DNA from: Dehalococcoidia bacterium
GTDB lineage: Bacteria > Chloroflexota > Dehalococcoidia > Plut-88900
Reading direction: 5' to 3'
NCBI GenBank assembly: GCA_965197585.1
Contig: OZ240215.1
Span: 2,208,001-2,272,000, forward strand
Length of the DNA: 64,000 nt
Of this stretch, positions 1 through 64,000 are shown piece by piece. The first letter of the stretch is position 1. Each line of letters opens with the position of its first letter. The notes below the pieces were generated by a model, which ran no database searches, had not been told where the DNA came from, and worked only from the letters and a program-made list of their open reading frames with translations. The position numbers were made by a program, and so were the translations under genes.

Positions 1-81
1 CCTCTATAAGGAAATAATGATGGCAGGTGGGGTCCCGATTTATTCTTGGGGTGGGGGGATGATAGTTTTTCACCCTCACGT

Positions 82-110
82 TAGACACTCCCACACCCCT
101 CGGCTATAAT
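82..110 (+). promoter_or_regulatory. sigma70-like promoter of moaD-moaE-tRNA-Ser
   Basis: TAGACA (82-87), 17-nt spacer, TATAAT (105-110). Confidence 0.6.
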
Positions 111-147
111 TGACCCTCAAGAAATCCTGTTATCCGGGGAGGCGGGC

Positions 148-399
148 CTGAGAGTCAACACCCGATTCTTTGCCATTTACCGGGAACGGGCCGGGCTCAA
201 GGAGGAGGACCTCCACCTCGATGAAGGCGCAACCTCCGCCCGACTCGTGGAGCGGCTCTCGGAGTTGCACCCGGGCCTGTTCGAAGGTGGGGGAAGGCTC
301 GTGGTGGCCGTCAACGGGGAGTACGTCCCCATGGACCATGTCCTAGCCGACGGCGACGAGGTTGCCCTGATACCGCCCGTGAGCGGAGGCCGAAGTTGA
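148..399 (+). CDS. moaD: molybdopterin synthase sulfur carrier subunit (MoaD/ThiS family), CTG start
   Basis: Not in the ORF track. Manual translation (M)RVNTRFFAIYRERAG...VAVNGEYV...GDEVALIPPVSGGRS*; GGAGG 5 nt before CTG148; stop overlaps the moaE start (TTGA). Confidence 0.85.
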   Translation: MRVNTRFFAIYRERAGLKEEDLHLDEGATSARLVERLSELHPGLFEGGGRLVVAVNGEYVPMDHVLADGDEVALIPPVSGGRS

Positions 400-836
400 T
401 CAAGATAACCGAACAACCCATCGATGCCGCCGAGTTCATCGCCGCAGTCAACCGGAAGGAGAACGGCGGCCTCGCCGTCTTCCTGGGCACGGTGCGCGAC
501 TTCACTGGCCCGACCCGCCTCGCCTACATGGAATACGACGCCTACAAGGAAATGGCCGAGAAGAAGATGGCGCAGATCGTAGATGAGGCCCGGGCCCGCT
601 GGAACACCCCGGACATCGCCGTCGCCCACCGATTCGGGCGGCTGGAGCTGACCGAGCCCAGCGTCATCATAGCCGTCGGCACACCCCACCGCTCCGAGGC
701 CTTCGAGGCCTGCAGATACGTCATCGACCGCATAAAAGAAGAAGTCCCTATCTGGAAGAAAGAGGTGGACGAGCACGGGCAGGGTGAGTGGGTCGAGGGT
801 TGTGTGCCGTCCGTCAGAGAGCCCGTTTCACATTAG
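396..836 (+). CDS. moaE: molybdopterin synthase catalytic subunit
   Basis: GGLAVFLGTVR, AHRFGRL, HRSEAFEAC, PIWKKE motifs. Confidence 0.93.
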   Translation: MIKITEQPIDAAEFIAAVNRKENGGLAVFLGTVRDFTGPTRLAYMEYDAYKEMAEKKMAQIVDEARARWNTPDIAVAHRFGRLELTEPSVIIAVGTPHRSEAFEACRYVIDRIKEEVPIWKKEVDEHGQGEWVEGCVPSVREPVSH

Positions 837-837
837 C

Positions 838-929
838 GGAGGGATCGCATAGTGGTCTAGTGCGGGCGCCTGCTAAGCGCTTATCTGGGGAAACCTGGAT
901 CGTGGGTTCGAATCCCACTCCCTCCGCCA
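838..929 (+). tRNA. tRNA-Ser(GCT)
   Basis: GGAGGGA/TCCCTCC acceptor stem, anticodon loop CTGCTAA, long variable arm, GTTCGAATC T-loop, G discriminator and encoded CCA. Confidence 0.95.
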
Positions 930-1075
930 CTATCTTCTTTCAGTACATCTCCTATTGTCCCAAGTAGTTCCTGTTTTGTAGCTAATACGCCCTTATATCG
1001 CTCTCACTTTTGCCCCAGCCACCCCCCGATATCCCACATTAAGTGTGGGAATATTTTTTCTACAAGGGGGTACAG

Positions 1076-2224
1076 ATGCCTCTTTCAGCAACTCGGGTTA
1101 AGGCCCTCAAGGAACCGAGTCGCTACTCCGATGGTGGCGGTCTCCACCTGTTTATCAGTAAGGCCAAGCGAAAATCCTGGATTCTGCGCATTACTATCGA
1201 CGGTCGCCGAAGAGATATAGGTCTGGGGGGATACCCCTCCGTAACACTGGCCAATGCTCGGGGAAAGGCTTACTGACACCGAGCTGCAATTGCTGATGGT
1301 CGAGATCCCCTGGCTGAGAAGCGCGTACCTGTAATACCAACATTTAAGGAAGCAGCCTTTAGTTTCCATAGAGAACACAAACCCCAATGGAGTAACCCCA
1401 AGCACGCCGCCAACTGGATTCAGAGCCTTGAACGACACGCCTTTCCCAAGCTGGGCAACATCCCACTGGACCGTATAGACCGCAGCCATGTTGTCGGAGT
1501 CCTGAAACCCATATGGTCTGACATACCTGAGGCGGCCCGACGTGTGCGTCAACGGACGAGGAAAGTATTCGAATGGGCAATCTCAAGTGGACTCATGGAG
1601 GCCAACCCCGCGGGAGATGTCATCAACGCTGCGTTGCCTCGCATGCCAAAGGTGAAGAACCATTTCAGAGCGCTGGCCTATCAAGATGTCGGTTCTGCAC
1701 TTGACAAGGTTGAAGCATCCCAAGGCTCGCTAGCTGCAAAGCTATGCCTGCGGTTCCTGGTTCTCACAGCTGCCCGTTCCGGTGAAGCCAGGGGAGCCAC
1801 CTGGGACGAGATTGAACTCGAGGATCAGGTGTGGCGTATTCCATCCCAGCAGATGAAGGCGGATAAGGACCACCGTGTTCCCCTCTGCAGACAAGCACTC
1901 GAACTGCTTCAGGAAGTTCACAGCCTGCGCGATGAGTCAGGGTTGGTGTTCCCATCCCCTCAGAAGCGGAACGCTCAGCTTTCCGACATGACACTGTTGA
2001 AGCTTCTCCGTTCTATCGACGTAGGGAACCGCCCCACCGTCCACGGGTTTCGCAGTAGCTTCAAGGACTGGGCACTGGAGCAAACAAATTTGCCATGGGC
2101 TGTATCCGAGGCCGCACTTGCTCACACATTGGGCAACTCCACCGAACAGGCTTATGCCAGGTCCGACCTCTTTGAGCGTCGGCGTGTGTTGATGCAGTCC
2201 TGGGCAGACTACGTAATCGGATGA
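1076..2224 (+). pseudogene. P4-type tyrosine integrase with in-frame TGA at 1274-1276
   Basis: Arm-binding N-terminus (YSDGGGLHL, IGLGGYPSVTLANAR) and catalytic part (ARSGE, HGFR, LAH, AY) lie in one frame broken by a single stop. Confidence 0.9.
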
Positions 2225-2300
2225 CTTCCAGGAGTTCGGGGCACAGTAGTAACGGAGCTAGCTCTCGTCCTTAAGGCACTATCCAGACCTCCTTGGGCGG

Positions 2301-2492
2301 TCAAGATTCTCCGCCTTTCGATAGCCGGGATTCCATCCAGTCGTCGATGTCGCTTTCCCTCCACCTCACGGCCTTGGAACTGACGTACACCCGCTCGGGG
2401 AATTCGCCCAGTGGCATAAGACGGTAGATGGACGAGTCGCTCAGTCCGGTGATCCTCTCAACTTCTCGACGTCTCAGAAGTCTGTCTCGCAT
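2301..2492 (-). CDS. AlpA family regulator / recombination directionality factor
   Basis: MRDRLLRRREVERITGLSDSSIYRLM...FPERV...VRWRESDIDDW. Confidence 0.85.
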   Translation of the reverse strand: MRDRLLRRREVERITGLSDSSIYRLMPLGEFPERVYVSSKAVRWRESDIDDWMESRLSKGGES

Positions 2493-3226
2493 TGTTATCG
2501 CCTCCTCATCTCTTCCAACTGGTGGCAGAGTTTGATTGCCCGTATCTTGGAGTCCCGCCTCTGGAAGAGAGTTTTGGGCGAGGTGTCGCCTTTGACCTTC
2601 ACCCCTTTCCCCTTCTCTTTCGGTATGTTTCGACTCCTGTCCTTCGATTGCCGCATGAGGTAATGCTGGCGGTTTCCTCCACTTCAAGCGCAGAACCTTG
2701 GACACACACCTTCTGACGGTTGCAGCCTTACGTTTGGATGTGGCCTTATCCATGCTGTCTCCGGTTCTGCAGTCCAACATTGCTTTGGCCGCTCTTTTCT
2801 TTTCACTCATGGTTCACTCCGTTCTCTTTGGTGGCTCTCGGTCAAGTTGATGAGCGCCAATGCCATTGTGTCCTTGGTGCAATTGATGATTACAACCCTA
2901 AGATAAGCCCTTAGCAGCACTTTGGACCCACTCAAAAGGATCGAAACCCCCTTTAGCGTTACATCAGGGGGTCAAAAGAGTGGGAATTGAGGTTGAGATG
3001 CCGGTATAGGAACCCGTGTTCCCTTGAATGAGGGTGAGCCATTGAGGCTGCAGAGAATTGTGGAAACGTACTTGATGCACCGAAGTGCTACCTGTCCTAG
3101 GGCTGGCCGGGTCGTGGGGAGAGGTTCAGTACTGGCCACACCTACGGCCTGCGTCTGCCCGACTCTCAGGTCGGTGGGCACTACACGATACTCCTAGCCA
3201 TTGGGACGAACCATCAAGGTCCGGTC

Positions 3227-3535
3227 GATGGAGTCCACGCAGTAGGTCTTTCTGCCATTTCATTCTGGGAGATGGCCATGCTACGGTACAAGGGCCGCAT
3301 GAGGCACCCCGACGATGTCGCCAAGTGGCGGCAGGAACAGCTCCATCAGGGCTTGATCGAAATTCCAGTGGACGGAGAAATAGGAATCCGCGCCTACAAC
3401 CTGGCAGATTTTCACCCTGACCCCGCCGACCGCATCATCGTGGCGACGGCCCTGGAGGGCCACCAGCTCATCACCGCCGACGACCGCATCCTCCGTTGGC
3501 CGGGAGACCTGAGCAGGCTGGACGCCAGGAGATGA
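3227..3535 (+). pseudogene. 5'-truncated PIN-domain (VapC) toxin
   Basis: SAISFWEMAML...DPADRIIVATA...LITADDRI; no N-terminal DT motif or antitoxin seen. Confidence 0.7.
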
Positions 3536-3813
3536 CGAGGACATCGCCAAACATGCTTACTTGTCGAAAGACATTCCTAAAGTTATCTTCCGTGACCGTA
3601 CCAACAATCTGGTGACGGTTACAGAACCGCATCCGATGCAACCGTCCGGACTCCAGGTCAACCGCCTGGGAATACCACAGGCTCCTGCATAATCATCTAT
3701 TGCCAAACTTGCTGGCCAGCTTCCTAGGCAAGTCAACTAAGAGCCCATGCCTTTCGGATTAGGCAATTCGTATGAGGTGCCCAAGCCAGATGTTGAGCAC
3801 GCTGAAATAGGAA

Positions 3814-4738
3814 TCAGAGCGCCGCAGCCACCTCGAGAAATCGCTCATATCTCTCTGATAGGAAAACGGTAGACGGCTGTTCCGCCAGTCTTGACGGCAA
3901 TACGATGGATTGCCCGTGAAGTCCCTGGATGGCGTGCCGCAGGGTTGGCCCATCGATCTCTTCAAGCACATCCCGGCGGACTTCGAGGATGCGGTCCGGC
4001 CTGACTCCCAGAAAGAACTTGTCGAAGGCCGCATTGTGCAGCCGGCACAGCGATATGCCGTTACTGACGACGGGTTCACCCTTATGGTCCGAATCAGGAA
4101 TTATGTGGGCGGCATCGAGCAGTTCGCTGTGGCGCAGGCGGCAGAAAGCACACTGGTGTCGGTAAACACTAAGCACACGCTCACGGAATGGGCTCTGATG
4201 AAGGCGGCGACGGATCAGCGACGTCACGTATTGGCGGCGCGCCTCTGCAGCTACTTTCACGCCGCTCCCATGGCGGGGAAAGATATCGGCCTGGGTGACG
4301 TCGTCTACCGTCACCGAGAAGGAGAGGTCATCGGGGGAGTCACGGACTAGGTAGACGGGCCACAAGACTACATATCTGCCAGGCACGACGCCGTGGCAAT
4401 ACACCGGTGGAAGCTCATGGTGCATTGCGAAGCGTAGACCAACGTTATCAGGGTGCTGGGGGTTCACTCCCCTATAGCGGTAGCGGAGCAGGTTATCGGG
4501 GCCTATCCCATCGTCGTAGGGTCCCTTGGGCGATGTGGTTATGGACAGCGGCACCTGCATCAGGGCTGGTTTTGAAGATTCCCTGTGGTCCCAGCAGCAG
4601 CACGCGTCGCCCGTCAATATTGAATCCCCGGGCAAGAACTTCCCGAGGCACGACCTCGCCATGGTGTTCGACTTGTACAGCCAACCACTCAAATGCTGCC
4701 GCCCTCACTCTTGCATCGTGGTCTTGGTCGAAGTCCAT
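3814..4738 (-). pseudogene. HNH restriction-type endonuclease with SRA-like N-domain, frameshifted near 4570
   Basis: 4493-4738 N-terminus (GPQGIFK) shifts into the 3814-4692 frame; FRERVL..Y..CAFC..LDAAHI..NGISLCRLH. Confidence 0.75.
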
Positions 4739-4991
4739 GCTCCTGTCTCTGTGAGCAGTCCCGTTCGGTCATCGGAGTATACGCTTAATTCAGGAGAGGA
4801 AGATTTCTTAGAAGTCTGATCGAGGGAAAGGCTTCACCGTGGGAGTGAACAATTTGTCACCGCTCGCGTTAACAAGGACAGCTGAGAGGCAATCGCAAGT
4901 CTTTGTTGCCAGGGAGCCGTGGGACCATCGTCTTAATTTCACCTATATTCAGCCCAACTGATGGAGGCAGGCCACTTCGACCAAATGAATA

Positions 4992-5307
4992 GTGAGCCTT
5001 TTGAACCTACCTCGGCCGGACGTGAACGAACCGCCGTGTGAGATAGTTTCAGACTCGGAAGCGTCCACTGTGGCCTTCGTCAGCTATTACAACTACCGGC
5101 GCTATTACAATACCCTGGGCAACGTGACGCCCTCCGAAGTCTTCAGGGGAAGACGGCAGGATATCCTGCGACACAGCAAGCAGGTGCAGGGCCAAACAAT
5201 CCAACGGCGAAGACACCACAATAGGGCCTTCATGGAGCTCACAAGACCTTTATCCACTGCCTGATCCCTCGGGTCCCAAGGTGTCCCACTTTCACTGATT
5301 GCCGACA
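4992..5307 (+). pseudogene. C-terminal remnant of an rve-type (IS3/IS481-like) transposase
   Basis: YYNYRRYYNTLGNVTPSEVFRGRRQDIL. Confidence 0.65.
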
Positions 5308-5427
5308 CCCATGGCCAGCCTCTACCTTAACGGCAGGGATCTTCTCGGCTTCCACATCCGTCCTTATACGAAGAGGAAGCTTCCTGGCCGACGCGTGGGC
5401 CCAAATCACCAGTCCCGAGAGGAGAAT

Positions 5428-5889
5428 ATGCGAATCTTCAGAACCGGCCTAGTCCTACTAATCGGCATCGCCCTCGTCGCTGTGGCCGCGTGCCAGCCGG
5501 ACGGACATATTGACACCTTAGGTCAACGCATGGACTCCCTGGACCAAAGGCTGATGGCCATTGAGGCCGGTATGGCGGCTCTGCGCAGCGGCGAAACCGG
5601 GGAGTTGACCACCGACAACGATTTGACGGGCTGGGAAGCAGTGCATGTGATGGAAGTCACGGTCGGACCAAAGCTGTTGGACTGTGTAGGTGTGGGCCCG
5701 CGGAAGTGCCTGGAGGTGAATGGCCAACTCTTCTACGAGGGCATCGATGGATTCAAGCATGAGGAGGGTTACACCTACCGGCTGAAGATCGAGCGGTACG
5801 ACGCTTTCCCGGACGAGGAGGAGCCCCCTCAGGACGCCTCTAGGTACGGCTATCGCCTAATCGAAGTCATAAGCAAGACTGGTAGTTAG
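5428..5889 (+). CDS. DUF4377-like lipoprotein
   Basis: GAGGAG RBS, lipobox VAAC, DCVGVGPRKCLEV..IDGFKHEEGYTYRL..DAS..YRLIEV. Confidence 0.75.
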   Translation: MRIFRTGLVLLIGIALVAVAACQPDGHIDTLGQRMDSLDQRLMAIEAGMAALRSGETGELTTDNDLTGWEAVHVMEVTVGPKLLDCVGVGPRKCLEVNGQLFYEGIDGFKHEEGYTYRLKIERYDAFPDEEEPPQDASRYGYRLIEVISKTGS

Positions 5890-6441
5890 ACTCTGAAGAC
5901 GCCACTTGAGTTCGGCATCTAGCACGAGTTCGGTAATGTAGCTTGCGATCCGGGCAGTCGACAGCAGTCAGTCCATGGCGAAGGCCTACCGATTCCTCAA
6001 ACTGGGATTTCCCTCCGAAAAGTTCGCAATTTAGTCTGCTTAGGCCCACCAAACGAGGTACGCTCTCTCCTTGCTTGAGGAGACAAAAGGCCACCACCAG
6101 CTCAAACACGGTATTGCCTACCGTCAACCCCGCCGCCCGGGCTCCTGCCGCCGGAACCTCCCCGTGATGCACCAGTGTACCTGATCAATGCCACCGGCCC
6201 ACTTCCGCCACTTCATCCCCATGACCTGCCACAGCCTCACCTCATCAACACTCAACTGCCCTGATTCTACCCGCTCTTAAACTACGGCTGTAGCACTAGT
6301 GATGCAACCAACTAACACCGAATTGGCTCATTCGGTCTCAAATTCGGCATGGTTTCGTTAGTATTTGAGACGTTGTTCTTAGCCGGACGTTGCGATTTCA
6401 GGACCATCCGACGCTCCAAGTGACCACCTGGGGCTCTAGTG

Positions 6442-7356
6442 CTACGCTGAGAGCGCTGCGGAGACGCCCTCTATTTTCCCCGGCCCCGATGTAGTGAGCT
6501 CACCGACCGCTTTGACGATGTTCGGGTGCTGCAATCCAGACACGAGGAAGGTCCACCGGCACGCCCGCTGCGTATTCGTCGTGATCTCCTCTTTCTCGGC
6601 AGCCGTGAACGTCCGTCCTGTCACCCTCTCAAGAGCTTCTATGTTCAGCCCAATCTGCTGTGCCAGCAGCCCGTCGATCGCCCCACCAAGCTCCAGAACC
6701 TCATCGATCGCACTCTCCCGCTCTTCAAGGGTCAAGTTCTCGGCTACTTCGCCGATTACCAACGTGTCCAGCTTGGCGTGCTGCGCCTCTTCAATCCAAT
6801 GAAACCTCAAGAGGTCCCGGACCAGCCCATCAAGGTCCGAGTCGTCGCGCACATGCTCTATGTAGTGGAGCTGGGTGAACCATTCGATAATCGCGGTCAA
6901 TAGCATGACGGCCAGCTTCGACTTGCTCCGAACTACTTTCGCCACCTCTTCCCGACCAGGGATTAAGTCGCACTCACTGCCGAAACCCCGGCCGAAGAGT
7001 TCAACCGATTTCCGAAACAGCTCCTGATGCTTGAGTTCTTCCTCAGCGAACCGCAACAACGAGCGGGCTTTGACTTCATCCCCATAGATATCCTTCATGG
7101 CCTCTTCCGTGACGGTGGGGATGATAAACTCCTCCACGAACGCGAAGATGTGGCAGTAGCCGTTACCCATAATCTGATTCAGCTGACGCCTCTCGTTGTC
7201 GTTTAAACATCCGATCTCGTCCACACCGGTCAGCTTGTTGGGGAGGAAGCGTTTCGAGAAGTCGAAATTCTTGTCGGCCAAAACATCGTCTTCCAACCAG
7301 GAGACCCTCTTCGAAATGTCCAGACATCCTTGGTACGTGTAGTTGTGGGAAAGCAT
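6442..7356 (-). CDS. ferritin-like diiron oxygenase (AurF-like superfamily)
   Basis: FVEE, EEELKH and EEAQH carboxylate/His motifs; AGGAGG RBS. Confidence 0.75.
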   Translation of the reverse strand: MLSHNYTYQGCLDISKRVSWLEDDVLADKNFDFSKRFLPNKLTGVDEIGCLNDNERRQLNQIMGNGYCHIFAFVEEFIIPTVTEEAMKDIYGDEVKARSLLRFAEEELKHQELFRKSVELFGRGFGSECDLIPGREEVAKVVRSKSKLAVMLLTAIIEWFTQLHYIEHVRDDSDLDGLVRDLLRFHWIEEAQHAKLDTLVIGEVAENLTLEERESAIDEVLELGGAIDGLLAQQIGLNIEALERVTGRTFTAAEKEEITTNTQRACRWTFLVSGLQHPNIVKAVGELTTSGPGKIEGVSAALSA

Positions 7357-7643
7357 GGGTTCCTCCTTGTATCGGGCCTTTCGCTGGGATCCTCCATACT
7401 CGGCTGACCGGATCCAACACTTACCCATTATATAGGTGACGGCCATAGGACTTTCACTCACGAATGCGGGCAAACTCTCTATCAAGCTCGCAGATCCATC
7501 CGGGGAGCGGTCTAAACTGGGTGATCGATGGGCACATCCCGTCGCCCGAGGTCACAAAATTACCGAAGTAGCTTCCACTCCAGAGGGCAGCTTGCGCCAC
7601 CAACTGGTACTCGAACTCACGAATGACTAATAGGCATGGTTCG

Positions 7644-8075
7644 CTAGAGTGATAGACTGAACCTCACCGCAAAGGTTCTGCCTTTCTTACGGTCGGGGTC
7701 CGTAGCTTGGTGCAGCTCAAGTTTGCGCGCTGGCCTAGATCGGGTAATGGAATGCTGCCGTTCCTCTTCAGCTTGCCGCTGGACCGCCTGCGTATTTGCC
7801 TGCTGAAGTCCTTGTGCCCCTATCGAGGCTGGCTCTAAGCTCTCTAGTAGTCTTGTTAACAGATTATGAGTTGTCGGTCGTGCTTGCGGGCCCCTTGTAA
7901 AGGCACTGGCCAACCAAGGATTGCAGTTTGACGGGAATCCCTGGGATTGACTCGGGCTTGTCCTCCATGTGTTGCCGTCTGTAGTCAGGGCCTAGCAACG
8001 GTGGGTGTCCGACAAGCAACTCATAGGCCACCACGCCTGTGGCGCATACATCCGTCGCACTGATGGCTCGCTCTT
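7644..8075 (-). pseudogene. Ser/Thr protein kinase C-lobe remnant
   Basis: ATDVCATGVVAYELLVGHPP..LVGQCL..P.ARPT split by a frameshift. Confidence 0.65.
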
Positions 8076-8130
8076 CACGCCCACCGCTCGACGGCCTGGG
8101 CGCCGACAGCAACACCTGGATGGTCAGCCA

Positions 8131-8979
8131 TTACTCTTCGACTGCGATAAACCTGCAAGGCGATGCGCCACCTTGCTTGATCAGCAAGGGCAGCATGATC
8201 ATCTTAACCCTTCCTGATGTGATCTGATACGCATTAACGAGGCACTTGCAAATAGCGATAGTTTTCACCATCAGCTCCGCATAGCCGCCGCGACCTATCG
8301 AAGGGGGCATATCAGGATACACTGCCTTGGGGATTTCGATTTCCATCAGCCGTTCTCTCGCCTCCGCCGATGGCCACGGCTTGGGGCGAGGGATTATACG
8401 CTCCTCTCCAACCGACCACCTGTATCCCTGATAGGCCGCGGTCATGATCAACGAGGCATCAGTCATGATGACGCCGCTCTTCTTGGCTTCCATTATCTCG
8501 GCCACCCGGACGCAGGCTTCGTAACTCCAGGAGGGAGATACAACGCAATAATCGTTTCCGAGCTCATACGCTTTTTCAGTGGTCGCCCATCCCGTCCGGA
8601 CCAGTACATCGTCGCCTTCCCGGTAGTCCGCCCTGCTTACCGCCTCGTCGATCTCTTCAGCGGTAATGACATGGTAGTCCTCGCCGGGGACGTCCAAGAC
8701 CACCGTATCCCGAAGGATCAGCCTTTCCAAGGGGATTTCATCCAGTCTCCACGGGTATATTGACTCAGCACTTTCAGGAGCCAGTTCATGTGGAGCGCCC
8801 TGGTACGGAGTCATGAACGGACTGGCCGTTTCGTCATCAACCTTGATGTGCGTCATTCGGATGCCGTTCTGGTCGTAAAACATGTATTCAAAGAATTGGA
8901 CGGGGGTGTTCTCGATGGGCAGGATCTCTCCGTAGCCCGCACCCTCCCAAATCGGCATAGATAGGTCTATGAGACGCAT
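8131..8979 (-). CDS. cyclase family (kynurenine formamidase-like fold) protein, atypical active site
   Basis: MRLIDLSMPI, GDDVLVRTGW, LPLLIKQGGASPCRFIA. Confidence 0.75.
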   Translation of the reverse strand: MRLIDLSMPIWEGAGYGEILPIENTPVQFFEYMFYDQNGIRMTHIKVDDETASPFMTPYQGAPHELAPESAESIYPWRLDEIPLERLILRDTVVLDVPGEDYHVITAEEIDEAVSRADYREGDDVLVRTGWATTEKAYELGNDYCVVSPSWSYEACVRVAEIMEAKKSGVIMTDASLIMTAAYQGYRWSVGEERIIPRPKPWPSAEARERLMEIEIPKAVYPDMPPSIGRGGYAELMVKTIAICKCLVNAYQITSGRVKMIMLPLLIKQGGASPCRFIAVEE

Positions 8980-8992
8980 AGGTTCACCACAT

Positions 8993-9778
8993 TCAATCCT
9001 CAGTAGCTACGACCCGACACGTGGACCCAATGCCCCGTACGAGCTTAAGAGGGCCCACTATGATACGAATGCGAGAGCTTTGAATAGCCCCACAATTAAC
9101 GAGGCGTTTCGCCGTCATGATTCCAGCCCCGGCCAAGGCAAGCGCCGCAGCGTAGTCATTCGCCATTTTTTCCGAGGTGTACGTGCGCAAATACCCTTCT
9201 GCCCTTGGGGAAGGCCAAGGCTCCGGTTGCCTTGTCATCGGAAGCCATTCAGGGATGAGGTGTTTCTCCGGCAAGGCAATGAGCGCCATATCGGTTAGCA
9301 GCAAGTCGCTCCCCCGGTCCTGCATTTTCCGCGCCAGGTGCGTCGCACCTTCAATAGAAAGATGCGGCGTGCCCACCATATATCGGGTGCCAGCGCGTTG
9401 GTACCAGTCCTTGTCACCCCACCCTGTCCTCAAGAGGATCGCATCGCCGGGACGGAATTCCGCTCCGGTAAATGCTGCATCGATATCATCAGGGGAGATA
9501 TCGTCGCCTTCTTCTTTCGGGAGATTCACGACCACTGTCTCTCGAAGAACCAGTTTTTCTATGGCCACCTCATGAAGCCGAGCGGTCTTGCGGTATTCGG
9601 TAAACTGAGACGGCATGGTTAGACATGTGCCGGTCTCAGTCCCAAGAGAGATGCCTTTGTCCGGACGCCTATTCGGGCCGAGAATCGTGGAGGAAAGGAC
9701 AAAGGGGGTCGCAGTGGGAAAGATCTCGTCCGGCATGTGCTCGTAGTCCAAGGGCATGGAGAGTTCCAGAAATCGCAT
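8993..9778 (-). CDS. cyclase family protein, atypical active site
   Basis: MRFLELSMPL, GDAILLRTGW, PLKLVRGIGSTCRVVA. Confidence 0.75.
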   Translation of the reverse strand: MRFLELSMPLDYEHMPDEIFPTATPFVLSSTILGPNRRPDKGISLGTETGTCLTMPSQFTEYRKTARLHEVAIEKLVLRETVVVNLPKEEGDDISPDDIDAAFTGAEFRPGDAILLRTGWGDKDWYQRAGTRYMVGTPHLSIEGATHLARKMQDRGSDLLLTDMALIALPEKHLIPEWLPMTRQPEPWPSPRAEGYLRTYTSEKMANDYAAALALAGAGIMTAKRLVNCGAIQSSRIRIIVGPLKLVRGIGSTCRVVATED

Positions 9779-9863
9779 AGCTCTCCCTCCTTCTCAACTT
9801 ACAAAACAAATGCTCAGGGGCAGAGAAGCCGCAACGCGCCTTAGAGTAGACAAGCTGGGGGTG

Positions 9864-11213
9864 TTACTCGACCTCTAAGGCAGAGGCACGGTACTCCTGA
9901 CCGGTGAGACTCTCTGGGGAAAGCTCATCGGGATGTCCCCACTCCGATTGGATAGCCGCCTTGATACGTTTCACGGGGTAGCCGCTATCCGCCGCAAAGT
10001 CTCGCGCTTCCCACATGATCTGGTCCACGTCTCCCGCCATCTTGTATTTCTTGTAACGGTTTTCGTATTCCAGCCCCATGGATTCGGCCAAGAGAATGAT
10101 GAACGCCTTGGATTCGAAAGGATAATACTTCTCCGCTATGCAAAACTCCCGTTCGCAGGACTGGTGGATGGTGACCAGCATATCCACTTTCGCCTCAGTT
10201 GCCGCCTCACACACCTTTCGCTGTGCGGCACGTTTGGCCGCCGGGTTCGCACCCAGAACCGGCCCACACTGGTACCCGTAGGGGAATTGCTCTATTTCCA
10301 CCAGCTCCAGGCCGGGAATTACTCCGAGCACTTTCTTCACATCCGGTACTATGGGAGCTTTCGAACCCAAGGCCCCGTGCTCATGGACCGCTACCCGCTT
10401 CCTGACTGGCTTCACAATGGCTGCCTGCACTCGCTCCACATTATCGGCCAAAAAGTGGGTGGTGTGGCCCATTTCATAGTCGTAGTCGATGATGTCGTTG
10501 GTAAAGTCGTTAAAATGGTGGAAGCAAGAGGGACACCACGTGAGCACCTGGTCTGGCGAAAACATGTCGAAGGCGCGGAAGGTCCCCAGGGTAGTCTTTT
10601 CGGACATCCGATTGTTAGTACCGAAGCCAGGCTCGCCGCAGCAGTAGGCCCGGCCTCCGATCGCCTGGACATTGAAGCCAGTCCGACGTATCACCTCCAA
10701 CCCCGCATGGGCCAGATGGGGCGTACGCATGATATTGCACCCCAGCATCAGCACGAGGTCCGCCTTCGCTCCATCTGGGAGCCTTCCTTGATACCAGTTG
10801 ATCTCCGAGTCTCGCATCTGGAGACTCCGCACGACGTCCATAATAGAGTAGGCCTTCATGAATTCAGCCACCCCCTCAGGGCGAGCGCCTCCTGCCTCCC
10901 ATTCCAGTCTCTCGGCCTTCGTCTGTACCAGGCGCAGCATCCGCATAGGGTTAATCCCCTCCGGACATACATCCAGGCAATCGGCGCTTCCGGTACAAGC
11001 CCCCGCCACCACCTTGGCCTCTTCGGAGTAGGTTCCCTCTTTGAGCACCCCGCGGGCCAGTGTCATCAGAAAACTGCGGTCTTGGTCTTTATAAGGGGTG
11101 TAGTCTACCATTGGACACACCTCAAGGCACTTCCCGCACGCTGTGCAGAGCTCGGCCATTTCTTGGGCTTCCTTGGCCAGATAACTCTCCAGGGAAATTC
11201 GTTGCGTGACCAT
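9864..11213 (-). CDS. (Fe-S)-binding protein: dicluster ferredoxin plus CCG domains (HdrD/GlpC-like)
   Basis: CTACGKCLEVCP, CTGSADCLDVCP, YCCG, CPSC. Confidence 0.8.
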   Translation of the reverse strand: MVTQRISLESYLAKEAQEMAELCTACGKCLEVCPMVDYTPYKDQDRSFLMTLARGVLKEGTYSEEAKVVAGACTGSADCLDVCPEGINPMRMLRLVQTKAERLEWEAGGARPEGVAEFMKAYSIMDVVRSLQMRDSEINWYQGRLPDGAKADLVLMLGCNIMRTPHLAHAGLEVIRRTGFNVQAIGGRAYCCGEPGFGTNNRMSEKTTLGTFRAFDMFSPDQVLTWCPSCFHHFNDFTNDIIDYDYEMGHTTHFLADNVERVQAAIVKPVRKRVAVHEHGALGSKAPIVPDVKKVLGVIPGLELVEIEQFPYGYQCGPVLGANPAAKRAAQRKVCEAATEAKVDMLVTIHQSCEREFCIAEKYYPFESKAFIILLAESMGLEYENRYKKYKMAGDVDQIMWEARDFAADSGYPVKRIKAAIQSEWGHPDELSPESLTGQEYRASALEVE

Positions 11214-11465
11214 TATTTGCTCTCCAGAGTCAACTAGATTTCCTCTCCTCGTAGTTCATCCGGTTTTCGAAGCTTGCTATGTAAGATAGCACATCCTCGA
11301 CCGGACGGTTCACTACGAAACTGCTGCTCAGTTTTGGCATCTCGACCTTGTATTGGCTGAGTGTAATGGGGAGCTTACTCCATTACTACCACATGGGCAA
11401 GTCCATCCAGTTGGCATTGAAAGTCAAATCCGCGATCTTCGGGTAGCGAGGCAGCAGGACAGTTC

Positions 11466-12463
11466 GTGTCCCCGGCCGGGCTTCACCGCCCCCAAATGAC
11501 CCCAGCCGCTCAACTGCGCATTATGGGCAGAGCCTGTCTCGTCACTTTAGTCGTGGCGGTTCTCGGTGGGATCTTCTTAGCGACGTGCGCTCCCCTGTCG
11601 ATAAGATTACCAGCTTTGCATGTCACATATCTTCGGAGCATCTGGGTCGACGTCTGAACCTACGACTACCCGACGATGAAGTAGGACGGTTGGCCCGCAC
11701 GTTCCACGAAATGATTGAGCGGCTGGACAGCGCGTTTCGACCCCCGCTCCAGTTCACATCTGATGCATCACACGAGCCTAGACCCCCTGACCATCATGAA
11801 AGGCCAGATTGATGTCGCACTTCAAAAAAAGCGAGAGCCGGAGGATTATCTGCAGGTGCTTGAAGCGGTCAACGGGGAGGTAGACCGCCTGATTCGTCTG
11901 GCTGGAAGCCTTCTCACCTTAACTCGCCCCGATGCCGGCAACATCCCTTTGACTGTTGAGCGCTTAGCCGTTGCCGACGTGGTCGCCGGGGCCGTGGAGC
12001 ATTCGCATTCGACGGCTCTTCAGAAGGACGTAGAACTCCAAGTTATATCTGGCAGTAGCATCACCATGCGCGCAGACGAAGATCTCATATTACAGTTCTT
12101 GTTCAATTTCTCGACAACGCGATCAAATATACGCCGGCTGGCAGTAACGTGATTGTTGGTTGCAACGCGATGAGCGATCAGGCTGAGTTGTGGGTCAAGG
12201 ACACGGGAATTAGTATACTTGAAGATCCCATCCCGTTTATCTTCGACTACTTCTATCAGATTGACAAGGCGCGTAGCCGCTCCGAAGGGGGAGTAGGGCT
12301 TGGGTTGGCAATCGGCCGCTGGATTGCAGAGGCTCACGGCAGCTCTATACGTGTTGATCTCTCAAGATGGCGGCTAGACTTTCACGGTCCTAGTATCGAT
12401 TATCCGCCAAGTTTAAGCAAATCTTATTACTGTTTTCATCGGAGCTTCATGTCTGAGTGCTAG
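11466..12463 (+). pseudogene. sensor histidine kinase (HAMP-HisKA-HATPase), multiply frameshifted
   Basis: DDEVGRLARTF, FTSDASHE, VKDTG, GGVGLGLAIGRWIAEAHG spread over several frames. Confidence 0.85.
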
Positions 12464-12507
12464 ACTGAAGCCGAAGAGCATACAGGCTTAGGAAAGGAGC
12501 GATATCT

Positions 12508-12702
12508 GTGACATCGGGAAAACGGATGTTTTGGATTTGGGGGTTGGTAGCGCTTATTACGATGGCGGGTGTTGGCGTGACGGCGGCGTGTGAAACCGTG
12601 GAATCGGGAGGCCCTACGGGGTAGATAGACGACGGCGCTGAACTTCTCGATCAGGCGTCCATCAGCCTCGAGGAAGCCATAACCTCGGCACAGGCGGCTC
12701 CG
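12508..12702 (+). pseudogene. PepSY-like lipoprotein remnant
   Basis: AAGGAG RBS, GTG start, lipobox TAAC, TAG at 12622-12624, then ELLDQASISLEEAITSAQAA. Confidence 0.55.
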
Positions 12703-12703
12703 G

Positions 12704-13808
12704 CGCGCCGACGGTGACGAGTGCGGATCCAGCCTCGGCCACCAGCATGAAAGTGAATTGGAGCGAGCCGGCAAATACCGACCCACCCATAACCCGCTAT
12801 CTGTTGAACATCACGGGGCCGGCAACCAATAGAGAACTCTACATTCCAGATACCTCGTATGCTTCAACCATTTGACGCTCGTGATCACCAACCTTGCGCT
12901 AGATGCGGACTACTATGTGTGTGTACGTGCAGAGAACTGCTTAGGATGAGGACAGTACTCCCAATGGTTTGATGTAGACACACGCGTCGCCGGATGCTCC
13001 TGACGCTCCGATGGTCACCGCCCACGCCAGCGAGACAGAGCTTTCGGTGAGTTGGACCGTGCCGTCGACGACTCTGCCGATCAGCGGCTACGACGTACGA
13101 TACCGGCCCCAATCCGAGAACGCGGACGACCCGTGGGACGAACTGGCCCATGAAGGCACGGCCCTCTCCGCGACGATCAGCGGATTGGCGTACGGCGTTC
13201 CATATGAAGTCCAGCTGCGGGCCTCCAACCCCGAAGGCCCGGGCAATTGGTCGGCTTCTGGTACCGCTACCACACCACTCAACTTTCCCCCGGAGTTCGA
13301 CGAGGGAGCCGCGACCACCCGGAACCTTGTCGAGAACAGCGGCTCCGGCGTCGCTATCGGCGATCCGGTGAGTACAAGCGACCGTGACGACGACACTTTG
13401 ACTTACTTGCTTAGCGGCGCCGATGCGGCGAGCTTCGTCCTCGACGGTACGACCAGCCAGCTCCGGACCAAAGACGGCGTAAGTTACGACTATGAGGCGA
13501 AGTCGGAGTACGAAGTGACGGTGGCGGTCTTGGACGGCAAGGGTGGCGGCGACAGCATCGTAGTGACCATCGAGATCGACAACGTCGTCGAGCGTCCGAC
13601 AGCGCCACCCGCGCCGACGCTGACCGCTAAATCCCCGGTCAGCGTGGAACTTACGTGGGAGGTGCCCGAGTACTCCGGGCCGCCCATCACAGTGTATTGC
13701 GTGCAGCTCCTCCAGGGAGACGCACCCGCGACCTTTGATTGGTGCAAGCTGTTTCCCTCTAGGTCGGCGACCTTCGATGATCTGGAATCGGAGACCGAAT
13801 ACAAGTAA
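12704..13808 (+). pseudogene. fibronectin type III / cadherin repeat surface protein, 5' fragment
   Basis: LSVSW..YDVRYR..YEVQLRASN (FN3); PPEFDEG..DRDDDTLTY..DYEAKSEY (cadherin); cut by IS110. Confidence 0.8.
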
Positions 13809-13820
13809 CTGTCTTGATTG

Positions 13821-14765
<945 letters not shown>

Positions 14766-14769
14766 GCTT

Positions 14770-14905
14770 CTCCTTTGGCCCATCCTTGCCGATGCGGGCT
14801 TGCACTGGCCCAGGCAACTGTTCGGGTTCTATGATTATCCTATCGGGGCGACCACGCTGAGGCACGGTCTCCTGACCAAGGGTGAATCGGCCTACCCCGA
14901 CCTGC
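14770..14905 (-). ncRNA. putative IS110 bridge RNA
   Basis: Donor guides ACAGTTGC (14821-14814) and GTGCAAG (14805-14799) match the element ends ACAGTTA-CT-TGTAT; target loop closed by TCGGGG/CCCCGA. Confidence 0.7.
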
Positions 14906-14921
14906 CTGTTAATATACAAGA

Positions 14922-16163
14922 GTGACGGAGGTCGGGACGGCGAGCAAGGGTACTGCCGAGGTGGACACCACCGACGATCAGAACGTGATTTACACCCCCA
15001 ACGCCAATGCCAACGGGCAGGACTCCTTCACCTACACCGTCTCCGACGGGAACGGTGGTACCGCTACAGGCACCGTTAACGTCACCATCACCCCGGTCAG
15101 CGATCCACCGGAAACGACGGGCACGATTCCCCAACGGTGAACGTTGACGGCAGGTGACGATCCCTGGAGGCTGGATGTATCAGGCAACTTCGTAGACGCA
15201 GACGGCGACACCCCGACGTACTCGGTCACATCGAGTCGGAGCGATGTGGCAACGGCCAGCGTATCCAGCAATGGATTAGTGGTCATCAGACCGATATCTG
15301 CTAGCTCGACGAACATCGAGGTTACCGCCTCGGCCGACGATGGCGTCGCGACCTGGACCATAAGTGTCACAGTTGATCCGGCGCCTGCCCGTCGGCCATA
15401 GCCCCAACCAACTCCCACTCCCGTACCTACGGTCATCGTACCTCCTAGCAAGATAGTGCCGGTGCAAATAGAAGAAGACATTGAAGACACCCAGATGGTT
15501 GAGGTGGTCAACCCAGACCGACTGACGGTGATCAAAGCGGCTGAGCAATACGTAACGGTTCAGTTTCCGGCCACTTCACGGGCACGCACGTTTCAGGCCA
15601 GAGTCACTACCTATTCGGACGACCGCATGCCCGAGGATCCGCCTGCCTGTATCCCTCTGGCGTTGGTGAAGGTGGACCAATTCGACACTGAAGGGGTTCA
15701 GGAGGAGAATGCACGGCTCATATCCCCTGCAACCCTGCGCATCGCGCTTACTCGAGAACAGGCGGAGGAACTTGGCGGACTGTCTGCAGTGTTCCAGGCG
15801 CATATGAATGACAGGCTGAAGCTTCTGCGGCGTGACGGCCCAGGCGATCCGTGGAGGAAGATATGGTACATGTTCAACTTTGACACGACCCCGGGGCAGG
15901 TCATCATCACCACTCGGATATGCCGCTTTAGCGACTTTGCTCTGGTGAAGGACGACGGGATGTCTGCTCAGGAGAGAGCGCAGGCCGACTCTACAGTTAC
16001 TCCAGAGCCAACTGCAACACCGGAGCCGGTGTTGCCCAAGACACGTGGTGTCTCCATCCCAGGGAGGATGCTGCTTGCTTTGACCCTAGCGGGAGTAGCG
16101 CTGCTCGTCCTTGGGAGCTGGACGACGCTGATTTCGCGCCGAAGGTCTGATCACTCTGGATGA
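14922..16163 (+). pseudogene. Ig-like repeat surface protein, 3' fragment with LPxTG-like sorting signal
   Basis: [23 protein letters not shown]; one frame with stops at 15138 and 15399; ends LPKTRG, hydrophobic stretch, RRR. Confidence 0.75.
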
Positions 16164-16865
16164 TAGGGCCTCTGGTGCTAGGCTGAGCAAGAGTACCTGA
16201 GTCCCGCGACCTTTCCTAGCCGGGCAAGCTAGCGCCCGCAAGTTACTTCGCCTCTCGGACTAACATCTCTATCAGCATGGGGCACGATGGCCTAGACTCT
16301 TAGTCCAAAAGGGCATTGGTCCTTATTCGGGAGATTGAGAGGTAGGAAGACATCCTGGAAGACTTAGCCGAGGTAGTCCGGGCCCATGGAACCTTTGGAT
16401 ACACGTGCAGGTAGTTCTGCATTGGTTGCCTACTCATGGGTGGCATGCAGAACAGGCCCAGGTCATCACCGATGCAACCTCGTGCTAGAATGAGAGCACC
16501 AACTCGAAAATCGTACTGTGTACCGTCAAGTCAGGCCCACCTGCGTTGAATCGAACCCTGCGCAGCTTCTCTGAATAAGTTAGTATTACCAGCGACCATG
16601 TAAAGGGAGTTATCCCAAAGGCTTCATTTTTTCTATATCTGGTGTTCCACTACTGCAAACTCACAGCTCTACAACGAGTTCAAAAGTTCTGGTACAGTCT
16701 CCTTTGTCATCAACGTGGACTCGAATGGCTCTTTTGCGCTGCCTAGGTGGGAACAAATGTGGGAACGGATAGTCAGGTCCCGTTATTGCGTAGCTAACTA
16801 CGAATCCCACTCCTCCGCCACTATTTCAATCACTGAATCGAGGAACCCAACTTCACCACCAATCC

Positions 16866-17465
16866 ATGCTTGAAACATCACAAATAAGCGGCCTCATGGA
16901 CAGGTCGGCGCTCATTGTCATCGACATGCAGCACGACTTCCTGGACCCCGACGCTCCCTACTCCTGCTCCGACGCCCACCCACTCATCGAAAACACCCGG
17001 CGCCTCTGCGACGCCATGCGCTCCCGTGGCGCCCCCATCATCTACACCCGTGAAGTTCACCGCGCCGACGGAGTGGACCGCGGCCGTGAGGGCGACTCCG
17101 AACCCATCCACTGCGTCGAGGGCACCCAGGGCGTCGAGATCGTGCCCCAACTCACACCCCTCAACGGCGACTATATAGTCGACAAACGCAGATTCAGCTC
17201 CTTCTTTCAGACCGAGCTCGCGGGTCTACTCAACGGCCTCCGCACCGAGCTTATCGTCGTCTCGGGAGTCACCGCCAATGCCTGCGTCCTCACTACCGTG
17301 ATAGACGCCTTTCAATATGACTTCCATACCGTTACTATTCAAGACTGCGTTTCCAGCAAGGTAGGCCTGCTCCTGGATGAGAACTACAACGACATGATGC
17401 GGCTCTACAAATTCTATTCAAATCCCCTTCGCCTCGATACTTTCCTGGCCCTTCTGGAGGACTGA
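16866..17465 (+). CDS. isochorismatase family cysteine hydrolase
   Basis: ALIVIDMQHDF, DKRRFSSF, GVTANACV triad motifs. Confidence 0.9.
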   Translation: MLETSQISGLMDRSALIVIDMQHDFLDPDAPYSCSDAHPLIENTRRLCDAMRSRGAPIIYTREVHRADGVDRGREGDSEPIHCVEGTQGVEIVPQLTPLNGDYIVDKRRFSSFFQTELAGLLNGLRTELIVVSGVTANACVLTTVIDAFQYDFHTVTIQDCVSSKVGLLLDENYNDMMRLYKFYSNPLRLDTFLALLED

Positions 17466-17468
17466 CTA

Positions 17469-18773
17469 GTGCCCGGATACCACATTTGGACCGTCGGTTG
17501 CCAGATGAACGAGGCCGACTCCGAGCGCCTCGCCAGCGCGCTCGAAAAGATCGGCTGCGACCACTCTCCACGTATTGAGGACGCCGATATCATCGTCCTG
17601 AACAGCTGCGTCGTCAGGCAGGGCGTCGAGGACAAGGTCGCCGGTCGCCTCAATTCCCTGAAACCTCTCAAGCGGGAAGACCCCAACCGGACCATCGCCC
17701 TCATGGGCTGCATGGTCGGGCCCCGGGACGAGTCTCTGAAGAAGCGCTTCCCCCACGTCGACCTCTTCCTCAGGCCCCAGGGATACGACCCACTTATCCG
17801 GCGCCTGTCCAATGACGATGGCACGTGTCTCGATAACCTCGGACCCCTCATCCCCACCCAGCCCAACATCAGCGTCAACGTGCCCATAATCCACGGCTGC
17901 GATAAATTCTGCACCTTCTGCATCATCCCCTACCGCCGAGGCCGCGAGCGTAGCCGTCCCATTCCCGAACTCGTCGAAGAAGTGTCGGCCCTTGGACAGC
18001 GTGGCGTTAAAGAGGTGACCCTCCTCGGCCAGAACGTAGATTCCTACGGCCAGGACCTCGCCGATGACTCGGACCTCGCCGAACTCCTGGCAGCACTTGA
18101 CCCCATCGACGGTATTGAGCGCATCCGTTTCCTCACATCTCACCCCAACGACATGAGCCAGAAGCTCATAGACGCTGTTGCTTCCCTTCCCAAGGTATGC
18201 GAACACATCAACCTGCCCATCCAGGCCGGTGACGACGAAGTTCTGGCGACCATGCACCGTGGCTACACCTCCGCCGACTACCTGGAGTTGACCGGGCGCA
18301 TCCGAGACACCATCCCCGGCGTCTCCATGAGTACCGACATAATCGTCGGTTTTGCCAACGAGACCGAGGCCCAGTTCCAGCATACCGTCGACATCCTGGA
18401 AGAAGTCCGATTCGACAAGGTACACGTCGCCCCCTACTCCGTTCGGCCCGGCACCATCGCCTTCCGCAAGATCGATGACTCCCTCGAACAGGACGAGAAG
18501 ATGCGTCGTCTCCACGTAATCGAGGAGGTGCAGAAACGCATCGCCGGGGAGCTAAACGAGCCGTTGCTTGGGACCGAGCAGGAAGTCCTGGTGGAAAGGC
18601 GGCACAAGGGCAAGTGGCAGGGCCGCACCCGCACCAACAAGCTGGTCTTCCTCCCCGTCGAGGACGATGACCTCGTCGGCAAGATGGTCAACGTGAGAAT
18701 CGACAAGACCGGCCCCTGGTCCCTGCAGGGCACCCCTGTATCTGCCTTCGTGCCTACTATGCAGTCGACCTAG
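17469..18773 (+). CDS. miaB: tRNA-2-methylthio-N6-dimethylallyladenosine synthase
   Basis: GCQMN, CDKFCTFC radical SAM motif, C-terminal TRAM domain. Confidence 0.93.
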   Translation: MPGYHIWTVGCQMNEADSERLASALEKIGCDHSPRIEDADIIVLNSCVVRQGVEDKVAGRLNSLKPLKREDPNRTIALMGCMVGPRDESLKKRFPHVDLFLRPQGYDPLIRRLSNDDGTCLDNLGPLIPTQPNISVNVPIIHGCDKFCTFCIIPYRRGRERSRPIPELVEEVSALGQRGVKEVTLLGQNVDSYGQDLADDSDLAELLAALDPIDGIERIRFLTSHPNDMSQKLIDAVASLPKVCEHINLPIQAGDDEVLATMHRGYTSADYLELTGRIRDTIPGVSMSTDIIVGFANETEAQFQHTVDILEEVRFDKVHVAPYSVRPGTIAFRKIDDSLEQDEKMRRLHVIEEVQKRIAGELNEPLLGTEQEVLVERRHKGKWQGRTRTNKLVFLPVEDDDLVGKMVNVRIDKTGPWSLQGTPVSAFVPTMQST

Positions 18774-18844
18774 AGTCCCCCTTATAAGCCCTCTATGTCC
18801 TGGTGGTGTGACAGAGGGGACACCCCCTCCCCGGAGCACAAGAT

Positions 18845-19276
18845 TTGACCAAGGCAGACGACCTTCTCAATTCCCTCAGAAGCGCCGGATACAGGCTCAC
18901 GCCCCAGCGGGTGATGATCCTCTCCGCCATCGCTTCCGGCTCGGGGCACATGACTGCTGAGGATATCCACGAAAAGGTCAAGAAGACATACCCGTTCATA
19001 GACATCGCTACCGTCTACCGCACCATCCAGCTGCTGAAGAAGCAACGTCTGCTCGTCGAGATAGACCTCGGGAGTGGGGCCTACCAGTACGAGATGACCC
19101 ACGACCAGCGCCACCACCACATCGTCTGCCGGGACTGTGGCTCGACTCTGGACATAGACCATCATCGCTTCTTGGAGCCCGTCCGGGTCGCCCTCCAACA
19201 GGAGTATGAGTTCGAAGCAGACCTGGACCACTTCGCCATATTCGGCATCTGCCGCCAGTGCCGCTCCAACAATTGA
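18845..19276 (+). CDS. Fur family transcriptional regulator
   Basis: RLTPQR, ATVYRT, HHHIVCRDC, GICRQC. Confidence 0.92.
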   Translation: MTKADDLLNSLRSAGYRLTPQRVMILSAIASGSGHMTAEDIHEKVKKTYPFIDIATVYRTIQLLKKQRLLVEIDLGSGAYQYEMTHDQRHHHIVCRDCGSTLDIDHHRFLEPVRVALQQEYEFEADLDHFAIFGICRQCRSNN

Positions 19277-19293
19277 TCCCTCGCACCTTGCCC

Positions 19294-19610
19294 GTCATTC
19301 CGGCCCCAAGCCGGCTGTAAGTGCGCCTATGGTGTGAATCCCTCCCTCGGGGTGTGGATGCTCCCTCCTCCCCCAGTACTGAATTAGAGGCAGGGATATG
19401 TGCAAAGCACATGTGCCTGCCTCTATTCTTATCTCCCCCTCTCCCTTGAAGGCCCTAAGGGAGAGGGGGATAAAGGGAGTGAGGGTTCCCCGGAAGGGTT
19501 GGGGGGCCATCCCCCGTAAGGGCGACCGGCCGATCGCCCTCCCCGGTAGCGGTGCACCCGGGACCCGACCCAATCCGGGGGGGCCATGTGGGCCACCCCA
19601 CCTATGCCAC
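19294..19610. repeat. composite REP-like palindrome cluster
   Basis: Modules recur at 31639-31800, 55565-55620, 55947-55993, 63418-63486 and 43111-43134. Confidence 0.75.
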
Positions 19611-19617
19611 CACCCAC

Positions 19618-20559
19618 TGCGCAAAGTTTCCGTAGAAATCCGACAGTCCATGTAAGCTCATGGACATGTCAAATCTCACACTGATAACGTTGGCCTGGGA
19701 GTTGTACGAGCAAGGGATGACAAAAGCGCAGATAGCGCGGCAGTTGGGTAAACACCGGGAGACGATCCATCTGTGGGTTCGGGGCATCCAAGAACAGGGG
19801 CTGCTGCCCTTCCTTGGGCGATACGAGCAAGCCAAGAAGGGGCCCAGGTTAGGGAGGCGGGTCGACCCGATGGTGAAGCGATGGATTTGGGCCATTAGGG
19901 AGCGGGAGGCGGGGTGCTGTGGACAGAAGATCGCCTACTTCCTGGAGCGGGAACACGGGGTACGCCTGTCAGTGCCTAAGATATATGAGATCCTGAAGGA
20001 GAAGTACATCATCCGTTCCAAGTGGAAGAAGAATCGGCGTAGAGGGCCGGTGCCCACGGCCAGCAGCCCTCGCCAGGTGGTACAGATGGACACGGTGATG
20101 TTTGGAGGCCTGTTTGCCTTCACCGGCATCGACATATACACCAGGGAGGCAGACATCCTGTTAGCCCCCTCCCTGACCGCCGCTTACGGCTGTGCCTTCC
20201 TGGAACAAGCGATGACACGGCGCTTCGATAGCAGGGTGGAGTTGATCCAAACGGACGGGGGCAGTGAGTTCAAAGAGGCCTTTGCAGAGCGGGTGTTGGC
20301 CTACTGCCAACGACACCGGGTGGCTCGGCCCTACAAGAAGAACGAGCAGGCCTACATCGAGAGCTTCAACCGGACAGTGCGGAAAGAATGTCTGGGCTGG
20401 ACCCGCTACAGCGCCCAGGACCTTCCCCAGTGCCGGAGATTAGTAGAGCAGTTCCTGGATCGGTATCACTACCACCGCCCACACCTCGCCCTCGGACTAA
20501 AACCCCCTCTCAAGAAAGGAGTCTTCCACCTGTCGGATATTTACGCATAATATTGCGCA
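19618..20559 (+). mobile_element. intact DDE insertion sequence (IS481/IS30-like, single ORF)
   Basis: About 29-bp imperfect terminal inverted repeats tgcgcaaagtttccgtagaaatccgacag / ctgtcggatatttacgcataatattgcgca. Confidence 0.85.
19660..20550 (+). CDS. DDE transposase (HTH plus integrase core)
   Basis: QIARQLG HTH; QMD, QTDGGSEF, IESFNRT, RPHLAL. Confidence 0.9.
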   Translation: MDMSNLTLITLAWELYEQGMTKAQIARQLGKHRETIHLWVRGIQEQGLLPFLGRYEQAKKGPRLGRRVDPMVKRWIWAIREREAGCCGQKIAYFLEREHGVRLSVPKIYEILKEKYIIRSKWKKNRRRGPVPTASSPRQVVQMDTVMFGGLFAFTGIDIYTREADILLAPSLTAAYGCAFLEQAMTRRFDSRVELIQTDGGSEFKEAFAERVLAYCQRHRVARPYKKNEQAYIESFNRTVRKECLGWTRYSAQDLPQCRRLVEQFLDRYHYHRPHLALGLKPPLKKGVFHLSDIYA

Positions 20560-20562
20560 CTG

Positions 20563-20627
20563 TTGACACTGGTCAGCGGCAGGACTAAAATTCGCTCGCT
20601 TTAGCACTCGGCTTATTGGAGTGCCAG
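20563..20627 (+). promoter_or_regulatory. sigma70 promoter plus CIRCE (HrcA operator)
   Basis: TTGACA-17-TAAAAT (20563-20591); TTAGCACTC-N9-GAGTGCCAG (20601-20627). Confidence 0.85.
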
Positions 20628-20646
20628 CCCCATCTCGGAGGAGCGA

Positions 20647-20982
20647 ATGCCTTTATACGACTACGAATGTTTGGCTAACGGCCACGTGTTCGAGGTGCGT
20701 CAAAAGGTAATCGAAGTAGGCAACGCCCCTTGCCCCACCTGCTCCTCCGACTCCCGCAGGATATTTCACTCCGTACCCATCCTCTTCAAGGGCTCCGGGT
20801 TCTACTCCACCGACCACCGCAAAGGTCAGGCCAGCTCCTCCAACGGTAAGGAGGAGTCCTCATCCGACTCCGAATCCAAGTCCGAGTCTGATTCCTCTTC
20901 CAAGTCCAAGTCCGAGTCGTCCTCTTCCGATAAGTCCCCCGAGAAGAGCGCCGACAAGGTCGCCTCCAAGACCGACGGCTAG
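20647..20982 (+). CDS. FmdB family zinc-ribbon protein
   Basis: MPLYDYEC..GH.FE..CPTC..FKGSGFYSTD plus Ser/Glu/Lys-rich tail. Confidence 0.9.
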   Translation: MPLYDYECLANGHVFEVRQKVIEVGNAPCPTCSSDSRRIFHSVPILFKGSGFYSTDHRKGQASSSNGKEESSSDSESKSESDSSSKSKSESSSSDKSPEKSADKVASKTDG

Positions 20983-20988
20983 TCTTCT

Positions 20989-21456
20989 TTGAAGGCTCTC
21001 CTCCAAAGGGTCTCACGCGCCTCGGTAACTATCGACGGCGACACCGTAGGAAGCATCGCCACCGGGCTTACCCTCTTCCTCTGCGTCGAGCAGGATGATA
21101 CCGAGCAAGACGCCGACTACCTGAAGGAAAAGTGCCTCAACCTAAGAATCTTCCCTGACGAAGAGGGTCGGTTCGACAGGTCCGTGCTGGATGTGGGTGG
21201 GGGCCTCTTGATAATCAGCCAATTCACCTTGGCCGCCGACACCCGCAAGGGCCGCAGGCCCAGTTTCACCCATGCAGCTCCACCCGAACTCGCCGAGCCC
21301 ATGGTCGAATATTTCATAACCGAGTGCCGAGCCTGGGGTCTCAGAGTAGAGACCGGCAAATTCGGAGCCCACATGCAGGTAACCCTCTCCAACGACGGCC
21401 CCGTCACCATCTGGCTTGACAGCCGAGACAGACTAACCCCCCGGCGGAACTCCTAA
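20989..21456 (+). CDS. dtd: D-aminoacyl-tRNA deacylase
   Basis: QRVSRASV, SQFTL, GRRPSF, NDGPVT. Confidence 0.95.
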   Translation: MKALLQRVSRASVTIDGDTVGSIATGLTLFLCVEQDDTEQDADYLKEKCLNLRIFPDEEGRFDRSVLDVGGGLLIISQFTLAADTRKGRRPSFTHAAPPELAEPMVEYFITECRAWGLRVETGKFGAHMQVTLSNDGPVTIWLDSRDRLTPRRNS

Positions 21457-21552
21457 CCCAACCCTCCCTGTAGCAATTGGGGAGTGCTCCTATCCATCTC
21501 CCCCAATGAGTCGCAGACTCTGCAAGTGCGCCTTGGGCGTGCACCGAGGCGC

Positions 21553-21858
21553 GTGACCTTTGCATAACCGTCATTCCCGCCTCTGAGCCAGCTCACGAAA
21601 TACGGCATTTCCATTCCTAGGGGGTGGGGCATTCCGCTCGCCCTGAGCCGAGTCGAGGCCTGTCCTGAGGCTCTCGAAGGGGGTCTCAAGAGCGGAATGG
21701 GGGTGGGTCATTTCCCCTCTCCCTTGATGAGACCTTTGCATAACCTGTGTTGGGGGGCGTGGGGCCGCTCGTGCTGAGGCTCTCGAAGTATGAGCGGGGG
21801 GGATTACGGCATGAGGATGGAACAACAGAGATGCGATCTGCAGTTACACAAAGGTTTC
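21553..21858. repeat. MITE-like / REP composite with IS5-like termini
   Basis: gacctttgcataacc at 21555 and 21731; inverted gttacacaaaggtttc at 21843-21858; internal palindromes. Confidence 0.6.
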
Positions 21859-21946
21859 TTGATTGGAAAAGGCTAGGGTCGTAGGCTCGCTGAGGAATGT
21901 CGAAGCCTCGTCGATGAGAGTGAGAGGTGTTCCAATCAGAAACCCC

Positions 21947-23254
21947 CTACCCCACAAAATTCCTCGGCGGACTGATCGGCACCCCCTCCGCAAAGCGGCT
22001 CGGCCGGAACGCATCTATATCTATCGACGTCCTCCCGTCCACTATCAGTTCCGATATCAACTTCCCGCTCATCGGCCCCATCGCAAACCCGTGCCCCGAG
22101 AACCCCGCAGCCACTATGTAACCCTTCGGCTTATCCACCGCCCCGAACACGGGCAGCATGTCCGGCGTCAGATCTATTAAGCCCGCCCACGCCCTCTCCT
22201 CCCGCACCCCTTTCAGCCAGGGCACAGTCTCCCCCAGTTGCCTCAGCCCCTCATCCACCGTTTCCCGGTTCACCCTTGGCTCGACATCCGACCTCAGGGG
22301 CCACGGACGTCCGACTCGAGAGATCAACGGAGTCCTGGCATGGAAACTCCTGAACAGTGCCTTGCCCGCGTGGAATTTGACCAGCTTACGATGTCGGATG
22401 ATATGGGGAAGCCACATCCGGATGTCGTCGAACGTGTCCCGGGTAACGTCATAGTCCCTCGGGTGGTTGTATCCTCGGGTAAAGAGGAATCCTCCGCCCG
22501 GCTCCTGCCTGAACCCCGAGTTCGGTCCACGCACGAAGGGCATAATCCTCCTGGAGACCGGCTCCGTTATCGCCTGCGTCTGCCGGATTATCCGCACCGG
22601 GAACCGATGGCCTACTTTCCTGCCCACGTGGTTCGCCCACACCCCAGCCGCATTCACAATATAGGGCGCGTCGATCCTGCCCATGTCCGTGCGTATCGAA
22701 GTGACCTGTCCATCACTGGTATCGATGTCCAGGGCCGCGCAGTTGGTCAGCACCTCCACCCCAAGCTCTCGTGCCGCCATCTCGAAGGCCTTGGTGCTTC
22801 TCGCCGGGTCTGCGTGCCCGTCGGTCGACGAATAGAGAGCCCCTAGCACCGGGGCATTGAGCCCGGGGACCAACTCCCGGCACTCCTCGGGGCTTATTGC
22901 GTAGGAATCGACCCTGTGCTCCTTGGCCAGCCGAGCCCCCCGCTCGATCTCCTTCATGTCCGCTTCGTTCTCAACGTAGAGCAGGTTGCCGCCGCTCACG
23001 TAACCCATGTCGGCCCCCAGCTCCTTTTCGAGCCCCTCCCACATCTTGATGCACTCCAGCATGAAGGGATATTCCACCGGGTTACGGCCCTGTACCCGCA
23101 CCCCTCCCGTGTTCCGCCCCGAGGCCTCCCCAGCAGTATCCCCTTTCTCCACCACCGTGACCCTCTTACCGCGCTTGGCCAGATGGTAGGCCGCTGCGCA
23201 GCCCGTGATTCCACCACCAATGATCACGACGTCAGCATCTCTACGCTTGCTCAT
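21947..23254 (-). CDS. FAD-dependent oxidoreductase (DAO / sarcosine oxidase beta family)
   Basis: GGGITG, ASGRNTG, WAGLID.TPD, GFSGHGF. Confidence 0.9.
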   Translation of the reverse strand: MSKRRDADVVIIGGGITGCAAAYHLAKRGKRVTVVEKGDTAGEASGRNTGGVRVQGRNPVEYPFMLECIKMWEGLEKELGADMGYVSGGNLLYVENEADMKEIERGARLAKEHRVDSYAISPEECRELVPGLNAPVLGALYSSTDGHADPARSTKAFEMAARELGVEVLTNCAALDIDTSDGQVTSIRTDMGRIDAPYIVNAAGVWANHVGRKVGHRFPVRIIRQTQAITEPVSRRIMPFVRGPNSGFRQEPGGGFLFTRGYNHPRDYDVTRDTFDDIRMWLPHIIRHRKLVKFHAGKALFRSFHARTPLISRVGRPWPLRSDVEPRVNRETVDEGLRQLGETVPWLKGVREERAWAGLIDLTPDMLPVFGAVDKPKGYIVAAGFSGHGFAMGPMSGKLISELIVDGRTSIDIDAFRPSRFAEGVPISPPRNFVG

Positions 23255-23703
23255 GCCCCTGACTCCTCCAACCTACGCTCCAACTCCTCGACCCGCCGCT
23301 TCAACTCGCGCTCCCTCTGCCAACCCTCGGTTGCGTCCCTCATTATCGCCGCCACACCCTCGATCTCGCCGTCATCTCCCTTTATCAGGACCACGGTGAA
23401 CTCCAGTGATATCCGGCCGCCATCCCGCCGAATGCCTGGCACCGACAACAGCCTGTCTCCGTATTGGGTTTCTCCAGTCTCGACGACCCGATGGTAGCCT
23501 TCCCAGTGCCTCTCCCTGAACCGCTCCGGCACAATTAGATCGAGAGTAGACCCCAGCGCCTCCGCCTCCCCATACCCGAAAATCCGCTCCGCGCCCCCAT
23601 TCCACAGCCGGATCTTCCCTTCACTGTCAGCGAAGACAATCGCATCGCCCGAACCTGCGAAGATCTGCTTTAATATCCGGAGCTTGTCTGATTCCTCGTT
23701 CAA
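23251..23703 (-). CDS. stand-alone PAS domain protein
   Basis: WNGGAERIFGY, LDLIVPERFRERHWEGY, AAIMRD. Confidence 0.85.
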   Translation of the reverse strand: MNEESDKLRILKQIFAGSGDAIVFADSEGKIRLWNGGAERIFGYGEAEALGSTLDLIVPERFRERHWEGYHRVVETGETQYGDRLLSVPGIRRDGGRISLEFTVVLIKGDDGEIEGVAAIMRDATEGWQRERELKRRVEELERRLEESGA

Positions 23704-23819
23704 GTCTTACCCTTCGAAAATTATGGTAGTGTGAGCCGCCGAGCCCGATGTTCCCCCGATTCCCGACCATTGTCAAACCACCACCCATCCTTCTGATAAT
23801 CCCGCAAAGGAGCCCCGAC

Positions 23820-24338
23820 ATGCCCGGTGAATTCCTATTCTGCCCCATGTGCCGCACAGACCTGACGCCCAAGACTCGAGGCGGCAGACCCCGGCCTCAT
23901 TGCCGGGAATGTGGCTACGTCCAATACCGCAATCCCGTCGCGGGCGTTGCGGTGATATGCCGCAGGGGTCAGGGGATACTTATGGGGCGAAGGGCCGCTG
24001 GGCAAAGTCGGGGAGGCGAATGGTGCATCCCCTGTGGCTATGTCGAGTGGGGTGAGGATATTAGGGAGGCCGCCAAGCGGGAGATGCTTGAGGAGACCGG
24101 GTTAGTCATCGAGGTCGGGCCCGTCTACGACGTCCATTCCAACTTCCACGACCCCAGGTCCCTCACCGTAGGCGTCTGGTTCACCGGGACAATCGTCGGA
24201 GGCACGATGACCGCCTCCGACGATGTGGACATGGTCGACTTCTTCCCGCTGGACGAAATTCCCGAGCCTCTCGCCTTCCCCACCGACAACCTCGTCCTGG
24301 ACAGGCTACGCCGGGAAGGATTCCCCGACGGGATTTAG
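23820..24338 (+). CDS. NUDIX hydrolase with N-terminal zinc ribbon
   Basis: FCPMC..CRECG; GYVEWGEDIREAAKREMLEETG Nudix box. Confidence 0.9.
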   Translation: MPGEFLFCPMCRTDLTPKTRGGRPRPHCRECGYVQYRNPVAGVAVICRRGQGILMGRRAAGQSRGGEWCIPCGYVEWGEDIREAAKREMLEETGLVIEVGPVYDVHSNFHDPRSLTVGVWFTGTIVGGTMTASDDVDMVDFFPLDEIPEPLAFPTDNLVLDRLRREGFPDGI

Positions 24339-24470
24339 AAATAGCCTGAATAAACTGTGCCCCAATCTGTTCGGCCTATTTACCCCCAATGGTAAACCGA
24401 GCAGATCGGGGCACAATACTCAAAGCTCTTTCCTTGTCTAGAAAGCTATAGCGTCGGCTGTGGAAATTAC

Positions 24471-25856
24471 CTACCCGCTCACCCCCAGCTCCGCCTCAAA
24501 CTCCGTCAGGGAGCGGTCCAGGGCCTCCAGAATCTCGTCCACCTGCTCCTTGGTTGCGATCATGGCAGGAGCGATGAACATGGGCAGTCCACGGTTAAGG
24601 TTTTGCGGCCGTCTCGGGCCCCAGAGACTGGAGTAGAGGGCTAGTCCGTTCTTGAGGGCTATCGACTGGAAACGCTCTTCGGCGTTTATCTCGGGTGAGA
24701 AGAACTCCAGGGTCTCCTTGTTGCTGACCAACTCGGGCACCATTAGCATTCCCTGGCCCCGGATGTCGGTTATGGTCGGATGGTCGAGCAAAGCCTTTCC
24801 CTGCTCATGCATGTATGCCCCGACCGCCGCCGAGTGCTCCACCAGCCCATCCTTCTCGATAATGTCTATCACTTCAATACCGACGGCGCAGGCTACCGCG
24901 TGCCCCGAGTACGTGTACCCGTGGGTGAAGTGCCCTCCGTCGGCGAAGGCGTCATTTACTTCGTCGGAGACAGTCACTGCAGCCAGTGGTGCGTAACAGC
25001 TCCCTATTCCCTTGGCCGTGACCATCACGTCCGCCTCTACGTCGTAGTGCTCCATCCCGAACCACTTACCAGTCCGGCCCCACCCCGTAATCACCTCATC
25101 GATAATCAGGAGCACGTCATACCGGTCGCAAATCTCGCGAATGGCCTGCCAGTAATCGGGAGGCGGTGCGAGCCCATAGTCCCGGCCTTGGGCCAGGGGC
25201 GTGGCTATGAACGCGGCCACATACTGCTCACCTGCGTAGTAAATCGCCTCTTCCAGCTCCTGGGCACACTGCACTGCATAGTCTTTTGGGTCCATCCGGG
25301 GCGGCGTTTCCCTCTCGCTGTGCTGCTTGATGTGGGGCCAGTCCGTCAGCATGGGAGTGTAGGCATTCCGGTTGCCGGCCACCCCCGCCACCGAGAGCGC
25401 TCCCAGGCTCATCCCGTGGTAGCTCTCATAGCGGGAAATAACGATGTACTTCTCCACATTCCCCTTATTCAAGTGATATTCGCGGGCCACCTTTATCGCC
25501 GTCTCCACCGCTTCCGACCCTCCGGAGGCCAGGAAGGTTGTGTTCAGGCTTCCGGGCGCTTTCTGGCTGATCCGCTCACACAACTCAGCCCGAGGCCGGT
25601 TGGACATGATCGGGTGACAATAAGCGAACTTTTCCGCCTGTTTTGTCATCGCCTCGACTATGCGCGGGTCCCCGTGCCCCAGGTTGACCGCCATCGGCCC
25701 CCCCGACGCATCGATGTACCGGTTACCGTCCTCGTCATACAGATAGATGCCCTCGGCCCTTTCCAGGACGGGGGAAAAGGGATGGTAGGCAAAGGCACGA
25801 TTCCAAATTCCTTCGGGCTCCCTGATAGTTGGTCTCGGGTTTTCCGTAAGCGTCAT
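24471..25856 (-). CDS. class III PLP-dependent aminotransferase
   Basis: GGSEAVETA, SYHG, DEVITGWGRTG, TAKG, HGYTYSGH. Confidence 0.92.
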   Translation of the reverse strand: MTLTENPRPTIREPEGIWNRAFAYHPFSPVLERAEGIYLYDEDGNRYIDASGGPMAVNLGHGDPRIVEAMTKQAEKFAYCHPIMSNRPRAELCERISQKAPGSLNTTFLASGGSEAVETAIKVAREYHLNKGNVEKYIVISRYESYHGMSLGALSVAGVAGNRNAYTPMLTDWPHIKQHSERETPPRMDPKDYAVQCAQELEEAIYYAGEQYVAAFIATPLAQGRDYGLAPPPDYWQAIREICDRYDVLLIIDEVITGWGRTGKWFGMEHYDVEADVMVTAKGIGSCYAPLAAVTVSDEVNDAFADGGHFTHGYTYSGHAVACAVGIEVIDIIEKDGLVEHSAAVGAYMHEQGKALLDHPTITDIRGQGMLMVPELVSNKETLEFFSPEINAEERFQSIALKNGLALYSSLWGPRRPQNLNRGLPMFIAPAMIATKEQVDEILEALDRSLTEFEAELGVSG

Positions 25857-25923
25857 GTCCCCTGCCTCCTGCCCCGGGCTGGTGCCTCGGGTCTAAAATT
25901 CCACGATTCTACGTTGGCCATTG

Positions 25924-26124
25924 CTAAATTGACGGGGGTGGTTCATCAAATGGTTGGCCCAGTCTCTCAGCTTCGAGTCGCTGCTCGTTCCACGCTTGCC
26001 ACAGCGCCGTAACTTCCTCTCGTATCTTAGCTTCAGCTTCTTCCCTCGCCTCCGCAACCGCCTTGGCTATCTGCTTCTGCTTTCTATTCTCGAACCACTC
26101 GTCCAGTCTTTCAGCCAGTACCAT
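25924..26124 (-). CDS. hypothetical protein, paralog of the C-terminus of 26154-26594
   Basis: LAERLDEWF..KQIAKAVAEA..LWQAWNE.R.EAE..G.PFDEPPP; GGGAG RBS. Confidence 0.65.
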   Translation of the reverse strand: MVLAERLDEWFENRKQKQIAKAVAEAREEAEAKIREEVTALWQAWNEQRLEAERLGQPFDEPPPSI

Positions 26125-26153
26125 TTCGATAGTCTCCCGGCCAGGAACGTGGC

Positions 26154-26594
26154 CTATGGGGAAGGCGGCGGCTCATCAAAGGGTTCGCCCATCGTCTCTG
26201 CCTCTATTCTCCGCTCGTTCCAAGCCTGCCACAAAGACCCGATTTCAGCCCGCGTCTTCTCTTCCGCCTCAGCCACCGCCTTGGCTATCTGCTTCTCACG
26301 CCTCTTGGTAAACCACTCTTCCAGTCTCTCTGCCAGTACCAAACCGTTCCTCCATAACTCAGTGACGATTAGCGACCCCGCCACCGACGCTATAACCAGC
26401 CTCCCCACCCCTGCCCACGCCGCCAACGCCGTATCTACTATCCCATCGGCCTTGTTCACGTGGACTTCTGCATATGTTACCAGCCCACCGCCAATCAATG
26501 CCAGAGTTATGAACACGATGAAGTATAGACCCTTCGTCTCCCTGCTCACGCTCCATATCGAATCTCTACCCTTCTGTTCCTGCTTATCCAACAT
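26154..26594 (-). CDS. hypothetical 2-TM membrane protein with coiled C-terminus
   Basis: Two hydrophobic segments then LAERLEEWF..WQAWNERR..PFDEPPP. Confidence 0.7.
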   Translation of the reverse strand: MLDKQEQKGRDSIWSVSRETKGLYFIVFITLALIGGGLVTYAEVHVNKADGIVDTALAAWAGVGRLVIASVAGSLIVTELWRNGLVLAERLEEWFTKRREKQIAKAVAEAEEKTRAEIGSLWQAWNERRIEAETMGEPFDEPPPSP

Positions 26595-26791
26595 TTATCC
26601 ACTTAATCAGGCTTATTTTCAGTATATTTGTATGACACATTGTGACCGACCAACGTTCAAACTCTACAGGTCACTGTCAAGGGCATTCCGGTCCAGGACA
26701 TCCACAAATAACTGACAGCCGTGCCCTCTGACGGTATCATTCCCTCAACCGGGCCCCGGGGCCCGCATCCTCACCTGCCGGAGGCCGTCAC

Positions 26792-28003
26792 ATGGAAGCG
26801 CCCCTCAAAGGTATCCGAGTCCTCGAGGTCGCCAATTGGCTCGCCATCCCCTCCTGTGCAGCCATGATGGCCGACATGGGCGCCGATGTTATCAAAGTGG
26901 AAGCCTTACAGGGCGACACCTTCCGCACCGAGATCCGGGACGCCGATTTCGGCAAGGCTTTCCCCATCAGCTACGCCTTCGAGCTCGATAACCGTGGCAA
27001 ACGCTCCATAGCCCTCAATCTCGCCCGACCCAAGGCAGTTGAGGCTGTACACAAGCTCGCCTCCAAAGCCGATGTCTTCATGACCAACCTGATACCCCGC
27101 CGTCAGGAAGCCTTCAACCTCACCTACGAAGAGCTTTCAAAGGACCACCCCAGCCTGATCTATGTCTCCTTTAACGGCTACGGCACCGAAGGCCCCGACA
27201 AGGACCGCACCGGCTTCGACTACACGGCTTTCTGGACTCGGTCCGGCGCTATGTCCCTCTTCAGCCGGCCTGGCAAGGAGCCAGTCAACCTTCGCTCCGG
27301 CTTCGGGGATCACACCAGTTCTCCCATGCTCCTCGCCGGGGTAATGACCGCGCTGTGGGCCAGGGAGAAAACGGGACGGGGACAAAAGGTCGCCTGCTCC
27401 CTGCTTAACATGGGCCTATGGGTCATAGGCGGAGACCTTTCCCGCTCCCTCTACGCCCAGCAGCACCCGTTCCAGTGGACTCGGGAAGAGTCGCCTAACC
27501 CGCTCCAGAACACTTACCAAACGGGAGACGGGAAGTGGATAAACATGGTCTCGCCCAATACCAACGAGAAGTGGGCCAGGTTCTGCCGAGCCCTGCAGCG
27601 CGACGACCTCATAACCGATGAACGATACTCGGAGCCGCTCGCCCGGCGCGCCAACGGCCGCGAACTGATCCCCGAGCTTGACCGGGTCCTTGCAAGCAAC
27701 ACCCTCGAAGAACTCGCCCCCCGCCTCGACGCCCAGGGCGTCATCTGGGCCCCCATGCAGGACCTAATGGACGTTATGTCCGACCCTCAGGTCCGCGCCA
27801 ATGACTTCATCACCACCGTCGACCATCCCGCCCACGGCCCCTACGAGACCCTTGCCACGCCCCTTAAATTCAGCGAAAGCGAGATCAAGCCCCGTGGCGC
27901 AGCCCCCGAGATGGGCCAGCACACTGAACAGATCCTGGTCGACGAGCTCGGCTACTCCTGGGACGACGTGGAGACGCTCCGCGAAGACGGTGCTATAAAC
28001 TGA
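26792..28003 (+). CDS. CoA-transferase family III (CaiB/BaiF)
   Basis: PLKGIRVLE, ADMGADVIKVE, NRGKRS, FGD, APEMGQHT. Confidence 0.93.
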   Translation: MEAPLKGIRVLEVANWLAIPSCAAMMADMGADVIKVEALQGDTFRTEIRDADFGKAFPISYAFELDNRGKRSIALNLARPKAVEAVHKLASKADVFMTNLIPRRQEAFNLTYEELSKDHPSLIYVSFNGYGTEGPDKDRTGFDYTAFWTRSGAMSLFSRPGKEPVNLRSGFGDHTSSPMLLAGVMTALWAREKTGRGQKVACSLLNMGLWVIGGDLSRSLYAQQHPFQWTREESPNPLQNTYQTGDGKWINMVSPNTNEKWARFCRALQRDDLITDERYSEPLARRANGRELIPELDRVLASNTLEELAPRLDAQGVIWAPMQDLMDVMSDPQVRANDFITTVDHPAHGPYETLATPLKFSESEIKPRGAAPEMGQHTEQILVDELGYSWDDVETLREDGAIN

Positions 28004-28050
28004 CGGGCATGGTAAATCCCATCCGACAGACGCCGAATTTGGAGTTGCAT

Positions 28051-28110
28051 TTGACAAGTCGTGAATCTGAGCTAATATAGACGACGAATATATATAGCAC
28101 AGAGATATAT
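28051..28110 (+). promoter_or_regulatory. sigma70 promoter with tandem AT-rich operator-like boxes
   Basis: TTGACA (28051), TAATAT (28073); atatag-N7-atatat twice. Confidence 0.5.
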
Positions 28111-28113
28111 ACT

Positions 28114-29127
28114 TTGATGGATAGTAACGCTATGGCCATCTCCGCAGTCAGACCCTCTCGACTCCGACTCCGGCTCCGGCGCCCCAACGCCGAGGCGTTA
28201 ATCTGGCTGCTAACCGGCACCCTCCTTCTAATCGGCTCCCTCGTCCCTGATTCTAACGCCGATATGGTCAGAAATGTCGGTTGGGGTATTCTCAAGATCC
28301 TGCCGGTGCTTGCCATCGCCTCGCTGCTCGCCGGGGCGCTGACCTTGGGCAACTGGTCTGACCGCGCACTCTTTTGGCTAAAGGGCGGGACCCTGCGCTC
28401 GATACTGATCGCGAGCTTGATCGGAGCAGTGACGCCCGTATGTGGACTCGGCGTCCTGCCTCTAATAGCCTCCCTCCTCCGCCGAGGTGTTCCCCTCGCA
28501 CCCATCATGGCCTTCTGGGTCTCATCGCCGGTCACCGACCCCAGCATGATGTTAGTCACCGGCGGAATCATCGGCCCCGATTTCGCAATCGCCAAGACTG
28601 TTGCCGCATTCTCCATCGGCATGTTCGCCGGAGTGGTGACTGCAGGTCTGCCCGGCTTCCGGGGATCGGTCAATGAGCTGATGCGTACCGAGGCCCTGGA
28701 GCAATACGGCTCCTGCGAAGCCGACCGCTCTCGCTTCTGGCCCGAGGTCATCAGCAACTCCCGCCTCGCCCTCCGATGGCTTGCCCTGGCCCTCGTCCTG
28801 GAAGTCTTCCTCCAGCGCCTCGTCCCCGACGAGTGGATTATGTCCCTCTTCGGCGCCGAGGCCGGTGCTTCAGTACCCTTGGCGGTGATCGTCGGCGCTC
28901 CCATGTACCTGGACGGCTACGCTTCCCTGCCCCTCGTTCGGGGCCTGCTTGAAATGGGCATGAGCTTCGGAGCCGCCCTGGCCTTGATGGTATCCGGTGC
29001 GGCCATCAGCCTCTACGCCACCGTAGCAGTCGTCTCCGTAGTCCGCGCCCGGGTCTTTGCCCTCTACGTAATCCTCGCCCTCATCGGCGCAACCATGGTC
29101 GGCTACGCCGCCAACCTAGTCCTCTAA
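28114..29127 (+). CDS. permease (DUF318 / ArsP-like)
   Basis: GAVTPVCGLGVLP, MAFWVSSP, GAPMY; multiple TM segments. Confidence 0.85.
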   Translation: MMDSNAMAISAVRPSRLRLRLRRPNAEALIWLLTGTLLLIGSLVPDSNADMVRNVGWGILKILPVLAIASLLAGALTLGNWSDRALFWLKGGTLRSILIASLIGAVTPVCGLGVLPLIASLLRRGVPLAPIMAFWVSSPVTDPSMMLVTGGIIGPDFAIAKTVAAFSIGMFAGVVTAGLPGFRGSVNELMRTEALEQYGSCEADRSRFWPEVISNSRLALRWLALALVLEVFLQRLVPDEWIMSLFGAEAGASVPLAVIVGAPMYLDGYASLPLVRGLLEMGMSFGAALALMVSGAAISLYATVAVVSVVRARVFALYVILALIGATMVGYAANLVL

Positions 29128-29222
29128 CCTTCTCCCCTCCCCCCGGTCATTCCTGCGGGGGCGGGGCGTCCAGCCCCCTCTCCCTCCGACCAGTGTACAG
29201 ACCGGGGACATAGGTTACACCA

Positions 29223-31529
29223 TTAGGAACACCACTCAATGCGAGGCAAGGCATCCGGGTGTTCCGGAAGCCGAACGACGATGTCTACGACACTTCCGTC
29301 GTCTACCTCAATGCGGGTTGCGTCTTTCGGTACGGTAGTGAATCCCCCCGGGCCGTACCACCCTACGAAGGCGCATCCCTCGCGGGCGGCGTAAATTTCC
29401 AGAATGAAGGAACTGCCGGGGGCAAGCATACCAAAGAAGCCATCCTCCCTGGTTCTGGCGAATACGGCCTTAAACTCCCTCCCGGAAACGACGGCGGACA
29501 GGCGTATTCCTTCCAACGGCTGGTTGTTCGGCCCGATCACCTTGCCCTGAATGGTGATGATTTCCTCTGAGGGATACTGGACCTCCGATGGTGTGTAGGG
29601 CGACATGTCGAATCCCTGCTCGTCAAAGTAGGCCAGGCGATTCGGTATTGTCCTCAGAATCACAACTCGTTGGAGGGCGGTCAGCCGCTCCGGTTGATAC
29701 CGCACGGCGAACCATGCCGTGAAGCTCTCCGCGACATCCTCCTGGTCTGGCAAGTCCCGGGCATACGTCGAGATGAACACGCCGTCGGCCGCCTGCGCCG
29801 CACGCCAACCGGGGGAGTCTTTGTGCGCGAGGTCCAGCGTGGTGTGTGTGGCTTCATGGACGAATGTTTCCTCGATGAAAGAGGCGCGGAGACGGTGGTC
29901 CACAATGCCCGTATGAATCAGGATCTTCCCTTGCCTTACAAGCGCTCCCCACAATTCATCGCCGGCGGCGATGTCGACGTACCTGATGCCGGGCAGCAGA
30001 ACCGCCGGCATCCGACCCAGGGCAGGGGCGTACTTCTCGACTTCCGCCTGTGCGGCCTCGATGCTGCCGAATTCGGGATTGACGCGGAATTCCACCACTT
30101 GTCCAGCGTATCGTACATCGAACAGATAGGCATTGACCGTAATCTGCCCGGCGACCCGTCGATCATTGATAAGGCGCTCGCCGCGGCCAGCGTACGTGAT
30201 GCTCTCGAGTCTCGTGGGATCGGAAGGCTCGATGACCCGCTCCGAAATATACACTGTTCCCGACCACGGAGGCACGCCCGTGTGTTCGAGATCGAAGTCC
30301 AGCGTGCGGTCTTCGTCCATGGCAATCTCGACGGTCTCCGTTCCATGGGTGGGCCAGGCGATGGCCCAAACCGTGACCGTCCCCCAGACGTTCGGGAAGC
30401 GGTAGCGCCCGTCGAGACCGATGACCATGGATTCCCGTCTGCCGTCTTCGTTCTGGAGCCGCACGACCGCGCCCGCTAGCACTGGCCCGTTTATCCGGCT
30501 GTCACGCACCGTCCCGGATAGACTGAACGTGGGTGGGACCGTTACTGTTGCGGACCCGGACGCAGCGCCCGCGCTCGCCGTGATCGTCGCCACCCCTCCC
30601 CCGATCCCGGACACCAGACCAAGAGCGTCCACCTCCGCCACCAGGACATCGGCGGACTCCCACGAGAATACGGCCCCCTCCACCGCATGCCCGTTCGCGT
30701 CGAGCGCCTCCGCCGTCAGCTGCACGGTCTCGCCCCACGCGGTCAGTTCGGTCATGGACGGCGACACCTCCACTGAGGCCACCGTCTGCCTCACCGTCAC
30801 CACCGCGGTCCCTGATGCCGACCCGGCCGCCGCCGTGATCGTCGCCGTCCCGTTGCCCGCCGCCGTCACGACACCTTCCGCATCCACCGTCGCCACCGGT
30901 ACGTCGGAGGACTCCCACGAGAATACGGCTCCCGCCACCTCATGCCCGTTCGCATCGCGCGCCTCCGCCGCCAGCTGAACGGTCTCGCCCCACGCGGTCA
31001 CCTCGTTCATGGCCAGCGATACCTCCACCGAGGCCACCGTCTGCCTCACCGTCACCACCACAGACCCTGATGCCGACCCGGCAGACGCCGTGATCGTCGC
31101 CGTCCCGTTGCCTGCCGCCGTCACGGTACCGGCCGCATCCACTGTCGCCACTGAGTTGGCGCTGGTCGTCCAGGTCACGGCTACCCCAGTCATTACGGTG
31201 GAGTCCTGGTCATGCACCTCCACCCTCAGTTGTGTTGTTGTGCCCAGTGCAGTCAACTCCACCGTAGCAAGACTGACCATGACCGCCGTGGGGCGGGCGG
31301 GCTCTGGCGTCGCCGTTGGAGCAGGAGCAGGAGTCGGCGTTGGCTGACGCGTTGGCATAGGCGCCGGGGTTGGCGTCGCTGGCACGGATGTCGGCGTTGG
31401 CAGTGGTATCGGCGTCGCAATAGCGTCGTCAATAGTCTCTACAGGCGTTTGGCCTTGACATGCGGCCATAAGCCCAAGTACCGCGGCAAGGATGGATAAA
31501 ATGATAAATGCACGCATTCCGTATCGCAC
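29223..31529 (-). CDS. lipoprotein with PT linker, three Ig-like (Big_2) repeats and a HExxH zincin domain
   Basis: Lipobox MAAC; 85-aa repeats; FVHEATH and EDVAES motifs. Confidence 0.8.
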   Translation of the reverse strand: MRYGMRAFIILSILAAVLGLMAACQGQTPVETIDDAIATPIPLPTPTSVPATPTPAPMPTRQPTPTPAPAPTATPEPARPTAVMVSLATVELTALGTTTQLRVEVHDQDSTVMTGVAVTWTTSANSVATVDAAGTVTAAGNGTATITASAGSASGSVVVTVRQTVASVEVSLAMNEVTAWGETVQLAAEARDANGHEVAGAVFSWESSDVPVATVDAEGVVTAAGNGTATITAAAGSASGTAVVTVRQTVASVEVSPSMTELTAWGETVQLTAEALDANGHAVEGAVFSWESADVLVAEVDALGLVSGIGGGVATITASAGAASGSATVTVPPTFSLSGTVRDSRINGPVLAGAVVRLQNEDGRRESMVIGLDGRYRFPNVWGTVTVWAIAWPTHGTETVEIAMDEDRTLDFDLEHTGVPPWSGTVYISERVIEPSDPTRLESITYAGRGERLINDRRVAGQITVNAYLFDVRYAGQVVEFRVNPEFGSIEAAQAEVEKYAPALGRMPAVLLPGIRYVDIAAGDELWGALVRQGKILIHTGIVDHRLRASFIEETFVHEATHTTLDLAHKDSPGWRAAQAADGVFISTYARDLPDQEDVAESFTAWFAVRYQPERLTALQRVVILRTIPNRLAYFDEQGFDMSPYTPSEVQYPSEEIITIQGKVIGPNNQPLEGIRLSAVVSGREFKAVFARTREDGFFGMLAPGSSFILEIYAAREGCAFVGWYGPGGFTTVPKDATRIEVDDGSVVDIVVRLPEHPDALPRIEWCS
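30530..31270. repeat. 255-bp tandem coding repeats (Ig-like domains)
   Basis: accgtctgcctcaccgtcaccac at 30781 and 31036. Confidence 0.85.
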
Positions 31530-31638
31530 AAATAGAAGGAACTCCTTTCGGGGTGGGGAGTGGCCCCTTATGCACCCATGTTACCATCCCCTCGCACTAT
31601 GCTAATAGGTAAACTCTCACAACCTCCCACCCCCCTCC

Positions 31639-31800
31639 ATCATTCCGCCCCCGAGCCGGAATCCATCCTTTCCCCGCTCCCCCAGTACCAAACAGAGGCA
31701 TGCACCTGCGCCAAGGCGCAGGTGCATGCCTCTGTTTTTCCCTCCCCCTCTCCCTTAATGGCCCTAAGGGAGAGGGGGACCAAGGGGGTGAGGGTTCCCC
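31639..31800. repeat. composite REP-like palindrome cluster
   Basis: Same module order as 19294-19490; long perfect hairpin aaacagaggcatgcacctgcgcc/ggcgcaggtgcatgcctctgttt. Confidence 0.75.
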
Positions 31801-31835
31801 GGTGGGGTCCCTTCCCCAGGTGTGCAATCAACCCC

Positions 31836-31864
31836 TTGACCCATATGAACATAAGTGCTATTCT
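31836..31864 (+). promoter_or_regulatory. sigma70 promoter with LexA-like box in the spacer
   Basis: TTGACC-17-TATTCT; GAAC-ataa-GTGC at 31847-31858. Confidence 0.5.
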
Positions 31865-32051
31865 CTTCACTGTTCGAACACCAACCCAACTATCTCAAGG
31901 AGGAACCAAAAACCCAGGGAAGCCCACTAGCCCCACCCGAGGACTCAACGCCCCAGCCCAGCCCAACGGCCCTCGCGCAGGCCTGCGGCTCAAGCAAACG
32001 GTGCCATCTCCTCATCCCACGGGTCCCGCGTGCCCCCTTCCCCGGTAGTCA

Positions 32052-32504
32052 GGCGATGGAAAGACGCCCTGGACAGAGCCATAGCGGACCGGCCATTCCC
32101 CGCCGAGACGGGGTCTCGGCGGTCGGTTAGCAGCGAGCTTACGCTATATCAAGCTAGGGGTGGCGGACCGGCTATCCCCGGCCGAGACTCCCTCTCGGAG
32201 GTTGGCCCGCCTGCGAGCTTACGCCATATCAAGCAAGGGGCCGTTGGGCCGCGTAGACCCTCGGGTGGCCCACGCAAATACAATATCTGAGGGGGCTATT
32301 GCCCGATCACTGGCCCCCACCATGCCTGCGGGCATTCAGAGGCGGGGTCAAGGCTCGACTGTCTGCCCGGACAGTCGGAGCCCTCCATCGAGCGCTAGGG
32401 CGCGGTCGGCTGCAATCCGCCCTCGGCGGACCTCCAGGCCCCCGACAGCCGGAACACCGCACGAGCGTAGAGGCTGACAGGCTCAACGGACGTCTTCCAT
32501 CGCC
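32052..32504 (+). ncRNA. candidate large structured non-coding RNA of unknown family
   Basis: Long-range stem 32052-32066/32491-32504, duplicated 78-nt domain, at least 8 hairpins with G-U pairs on the + strand, no credible ORF. Confidence 0.6.
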
Positions 32505-32697
32505 AACCTCCCCAACAGACAGAACCGAAACCCACAAACCCCACAATCGAAGATGCTGCAAGTCCGTCGTAGGCGGGGACCATCCGCCTCGCGCTGGTCC
32601 GCCTCAGGAGGACTGAATAGCCCCCTACTCCATCATCCCGAGGCGCCGCGAGGGATCTGGGGTGGGGGTTCCCACCCCGGCAGTCTTACTTGCGCCC

Positions 32698-32726
32698 TTG
32701 ACACCGCTTTGGCATAACAATAATCT
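32698..32726 (+). promoter_or_regulatory. sigma70 promoter of the CoA-transferase pair
   Basis: TTGACA-17-TAATCT. Confidence 0.6.
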
Positions 32727-32771
32727 TCACACTACATTCCAGTCTCAAGCGACGCCCGGGAGCAGCAACCC

Positions 32772-33977
32772 ATGCCCATGGTTCTCGAAGGTATAACGGT
32801 CATCGAGTTAGCCACAGATCAGCAGGGGCCTGTGGTCGGCGCCCTCCTCGCCGACATGGGTGCCGACGTCATTAAGATCGAGGACAAGGGCCTCGGCGAC
32901 CCGGGCCGCAACGTCCGCGGCGATACCCCTGGCCAGGAACCTTCCCCCCTCTCCTACTACTTCGAAAACAACAACCGTAATAAACGCGGCGTTGCTCTCG
33001 ACTACGGCACCGAGGCCGGACGCGAAGTTATTCGCAATCTCGTCTCCCGCGCCGACATATTCCTCTCCAATTTCCCCATTGCCACCCTCGCAGACATGGG
33101 CCTCGACTACCCGAGACTCTCCGCCGCCAATGACAAGCTGATCTACGCCGTCTCCACCGGTATGGGCCCGGCAGGTCCCGACAAGGACAAGCCCATCAAC
33201 GACATCGCCGCTCAGTTCCTCGGCGGCATCCTCAGTCACGGGAACTCGGATGGCCCCATTCCATTCTGGGGTGGCATGGCCAACCAGGAAGACGCTCTTC
33301 TGCTGGCCTTCGGCATAGTGACTGCCCTTATAGCTCGCGAACGGCATGGGGTTGGGCAGGAGGTCTACTCCGCTTTGCTCGGCAGCCAGATTAACTGGGC
33401 TGCCCTCAACGTACAGAGCAACATATTCAACAAGAAAGAGCCTTGGGGCATGAGGCGCGAAGCCCCGCTGAGTCCCTTCTGGAACTACTACCAGGCCAAG
33501 GACGGCGGGTGGCTCTGCCTCGGCTTCCTCCAGGAGAGCCGAGACTGGCACACCCTCTGCCAGGTCCTCGAACGCGAGGACTTGGAATTCGACCCCCGCT
33601 TCGATTCCAACCCGAAGCGCACCAAGGAAAACAACCAGGTTCTCATTCCCATCATGCGGGAGGCCTTCGCCCAGAAGCCCCTCGCCGAGTGGGAGGAGAT
33701 TCTGGGCAAGCATGATCTGGGATGGTCCAAGCTGAATGACTATGAATCGCTCACTGACGACCCCCAGGTAGTGGCGAACGACTATGTCGTAGACTTCGAG
33801 CACCCCAAGGTCGGGCCTGTGCAATTGGTCGGCATCCCCGTCCGGCTGCAGGAGACACCTGGCAGCGTACGAACCCCAGCCCCCGAGCTTGGCCAGCACA
33901 CCGAAGAAGTCCTGAACGGCGTCGGAGGATACGCACCCGAAGACCTGCAAAAGCTGCGGGACCAGGGCGCGATCTGA
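32772..33977 (+). CDS. CoA-transferase family III (catalytic Asp apparently Asn)
   Basis: LADMGADVIKIE, NRNKR, APELGQHT; MANQED at the catalytic position. Confidence 0.92.
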   Translation: MPMVLEGITVIELATDQQGPVVGALLADMGADVIKIEDKGLGDPGRNVRGDTPGQEPSPLSYYFENNNRNKRGVALDYGTEAGREVIRNLVSRADIFLSNFPIATLADMGLDYPRLSAANDKLIYAVSTGMGPAGPDKDKPINDIAAQFLGGILSHGNSDGPIPFWGGMANQEDALLLAFGIVTALIARERHGVGQEVYSALLGSQINWAALNVQSNIFNKKEPWGMRREAPLSPFWNYYQAKDGGWLCLGFLQESRDWHTLCQVLEREDLEFDPRFDSNPKRTKENNQVLIPIMREAFAQKPLAEWEEILGKHDLGWSKLNDYESLTDDPQVVANDYVVDFEHPKVGPVQLVGIPVRLQETPGSVRTPAPELGQHTEEVLNGVGGYAPEDLQKLRDQGAI

Positions 33978-33996
33978 TAGCGAGGAGGAGCGGACA

Positions 33997-35211
33997 ATGG
34001 TAATGGCACTGGAAGGAATCCGAGTCGTAGACATGACCGTCTGGCACCACGGGCCGGGCGGAGGCACGTTCCTCGCCGACATGGGCGCCGAGGTAATCAA
34101 GGTCGAGGAGCGCCTGTCCGGCGACCCCGGTCGTCACGGCGGCTCCCTGGGCGGTGTCGAGAACGACCTGGGCCTCTCCTACTACTTCGAGAACAACAAT
34201 CGGGACAAGAAGAGCCTCGCCATCAACCTCAAGACCGAGAAGGGTCACGAGGTCATCACCCGGCTCCTCAAGAAGTCCGACATTTTCTTATCCAATATGC
34301 GCAAGAGCGGTCTCGGGCGCCTGGGCCTCAGCTACGACGAGGTGAAGGAGATCAACTCCGAAATCGTCTACGCTCACGGCTCTGGACAGGGCGACAAGGG
34401 CCCCTTGCTGAATCGGCAGTCCAACGACATCATCGGCCAGTTCTGGGGCGCCTACGTCAGCTACGGCTCTGCCGAGGGCCCCATGTCCGTCTGGTCCGAC
34501 TTCGCCGACCGCGGCGGAGCGGTCATGCTCGCCTACGGCGCGGCCCTGGCCTTTCTCGGCCGGGAAAGGCACGGCATTTCCCAGGAGGTCAATACGTCCC
34601 TCCTCGGCGGACAGGTACATCTCGGAGCGCTCAACTTCCAGCAACGCCTCTTCGAAGGCAAGGCCGTCAGCCCTCTCTCCAATGGTGAGGGCCATTTGCC
34701 CAATCCCCTCTACAACATCTATCAGGACAAAGACGGGGCATGGTTCTGCATCGGTGCCGAGGGTACCGACGAGGAATGGGGCTCCCTCTGCCAGGCCGTA
34801 GGCTCACCCGGCCTGGCATCCGACCCCCGCTTCGACACCCAGGCCAAGCGCACCAACGGCAGCTCCACCGACCTATTCGAAATCCTAAAGGCCCGCTTCG
34901 CCGAGGAGACCATCGAGCATTGGGCTCCGGCCCTCGATGCGACAACTCTCCCCTGGGCCCGCCTTCGCAGGTATACCGAGGTCATCAACGACCCCCACGT
35001 CCTCGAAAACGAATTCATCGCCGAGCTTGACCACCCCAACAAGGGCAAACTCCACTACGTCGGTCTTCCCGTCAAGCTGAGCAAGACACCCGGCAAGCTG
35101 CGTATGCCTGCCCCCGACCTCGGCCAGCACACCGAAGAGATCCTCACCGAGATCTGCGATTACTCCTGGGATGAGGTCATAGACATGAAGCTCGCCGAGA
35201 TAGTCAACTAA
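33997..35211 (+). CDS. CoA-transferase family III (CaiB/BaiF)
   Basis: LADMGAEVIKVE, NRDKKS, FADRGG, APDLGQHT. Confidence 0.92.
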   Translation: MVMALEGIRVVDMTVWHHGPGGGTFLADMGAEVIKVEERLSGDPGRHGGSLGGVENDLGLSYYFENNNRDKKSLAINLKTEKGHEVITRLLKKSDIFLSNMRKSGLGRLGLSYDEVKEINSEIVYAHGSGQGDKGPLLNRQSNDIIGQFWGAYVSYGSAEGPMSVWSDFADRGGAVMLAYGAALAFLGRERHGISQEVNTSLLGGQVHLGALNFQQRLFEGKAVSPLSNGEGHLPNPLYNIYQDKDGAWFCIGAEGTDEEWGSLCQAVGSPGLASDPRFDTQAKRTNGSSTDLFEILKARFAEETIEHWAPALDATTLPWARLRRYTEVINDPHVLENEFIAELDHPNKGKLHYVGLPVKLSKTPGKLRMPAPDLGQHTEEILTEICDYSWDEVIDMKLAEIVN

Positions 35212-35431
35212 CCCTCATTTCTCCAATCTTTCCAACAGGTATGACGATATGGCGAAACACCAAGTGTTTTCGCCATATCGTCAGCCCCGTTTCGAGCGTG
35301 GGCCCGGGAATAATCCTTCTTATTCATCCCGTTACTCTCCGTATATAGTCCTGAAACGGACCGGAAATAAACACCAGCTTTTGCTACAATGCAATACTGA
35401 TATCGGGAAATGAGATGGAAATAAACCGGAA

Positions 35432-36658
35432 ATGACCTCCGCAGCAACCAGCCTATATGCACTACCTAACCAGTGGATCCGCTACGATAAGACCGCCATC
35501 CTGGATCGCTTGGTCGAAGCTAAGACCGCCGCGGGAACGTTGCGCCGATTACCTTATCTGCCTCAGTGGATCGAAGAGGTGCGCCAGGAGCAGTTACGGC
35601 TGGAGGCCGCCGGCACTTCCCGCATTGAAGGAGCCGAGTTCACCCCTCAGGAAGAGAGCGAAGCCCTGACCCCCGAATCTGCAAACCACACCGATCTCAC
35701 TTACTCTCAGCGGCAACTGCGGGCCGCCGACACGGCCTACCGATGGATGAGTTCCCAACCATCGGACCGTCCCGTCAATCGTGAGTTTGTACTGGAAGTC
35801 CACCGGCGCATCGTTACCGGATGTGAAGATGATCACTGCGAGCCCGGGGCACTCCGAGGACACGGGCGCAACGTCACCTTCGGGTCGCAGCGTTGCCGGG
35901 GTGCAGAGGGTGGAGACTGCTGCAATGACGCCTTCAATGGCCTCTGCAGCGCTATACACAAGGAGTTCTCAGCCCATGACCCCATTATCCAAGCCATGGC
36001 CACCCATTATCATATCGGCGCTATGCACCCCTTTGACGACGGCAACGGACGTACTGCTAGGGCCATCGAAGCCTTTATGTTGAGACGGGCCGGCGTAAAC
36101 GACCACGTCATGGTCAGCATCTCCAACTACTACTACAACCACAAGGATGATTACTTGGGTGCCCTGTTCGAGTCCCGCCAACAGCACCACGACCTCACCC
36201 CCTTCCTCCAGTTTGCCCTGCCTGCGATTACCGATCGGTGCAATGCCGTCGCCGAGGAAATCCTGCTCCACCATAAACGGAGCCTGTTCAGAGAATTTGC
36301 CGGAGCTTTGTTTGGACAACTCCGAAACCCGCGGAAGCGTATTCTGGCAGAACGGCAAATAGAAATACTGGAGGTACTGCTGCAGAACCCATCCGTAGAC
36401 CAGCGCGACTTCTTTACCCGTGCCTTGCCCTACTATCGAGACCTGAAGCACCAGGAACGGGCACTGCTGCGCGACTTAATTGCACTCCTTGACTTGGGCG
36501 CAGTGACGCTATCTGACGATCAGATTCGGGTCAACTTGGAATGGCCGTATCGGCTTTCCCAATCAGAGCTTTTGGAGTGGTATGAAAAAATGCCGTCGGC
36601 CGTATCTGCTAACCATCCAGCTATGCCATCGTTGTCCCGGCTGCTGCGCCACCGATAA
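35432..36658 (+). CDS. Fic family protein
   Basis: Canonical HPFDDGNGRTAR motif; TSRIEG. Confidence 0.9.
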   Translation: MTSAATSLYALPNQWIRYDKTAILDRLVEAKTAAGTLRRLPYLPQWIEEVRQEQLRLEAAGTSRIEGAEFTPQEESEALTPESANHTDLTYSQRQLRAADTAYRWMSSQPSDRPVNREFVLEVHRRIVTGCEDDHCEPGALRGHGRNVTFGSQRCRGAEGGDCCNDAFNGLCSAIHKEFSAHDPIIQAMATHYHIGAMHPFDDGNGRTARAIEAFMLRRAGVNDHVMVSISNYYYNHKDDYLGALFESRQQHHDLTPFLQFALPAITDRCNAVAEEILLHHKRSLFREFAGALFGQLRNPRKRILAERQIEILEVLLQNPSVDQRDFFTRALPYYRDLKHQERALLRDLIALLDLGAVTLSDDQIRVNLEWPYRLSQSELLEWYEKMPSAVSANHPAMPSLSRLLRHR

Positions 36659-36719
36659 TCGCCCTCTTCGCCCACCCGTATAATCATCGTACACTCAGTA
36701 TGCCCTCCCAGGAACCCCC

Positions 36720-37745
36720 ATGTGCTACCCCTGGGCCAACATCCTCCTCCTACTCTTCATCCTCGCCGACATGCTCTCAGGCTTCTTCGGCCTAATCTCC
36801 GGCTCTCAAGACCGCGCCATCTACATCCTGGTCCACCGCGTCTCCGGCTACGGCATCCTCGCCGTGCTTGCCTGGAAAGTCGCCAATATCGCCCGCTCTT
36901 TCAAATGGCCGAAGAAGAAGCCCGTTCGTATCGCATCCCTGGCCTTGGCGGTAGTCCTAACCGTGACCCTGGCCCTCGGCCTCGTATGGTCCATCTTCGG
37001 CGACTTCAGTTGGTGGATGTTCAGTGGTCTGAGCTGGCACATCTACGCCGGCGTTGTGCTCGCTCCCCTGCTTCTCTGGCACGGCTGGTACATGTTCCGG
37101 GGCCCGCCCATTTCCTTCTGGGCCGAGCGCCGGTCCGTCCTCAGACTAGGAGGCCTCGCCGTTGTCGGGTTTCTCGCCTGGCAGCTCTCCGAAGGCATAG
37201 CCCGTGCGGGGTCGTTATCCGGTTCTACAAGGCGCTTCACCGGGTCCTACGAAGCAGCCAGTTTCTCCGGCAACGACTACCCAGTCGTCTCCTGGCTCAA
37301 CGACCGCCCCCAACCCATCAACCCCGACACCTGGACGCTAAAGGTATTCGGTGAGGTGGAGAAAGAGCTAACCTTGACCTATGTTGACCTCACCCGCCTC
37401 TCCGAAGAGACCGCGACAATCGACTGCACTGGAGGTTGGTTTTCCAAGCAACACTGGGACGGTGTTTCACTCTCCCGAGTCCTGTCCCAGGTAGGCCCTT
37501 CTGACACTACGCGCAGTGTTCTGGTGCGCTCGGTGACCGGCTATTACAGGCGCTTCCCCCTCGACGACGCTCAACACTTCCTGCTGGCTACCCACGTTAC
37601 CGGCGAGCAGTTGTCCCACGGCCACGGCTTCCCGGTTCGCCTGGTCGCCCCCGGCCGCCGAGGCTTCGAATGGGTCAAGTGGGTCACCGAAATCGAAATC
37701 ACCGAGACCCCATCCTGGTGGCAGCCTCCCCTCCCCACCCAATAG
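36720..37745 (+). CDS. membrane-anchored molybdopterin oxidoreductase (sulfite oxidase / MsrP-like)
   Basis: N-terminal TMs; IDCTGGW, HGHGFPVRLVAPGRRGFEWVKWV. Confidence 0.85.
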   Translation: MCYPWANILLLLFILADMLSGFFGLISGSQDRAIYILVHRVSGYGILAVLAWKVANIARSFKWPKKKPVRIASLALAVVLTVTLALGLVWSIFGDFSWWMFSGLSWHIYAGVVLAPLLLWHGWYMFRGPPISFWAERRSVLRLGGLAVVGFLAWQLSEGIARAGSLSGSTRRFTGSYEAASFSGNDYPVVSWLNDRPQPINPDTWTLKVFGEVEKELTLTYVDLTRLSEETATIDCTGGWFSKQHWDGVSLSRVLSQVGPSDTTRSVLVRSVTGYYRRFPLDDAQHFLLATHVTGEQLSHGHGFPVRLVAPGRRGFEWVKWVTEIEITETPSWWQPPLPTQ

Positions 37746-37767
37746 CTTGCCTGTGGCAGGCGTCTCC

Positions 37768-38514
37768 CTACAACCCGGCCAGCGCCCCCGGCAACTCCGC
37801 GAGCTGGGCCACGCAGGCGTCCGGCGTCGCCGGCACATGGTCCCAGCTAGCCCCGCCTATCAGCACCGCTAGCATCCCAACCCGTTGTGCCCCCAGTATG
37901 TCCGTCTCCGGCCTGTCCCCCACGTGCACCGAACTTTCAGCCTGAACCCCTATAGCCTCTAGGGTGTCCAGGAACAGGCTGGGCGCGGGCTTGGCCAGTC
38001 TTTCCTCGTCCGAAAAGGTGAGGTGCCTCAGGTACTGAGCGATCCCGATGTCGGCGAGGAACTTGCGGGCCAGGCTGCCCGGCGTAGTCCCCGAGTTGCA
38101 GATCAACGCGATCTTGTACCCTTCATCGGTGAGTGTGGAGAGAGTCTCCAACACGCCGGGCATCAATGCCGGAGGATGCTCGAGAAACGCATGCAGGTGC
38201 CTCTCCGAAACCCGCTCCCTCCCTTCGGCCACCAGCGATTTCGAAAGTCCCGGCTCTATCGAGTCCAGGAAGTCGTCGAGTTGCACGTCGAAGGCGGTGT
38301 CCAGGCCCCGTATCCTAACGTTCTCAAACTTCTGCTGTGAGTCCCAGTAGACCTTCCCTACCTTCTCCCTTGTGCAGTCCACACCGTACTCTGACAGGAT
38401 GTGTGTCGTAGCATCGATTCGCTTCTTCGCCCGAGCAACACCACCCCCCGCCATGTCCACTATCAGCGTATTCCACAGGTCGAAAGTGATGCCTTCTATT
38501 GCGCTGTTTCTCAT
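37768..38514 (-). CDS. HAD family hydrolase
   Basis: FDLWNTL, CNS, KP, HVGDRPETD. Confidence 0.9.
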   Translation of the reverse strand: MRNSAIEGITFDLWNTLIVDMAGGGVARAKKRIDATTHILSEYGVDCTREKVGKVYWDSQQKFENVRIRGLDTAFDVQLDDFLDSIEPGLSKSLVAEGRERVSERHLHAFLEHPPALMPGVLETLSTLTDEGYKIALICNSGTTPGSLARKFLADIGIAQYLRHLTFSDEERLAKPAPSLFLDTLEAIGVQAESSVHVGDRPETDILGAQRVGMLAVLIGGASWDHVPATPDACVAQLAELPGALAGL

Positions 38515-38649
38515 ATCCCTATTCAGTCAGCCTTTCCCGCGCCTTGGGACCGTGTCCCAACTCCGCTTGTTCTGCCCCCTCCTTAGTCTCACCCTTGATT
38601 TGTCTCAGAGTCCCCAAAATGGAAGGGGGGCGGGTGTTTTCCCGCCCCT

Positions 38650-39162
38650 CTAGTATTCGATGACGGTTGTTATCGGATAACCCTTGATACGGTCTCGACC
38701 TCCCAAGTCCTTAAGCTCGACCAGGAACGCCAGCCCCGCAACCACCCCACCCAGCTCCTCCACCAGCCTCACCGTCGCCTCCGCCGTGCCCCCCGTCGCC
38801 AACAGGTCGTCTACTACCAGCACCCGCTCCCCCACCGAAACCGCATCTCGATGCAATTCCATGGCATTAGACCCGTATTCCAGGTCGTAGCTCACCTTCA
38901 CTACCTCCCTGGGCAGCTTCCCCTCTTTCCTTACCGGCAGCAGCGGCTTGTCCATCTCTAGGGCAAGGGGCGCAGCTATCAGAAACCCCCGAGCATCTAT
39001 CGCCGCGAACGAGTCAATCTCCCTACCTGCGATACTTTCCTTAATCAAGTTTAGAGCGTGACGAAAGGCAGGGGGATATTGGAGAAGGGGTGTTATATCT
39101 CGGAAGAGGATGCCGGGTTTCGGAAAGTCCGGCACCTCGGCGATGTATTTCTTCAGGTCCAT
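38650..39162 (-). CDS. apt: adenine phosphoribosyltransferase
   Basis: PDFPKPGILFRDITPL, RKEGKLP, LEYG, VDDLLATGGT. Confidence 0.96.
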   Translation of the reverse strand: MDLKKYIAEVPDFPKPGILFRDITPLLQYPPAFRHALNLIKESIAGREIDSFAAIDARGFLIAAPLALEMDKPLLPVRKEGKLPREVVKVSYDLEYGSNAMELHRDAVSVGERVLVVDDLLATGGTAEATVRLVEELGGVVAGLAFLVELKDLGGRDRIKGYPITTVIEY

Positions 39163-39303
39163 TTAGGCAAATTCCGTAGACCGTAATTCGCCACGAATGT
39201 ACATCAACGGATTTCGGGGTGTCAATCTGAATATGGCTTTTCGCCGGCAGTCCCTTCTCAATACTGGATTGCATAGCCGTAAACATGCTGTCATAATGCT
39301 GTC

Positions 39304-39540
39304 ATGCCAGTGCAGATTACAATAAGAAACGTTTCCGAGGAAGTGCGTGACGTATTGGCGGCGCGTGCATCTCTTCAACGGCAGTCCATGCAGGAGTTTC
39401 TACGCGGCGAACTGGAGCGGATCGCTTCCCGCCCGTCGGCAACCGAGTGGGTCAAAGAAGTGCGGGCTCGGAAGAGGGCTTCTGGAACCCGAATACCAGC
39501 GTCGGTCATTCTTGAGGCGCGGGACGCAGACAAGCGTTGA
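39304..39540 (+). CDS. FitA-like RHH antitoxin
   Basis: ITIRNVSEEVRDVLAARA..SMQEFLR; overlaps the toxin start. Confidence 0.85.
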   Translation: MPVQITIRNVSEEVRDVLAARASLQRQSMQEFLRGELERIASRPSATEWVKEVRARKRASGTRIPASVILEARDADKR

Positions 39541-39941
39541 CGGTAGTCGTCGACTCGTCAGTGATCCTCGCTGCGCTGGTGGACTCGGCCCGCGAAGGTC
39601 CCTGGGCGGAAACTATAGTCGAAAGAGAATCCCTCTTCGCCCCCGAGCTACTGTTTGCCGAGACTACCAACGCACTGCGACGTCTTGAAAGGGAGGGCAG
39701 AATTTCTACCTCCGATGCCAAAGGCGCTCTCGATGACTTACTTAGATTGCAAGTGAACCTTTATCCCTACTCTCCGTATGCCGACCGCGTTTGGGACTTG
39801 CGGTTCAACTTGACGGCTTACGATGCTTGGTACGTTGCGATGGCGGAAACAATGGACTGCCCTTTGGCCACACTCGATCTGAGATTGGCACGGGCTAGTG
39901 GAACGAAGTGCGAGTTCCTCCTTCCCCATCCCACCGCCTGA
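39537..39941 (+). CDS. VapC PIN-domain toxin
   Basis: VVDSS, AE, NLTAYDAWYVA, TLDLRL. Confidence 0.9.
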   Translation: MTVVVDSSVILAALVDSAREGPWAETIVERESLFAPELLFAETTNALRRLEREGRISTSDAKGALDDLLRLQVNLYPYSPYADRVWDLRFNLTAYDAWYVAMAETMDCPLATLDLRLARASGTKCEFLLPHPTA

Positions 39942-39986
39942 ACGCTATAATCCCCCCACACCGCCCCCCACCCGAAAGGCCTTGCC

Positions 39987-40937
39987 ATGACTACCAAGCC
40001 CCGCATGAAGTTCGGCGTCTCCATAGGCCAGGAACGGGTCACGTGGCCGGAAATCGAAGAGGCCGCCGCCCTAATCGAGGAGCTTGGCTTCGACTCCCTC
40101 TGGTGCCATGACCACCTCATCCCCTCTGACCCCGGCCGCAACGAAGGCCCGTGCCTCGAGGCCTGGGCCCTTCTCGGGGCTTTGGCCCGCATGACCAAGA
40201 ACGTCACCATCGGCCCTATGGTTACGGGCAACACCTACCGCAACCCTGTCCTCTTGGCCAAGTCCGCTACTACCGTCGATATCATCAGCAAAGGCCGGCT
40301 CATCTTCGGCATCGGGGCCGGGTGGTTCGAGATGGAGCACACCGCCTACGACTTCCCCTTCTACACCGTCGGCGAGAGGATCAGCCGCCTCGACGAGTCC
40401 GTAGAACTCATCAAGAAGCTCTGGACCAGCGACGGGCCCGTCAACCACTCGGGCAAGTATTATTCCTTAACCAACGCACCTTTCGACCCCCAACCCGTCC
40501 AGCAGCCCCACCCCCCAATCCTCATTGCTGGCGGCGGCGAGAAGCGCACCCTCAAAGTCGCTGCCAAGTGGGCCGACATGATGAACATCTACGGCACTCC
40601 CGAGATAGCCGCCCACAAATACCGAGTCCTCAAAGAACACTGCCGCAACGTCGGGCGTGACCCCTCCCAGATCGAAAAGACCGTCAACGCCGCCTTCATC
40701 CCACCGGAAAAGATGGACGACTGGAACTGGTGGATGGACCGGCTTTCCAAGGCCATGCCGGAGCAGATGGTGGCACGAGGGAACGGCGGAGTAGTAGGGG
40801 ATATGGACGCCATCCGCGACTGGGTCCGCGGCCACTCCGAAATCGGGACCCAGCACATTATCTTGACCATGCGCTCCCCCTACCCCCTCGAGTCCCTCAC
40901 AACCTTCGCCCGCAAAATTATGCCGGAGTTCAGATAG
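39987..40937 (+). CDS. LLM class (probably F420-dependent) oxidoreductase
   Basis: GFDSLWCHDH, YRNPVLLAK, GRLIFGIGAGW, AGGGEKRTL. Confidence 0.9.
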   Translation: MTTKPRMKFGVSIGQERVTWPEIEEAAALIEELGFDSLWCHDHLIPSDPGRNEGPCLEAWALLGALARMTKNVTIGPMVTGNTYRNPVLLAKSATTVDIISKGRLIFGIGAGWFEMEHTAYDFPFYTVGERISRLDESVELIKKLWTSDGPVNHSGKYYSLTNAPFDPQPVQQPHPPILIAGGGEKRTLKVAAKWADMMNIYGTPEIAAHKYRVLKEHCRNVGRDPSQIEKTVNAAFIPPEKMDDWNWWMDRLSKAMPEQMVARGNGGVVGDMDAIRDWVRGHSEIGTQHIILTMRSPYPLESLTTFARKIMPEFR

Positions 40938-40947
40938 GAGAATCGCA

Positions 40948-42111
40948 ATGGCCGAGCACAGAGACATCCCCTTTCCCGTCGAGGAGTACAGGACTCGTCT
41001 GGATTCAGTCCAGGAGCGGATGCGCTCCCGAGACATAGATATCCTTCTGGCCTACACCCCGGAGAACATCAACTACCTCACCGGCTACAACACCACCGGC
41101 TATTACGTATATCAGTGTCTACTCATCCCCGCCGACCGGGACCCGATCATGGTCACCCGTGAGCTGGAGACCGACAACGTCACTCTGGGAACATGGCTCG
41201 ACGACTACCGCATCTTCTCCGATACCGAAGACCCCGTGGTGACCACATGCAACGCCATCGCCGAGTTTGGCTACGCCGACAAGCGCGTCGGCTTCGAGTC
41301 AACTTCCTGGTTCCTCCAGCTCCGTGACTACCAGCAGACCGTCTCCCTCCTCCCAAGCGCCGAGATCAAGGACGGCGGCAACATCGTCGAAGAGAGCCGA
41401 GTTGTGAAGTCTCCCCTGGAAATTGAGGCTATCAGGGAAGCCTCTCGTATAGTAGCCAAGGGAATGCAGGCCGGCATCGACGCTGCGCGGCCCGGCGTCA
41501 CCGACAACTACGTCGCCGGTGAGCTCACCCGCACCCTCTACGCCGAGGGCAGCATCTACTTCGCTGGTCAGCCCTACGTCGCCTCGGGCAAACGCACGAG
41601 CCGGGGCCACATCACCTTCGCCAACGTCACCCTGGAGCCGGGCGACCCCGTCTTCTTCGAAATATCCGCCAACGTTAAGCGTTACAGCGCATCCCTCATG
41701 CGCACCATCTCCCTCGGCCCGCCTGACGACGAGGTCAAGCGAGTCGCCGAGGCCTCCATAGCCGGGGTTACCGCTGCCGTCGAGAACATGGGCCCCGGCA
41801 TGACCTCCCACGATGCCGACGCCTTCTGCCGCGACGCCATCACCAAGGCCGGATACGGCCACCTGTTTAACCACCGCACCGGCTATTCCATCGGCGTCGG
41901 ATACCCGCCGGGATGGGGCGAGGGCCATATCATGGACATCAAGCCCGACGACCAGCGCGTCCTAAAGCCGGGCATGACCTTCCACCTCACTCCCGCCCTT
42001 CTCATACCAGGCGTCGCGGGCCCCGGCTTCAGCGAAACCGTCCTAATCACCGACAACGGCGCTGAAACCCTAACCAGCTTCCCAAGGGAGTTCCTTGTCA
42101 AGCAGATCTAA
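40948..42111 (+). CDS. M24 family protein, creatinase / ectoine hydrolase-like
   Basis: EEYRTRL, PENINYLTGY, KSPLEI, HRTGYSIGVGYPPGWGE, SETVLIT. Confidence 0.85.
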   Translation: MAEHRDIPFPVEEYRTRLDSVQERMRSRDIDILLAYTPENINYLTGYNTTGYYVYQCLLIPADRDPIMVTRELETDNVTLGTWLDDYRIFSDTEDPVVTTCNAIAEFGYADKRVGFESTSWFLQLRDYQQTVSLLPSAEIKDGGNIVEESRVVKSPLEIEAIREASRIVAKGMQAGIDAARPGVTDNYVAGELTRTLYAEGSIYFAGQPYVASGKRTSRGHITFANVTLEPGDPVFFEISANVKRYSASLMRTISLGPPDDEVKRVAEASIAGVTAAVENMGPGMTSHDADAFCRDAITKAGYGHLFNHRTGYSIGVGYPPGWGEGHIMDIKPDDQRVLKPGMTFHLTPALLIPGVAGPGFSETVLITDNGAETLTSFPREFLVKQI

Positions 42112-42141
42112 CCTTACTCTCATACCCCAGAACCCATCACT

Positions 42142-43092
42142 ATGACCTCCAAAAGGCGTATCGAATTCGCCTGTTTGGTCGGCGCTTCCAACATCTCCTG
42201 GCCTGAGTTCCGCCGCATGTGCGAGACCGTCGAGGACCTGGGCTTCGATCACCTTTGGGTTGCCGACGTTCTTACACCCGCCGACGCCGACTTATCGCAT
42301 GGCCCGGTCCTCGAATGCTGGAGCCTGCTCTCCGCCGCAGCCTCCTTCACCCGGAACATACCCATCGGACCTTTGGTTTGCGACAACACCTACCGGCACC
42401 CCGTCATGCTCGCCAAGATCGCAACTACCGTTGACATCATGAGTGAAGGCAGGCTCACCTACGGCATAGGGGCGGGCTGGGCCACGGAGGAACACCGAGC
42501 CTATGGCATTCCCTTCGATCGCATCGGCGCCCGCGTAGCCCAAATGGAAGAGGCCGTCCAGTTGACCAAGCTCCTGTGGCAGTCCCCCGACCCCGTAACC
42601 TTCCACGGACGCCATTACACCCTGGAAAACGCCCCTTTCAACCCCAAGCCAGTGCAGAAGCCCTACCCTCCCATCATGATCGCCGGCGGAGGCGAGAAGC
42701 TCACCCTCCGCGCCGTGGCCCGACACGCCGATCAGATGAACGTCTACGGCGACCCAGAGCTAGTTGCCCACAAATTCGACGTCCTACGCCAACACTGCCT
42801 CGACGCAGGCCGCAACTATGACGATATCAAGAAGACTGTCCTCGTCCAGTTCGTGCCTCCCGAGCGTCAGAAGGCCTGGGACGAGTTCGTCGCAAAGCTC
42901 GCCATCGATCAGCCCGACCTCCTCGCACGAGGCCAGAGCCAGGCCATGACCGGCGACGTAGACGATTGGCGCGAGTGGGTACAGACCCGTGCCGACCTCG
43001 GCGTCGACCAGGTTATCATCAACCTCTATACTCCCTACCTGTACGACGCAGTAGCTCGCTTCGCCAAAGAGGTAGTCCCCGCCTTCCACTAA
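42142..43092 (+). CDS. LLM class oxidoreductase
   Basis: GFDHLWVAD, YRHPVMLAK, GIGAGW, AGGGEKLTL. Confidence 0.9.
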   Translation: MTSKRRIEFACLVGASNISWPEFRRMCETVEDLGFDHLWVADVLTPADADLSHGPVLECWSLLSAAASFTRNIPIGPLVCDNTYRHPVMLAKIATTVDIMSEGRLTYGIGAGWATEEHRAYGIPFDRIGARVAQMEEAVQLTKLLWQSPDPVTFHGRHYTLENAPFNPKPVQKPYPPIMIAGGGEKLTLRAVARHADQMNVYGDPELVAHKFDVLRQHCLDAGRNYDDIKKTVLVQFVPPERQKAWDEFVAKLAIDQPDLLARGQSQAMTGDVDDWREWVQTRADLGVDQVIINLYTPYLYDAVARFAKEVVPAFH

Positions 43093-43153
43093 AATGACCT
43101 CCCTCTCCTTGTAGGGGCGACTGGCCGGTCGCCCGTCCCAGCTGGAGCACAAT

Positions 43154-44083
43154 ATGACTAAAGTAAAGTTCGGCCCCATCTACACCCGCATCGAAGACCT
43201 CATGGGCCCCGTAGAACTCGCCGAGAAGGCCGAGTCCTGGGGCTACGACTCCTTCTGGGTCCCGGACTACGTCCTCAAGCCCCGCCTGGACGCCCTCATT
43301 GTCCTCGGCGCCGCGGCCCAACGCACCTCCACCATCCAACTCGGCACCGCCGTCATGGTCCTTCCCTACAAGGACCCTCTTCAACTCTCAAAGTCGGCCC
43401 TGTCAGTGGATGTGCTTTCCAACGGGAGGCTCCTCTTGGGCGTCGGCATCGGCGCCAACCCGAGGGAGTTTGACGTGATGGGACTCGACATCCGATACCG
43501 GGGCCGCGTCTCCGATGAGCGCCTGGACATCATGTCCCATATCCTGGATGGCGAGACCGTCACCCACCACGGCAAGTTCCACTCTTTCGAAAATGTCTCG
43601 ATCGGGCCTCCCGCCGTCAGCAAGCCCAGAATACCCATATGGGTGGGCGCGCACTGCGGTGACGGCTGGGCAGAGGGTGCACTTAGACGCACCGGCAAGT
43701 ACGGCGACGGATTCATCCCGACCGAGGCCACAATCGAGCAGTACAAAGACGCCATGGACCGCATCTCCCGATACGCAGAAGACGCGGGCCGAGACCCCTC
43801 CTCCATCGAATGGGGGATATTCATCTTCATAATCATGGAAGACTCCCGTGAGTACGCCGAACGCAAGGGATTTGCTGAGCTGGCTGACAGGCTTGACCGG
43901 GACTACCCGCTGGTTCACGGTCGGGCTGCTGCAGCCGGCACCGTCGACGAATGCATCGAAGCCATCCAGGCCTACGTCGACATCGGAGTCACCCACTTCA
44001 TCTTCGATTCCGCATCCCCCGCCGAAGAAATCGTCGAACAATACGAACGCGCCGCCAAGGAAATAGTCCCCCACTTCCGCTAG
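43154..44083 (+). CDS. LLM class oxidoreductase
   Basis: GYDSFWVPD, LGTAV, GRLLLGVGIG, PIWVG. Confidence 0.9.
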   Translation: MTKVKFGPIYTRIEDLMGPVELAEKAESWGYDSFWVPDYVLKPRLDALIVLGAAAQRTSTIQLGTAVMVLPYKDPLQLSKSALSVDVLSNGRLLLGVGIGANPREFDVMGLDIRYRGRVSDERLDIMSHILDGETVTHHGKFHSFENVSIGPPAVSKPRIPIWVGAHCGDGWAEGALRRTGKYGDGFIPTEATIEQYKDAMDRISRYAEDAGRDPSSIEWGIFIFIIMEDSREYAERKGFAELADRLDRDYPLVHGRAAAAGTVDECIEAIQAYVDIGVTHFIFDSASPAEEIVEQYERAAKEIVPHFR

Positions 44084-44099
44084 CCACACCCAAATCCCT

Positions 44100-44191
44100 G
44101 TCATTCCGAGGCCCGCGAGGAATCTGGGGTGGGGTTCTGTCCCCCTCCCCTGTGGAGGGGCCGCTCGTGCTAGGCTCTCGAAGTATGAGCG
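44100..44191. repeat. REP-like palindromes
   Basis: gtcattccgagg..gaggaatct (also 32632, 45216); ccgctcgtgct..ctctcgaagtatgagcg (also 21765). Confidence 0.7.
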
Positions 44192-44238
44192 CGGAGGGAA
44201 GTCACGTTTCCCCTCCCTCTACGAGCCGTACGTGCGCC

Positions 44239-45177
44239 TTAGGCCGGAGAGGGTGAAATCCCCCTCACCAAAGGCAGCACCTCACGCGCAAACCGCTCAT
44301 ACTGCTCCATCATCTGCTCCGGCACGACACCCGCATTCATCACAAAGTGCATAACCCCCGCATCGACGTACTCCTGTATCGCCTCAGCACAGTCCTCCGC
44401 GTTCCCCGACACATTCGCCTCCCCCCGAATCGTCGCCGTATGGCTCCGCCGACGGTTCGACTCCGCTTCCAGGGTCTTCCACGCCCACTCCCGGTCGTCG
44501 TCCAGGCAGAACCAGAGCACCGTCCCAAACTCCAGCGAGTCCGGGTCTCGGCCAAACCCTTTGGCGTAAGCGCGCACCTTGTTGCGTACTGCCCCGTATT
44601 CGGACACGGGAACAAGGGTCGGCACGAAGCCGTCCGCAAGTCTTCCCGCCCTTACGAGCGTCGATTCTACGAGTCCGTTTCTCCACAGTGGCCCCGTCCA
44701 AATCGGAGGGTGAGGACGTTGCACGGGTTCCGGCCCCACCACAACCCCATCCATCTGATGAAACTTGCCCCGGTGGGTCACACTCTCCTCCGAAAGCAGT
44801 CGTCGCAGCAAAGCCAGTTTCTCGTCAGCCATCGCTCCCCGTTGGTGAATGTCTAGCCCCATGGCGTCGAACTCTTCCTTGCGGCTCCCCACCCCCAACC
44901 CCAATATCAGCCGACCCTTCGATAGCGCGTCTACGGTGGCTACAGTCTTGGCAAGGGCGAGGGGATGCCGGTACGGAAGTACAATCACCGCCGTTGCCAA
45001 CAGAATGCGCTCCGTCTTCTGGGACGCCGCCGCCAGGAGAGTCATTGGGTCGGGAGTCGACCCCAGGGCGAAGTCCGTCACCCAAAAAGAGTCGTACCCA
45101 GACTTTTCTGCCCGGACCGCCATGTCTACGCCCTCGTTTGAGTCGTAGATGTGCGAATGCATTATCCCGAATTTCAT
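44239..45177 (-). CDS. LLM class oxidoreductase
   Basis: GYDSFWVTD, YRHPLALAK, GRLILGLGVG, PPIW. Confidence 0.9.
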   Translation of the reverse strand: MKFGIMHSHIYDSNEGVDMAVRAEKSGYDSFWVTDFALGSTPDPMTLLAAASQKTERILLATAVIVLPYRHPLALAKTVATVDALSKGRLILGLGVGSRKEEFDAMGLDIHQRGAMADEKLALLRRLLSEESVTHRGKFHQMDGVVVGPEPVQRPHPPIWTGPLWRNGLVESTLVRAGRLADGFVPTLVPVSEYGAVRNKVRAYAKGFGRDPDSLEFGTVLWFCLDDDREWAWKTLEAESNRRRSHTATIRGEANVSGNAEDCAEAIQEYVDAGVMHFVMNAGVVPEQMMEQYERFAREVLPLVRGISPSPA

Positions 45178-45386
45178 TTCTTCAATACCCCCACTTTGCA
45201 AAACCCCTCTTGCATGTCATCCCGAGGCCCTGTGAGGAATTTTGACAGCCTTCATTGGAAGGCTATACTCGCCTGGGTTGTGACACCATGCCGCCGAGTC
45301 CCGCCCCGTGCCGCCGCAGAGCCCTCTGTATCGCAAGTACCAGGGACTAACTTTATGTCTACCTGGTGGTCAGAACGGAAAAGCCG

Positions 45387-45587
45387 ATGCCTATATTCGT
45401 ATTCCTTGCGACATTCTTTGGGTGGATCTTTGCCGTCAGGCACCTGCTGTGGAGAGATAAAGAGAGGAAACTCACGGGCCCGAAGATGCACATGGTGACG
45501 AAGAGAGCCGAACTTGCCACAATAGGGCTAGGTCTATGTATTCTTGGTTTCGTCGTGCTACTTCTTTTCTTCGCCCGTAGTGGGTAG
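45387..45587 (+). CDS. small 2-TM hypothetical membrane protein
   Basis: Two hydrophobic segments; followed by a terminator. Confidence 0.5.
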   Translation: MPIFVFLATFFGWIFAVRHLLWRDKERKLTGPKMHMVTKRAELATIGLGLCILGFVVLLLFFARSG

Positions 45588-45604
45588 AACGGTAGATAAT
45601 TCCC

Positions 45605-45647
45605 AAAGGAAAGGGTTGGCACTATGCGCCAACCCTTTCCTTTTATT
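45605..45647. terminator. intrinsic terminator (probably bidirectional)
   Basis: aaaggaaagggttggc / gccaaccctttccttt 16-bp stem with T-tract, between convergent genes. Confidence 0.8.
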
Positions 45648-45679
45648 TGTTATTTCAGGTTGTAGTCGATGAACCTACC

Positions 45680-46843
45680 CTACAGCTTCGCCACAAACTT
45701 CCGTATCCCCTCCACGCCCTTCTCCAGGTTCTCCATGCTCGTAGCGAAGGAAATCCGTACGAATCCCTCTCCGTATTTCCCGAAGGAGATGCCCGGAAGC
45801 ACCGCCACTCCGTTCTCGTAGAGCAATCGGTCCCCGAACTGTTGCGCTGAAAGCCCGAGGTCCGAAACGTTGGGGAACAGGTAGAAAGCCCCCTCGGGCT
45901 TGAAGCACCGGATACCGTCTATCTCGTTCAGGGCGTCGCAGGTCATGTCCCGCCGTCTGCGGAACTCCGCGACCATCTCCTGGGGCTCTTCCTTGGAGCC
46001 TTCTAATGCCGCGACGCCCGCCTTCTGCACGAAGGCCGCCGTACAAGAGACGCTGTTCACCATCAGCTTCGAGATATGGGGCACTAGCTCCGACGGGAAC
46101 ACCCCGTACCCGAGCCTCCAACCGGTCATGGCGTAGGTCTTCGAAAAGCCGTCCAAGATTATGGAACGCTCCAGCATCCCCGGTAGCTCGGCAATACTCG
46201 TGTGAGTGCTGTCGTAGACTATGTCCCTGTACATCTCATCGGAGAGCACCAGGATATCGTTCTCCTTTGCCATTTCCGCAATGGCCTCTAAGTCCTCTTT
46301 GTCCATCATCCCGCCCGTCGGGTTGTGAGGCGAGTTCAGGATGATCAGCCGCGTACGGGAGGTTATGGATCGCCTCACTTCATCCAGGTCGGGCTTGAAC
46401 CCCTCTTCTTCGTACAGGCGCATGGGTACCGGCGTAGCCCCCGAGAATTTGATCATCGACTCGTAGATTGGGAACCCGGGGTTCGGGTAGATGACCTCAT
46501 CCCCTTCTTCCACGAGGGCCGTCAGGGTGTAGAACATTATCGGCTTTGCGCCCGGCGTGACGATTATCGAGTCCGGCGAAACTTCAATGCCCCGGGTCTC
46601 GGAAGTGTGCTTGGCAACCGCGGCACGGACGTCGGGAAGACCGGCGGCAGGGCCGTAGTGGGTAAACCCGCCGTCCAGCGCATCCTTTGCCGCGCCGATA
46701 ATGTGGTTGGGGGTGTCGAAATCTGGCTCTCCTAGTTCAAGGTGCACCACGTCGACTCCCGTGGCGGCAAGGGCGTTGGCTTTTACCAGGACCTCAAACG
46801 CGGTCTCGGTCCCCAGGTTGCTCATTCTAGAAGCCAGTTTCAT
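45680..46843 (-). CDS. class I/II PLP aminotransferase (AspC-like)
   Basis: GEPDFDTP, NSPHNPTG, SDEMY, GFSKTYAMTGWRLGY. Confidence 0.94.
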   Translation of the reverse strand: MKLASRMSNLGTETAFEVLVKANALAATGVDVVHLELGEPDFDTPNHIIGAAKDALDGGFTHYGPAAGLPDVRAAVAKHTSETRGIEVSPDSIIVTPGAKPIMFYTLTALVEEGDEVIYPNPGFPIYESMIKFSGATPVPMRLYEEEGFKPDLDEVRRSITSRTRLIILNSPHNPTGGMMDKEDLEAIAEMAKENDILVLSDEMYRDIVYDSTHTSIAELPGMLERSIILDGFSKTYAMTGWRLGYGVFPSELVPHISKLMVNSVSCTAAFVQKAGVAALEGSKEEPQEMVAEFRRRRDMTCDALNEIDGIRCFKPEGAFYLFPNVSDLGLSAQQFGDRLLYENGVAVLPGISFGKYGEGFVRISFATSMENLEKGVEGIRKFVAKL

Positions 46844-47098
46844 TTCAGATGCTCCTCCCAGGTCGCATTTGTCGTGGCTGACGGGTCACTGATTATATCA
46901 TGGTGCAGATTACATCCACCCCACCCACCGAGTCTTCGCCTCTATCCCCGTGGGGGAGGGTCCTCGTGCCCGCCATGGTCTTGTGGCAGGCGCAGCTTCA
47001 GCCTCCCCTCCGACGCACTAAAGGGGTGCATCCCCTGACATACACCCAGCCTTTCCGTTAAAATGACCCCCGAATCCCCACCCCGAAAGGGTCTTGCC

Positions 47099-48046
47099 AT
47101 GACCAACGTACAGTTCGGTCCCCTCTATACCACGATGGAGAAATACATCGGCCCGGTGGAGTTCGCCCAAAAGGCCGAGCAGTGGGGCTACGACTACTAC
47201 TGGGTCCCCGACTACGTGACCCTCAGCCCCATGGACGCCTTCGTTCTCCTCTCCGCCGTCGCCCAGAACACCACTACTCTCAGGCTGGGCACCGCCGTGG
47301 TAGTCGTCCCATTCAGGACGCCCTTCCAGCTAGCCAAGGCCTCGGCCACGGTGGACGTGCTGTCGGGTGGCCGGTTCACGCTGGGCGTCGGCATCGGGGG
47401 CGCCGTGCCCCGGGACTTCGATGTCGCTCAGGTCGACATGCGAAAGCGCGGCCGAATCTCCAACGAGACCCTGGACATCACACGAAGGCTCCTCAACGAA
47501 GAGAACGTCAGCCATCGGGGCCACTACTACTCCTTCGACGACCTTACTATGGAGCCGAGGCCCGTCCAGGAGTCAGGCATCCCCATCTGGATTGGGTCCA
47601 TCTGCAACAACGGATTTCCCAACGGCGTCATCGACCGGGCAGCTCGCTACGGAGATGGCTTCTACCCCGCCGACGCCTCCATCCCGGAGTTCCAGAAGGC
47701 CCAGGAGCGCATCAGGGCCCGCGCCGCCGAGATCGGTCGCGACCCTGACTCCATAAAGTGGGGACTCCTCGCCTGGACTTGCCCTGGAGGTTCGAAGGAG
47801 GAGGCCCGGCAGACCGCCAGCCGGGAGATCAGCAAGCGCCTCGAGTCCGAGTGGGACGTACAGGCAGAGAACGGCTATATCCTCGGCACGCCCGAGGAAA
47901 TGGCCGAGACGCTGCAACGCTACGTCGATATCGGCGTCACCAATTTCGTCATCGACCCTGCCTGTGCCCCCGCAGACATGCTCGAAATGTTTAAAGTCTT
48001 CGCCAAAGAGGTCATACCCCACTTCAGGACCGGAGACGATTCATGA
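47099..48046 (+). CDS. LLM class oxidoreductase
   Basis: GYDYYWVPD, LGTAV, GRFTLGVGIG. Confidence 0.9.
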   Translation: MTNVQFGPLYTTMEKYIGPVEFAQKAEQWGYDYYWVPDYVTLSPMDAFVLLSAVAQNTTTLRLGTAVVVVPFRTPFQLAKASATVDVLSGGRFTLGVGIGGAVPRDFDVAQVDMRKRGRISNETLDITRRLLNEENVSHRGHYYSFDDLTMEPRPVQESGIPIWIGSICNNGFPNGVIDRAARYGDGFYPADASIPEFQKAQERIRARAAEIGRDPDSIKWGLLAWTCPGGSKEEARQTASREISKRLESEWDVQAENGYILGTPEEMAETLQRYVDIGVTNFVIDPACAPADMLEMFKVFAKEVIPHFRTGDDS

Positions 48047-48993
48047 GCCCCTTGGAATTCGGCGTCACCCTGTTCGACTCCAACGAGCGGAGCGCAATGC
48101 AGCAGGGAATCGACGCCGAGGCCTGGGGATATTCAATATTCTGGGCCCCCGAGTTCCTGGGCATCCCTACGATGGAGCCATTCGCCGTTCTTTCTGCCGT
48201 TGCCCAGCACACCAGGACCATTAAGCTCGGGACCGGAATCGCGGGCCTGGCCGTTCGAAGCCCCGTCCAGCTCGCCAAGGCAGCGGTGACCACGGACATC
48301 CTCTCCAACGGTCGGTTGGTCCTTGGACTGGGATTGGGGGGGCTCATCCCCATAGACCTGGAGGTCGAGAACATCCCCAATCTCCGGGAACGTGGCCGAG
48401 TCTCCAACGAACGCCTCGAAATCCTTTACCGTCTTTTCACTGAGCGTACCGTTTCCCATTCCGGCAATTACTACAATTTTGAGAACTTCACCCTCGGCCC
48501 CGACCCCGTACAGAAACCCCACGTCCCCATCTGGATCGGGGCCCGTTACCTGGGAAAGCTGACAGAGGCCGCCCTCAAGCGGGCCGGGACCTACGCCGAC
48601 GTATTCATCTTCCCCGCCGACACCCCCACCAGCTACTATCCCTACGCCCAAGATAAGATCCGCGCCTATGCCGAGGCCGCAGGCCGTGACCCCTGCGCAC
48701 TGCAATACGCCAGCACCATGTGGACGTGCCTCGGCTCCTCCCGGGAGCAGGCCACGGCGGTTGCCAACCGGATAATACCGGAGATGCTTAGCGTACCCTG
48801 GGTGGTCCCGGATAACGCCTGCTACGGCATGGGCACCCCGGAGGACTGCATAGAAACGGCCGAACAGTTTGCTGACCTGGGCGTCTCCCACATCCTAATG
48901 AATCCCTGCTGCGATTACGAAGAGGTTACTGCCCAGACCGAACAGTTCGGACGTGAAGTAAACTCCCATTTCAGATCGAGTGTTGCATCATGA
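48043..48993 (+). CDS. LLM class oxidoreductase
   Basis: GYSIFWAPE, LGTG, GRLVLGLGLG, PIWIG. Confidence 0.9.
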   Translation: MSPLEFGVTLFDSNERSAMQQGIDAEAWGYSIFWAPEFLGIPTMEPFAVLSAVAQHTRTIKLGTGIAGLAVRSPVQLAKAAVTTDILSNGRLVLGLGLGGLIPIDLEVENIPNLRERGRVSNERLEILYRLFTERTVSHSGNYYNFENFTLGPDPVQKPHVPIWIGARYLGKLTEAALKRAGTYADVFIFPADTPTSYYPYAQDKIRAYAEAAGRDPCALQYASTMWTCLGSSREQATAVANRIIPEMLSVPWVVPDNACYGMGTPEDCIETAEQFADLGVSHILMNPCCDYEEVTAQTEQFGREVNSHFRSSVAS

Positions 48994-49934
48994 CCGTCAT
49001 GGAGTTCGGAGTCACACAAATCGGCGGCAATGAACGGAGCGCCGTTCAGCAGGGGATCGATGCCGAGGGCTGGGGCTACGCCATCTACTGGGCCCCCGAG
49101 TTCCTGGCCATTCCCACCCTGGAGCCCTTCGCCGTCCTCTCTGCCGCCGCTCAACACACCAAGACCATCAGGCTCGGCACGGGTGTTGCTGGCTTGGCTC
49201 TTCGTAGTCCCGTCCAGCTCGCGAAGGCCGCCGTAACCACTGACATCCTTTCCGATGGCCGGCTGGTTCTCGGCCTCGGGCTCGGAGGAGTCGTTCCCAA
49301 GGACCTGGAGGTCGAAGGAATCCCCAACCTCCGGGAGCGGGGCCGCGTCTCCAATGAACGACTCGATATCCTCTATCGCCTCTTCACCGAGAAGTCCGTC
49401 TCCCATTCCGGCGACTACTACAAGTTCGAGGACTTCACCCTATCCCCCGACCCCGTCCAGAAACCACACGTACCCATCTGGATCGGTGCCCGATGGACCG
49501 GCAAAATTGCCGACGCCGCCCTCAAGCGCGCCGGCACATACGCCAACGTCTTCATCTTTCCCGCCGACACCCCCACGAACTATTACCCCTACGCCAAGGA
49601 AAAGGTCCGCTCCTACGCAGAAGCCGCAGGCCGAGACCCCGACACCATTGGCTACGCCGGCACCATGTGGACCTGCCTTGGCCCCACACGCGAACAGGCA
49701 AAGGCCACTGCAAACCGGGTAATCCCCAAGATGCTCAGCGTTCCGTGGGTAGTTCAGGATAACGCCTGCTACGGCCTCGGCACCCCAGAGGACTGCATCG
49801 CAACCGCTGACCAGTTCGCCGACCTAGGCGTCTCCCACCTCATCCTAGCCCCCTGCTGCGACCCCGAAGAGACCACCGCCCAGACCGAACAATTCGGCCG
49901 CGAAGTGATCCCATATCTTAAAGGTGCTGACTAA
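48990..49934 (+). CDS. LLM class oxidoreductase (close tandem paralog of 48043-48993)
   Basis: Long identical blocks, e.g. SPVQLAKAAVTTDILS, IPNLRERGRVSNERL. Confidence 0.9.
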   Translation: MTVMEFGVTQIGGNERSAVQQGIDAEGWGYAIYWAPEFLAIPTLEPFAVLSAAAQHTKTIRLGTGVAGLALRSPVQLAKAAVTTDILSDGRLVLGLGLGGVVPKDLEVEGIPNLRERGRVSNERLDILYRLFTEKSVSHSGDYYKFEDFTLSPDPVQKPHVPIWIGARWTGKIADAALKRAGTYANVFIFPADTPTNYYPYAKEKVRSYAEAAGRDPDTIGYAGTMWTCLGPTREQAKATANRVIPKMLSVPWVVQDNACYGLGTPEDCIATADQFADLGVSHLILAPCCDPEETTAQTEQFGREVIPYLKGAD

Positions 49935-50863
49935 TGAGTAAGCTACAGTTCGGCCCCCTCTTCTTCCCGACCAAAGAAGGTCCCGAGGCCCTTGAGCTAG
50001 CCCGGATGGCCGACGACCTCGGCTATGACTACTTCTGGGTCCCCGACTACGTGACCCTTCCCTACCTCGACGCCTTCGTCCTCCTCGCAGCCGCCGCCCG
50101 TGAAACCAAGAACGTCAGGCTCGGTACCGCCGTGACCCTCGCCCCCTTCCGCTCCCCCTTCCAGATGTTCAAGGACGCCGCCTCCGTGGACGTCCTCTCC
50201 GATGGTCGGCTGACCTTGGGCATAGGCATCGGCGCCGTGGCCCGTGACTTCGAAATAGCCCAGGTCGACTTCCGAAAGCGCGGTCGTATCTCCGATGAGT
50301 ACATCGACATCACCCGCAGACTCCTCGCCGGTGAGAACGTGGACTATGACGGTGAGTTCTACAGTTTCCGGGACCTCACGATGGGCCCTCGGCCCGTCCA
50401 GCAGCCCGTCCCTATCTGGATTGGCGCCAACGGCATGAACGGCTTCCCAAAGGGCGTGTTGCGAAGGGCAGGACGCCTCGGCGACGGCTTCTTCCCCACC
50501 GAGACCCCCGTCGAGACCTTTACTGAAGCCCAGGCCAGCATCCAGGAACACGCCGAGGCCGCAGGCCGGGACCCCGGCACTATCGGTTGGGGCCTCCTGA
50601 CCTGGAGCGCCCTCGCCAACAGCCGAGATGAAGGCATCAAGACCGCCGAAAGGGAAATCGGCGCCCGCCTCAACAAGGTCCACTCCGTCAACCCGGACGC
50701 AGGCTACGCCGTCGGGCGCCCAGAGGACATGATCGAGACCATTGAGTCCTTTGCCGCAATCGGCGTCACCAACTTCGTCATCGACCCCGGTTGCCACCCC
50801 CGAGACATCCGCACCCTCGTCGAGACCTTTGCCAAAGAGGTCATGCCCCACTTCCGTAAGTAG
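49934..50863 (+). CDS. LLM class oxidoreductase
   Basis: GYDYFWVPD, LGTAV, GRLTLGIGIG. Confidence 0.9.
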   Translation: MSKLQFGPLFFPTKEGPEALELARMADDLGYDYFWVPDYVTLPYLDAFVLLAAAARETKNVRLGTAVTLAPFRSPFQMFKDAASVDVLSDGRLTLGIGIGAVARDFEIAQVDFRKRGRISDEYIDITRRLLAGENVDYDGEFYSFRDLTMGPRPVQQPVPIWIGANGMNGFPKGVLRRAGRLGDGFFPTETPVETFTEAQASIQEHAEAAGRDPGTIGWGLLTWSALANSRDEGIKTAEREIGARLNKVHSVNPDAGYAVGRPEDMIETIESFAAIGVTNFVIDPGCHPRDIRTLVETFAKEVMPHFRK

Positions 50864-50890
50864 CCGACGGTTCAAGCCGAGGAGACTGAC

Positions 50891-51871
50891 ATGGCGTTGA
50901 AAATAGGCATCCACGCGGGCCCCCAGGACTGCTCATACGAAGACCTGAAGCGGCTCTGGCACATGGCCGACACCTCAGGGTTCTACTGGGTATCCGTCTG
51001 GGACCACTTCTACGAGACCCCCGTCATCAATGGCAAAGGCCCATGCTTTGAGGCCGTTTCTATAATGACCGCCCTCGCGGCGGAGACCAAAAACGTCCGC
51101 GTGGGCTGTCTCGTATTCTGTGTTGGTACCCGCAACCCGGGCCTACTGGCCAAAGCCGCCGTCACCATTGACCACGTCAGCAACGGGCGTTTGGAGCTGG
51201 GAATCGGCTACGGCCCCTGGGGGCCGGAATACGTCGCCTATGGACTCGATCTACCTGCCATGAAGACCCAGATGGACATCCTGGAGGAAGCGGCGCAAAT
51301 CACGCGCTCCATGCTCCACAACGGGACCACCACCTTCCAGGGAAAACACTTTCAAATCGAAAACGCCCACGTGTACCCCCGACCCGTCCAAGACCCTCCG
51401 AGACTCTGGATAGCCGGAATCGGGGAAAGGCGCATCCTCCCCATGGTCGCCCGCTACGCCGACGGCTGGAATGCAACCTACATCCCCGACGCCGCCTTCG
51501 AATCAAAAAACCGGCTCTTAGATAGGCTGTGCGAACAGGAAGGCCGGGACCCCGCCGACATCGTCCGCTCCTGCAACGTAGGCTTCTACATGGGCGCCGA
51601 CGAAAAGTCAGCCCGGCGAAAGCGCCGGGAGTTCGAAGAGAAGTGGGGACGCGGGGAAGCCGGACCAGATGACGCCAACTACGACAAGGACCGGGACTAT
51701 CTCTCGGAGTTTGAACAGGGAATGATCTTAGGCACCGCCAAGGACGCCATCGAGCGCCTCGGCGCTCTGCAAGACGTCGGCGCCGACCAGGTCAACATCT
51801 CCGTCCGCGCCCCCTTCGACTGGGAAGGCCTCCAATCCTTCGTAGAAGAGGTCATACCGGCCTTCAATTAA
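50891..51871 (+). CDS. LLM class (probably F420-dependent) oxidoreductase
   Basis: GFYWVSVWDHF, RNPGLLAK, GRLELGIG, YADGWN. Confidence 0.9.
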   Translation: MALKIGIHAGPQDCSYEDLKRLWHMADTSGFYWVSVWDHFYETPVINGKGPCFEAVSIMTALAAETKNVRVGCLVFCVGTRNPGLLAKAAVTIDHVSNGRLELGIGYGPWGPEYVAYGLDLPAMKTQMDILEEAAQITRSMLHNGTTTFQGKHFQIENAHVYPRPVQDPPRLWIAGIGERRILPMVARYADGWNATYIPDAAFESKNRLLDRLCEQEGRDPADIVRSCNVGFYMGADEKSARRKRREFEEKWGRGEAGPDDANYDKDRDYLSEFEQGMILGTAKDAIERLGALQDVGADQVNISVRAPFDWEGLQSFVEEVIPAFN

Positions 51872-51891
51872 ATGGCCCTTCCGTAACACCC

Positions 51892-52104
51892 ATGAGTACA
51901 GCCCACAATGCGAAGGTCACATTCATAGTCAGTGTGGACGAAATCGACGGCGGCTATTCCGCCAGCGCTTTGGAGTACGGCATCCACACCCAGGCCGAAT
52001 CCCTAGACGAACTGCGCCACAACATCAGAGAAGCCGTAGATTGCCACTTCGACCCTGGGCAGGCCCTACCAAGAATTCAATACGCTTTTGGCACTCCAAT
52101 TTAG
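51892..52104 (+). CDS. HicB-like antitoxin domain protein (orphan)
   Basis: DGGYSASALEYGIHTQAESLDELRHNIREAVDCHF. Confidence 0.7.
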   Translation: MSTAHNAKVTFIVSVDEIDGGYSASALEYGIHTQAESLDELRHNIREAVDCHFDPGQALPRIQYAFGTPI

Positions 52105-52133
52105 TTTCGTACGGGATGGCGCGTCCTGCTAGA

Positions 52134-53477
52134 CTACCCCTCCCCCACCACCCGATCCACGAACTCCTTAGCCAACCCTAGGTAGGAGTCCGGGTCCAGC
52201 AGCCGATCAATCTCAGCCTCCGACAGAACGTTCGTCACCCTCTCATCCTCCATCAACAGCTCCTTCAGCCACCGACCCTCTTCGAACGCCTTCTGCGCCG
52301 CCTCGTAGACGACGTCGTGGGCGGTGAACCGGCCCAGGGTCTCCGCGAGCCCGATCATCACCGCCTCCGACATGATCAACCCGCGGCTGTGGTCGAGGTT
52401 CCGGCGCATGGCATCCGGTTTCACCTGCAGGTTCTCGAATATCCCGATTGACAGGTTCAACACCCCCGCGGCCAGGATGCACCCCTCCGATACGAAGTGC
52501 CACTCGCTGTGCCACACCGCCGAGTCCCGCTCGTCCTCGTGTTCCAGCCCCTCCAGCGCAACGCCCGCCAGCCCGCGAATAGTACGAGCCACTGCGATAA
52601 CCTGCTCCGACCAGGTCGGGTTCCGCTTCTGGGGCATCGTGCTGCTCCCCACCTGCCCCGGCCCGAACTTCTCTTCCAGTTCGCCCATCTCCGTTCGCTG
52701 CATCAGCACGACCTCGTGGGTCATCTTCGCAAGGCTGCCCGCAATCATGGAGAGTATCGCCATGAACTCAACAAGATTGTCCCTCGCCGAGTGCCACGTT
52801 ATAACAGGATTGCCGAGCCCCAGCTCCTCCATCAGCGCATCCCTCACCTCGGATGCCCGCCCCCCCAGTGATGATAGCGTCCCCGCTCCCCCGCTGAACT
52901 GCCCCACTAGCAGCCTGGGCTTGCACTCCTTCATCCGTTGAATGTGCCGACTCATCTCGTCCGCCCATACTGCCACCTTGTACCCGAATGTGATCGGCAA
53001 CGCCTGTTGTCCATGCGTCCGGCCCGCCATCAGTGTCCCCCGATGCTCCTTTGCCAGATTCACCAACGCTTGCTCCACACGGCCCAGGTCTCGCATCAGG
53101 ATCGCCAGGGCTTCCCTGATTTGAAGCACCATCCCCGTGTCCATGATGTCCTGGGTAGTCGCTCCCCAGTGGATATACTCCCCCGAGTCCCCCGGACAGT
53201 GCCGCTCAAGCTCCTTGATTACCGGCACGATCGGGTGCCGGGTCACGTCCATGTCCCGCTTGATCGCTTCGATGCTCATCTCATCGGCATTACAGTGGGC
53301 CGCTATGGCGTCTGCGGCTTCCTGTGGAACAATCCCCAGCCGCCCCTCCACCCGGGCAAGCGCCGCTTCGACATCCAGCCACCTCTGTAGCTGATTGCGC
53401 TCCTCGAAAATCGTCCGCATCTCGTCGGTGCCGAAGAGGTCCTTAAAGAACGCCGAGTCCAGGGGTGTAGAGCCCAT
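52134..53477 (-). CDS. adenylosuccinate lyase / 3-carboxymuconate cycloisomerase family protein
   Basis: HWGATTQD, GRTHGQQA, GSSTMPQKRNP. Confidence 0.9.
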   Translation of the reverse strand: MGSTPLDSAFFKDLFGTDEMRTIFEERNQLQRWLDVEAALARVEGRLGIVPQEAADAIAAHCNADEMSIEAIKRDMDVTRHPIVPVIKELERHCPGDSGEYIHWGATTQDIMDTGMVLQIREALAILMRDLGRVEQALVNLAKEHRGTLMAGRTHGQQALPITFGYKVAVWADEMSRHIQRMKECKPRLLVGQFSGGAGTLSSLGGRASEVRDALMEELGLGNPVITWHSARDNLVEFMAILSMIAGSLAKMTHEVVLMQRTEMGELEEKFGPGQVGSSTMPQKRNPTWSEQVIAVARTIRGLAGVALEGLEHEDERDSAVWHSEWHFVSEGCILAAGVLNLSIGIFENLQVKPDAMRRNLDHSRGLIMSEAVMIGLAETLGRFTAHDVVYEAAQKAFEEGRWLKELLMEDERVTNVLSEAEIDRLLDPDSYLGLAKEFVDRVVGEG

Positions 53478-53669
53478 CTCATGTTCCTTTCGATCTGAGG
53501 TGGATTTTGGTAACGTCCGCCTAGCCTAATCCCGACGAATCGGTATGGCAACAGTGGCCGGCATTTATGTTCCTATGTTCCCTGCACCAGATGATTGGTC
53601 GCCCTCTTTTGAAGATGCTATAATGGAATGTGTCCCAATTGGGGCACTAAACTGTATAGGAGGTGCGTG

Positions 53670-53933
53670 ATGCCCAAAACCGCAATGGTTCGTGCTCGCG
53701 TGGAGCCGGAACTGAAACGACGTGCAGAAGAACTCTTTTCTGAGCTCGGCCTCTCAACCACAGAGGCCATAACTTTGTTCTACAAGCAGGTCGCCATCCA
53801 CCATGGCCTCCCCTTTTCTGTAAGGATTCCCAACGCAGTAACTGTCGAGGCAATGCGACAAGCAGAGAACCGAGAGGACCTTATCGAATACTCCAGTCTC
53901 GATGAGTTTAAGGAAAGCCTCGAGCAAGCATAG
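53670..53933 (+). CDS. dinJ: RelB/DinJ family antitoxin
   Basis: VRARVEPELK..LGLSTTEAI..GLPF..PNAVTVEAM; AGGAGG RBS. Confidence 0.88.
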   Translation: MPKTAMVRARVEPELKRRAEELFSELGLSTTEAITLFYKQVAIHHGLPFSVRIPNAVTVEAMRQAENREDLIEYSSLDEFKESLEQA

Positions 53934-54200
53934 ATGCGGCTTCTCCAAACGAGGCAGTTTAGAAGGGACGCCATCAGGGCAAAGAGGCGAGGCAAGTCCC
54001 TCGACAAACTGTGCGCGGTAGTAGAACTACTTTTGTCAGGCGAGCCCCTCTCTGAACGGTACAGGCCCCACCGTTTGTCCGGTCGGAGGTCTCATTATTG
54101 GGAATGCCATATTGAACCGAATTGGCTTTTGATCTGGTTTCGAGAAGAGGGTGACTTGCTTTTGGTACGTACTGGTACACACTCCGACCTATTCGATTAA
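53934..54200 (+). CDS. yafQ: YafQ family mRNA interferase toxin
   Basis: HRLSG, ECHIEPNWLLI, RTGTHSDLF. Confidence 0.92.
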   Translation: MRLLQTRQFRRDAIRAKRRGKSLDKLCAVVELLLSGEPLSERYRPHRLSGRRSHYWECHIEPNWLLIWFREEGDLLLVRTGTHSDLFD

Positions 54201-54261
54201 CCCGTTAATCCCCACCCTCGCGCTATAATGTCCCCACCCAACCCCACAGGAGGACCCCGAC

Positions 54262-54663
54262 ATGAAGAAAGAGGTCGTCAATTCACCCAAGATCGGCAAG
54301 GCTTTTTCCAGCACCACCTGTCACGCCACCAAGGCCGGCGGCTTCCTGTTCATCACCGGCCAGGTCGCCAACCCCCCGGACGTCGGCGGCAACCCCCATT
54401 CCACCCCCGAGATGGGCAGTATAGAGCAGCAGGCCACCCAGGTCATGGAGAACCTCAAGGCCATCCTCGAGGAGGCCGGTACGTCTTTCGACAACGTCCT
54501 CAAGCGCAACGTCTATCTGACCCACATCAACGACTTCGACCCCGTCTACAAGGTCATGCAGACATACCTCACCTCGCCCATGGCCAGCACCGGCATCCTC
54601 GCCGGCCTGATCCCCCCCAGCGCCCGACTCGAGATTGAGCTCATCGCCGTCATCCCTGACTAA
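54262..54663 (+). CDS. RidA/YjgF family protein
   Basis: FLFITGQ, ENLKAILEEAG, NVYL, LEIELIA. Confidence 0.88.
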   Translation: MKKEVVNSPKIGKAFSSTTCHATKAGGFLFITGQVANPPDVGGNPHSTPEMGSIEQQATQVMENLKAILEEAGTSFDNVLKRNVYLTHINDFDPVYKVMQTYLTSPMASTGILAGLIPPSARLEIELIAVIPD

Positions 54664-54693
54664 CCCCCCATTCACACATAGGAGAATTCCTAC

Positions 54694-55119
54694 ATGTTCA
54701 TCCGCCTGCACCACGTCGGCCTCCTCGTCAAAGACCTCAACGAGACCAAGAAGCTCTACTGCGACCACTTCGGTCTCACACCCGGCCGGGAGTTCGACCT
54801 CGTCGAAGAAGACGTTCGCATCCTTAACATCCCTATCGGCGAAAGCATGATCGAGGTCAACCAGGTCATCAATGACGACAGCGGCGTGGCGCGTTACCTC
54901 GGAAAAAGGGGCGATGGCCTCCACCACATCTGCCTGGAGTCCGACAACCTGGACGCCGACCTGGAGATGCTTAAACCCCTCGGCTACGACCTCATCAAAC
55001 CCATCGGCTCCAACGACTACGGCTTCCGAGTCGGGTGGATTCACCCCAAGCAGGCGCAGGGCGTCCTAATCGAACTCTGGGAGAACCCCAAAGGCAAACC
55101 CGACATCTCCCGCTCGTAA
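54694..55119 (+). CDS. VOC family protein (methylmalonyl-CoA epimerase-like)
   Basis: HHVGLLV, IE, GDGLHHICL, IHPKQAQGVLIEL. Confidence 0.88.
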   Translation: MFIRLHHVGLLVKDLNETKKLYCDHFGLTPGREFDLVEEDVRILNIPIGESMIEVNQVINDDSGVARYLGKRGDGLHHICLESDNLDADLEMLKPLGYDLIKPIGSNDYGFRVGWIHPKQAQGVLIELWENPKGKPDISRS

Positions 55120-55130
55120 CCCGGCGCTAG

Positions 55131-55469
55131 CTACCCGTACAACCCGTCCGTCTTGGCGGCCATAATGAAGTCGTTGCGGTGCAGGTTTCTGATTTTGTGC
55201 GTCCACCAGGTCACACGCACCTTACCCCACTCGGTCACCAGTCTCGGGTGGTGACCCTCGGCGTCTGCCGCGCTCCCCACAGCCTCGGTAAAGGCCAGCG
55301 CATCCCCGAAGTTCGAAAACTTGAACGTGCGGTCCAGCTTGGGAATTCCCCCCTCGTCTATCAACTCCCATTCCGACACCTGCGGGTGAAGCTCGGCGAT
55401 CTCCTCTTCAGTAACATGAGGCGCATCTCTCCGACAGGCCACACACCGCTCCTGCGTCAATGTTGTCAA
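55131..55469 (-). CDS. pterin-4-alpha-carbinolamine dehydratase
   Basis: EGHHP, WWTHKI..LHRNDFIMAAK; GGAGG RBS before TTG. Confidence 0.92.
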   Translation of the reverse strand: MTTLTQERCVACRRDAPHVTEEEIAELHPQVSEWELIDEGGIPKLDRTFKFSNFGDALAFTEAVGSAADAEGHHPRLVTEWGKVRVTWWTHKIRNLHRNDFIMAAKTDGLYG

Positions 55470-55724
55470 CGTTCTTTCCTCCAGCCTTATCCAATGCCCC
55501 CACATGGTACCGGACTAGGGGCGAGCGTCGGGGCAATGCCCCGACGCTCGCCCCTGTTCATTCTTCCCCCTCTCCCTTGAGGGCCCTAAGGGAGCGGGGG
55601 ATAAAGGGGGAGAGGGTTCTTGCCCTTCCCCTTGCCGCCCCCCGTCTTCTACGATATATTACATCGGCTGATAGCCGTAACGACCTGCATTTCGGCTCAA
55701 CCTTTACCAATCCGGGTGATTTCT

Positions 55725-55922
55725 ATGGCATACGCCGAGCAAGACAGCATAGCGGCCGACATGCAGTTCAAGAGCCCCAGCGGGCTTACCATCAAGACCA
55801 CTGGCAACACCGTCTACCTGGACGCCGACAGCATGTACGTCCACGAAGTCGAAATCGCCGATGGTGAATGGACCGGCGAAAAGTTCCTCCTCAACCTGGA
55901 CTTCGCCGAAGCCCTTTCCTAG
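55725..55922 (+). CDS. small acidic hypothetical protein
   Basis: 65 aa, C-ending codon usage like neighbouring host genes, GGTGA RBS. Confidence 0.65.
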   Translation: MAYAEQDSIAADMQFKSPSGLTIKTTGNTVYLDADSMYVHEVEIADGEWTGEKFLLNLDFAEALS

Positions 55923-56049
55923 CCTGCACCGGCACTTCCCTCTTCGGTCATTCCTGTGTAGGCAGGCTGTAAGTGCGCCAAGGCGTGAATCCATCCCCCC
56001 ATCGGCTAGAAAGCATCACTTATTACGGCGCAATTAGTGATGCTTCAGT

Positions 56050-56502
56050 TTATAAGTGGGGTGGAGCGGAAGAGAGCCCCCTCCCCACCCCCTCAAAAAA
56101 CCGCCCCGCCATATTGTTAGCAACCCCCTCGAACATCCGCCCCCCGAGCCACCCCAACCCCCCGCCCATCTTCACCTCGACTCGGTACTTCACCATAGTT
56201 CCCTCCCCCGACGGTGAAAACCACACCTCCCCGTCCCCCGACACCGGCCCCAAAGGCCCCTCCCCCAAGATCAGCACCCGGCTATACGAATCCGGTGTCT
56301 CTTCACGGTATCGAATCTCTCCCTCGTAACTGCCCTTCATCCCTCCGAAATCCGCCTCGAAGACTGCCTTGAAAACCCCATCATCAACCCTCTCGACGCC
56401 CTTGCAAGCAGGTATGGAACGAGCCAGGGTGTCGGGATCGTGTAGTGCAGTCCAAACCTCTCCCGGCGAGCCTGCGAGCGTCACCGCGCCTTCTATCTTC
56501 AA
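56050..56502 (-). CDS. CoxG / SRPBCC family protein
   Basis: VWTALHDPDTLARSIPAC, LGGRMFEGVA..FFE. Confidence 0.85.
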   Translation of the reverse strand: MKIEGAVTLAGSPGEVWTALHDPDTLARSIPACKGVERVDDGVFKAVFEADFGGMKGSYEGEIRYREETPDSYSRVLILGEGPLGPVSGDGEVWFSPSGEGTMVKYRVEVKMGGGLGWLGGRMFEGVANNMAGRFFEGVGRGLSSAPPHL

Positions 56503-56512
56503 ACCTTCTCCA

Positions 56513-57607
56513 TCACAACGCCCGCAGAATCTCGCCCCTCAGCCGCTCTACCCAACCGGCAATCGACCTGTTGGACAACACCCTCACCCCCGACACCCCC
56601 ATCATCCGATAGACCCACCCCCGGCTCACCTTGCTCCTACTCGATGGATCGAGCCACTCCTTATTTCTCGCTAGCTCCGCCAACGTCCCCAGTCCCATCA
56701 GCAACGGCCAAGCCACGGCCAACCGAAGCCGATAGTGCTTTGTCGGAATCGCTTGAAGGTATCCGCTTGCGGCTCGGTAGTTGTCCAGTGCCCTGTTGAT
56801 ACCCCACACCAGCGCGGGCCTTGCCTTGGCGCTCGCCCCGGCATCGAGCAAGTCTTCCGCCGAGAGCCCACACCCTTCAAGCACTCCCCTTGGCAGGTAG
56901 CACCGACCCAAGCGCAGGTCCTTCGGCACGTCCCTGAGGATATTCGTCAACTGCAATGCCTTACCGAACCTGACTCCCTTCTTACTCATCTCCCTGGCAT
57001 CCCAGCCCCCGAGCCCAGGATTGTGGTCCATGCTCATCTCGGTCCAGAACTGGCCCACGCAACCCGCCACAAGGTAGGTGTATTCATCCAGCTGCTTCGC
57101 CGTCTCAAAACCCGACACCCCTTCCCGGCGGAAATACGTCAGGTCCATCTCCATCCCCTGTGTCAGCGTCACCACGACTTGCCGCACCCGAAACCGGTCC
57201 ATCTCCCCAAGACCCTCAAGCATCGATATGACCTTGGGCATCGACCTGATCAACTCTCTCTCCGCTCGCTCTGACTTGGGCGAAGCTCCCACCCTAACCG
57301 ACCGTGCCAGTGCCTCAATCTCCCCTAAGTCCCCCGGCCCGTCCACTTGCCTCCGAAAGTCGAGGAGCGCAGTCAGCCTGTCCTGCGCGGAGGGGGTGTT
57401 CGTATCGGCAATCGTGTCCGCTGTCCGCGCCAGCAAATAGGCGAGTCCCACAGGAGTCCTGAGGTTTCCTGGAAGTACGCGAAGAGTGAGATAGAAGGCC
57501 CGGGACGTCTCTTTTAGCGCGGGCCCCAGCAGCCGGGCCTGTTCATCCGGCGTTACGGGTGGCAGCCCTCCCCCGACCCTCGATTCTTCCAAGTCCCCAA
57601 CTGCCAT
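56513..57607 (-). CDS. squalene/phytoene synthase family protein
   Basis: TSRAFYL, DTIAD, YLVAGCVG, LQLTNILRD, GRCYLP. Confidence 0.92.
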   Translation of the reverse strand: MAVGDLEESRVGGGLPPVTPDEQARLLGPALKETSRAFYLTLRVLPGNLRTPVGLAYLLARTADTIADTNTPSAQDRLTALLDFRRQVDGPGDLGEIEALARSVRVGASPKSERAERELIRSMPKVISMLEGLGEMDRFRVRQVVVTLTQGMEMDLTYFRREGVSGFETAKQLDEYTYLVAGCVGQFWTEMSMDHNPGLGGWDAREMSKKGVRFGKALQLTNILRDVPKDLRLGRCYLPRGVLEGCGLSAEDLLDAGASAKARPALVWGINRALDNYRAASGYLQAIPTKHYRLRLAVAWPLLMGLGTLAELARNKEWLDPSSRSKVSRGWVYRMMGVSGVRVLSNRSIAGWVERLRGEILRAL

Positions 57608-57730
57608 TTTAGCTAGGCTAAGCCTAGACCCACCCCCTCATGCTAAGCCCGCTGAAAGTGAGCCTTTGGCGGAAAGGATCGAAGTATGAGTGATGCGCCC
57701 AAACCACACTTGCTGAAGTAAAGCCCACCC

Positions 57731-59278
57731 CTACCCCACCAGCCCCGAGGCCACCTTCATCCCAATCAGCATGCTCGTCAGATTCGTGTTGGCCAAGGGT
57801 ATTAACGGGATTATCGAGGCATCTGCAACGTACAGGTTTTCGATCCTATGCACCTTCCCCGCAGCATCCACAACCGCCCCTGGGTCCGAGGCAGGCCCCA
57901 TCTTGCACGTCCCCGACGCATGGCTATAGTTCACTATTGACTCCCGAAGCTGGCCTAATATCTCCTCGTCGGTCTGCTTACTTCCCCAGGGTTCAAGCTC
58001 GCTCTCAATAAGCGAGGACATCGGCGCCGCCTGTGCCACTCTGCGCAAAAGCCTGAGTGCGTATATCAGGGCAGCCGTGTCCCGGCCCCCTTCGTCGGTC
58101 AGGTAGTTGGTTGCGATTCTTGGGGCGGCGTTCGGGTCCCGGCTCGTAATCCACACCCGGCCCCGGGACCGGGCCGCCATGTGACAGACGAACCCTTGCA
58201 GGGTGCGTGACTCCAAGGTTCTAGGCACCTGGGAAGGCAGCAAATGCAGATCGAAGGGCAGGTCTTCCTGGCACACGGGGCTCCGAGCCCGTAGGATCAC
58301 CTGACCCCGGTACACGCTATCCTCTCCCAAGTCCCGGACCACCCGCTCCCAACCCTCGTCTGTCGGTTTGTAGCTGATATAGAAGGACGGGTGATCGTGC
58401 AGGTTGCGCCCGACACCCTCTATCACCACCGACTCCGGGATTCCAACCTCCTTCAACACCTCCCGCGGCCCCACCCCCGACCTCATCAAAATCGGCGGTG
58501 TACCATGGGTCCCCGTTGAGAGCAATATCGTGTCTGCCCGAAGCTCCACATCCTCCCCCCGAGACTTCACGATCAACGCCTCGGCCCTCGCCCCTTCAAT
58601 AACCACCCTGTCAACCATCGTGTGGTCCCAGATGGTCAGATTGGGGTTGTCTCTAACCGGGTCGAGAAACGCAAACGCCGCGTTCCAACGCTCCGTGTCC
58701 TTGACGTTCCCATGGTAAGAGGCCACGCCCTCGCCCGGTTCCGGCCCGCCCATGTCCACCACCCTGCCGAAACCCTCGTTTAGGCTTGCCGCTATAAACG
58801 CCCGCTGGTACAGCGAAAGCTCCTCTTCCTGCATCCTCTTCGTATACAACGGCCCCTGCGTGCCCCTGTAAGGCGTCACCGAGTCCCCTGCCGTCCCCTC
58901 AATCTGCTGTATCAGTGGGAAAAGGTCTTCATATCTCCAGCCGGGATTGCCGGCCTCGGCCCAGGCATCGTAGTCCCGGGGCACGCCCCAGATCGCCGCG
59001 CAATCGTTGTGGGAAGAGCACCCGCCAATAACCTTCGCCCGAAGCTCTATGAAGCTGGACCCATCGAGTCGGTCCGCGTAATAGCCCCAGTCGTGGCTGT
59101 CTGGATCGAACCGGGGGTCGAGAAGGTCTTTAGGCCAGCGTCCCTCGGCCTTTGGCCCATAGTCGGGCCCCGCCTCTAGCAGCGCCACCGAAAGCCCGGC
59201 CTTGCAGAGAACGTTGGCCGCCGCGCATCCCGCCGACCCCCCACCCGCAACTATCACATCGTAACGCAGCTTTTTCAT
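57731..59278 (-). CDS. GMC family oxidoreductase
   Basis: GGGSAG, GGCSSHN, LMRSGVG, NLHDH, HASGTC, DAS..P..NTN. Confidence 0.93.
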   Translation of the reverse strand: MKKLRYDVIVAGGGSAGCAAANVLCKAGLSVALLEAGPDYGPKAEGRWPKDLLDPRFDPDSHDWGYYADRLDGSSFIELRAKVIGGCSSHNDCAAIWGVPRDYDAWAEAGNPGWRYEDLFPLIQQIEGTAGDSVTPYRGTQGPLYTKRMQEEELSLYQRAFIAASLNEGFGRVVDMGGPEPGEGVASYHGNVKDTERWNAAFAFLDPVRDNPNLTIWDHTMVDRVVIEGARAEALIVKSRGEDVELRADTILLSTGTHGTPPILMRSGVGPREVLKEVGIPESVVIEGVGRNLHDHPSFYISYKPTDEGWERVVRDLGEDSVYRGQVILRARSPVCQEDLPFDLHLLPSQVPRTLESRTLQGFVCHMAARSRGRVWITSRDPNAAPRIATNYLTDEGGRDTAALIYALRLLRRVAQAAPMSSLIESELEPWGSKQTDEEILGQLRESIVNYSHASGTCKMGPASDPGAVVDAAGKVHRIENLYVADASIIPLIPLANTNLTSMLIGMKVASGLVG

Positions 59279-59305
59279 CGTTGTATTCCGGGTGGACGGG
59301 CCGGA

Positions 59306-60193
59306 CTAAAACCCCAGCCGTTCGATATGCTCTATCAGCTGCTTCACGGTCGCCTCCCCGGCTCGTGGCCCAGGCTGCCGTACCGCCGGATTCCCTATCA
59401 GCCCTCGGTAATGGAGCGCGCTCTTCCGTATGCTCAGGTCTATTCCCTCCTGCACTTCGAACAGGACCAGCGGCAGCCACTCATAGAAGAGCTTTTCAGC
59501 TTCCCCCGTCTCACCCTCCGCCATGTGCCGGCATATCCGCACCAGTGTCTCCGGGAACGCGAAACCTGTCATCGCCCCCGACGCCCCCTGCGCCAGCTCG
59601 TCGACCAGGAACAGCCCCCCCAACCCCCCGAACAGTGCCAATCTGTCGCCGGCTAGTGCCTTTATCGCTCGAATCTTCGGCGGCGTCGGTGGCGCCTCGA
59701 TCTTGCAGTACTGCACCGACGGAATGTTGTCGGCCAGCCTCATGAAGAACTCCGGCGGCATGTGTACCCCCGTGGTCTTCGGGTAGTCCTGCACCACTAA
59801 GTCGATATCGACTGCCTCCGCCAACCGGTGGTAATGAGCGTATACGGCTTCCAGGTTGGTCTTGGGCATCGGCGGAGGCGCGACCATAACAGCGGCTGCG
59901 CCCATCTCCTTGGCTTCCCGTGTCCGCGCTATCGCAACCATCGTGCTCGGCCCGGACGTTCCCAGCGTCACCGGCATCCCGTTCGCCGCCGAGATCACGG
60001 CCTCTGCCACCCCCCTCCCCTCAGCGTCGGTCAAGCGGTGTGCTTCTCCCATTACACCCAGCGCCACCACACCCTCACACCCCGACTCCCGCGCCTTTCC
60101 GACAAGGTTCGGGATGCTCGCCTCGTCCACCGTTTCGTCTTTGTTGAACGGCGTAGCCAGCATCCAGTGTACACCCTTGAGTTTAGCTGCCAT
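59306..60193 (-). CDS. dihydrodipicolinate synthase family aldolase
   Basis: TPF, GVMGE, QDYP, CKIE, GAMTG. Confidence 0.9.
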   Translation of the reverse strand: MAAKLKGVHWMLATPFNKDETVDEASIPNLVGKARESGCEGVVALGVMGEAHRLTDAEGRGVAEAVISAANGMPVTLGTSGPSTMVAIARTREAKEMGAAAVMVAPPPMPKTNLEAVYAHYHRLAEAVDIDLVVQDYPKTTGVHMPPEFFMRLADNIPSVQYCKIEAPPTPPKIRAIKALAGDRLALFGGLGGLFLVDELAQGASGAMTGFAFPETLVRICRHMAEGETGEAEKLFYEWLPLVLFEVQEGIDLSIRKSALHYRGLIGNPAVRQPGPRAGEATVKQLIEHIERLGF

Positions 60194-60485
60194 CCGAGAC
60201 CTCCCTGTCAAATACGCGCATCCGCTGACCCATGCCGTTGGAGATGCTGAAAGTACGCCTACGGCGTGCGCCGCATTATGTTTGACCCCCTTCACGGGTG
60301 TCAACAGTGCCCCCTTGCATCCCCCACCTCCCCACCCTATCCTTTCCAATGTAGAAAAAGCACTGAAGGTCCATTAAGTGGCGCGCAAAGTTTCTCGAAA
60401 CAATCAATAATCGTGCCTGAGTTAGCGATTCAATCAAAGGTCCTGATGCCCTGATTATAGTCAACCCCCCGGAGGCCCTAACCTA

Positions 60486-63401
60486 GTGACCCTAGCCGCC
60501 AGCGCCGATACCGCCCTCGCCCGAGACCTCGCCGCCGAACTCGAAAGACGCGTCTCCGGAGAAGTCCGCCTCGACGATTTCTCCCGCACCCTCTACAGCA
60601 CCGACGCCAGCATCTACCAGATGAAGCCCGTCGGCGTCGTAACGCCCCGTGATGCCGACGACGTCGTAGCCGTCGTCGAGCTCGCCAACCGGGAGGGTAT
60701 CCCCGTCCTGCCCAGGGGCGCCGGCACCAGCCTCTCCGGCCAGACCGTCAACCACGCCATCGTCCTGGACTTCAGCAGGTACCTCAACCGGCTTCTGGAG
60801 GTGAACCCGGAGGAGGGTTGGGCCCGAGTGGAGCCGGGCATCGTAGTTGCTGCCCTCAACCGCCAGGTCGCCGGCCATCGTCTCCATTACGCCCCTGACC
60901 CCTCGACAGTAAACCGCGCCACCGTCGGCGGTGGCATAGGCAACAACTCCTGCGGCACGCACTCCGTCCTCTTTGGCAAGACCCTAGATCAGGTCCTGGA
61001 GCTCGACACCATACTCTCCGACAGTACAAGAGCCCGGCTAGGCCCCATATCACCAAGTAGCTTGGAGTACAGGCTTTCGGGGCCCGGCCTCCTCGGTAAC
61101 GCCTATCGTGAGACCGCCCGCCTCGCCGAGGCCAACCGCTCAGAGATAGAAGCCCGCTACCCAAAGATTATGCGCCGTGTCAGCGGCTACAACCTCGACG
61201 AATTCCTGGACCCGGACCCCTTCAACCTTGCCCGCATCGTCGTCGGCTCCGAAGGCACCCTCTGCACCATCACCGAGGCCAAGGTCAAGCTCGAACCCTT
61301 GCCCAACGCCACCGGCGTCGCCGCCCTCCACTTCGAGGACATCTTCCAAGCCTGCGACTCCACGCCCGCAATCATCGAACACGGACCTTCCGCCGTGGAG
61401 TTCATAGACGATATGATCATCCGGCAGACTCGTGCATCCCTCGGACTCAAGCGCTACATAGACTTCCTGCAGGGCGACCCCGGCGGCCTCGTTCTCGTCG
61501 AGTTCTTCGGCGATTCGGAGGCGGAGGTCAAGTCCAAGCTGGAGAGCTTCAAGGCCGACATGGAGCGCAAGAGGCTAGGCTACGCCTGCGTCAACCTCCT
61601 CGCAAAGGAGGACCAGGCAAAGGCTTGGGCCGTCCGCAAGGCGGGGCTCGGGCTGCTCATGGGCGTCCGCGGCGACGCCAAGCCCATCCCTTTCGTTGAG
61701 GATACAGCCGTGGATCCCAACCGGCTCGGAGAGTTTGGCCGCCGCTTCGACCAGATCGTCCAAGCCCACCATACCACTGCCTCCTACTACGGCCACGCCA
61801 GCGTCGGCTGCCTCCACATCCGACCCCTGGTCAACCTCAAAAATGGCCCCGGCATCCGGCAGATGGAGTCCATCGCCGAGGCTATAACCGACCTCGTCCT
61901 CGAGTTTGGCGGCTCCCTCAGCGGCGAACACGGCGACGGCATAGTCCGCGGCGTCTGGACCGAGAAGATGTTTGGCCGGAAGCTCTACGATTCCTTCGTC
62001 GAGCTCAAGGACGCCTTCGACCCCAAGCGCATAATGAACCCCGGCAAGATCATCGAGTGCCCCCCCATGTCGGAAAACCTGCGCTACGGCACGGACTATC
62101 GGGCCCAGAGCCTCAACACCCGCATGGACTTCTCGTCCTTCGAAGGCTACGCCGGGGCCGTCGAGATGTGCAACGGCATGGGTGAGTGCCGAAAGTCGGA
62201 CGGTGTCATGTGCCCTTCTTTCCAGGCTACCCGTGAAGAAGAGCACTCCACCCGTGGACGCGCCAACCTCTTGCGGGCGTCCCTCTCCGGGGCCCTGCCC
62301 CACGACACCATGATCAGCAAGCGCCTCCACGACGCCCTAGACCTCTGCCTCGAGTGCAAGGGCTGCAAGGCCGAATGTCCCTCCAACGTGGATATGGCCA
62401 AGCTCAAGTATGAGTTCCTGGAACGGTACAACGCCGCCAACGGCACGCCCCTCCGGGCCCGGATCTTTTCCGAGATAAGCCTGATAAACCGGCTGGGTTC
62501 CGCTCTCGCTCCCTTCTCCAACTGGCTCGCCAACTTCCCCGGGGTCCGAAGCCTCAATCACCGATTCCTCGGCATCCACAAGAACCGCTCACTGCCCCCC
62601 TTTGCCAGCCCCGGCCTAGGGCAATGGTTCAAAAACCACCAACCCCTCAGCTCCGGGTCCCGAGGCGAGGTCATCCTCTTCAACGACACCTTTATGACTT
62701 ACAACTACCCATCCGTCGGTATAGCTGCCGTCGAGTTGCTGGAGCTGGCAGGCTATCGAGTGCGTCTCGCCAACGTGCGATGCTGTGGCCGCCCCATGAT
62801 CTCCAAAGGTATGCTAAAGCGCGCCCGAGGCAACGCCCGCTACAACGTCGACCGTCTGTTTGAAGCCGCCTCCAAGGGTACCCCCATAATCGGCTGCGAG
62901 CCCAGCTGCCTCCTCGCCTTCCGTGATGAGTACCCCGACCTCCTCCAGGACGAAAAATCCAAAGTCGTGGCCGAAAACAGCTTCATGATCGACGAGTTCC
63001 TGGCCAAGCTATCGGAAGAGGGAGCCTTGGATTTGGCCTTCTCTGGACAACCGCGTAAAGTCCTATTCCACGGACACTGTCATCAGAAGGCCCTCGTCGG
63101 CGTAGAAGCAGCCAAGACCGCCCTCTCTCTCGCCCCCGGTCACCAGGTGGAAGTGATCGACTCCGGGTGCTGCGGCATGGCCGGAGCCTTCGGCTACGAA
63201 AAGGAGCACTACGACCTATCGATGCAGATAGGCGGCATGAAGCTCTTCCCAGCCATCGAGGCCAAGGGTCAGGAGTGGGACGTGGCGGTCATGGGTGTTT
63301 CCTGCCGTCAGCAGGTCGAGCACGGCACAGGCCGCCGCGCCCGTCACCTCGTAGAAGTCCTCCGCGACTCCGTCCTCACCGAGGGCATCCCCCTAGCCTG
63401 A
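60486..63401 (+). CDS. FAD-linked oxidase with Fe-S/CCG domains (YdiJ-like 2-hydroxyacid dehydrogenase)
   Basis: YSTDAS, PRGAGTS, SGEHGDG, CLECKGCKAECP, CCGMAG. Confidence 0.92.
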   Translation: MTLAASADTALARDLAAELERRVSGEVRLDDFSRTLYSTDASIYQMKPVGVVTPRDADDVVAVVELANREGIPVLPRGAGTSLSGQTVNHAIVLDFSRYLNRLLEVNPEEGWARVEPGIVVAALNRQVAGHRLHYAPDPSTVNRATVGGGIGNNSCGTHSVLFGKTLDQVLELDTILSDSTRARLGPISPSSLEYRLSGPGLLGNAYRETARLAEANRSEIEARYPKIMRRVSGYNLDEFLDPDPFNLARIVVGSEGTLCTITEAKVKLEPLPNATGVAALHFEDIFQACDSTPAIIEHGPSAVEFIDDMIIRQTRASLGLKRYIDFLQGDPGGLVLVEFFGDSEAEVKSKLESFKADMERKRLGYACVNLLAKEDQAKAWAVRKAGLGLLMGVRGDAKPIPFVEDTAVDPNRLGEFGRRFDQIVQAHHTTASYYGHASVGCLHIRPLVNLKNGPGIRQMESIAEAITDLVLEFGGSLSGEHGDGIVRGVWTEKMFGRKLYDSFVELKDAFDPKRIMNPGKIIECPPMSENLRYGTDYRAQSLNTRMDFSSFEGYAGAVEMCNGMGECRKSDGVMCPSFQATREEEHSTRGRANLLRASLSGALPHDTMISKRLHDALDLCLECKGCKAECPSNVDMAKLKYEFLERYNAANGTPLRARIFSEISLINRLGSALAPFSNWLANFPGVRSLNHRFLGIHKNRSLPPFASPGLGQWFKNHQPLSSGSRGEVILFNDTFMTYNYPSVGIAAVELLELAGYRVRLANVRCCGRPMISKGMLKRARGNARYNVDRLFEAASKGTPIIGCEPSCLLAFRDEYPDLLQDEKSKVVAENSFMIDEFLAKLSEEGALDLAFSGQPRKVLFHGHCHQKALVGVEAAKTALSLAPGHQVEVIDSGCCGMAGAFGYEKEHYDLSMQIGGMKLFPAIEAKGQEWDVAVMGVSCRQQVEHGTGRRARHLVEVLRDSVLTEGIPLA

Positions 63402-63510
63402 CCTCGATACGCTTATCATCATTCCTGCGGAGGCAGGCCAAAGGTGCTGAAAGTGCGCCTATGGAGTGCGCCGTGGCGTGAATCCAGAGGCGGGGTTCGG
63501 GGGCGGGGCC

Positions 63511-64000
63511 CTAGACCAGCGGCACTACCTCTTCCGCAAACCGCTCTATCTGCTCCCGCGCGTACTCCGCAGACGCCGACCCCCGATAGCTGAAGTCCAG
63601 CAGTAAGTGGTCCACACCCGCGTCCAGAAAGCCCCTTACCCTTTCCGCACACGTCTCCGGGGAGCCGACTATCGTCATATCTTCCGGCTTCACCCCCGTC
63701 GCAGTCAGCCGAATGCACTCCCGCAACCGAGGCACAACCTCGCTCTCAACTTTGCTCTCGTCGTCCACTATGGCCACGAAATTCATCAGGCTGATCTTGA
63801 GGGAAGACCCCGTCCGCTGGTTCTCCTCCTCGATTGTCGGCATCCACTGCTCCCTTATCTCCTCGACTGGCATTGGTGCAGGGAGAATGTGGGTGGCATA
63901 CCGAGCCGCTCTCGGTATCGACGGAATACCCCCGCCGTACCATATCGGCGGGTAGGGCTTCTGCATGGGTTTAGGGTCGAGGGTTACATCCGAAAGCTGG
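63511..64000 (-). CDS. LLM class oxidoreductase (5' end outside window)
   Basis: PKPMQKPYPPIWYGG, GSPETCAE, FAEEVVP. Confidence 0.85.
   Translation of the reverse strand, partial: QLSDVTLDPKPMQKPYPPIWYGGGIPSIPRAARYATHILPAPMPVEEIREQWMPTIEEENQRTGSSLKISLMNFVAIVDDESKVESEVVPRLRECIRLTATGVKPEDMTIVGSPETCAERVRGFLDAGVDHLLLDFSYRGSASAEYAREQIERFAEEVVPLV

Follow-up and report, generated by a model that had tools for sequence, protein, structure and literature searches.

The region at 31,836–32,620 of the 64,000-nucleotide stretch of Dehalococcoidia bacterium DNA analysed here (the window) is very probably an old, end-damaged copy of a genus-specific, promoter-targeting, MITE-like transposon with an RNA cargo. 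An earlier note, made from the window alone, had taken it for a stand-alone gene for a large structured RNA, and was blind to its repeat nature because the window contains a single copy. That reading has had to give way to 56 copies in the genome from which the window comes (G000), inverted ends, 5-bp target duplications and an empty site in a relative. Many dispersed copies with target-site duplications (a MITE) were what the note had itself named as speaking against its proposal, and when they were looked for they were there.

Much of the anatomy originally described is nevertheless real. By sequence inspection ggcgatggaaagacg (32052–32066) stands opposite cgtcttccatcgcc (32491–32504), giving a closing stem of 14 pairs and a single bulged A, inside which gagcc (32076–80) pairs with ggctc (32480–84). 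The tandem units were recovered by repeat search as two blocks, D1 (32084–32126 and 32163–32205; 43 nt, 79% identity) and D2 (32133–32160 and 32213–32240; 28 nt, 93% identity), with a tandem spacing of 79–80 nt and units of ~78 nt. The upstream promoter claimed for the region was also borne out, a promoter scan giving a sigma-70-like TTGACC-17-TATTCT with TG upstream of the −10 at 31836–31864. The features of the locus are as follows.

31590–31636, + strand: possible decayed left end, of low confidence, from a weak alignment with the left end TATCTCGTTCAGATAGAGGAGTGACATCACCCCCC of copy E937031
31637–31808, no strand assigned: cluster of REP-like hairpins between the old left end and the promoter (repeat search and E937031 alignment)
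31836–31864, + strand: the element's own promoter (promoter scan; alignment of 56 copies)
31868–32051, + strand: conserved leader with the motifs AAGGAGGAAC, CCGAGGACTCAACG, AGCCCA(T/G)CCCAA and GCCATCTCCTCAT (alignments)
32052–32069, + strand: 5′ strand of the closing stem (sequence; all-copy pairing)
32070–32487, + strand: variable core of class 3, with the tandem units 32084–32160 and 32163–32240 and the hairpins listed in the earlier note
32488–32504, + strand: 3′ strand of the closing stem (sequence; all-copy pairing)
32505–32620, + strand: conserved C/A-rich tail ending CTCAGGAGGACTGAATAG, with a 21-nt insertion in the window copy (alignment)
32621–32692, no strand assigned: REP-like sequence in place of the canonical right end (alignment to copy E851942; repeat search)
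32698–32703, + strand: −35 box TTGACA of the downstream CoA-transferase family III gene, 32772–33977 (sequence)

The window copy appears from these alignments to be an old and worn one, both of whose ends have been lost to REP-like sequence. Its good alignment with E937031 begins at the C-run just before a REP-like cluster that the two have in common; in E937031 the same cluster, in the same order, follows the left end and precedes the promoter. Within the window this stretch includes perfect inverted repeats at 31690–31737 (23-nt arms) and 31743–31779 (15-nt arms). On the other side alignment to the class-3 copy E851942 stops after GGACTGAA, a repeat family (D3) joins 32623–32640 to 31630–31647, and the canonical right end, ~37 bp ending GAGTACA and expected before the TTGACA at 32698, is missing. 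As neither canonical end is present, it is on the interior that membership of the family rests for this copy. Three relatives (G003, G005 and G008) have no element at the locus, and their upstream DNA is unalignable there so that no boundary can be read; in G002 a leader stands upstream of the orthologous CoA-transferase gene (in the window PF02515, E = 3.8e-91) and is followed by a shorter and different interior. Of the promoter ascribed to that gene in its own right, the TTGACA at 32698 is present; the strict promoter scan did not list it and named TTGGCA-18-TACATT at 32709–32738.

BLAST of G000 with 31836–32620 gave 91 matches, which a further BLAST resolved into 58 hits on the opening 240 nt (the 5′ module) and 48 on the closing 141 nt (the 3′ module), with the interior common to only six places, the window included. 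From the matches to the two modules 56 units were delimited in G000. By the same means the unit is present in 9 of 41 genomes, these being G000 and all eight other species of its genus, and a search of 32 genomes from other genera found none. A leader covariance model (R1), built from 77 copies of the nine species, matches the window at 31868–32074 with 199.4 bits and yields 421 matches over the nine genomes, 58 in G000, 42 in G001, 54 in G002, 23 in G003, 70 in G004, 52 in G005, 42 in G006, 41 in G007 and 39 in G008; in three sister genera of the family and order (two of the genomes being single contigs, 94% completeness) it yields 0. A pattern scan of species-representative genomes gave at least 91 stretches, and the 80 of 91 that were listed are all from Dehalococcoidia bacterium MAGs. 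Among the genomes searched the family is thus, as far as sequence comparison can tell, specific to one Dehalococcoidia genus. Titles and abstract openings in the literature yielded no description of the element or of a promoter-targeting MITE in the Chloroflexota.

What makes these copies members of a transposing, non-autonomous DNA element, as they evidently are, is the state of their ends. The consensus of 14 complete G000 copies has imperfect 27-bp inverted repeats with TG...CA termini, the left end scoring 8 against the reverse-complemented right end, a value reached by 6 of 2000 shuffles. Target duplication was assessed in the 23 copies that have both ends, of which G000 supplied 14 and loci of relatives nine distinct ones (several being orthologues): five bases are duplicated exactly in 12 of the 23 and with at least four of five bases agreeing in 20, and a shifted control gave 0 of 23. 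Formally the duplication could be read as 5 or 6 bp, since a T follows on either side; the 5-bp register with TG...CA ends was adopted. At one locus (L068) the site before insertion can be read in a relative, G002 having GCC TCCCT TAGCA where G000 has GCC TCCCA, an 869-bp element and then TCCCT TAGCA. This is the one clean empty site, the other loci compared being rearranged.

The choice of target is as regular as the ends. In 18 of 26 G000 copies and, among 14 distinct flanks of relatives, in 9, a TTGAC-like pentamer (at least four of five bases) lies at offset 5, counted from the right end, while the count for the same pentamer at each of 29 other offsets is at most 2, and a TAnnnT box follows 16–18 nt beyond the pentamer in 14 of the 26 and 8 of the 14, respectively. 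Since the right end lands 5 bp upstream of a −35 box, the element is co-oriented with the gene that it precedes: in 50 of the 56 copies a co-oriented ORF of at least 180 aa starts 20–700 nt after the closing stem. Pfam domains were found in 19 of 20 such ORFs scanned, and they belong to unrelated and varied metabolic families, among them Lgt, FAD synthetase, arginase, aminotransferase, MFS and sulfate transporters and amidohydrolases. Site-directed integration beside promoters is well known for yeast retrotransposons and, to our knowledge, rare in bacteria.

Complete copies (the 14 from G000) are 734–885 bp long; one of them, of 769 bp, occupies G000 1917677–1918445. From the 5′ side they consist of a left end, TGATCCCGTTCACATAGAGGGGTGACA; a promoter, CCCCTTGAC followed after 17–18 nt by TATATT or TATTAT; a short start-site palindrome of several types (GTTCGAAC, GTCTAGAC, GACTGGCCAGTC); a C-rich leader of ~190 nt that starts AAGGAGGAAC and has long invariant motifs; and then, in that order, the closing stem, the variable core and the C/A-rich tail, after which come a post-tail motif, CTCAGGAGGACTGAA, and the right end, which terminates ...GTGTCACTAATCTACCGAACGAGTACA. 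In the alignment of all 56 copies the −35 TTGA(C/T) is kept throughout. The core, of 300–500 nt, is structured and enclosed by the closing helix of ~15 bp. GGCGATGG is followed 320–520 nt downstream by CCATCGCC in 56 of 56 copies, and this universal pairing makes the closing stem the joint of the conserved 5′ and 3′ modules. It has at least 14 pairs in 53 of the 56. Towards its outer side the stem is class-specific on both strands, since a copy's own two strands form a median of 15 pairs and a pairing with the 3′ strand of another class most commonly 11.

What the stem encloses is exchangeable. By BLAST the interiors of the 56 copies fall into 13 classes, of 12, 10, 6, 6, 6, 6, 3 and 2 members plus five singletons, and the window core is one of the six G000 members of class 3. 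The duplicated domain, which the earlier note took for a ligand- or protein-binding module, is present as tandem units and belongs to one of 13 interchangeable core classes. Copies also recombine, leader segments and cores being exchanged even at orthologous sites. At six such sites the 700-bp flanks are 95.7–98.9% identical, one right flank (81.6%) excepted, and the elements between them 94.7, 89.7, 86.3, 86.4, 89.6 and 59.3% identical, the differences being patchy and concentrated in the start-site region and leader, in an optional tail hairpin and, in one case, in a whole core; at locus L002 both G005 and G002 carry a copy with another core. This recombination accounts for the mosaic classes, and on its account whole elements are no better conserved than the DNA around them; orthologous elements are in fact less so than their flanks, and the comparison lends no support to purifying selection on the whole RNA.

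Which transposase moves the element? An autonomous partner with matching ends was not found in G000 by end-motif scan, which gave, besides the copies themselves, one isolated left end, a 3′ fragment and some fortuitous hits in genes, nor in 80 loci of 8 kb from relatives. Apparently long ‘cores’ in relatives turned out to be wrong stem pairings or copies with extra units, and the 2183-nt core at L149 of a relative resembles an IS insertion. The 423-aa rve gene found in copy E660698 is that of an IS unrelated to the element, present once and bounded by ends of its own. G000 has 29 rve and 11 DDE_Tnp_1 matches. A 1.06-kb rve IS of ~20 copies (98–99% identity), which lies beside several copies of the element, inserts in REP hairpins with an ATTCC duplication and was set aside, as it targets those hairpins and not the element; the likeness of its left end to the right end of the element is equalled in 4 of 2000 shuffles, while to the element's left end it bears none. 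There is in addition an IS481-like IS of 938 bp in three copies, one of them at 19620–20557 of the window; its rve-type DDE transposase, which in that copy lies at 19660–20550, scores best in NCBIfam against IS481, with 126.7 bits and so short of the 224-bit cut-off. Two of its three copies have 5-bp duplications (CACTG, GAGCG) and lie directly 5 bp upstream of TTGACA. Its ends (CGCAAAGTTTCCGTAG...) have no significant similarity to those of the element in a shuffle test, with an in-register identity of 14/27, by hand count, to the element's right end. An IS481/IS3-type (rve) DDE transposase supplied in trans would be the probable mover of the element, and the IS481-like IS, which has target and duplication length in common with it, is tentatively put forward as the best single candidate.

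What the cargo may do has to be pieced together from several signals. In the proposed scheme the element's promoter would make an RNA of ~0.7 kb starting near 31871; the closing helix would be an RNase III site at which the core is released; and the G-poor, unstructured tail would be a Rho loading site, halting transcription from a strong promoter before the neighbouring gene's promoter 5 bp beyond the element. RNase III is known to cut long perfect helices and Rho to load on C-rich, G-poor RNA, and G000 encodes both rho and rnc. Pooled over the 56 copies, the first 55 nt of the tail are 41% A, 38% C, 11% G and 9% T, the leader has 44% C against 20% G, and the C>G and A>T skew is on the promoter strand; a scan of the window gave no + strand terminator-like site 3′ of the element. 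In a sequencing run labelled as a sponge metatranscriptome, contigs lie over the leader at depths of up to 148 and over the core at ~4, with depth 0 in the single-copy flanks; since these depths follow DNA copy number, they may be DNA carry-over. In these data, which are contigs only, 31600–31927 and 32543–32800 are uncovered, a gap to which no weight is attached. One 287-nt contig of this run stops at 32504, together with the closing stem; being a single contig, it is not counted as processing. On balance we lean to the view that it is the element itself that benefits from the RNA or from its transcription, through insulation of insertions or help with propagation; that the RNA has no function is possible though doubtful, and that it acts in trans for the host is somewhat less likely again.

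How far, then, is the RNA what matters in these copies? The stand-alone reading, in which the region is a multi-domain chromosomal RNA gene and the other copies are paralogues spread by ordinary duplication, can point to the promoter, the closing helix, the tandem modules, the lack of an ORF and the lack of an Rfam match. On this last point the earlier note was right: at gathering score Rfam release 15 finds in the whole window solely a tRNA at 838–926, the best match within 31500–32900 at E up to 10 has 29.3 bits against a threshold of 62, so that nothing is near any family threshold, and 12 representatives of other core classes gave 0 matches at E up to 0.01. The covariation among homologues that it had called for is there in part, some core hairpins having compensatory changes (in a 19-copy class-3 core alignment from nine genomes, 11 of 111 consensus pairs, with many G-U variants), while the leader signal is weak, with double changes in 7 of 33 pairs against 3.0 expected and slid controls nearly as high. 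The transposon ends, duplications and empty site, the fixed position 5 bp from the −35 boxes of unrelated genes, the 23–70 copies per genome in one genus only and the exchange of cores at orthologous loci nevertheless make paralogous RNA genes a very remote prospect. Another reading puts the RNA at the centre of what the element does, either as a scaffold or guide that the transposase needs for promoter-directed transposition, or as a mobile regulatory leader or trans-acting RNA of which the host now makes use at dozens of promoters. In its favour are 42 invariant columns in the 77-sequence leader alignment from nine species, retention of the promoter in the copies examined, the class-specific extension of the closing stem on both strands, the strong strand skew in composition and an interior with no transposase remnant (three ORFs of the window were scanned, with 0 Pfam families). 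The weakness of the leader covariation and the fast turnover at orthologous sites tell against it, as does the RNA-labelled evidence, which consists of contigs without strand or transcript ends; nor can the variable core be a target guide, because the target motif is identical for all core classes. We regard as unlikely both this reading and the fuller version of it, in which a promoter-driven, modular RNA cargo of ~0.7 kb, or its transcription, has a part in targeting or propagation, or in which copies are used by the host, a sponge-associated genus, as mobile promoter-proximal regulators before dozens of housekeeping and metabolic genes.

Those with a more austere view of repeats may prefer to dispense with the RNA altogether and to see a DNA-level composite of REP/BIME-like palindromes, with the stems as DNA hairpins, the promoter incidental and no RNA made. 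REP-like hairpins are indeed abundant in the genome, some of them inside and beside the window copy, and an IS of the same genome targets such hairpins. The + strand of 32040–32520 folds at −228.5 kcal/mol (z = −3.44, 0 of 100 shuffles equalling it), and the − strand also folds well (z = −2.07, 2 of 100). Counts of G-U against A-C variants, made on the stems of a Watson-Crick-only fold, favour neither strand, with 135 against 144 over all stems, 21 against 9 in the cleaner helices and, due to an alignment indel, 3 against 26 in the closing stem. Against such a composite stand the near-consensus −35 and −10 boxes (strict pattern TTGAC(C/T/A), 17–18 nt, TATATT or TATTAT) in 48 of the 56 copies, the fact that leader and tail are the best-conserved parts yet have few palindromes, and the one-strand skew, which DNA hairpins would not be expected to produce; the RNA-labelled contigs over leader and core weigh against it weakly. 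We consider it improbable. A coding function, with one or more small proteins as product, might be argued from + strand ORFs of 86–162 aa spanning the region and from two Shine-Dalgarno-like AGGAGG motifs, but it is so improbable as to be negligible. Neither AGGAGG has a start codon at a usable distance, DNA of ~59% G+C such as the interior yields comparable ORFs on both strands, the three + strand ORFs of the window that were scanned match 0 Pfam families, and indels of 1, 2 and 5 nt separate the copies in the alignments, leaving no conserved ORF; the region had been called non-coding from the start, and rightly.

The transposon preferred here is called MITE-like on account of its inverted ends, its target duplication, the number of its copies and the absence of an internal transposase. 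PMC10969869 defines MITEs as ‘typically <500 bp’ and AT-rich, and from that description the family, with copies of 734–885 bp and a G+C-rich interior, departs in size and G+C and further in its exact −35 placement and its long RNA unit with exchangeable cores. According to the same review, MITEs of prokaryotes are commonly located upstream of genes, with sigma-70-like promoters of their own and transcripts that fold stably; it also describes the Correia elements of Neisseria, which are MITEs and which like the present element are non-autonomous, with inverted ends, a target duplication, many copies and sigma-70-like promoters, mostly just upstream of genes (PMC10969869). The differences from these lie in length, in the 5-bp duplication, in the exact −35 offset, in the 0.7-kb RNA unit and in the exchangeable cores. 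Correia elements are of ~100–155 bp, with a TA duplication, and their transcripts are cleaved by RNase III at the paired ends.

The BOX elements of Streptococcus pneumoniae are also named in that review (PMC10969869). The likeness here is one of modular build, the tandem 78-nt units of our element numbering two, and probably three in copies with cores of 547–553 nt. A BOX element has a boxA, a repeated boxB and a boxC, conserved end modules pairing around variable internal ones; it is <300 bp and without clear inverted ends or duplications, whereas inverted ends, duplications and an empty site were found here. The IS481-like IS has the same geometry of 5-bp duplication and TTGACA as the element, but it has its own transposase and no RNA unit, and its ends are not significantly similar. 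With the large non-coding RNAs OLE, GOLLD, ROOL and HEARO the element shares a length of several hundred nt and a multi-helix build, and HEARO is moreover multi-copy and tied to a mobile element. These RNAs occur in wide taxa with strong covariation, whereas the present one has no Rfam match, is restricted to a single genus, sits between transposon ends and lacks a protein partner next to it.

An apparently unique non-coding RNA has here proved to be a repeat, and a check of copy number in the whole genome is due before any new RNA class is named. If the RNA is functional, it would be a new kind of RNA cargo for MITE-like elements and would supply uncultured sponge symbionts with variation close to promoters. 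Whatever its role, since the position is base-exact in most copies and common to the IS481-like IS, the genus offers a natural system and test bed for the recognition of a −35 box, or of a promoter bound by RNA polymerase, by a DDE transposase.

In the window, the copy of the MITE-like element has a REP-like hairpin on either side, one at 31630-31668 and one at 32621-32660; both belong to a single family and read CCATCATTCCG...CGGAATCCATCC and CCATCATCCCGAGG...GGGATCTGG. A motif GGGGTG(A/G)GGGTTCCC stands upstream of both the element promoter and the gene promoter. Upstream there is a divergent gene:

Window 29223-31529, minus strand: gene for a 768-aa protein

Its product contains repeats of the bacterial Ig-like type (Big_2), and its N-terminus resembles that of a lipoprotein; the gene was not found in the ~1.5 kb upstream flank of the orthologous CoA-transferase loci in two other species of the genus (G003 and G005).

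All copies of the element carry, a little way after the -10 box, a short perfect palindrome in the transcription start region, which differs between subfamilies: GTTCGAAC in the window copy (31874-31881), elsewhere GTCTAGAC, GACTGGCCAGTC, GACTAGCTAGTC or AATGGCCAAT. With stems this short it would not form a hairpin; an operator, a target for methylation or restriction, or a site of RNA dimerisation are possible roles. At the opposite end, two copies are followed within ~100 nt by a putative tRNA gene-like sequence (~1531380-1531440 and ~2398900-2398960 on C1, a contig of this genome, G000), reading GGAGTAGCTCAGCGGTAGAG...GGTTCGAATCC and GGGGCGTGGCGCAGTCCGGTAGCGC..., respectively.

REP-like hairpins are themselves targets. 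An rve-type IS of 1.06 kb, with termini TGTAAG...CCACA and 98-99% identity between copies, occupies ~20 places on C1 (e.g. 1222982-1224037), always in the REP-like hairpin GTCATTCC/GAGGCTCCGCGAGGAATC, in either orientation and with a 5-bp duplication, ATTCC. Several of its copies adjoin elements because REP hairpins cluster on the left sides of the latter.

Two partial copies of the element retain opposite ends:

C1 3404961-3405000 (locus L080, ~162-200): solo left end (TGATCCCGTTCACATAGAGGGGTGACATCACCCCC)
C1 3316060-3316207: fragment with tail and right end only

The solo left end directly adjoins a promoter at its -35 box; this promoter has a CIRCE-like inverted repeat, TTAGCACTC-N9-GAGTGCTAA, with a chaperonin gene (Cpn60 Pfam match) downstream. 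The solo end appears to be what was left after a deletion between element promoter and gene promoter. Directly after the right end of the other fragment, which has no leader nearby, come 5 bp and then TTGAC.

Two insertion sequences have promoters at comparable positions:

Window 19620-20557: IS481-like insertion sequence, 938 bp
Window 19660-20550: its ORF, 296 aa
C1 659335-660651 (locus L079, 236-1552): IS present as a single copy, encoding an rve transposase of 423 aa

For the first, IS481 is the top NCBIfam match of the ORF (126.7 bits, under the cut-off). The window copy has a CACTG duplication, and a TTGACA-17-TAAAAT promoter starts directly 5 bp downstream; the same geometry is seen, with a GAGCG duplication, at a second of the three copies in the genome. 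The other IS, whose subterminal repeats are doubled (GGTTACCG...), interrupts the promoter region of an element copy (E660698), where ~4-5 bp separate it from the element's -35 box downstream, and is a third mobile element sharing this kind of target, upstream of a -35 box.
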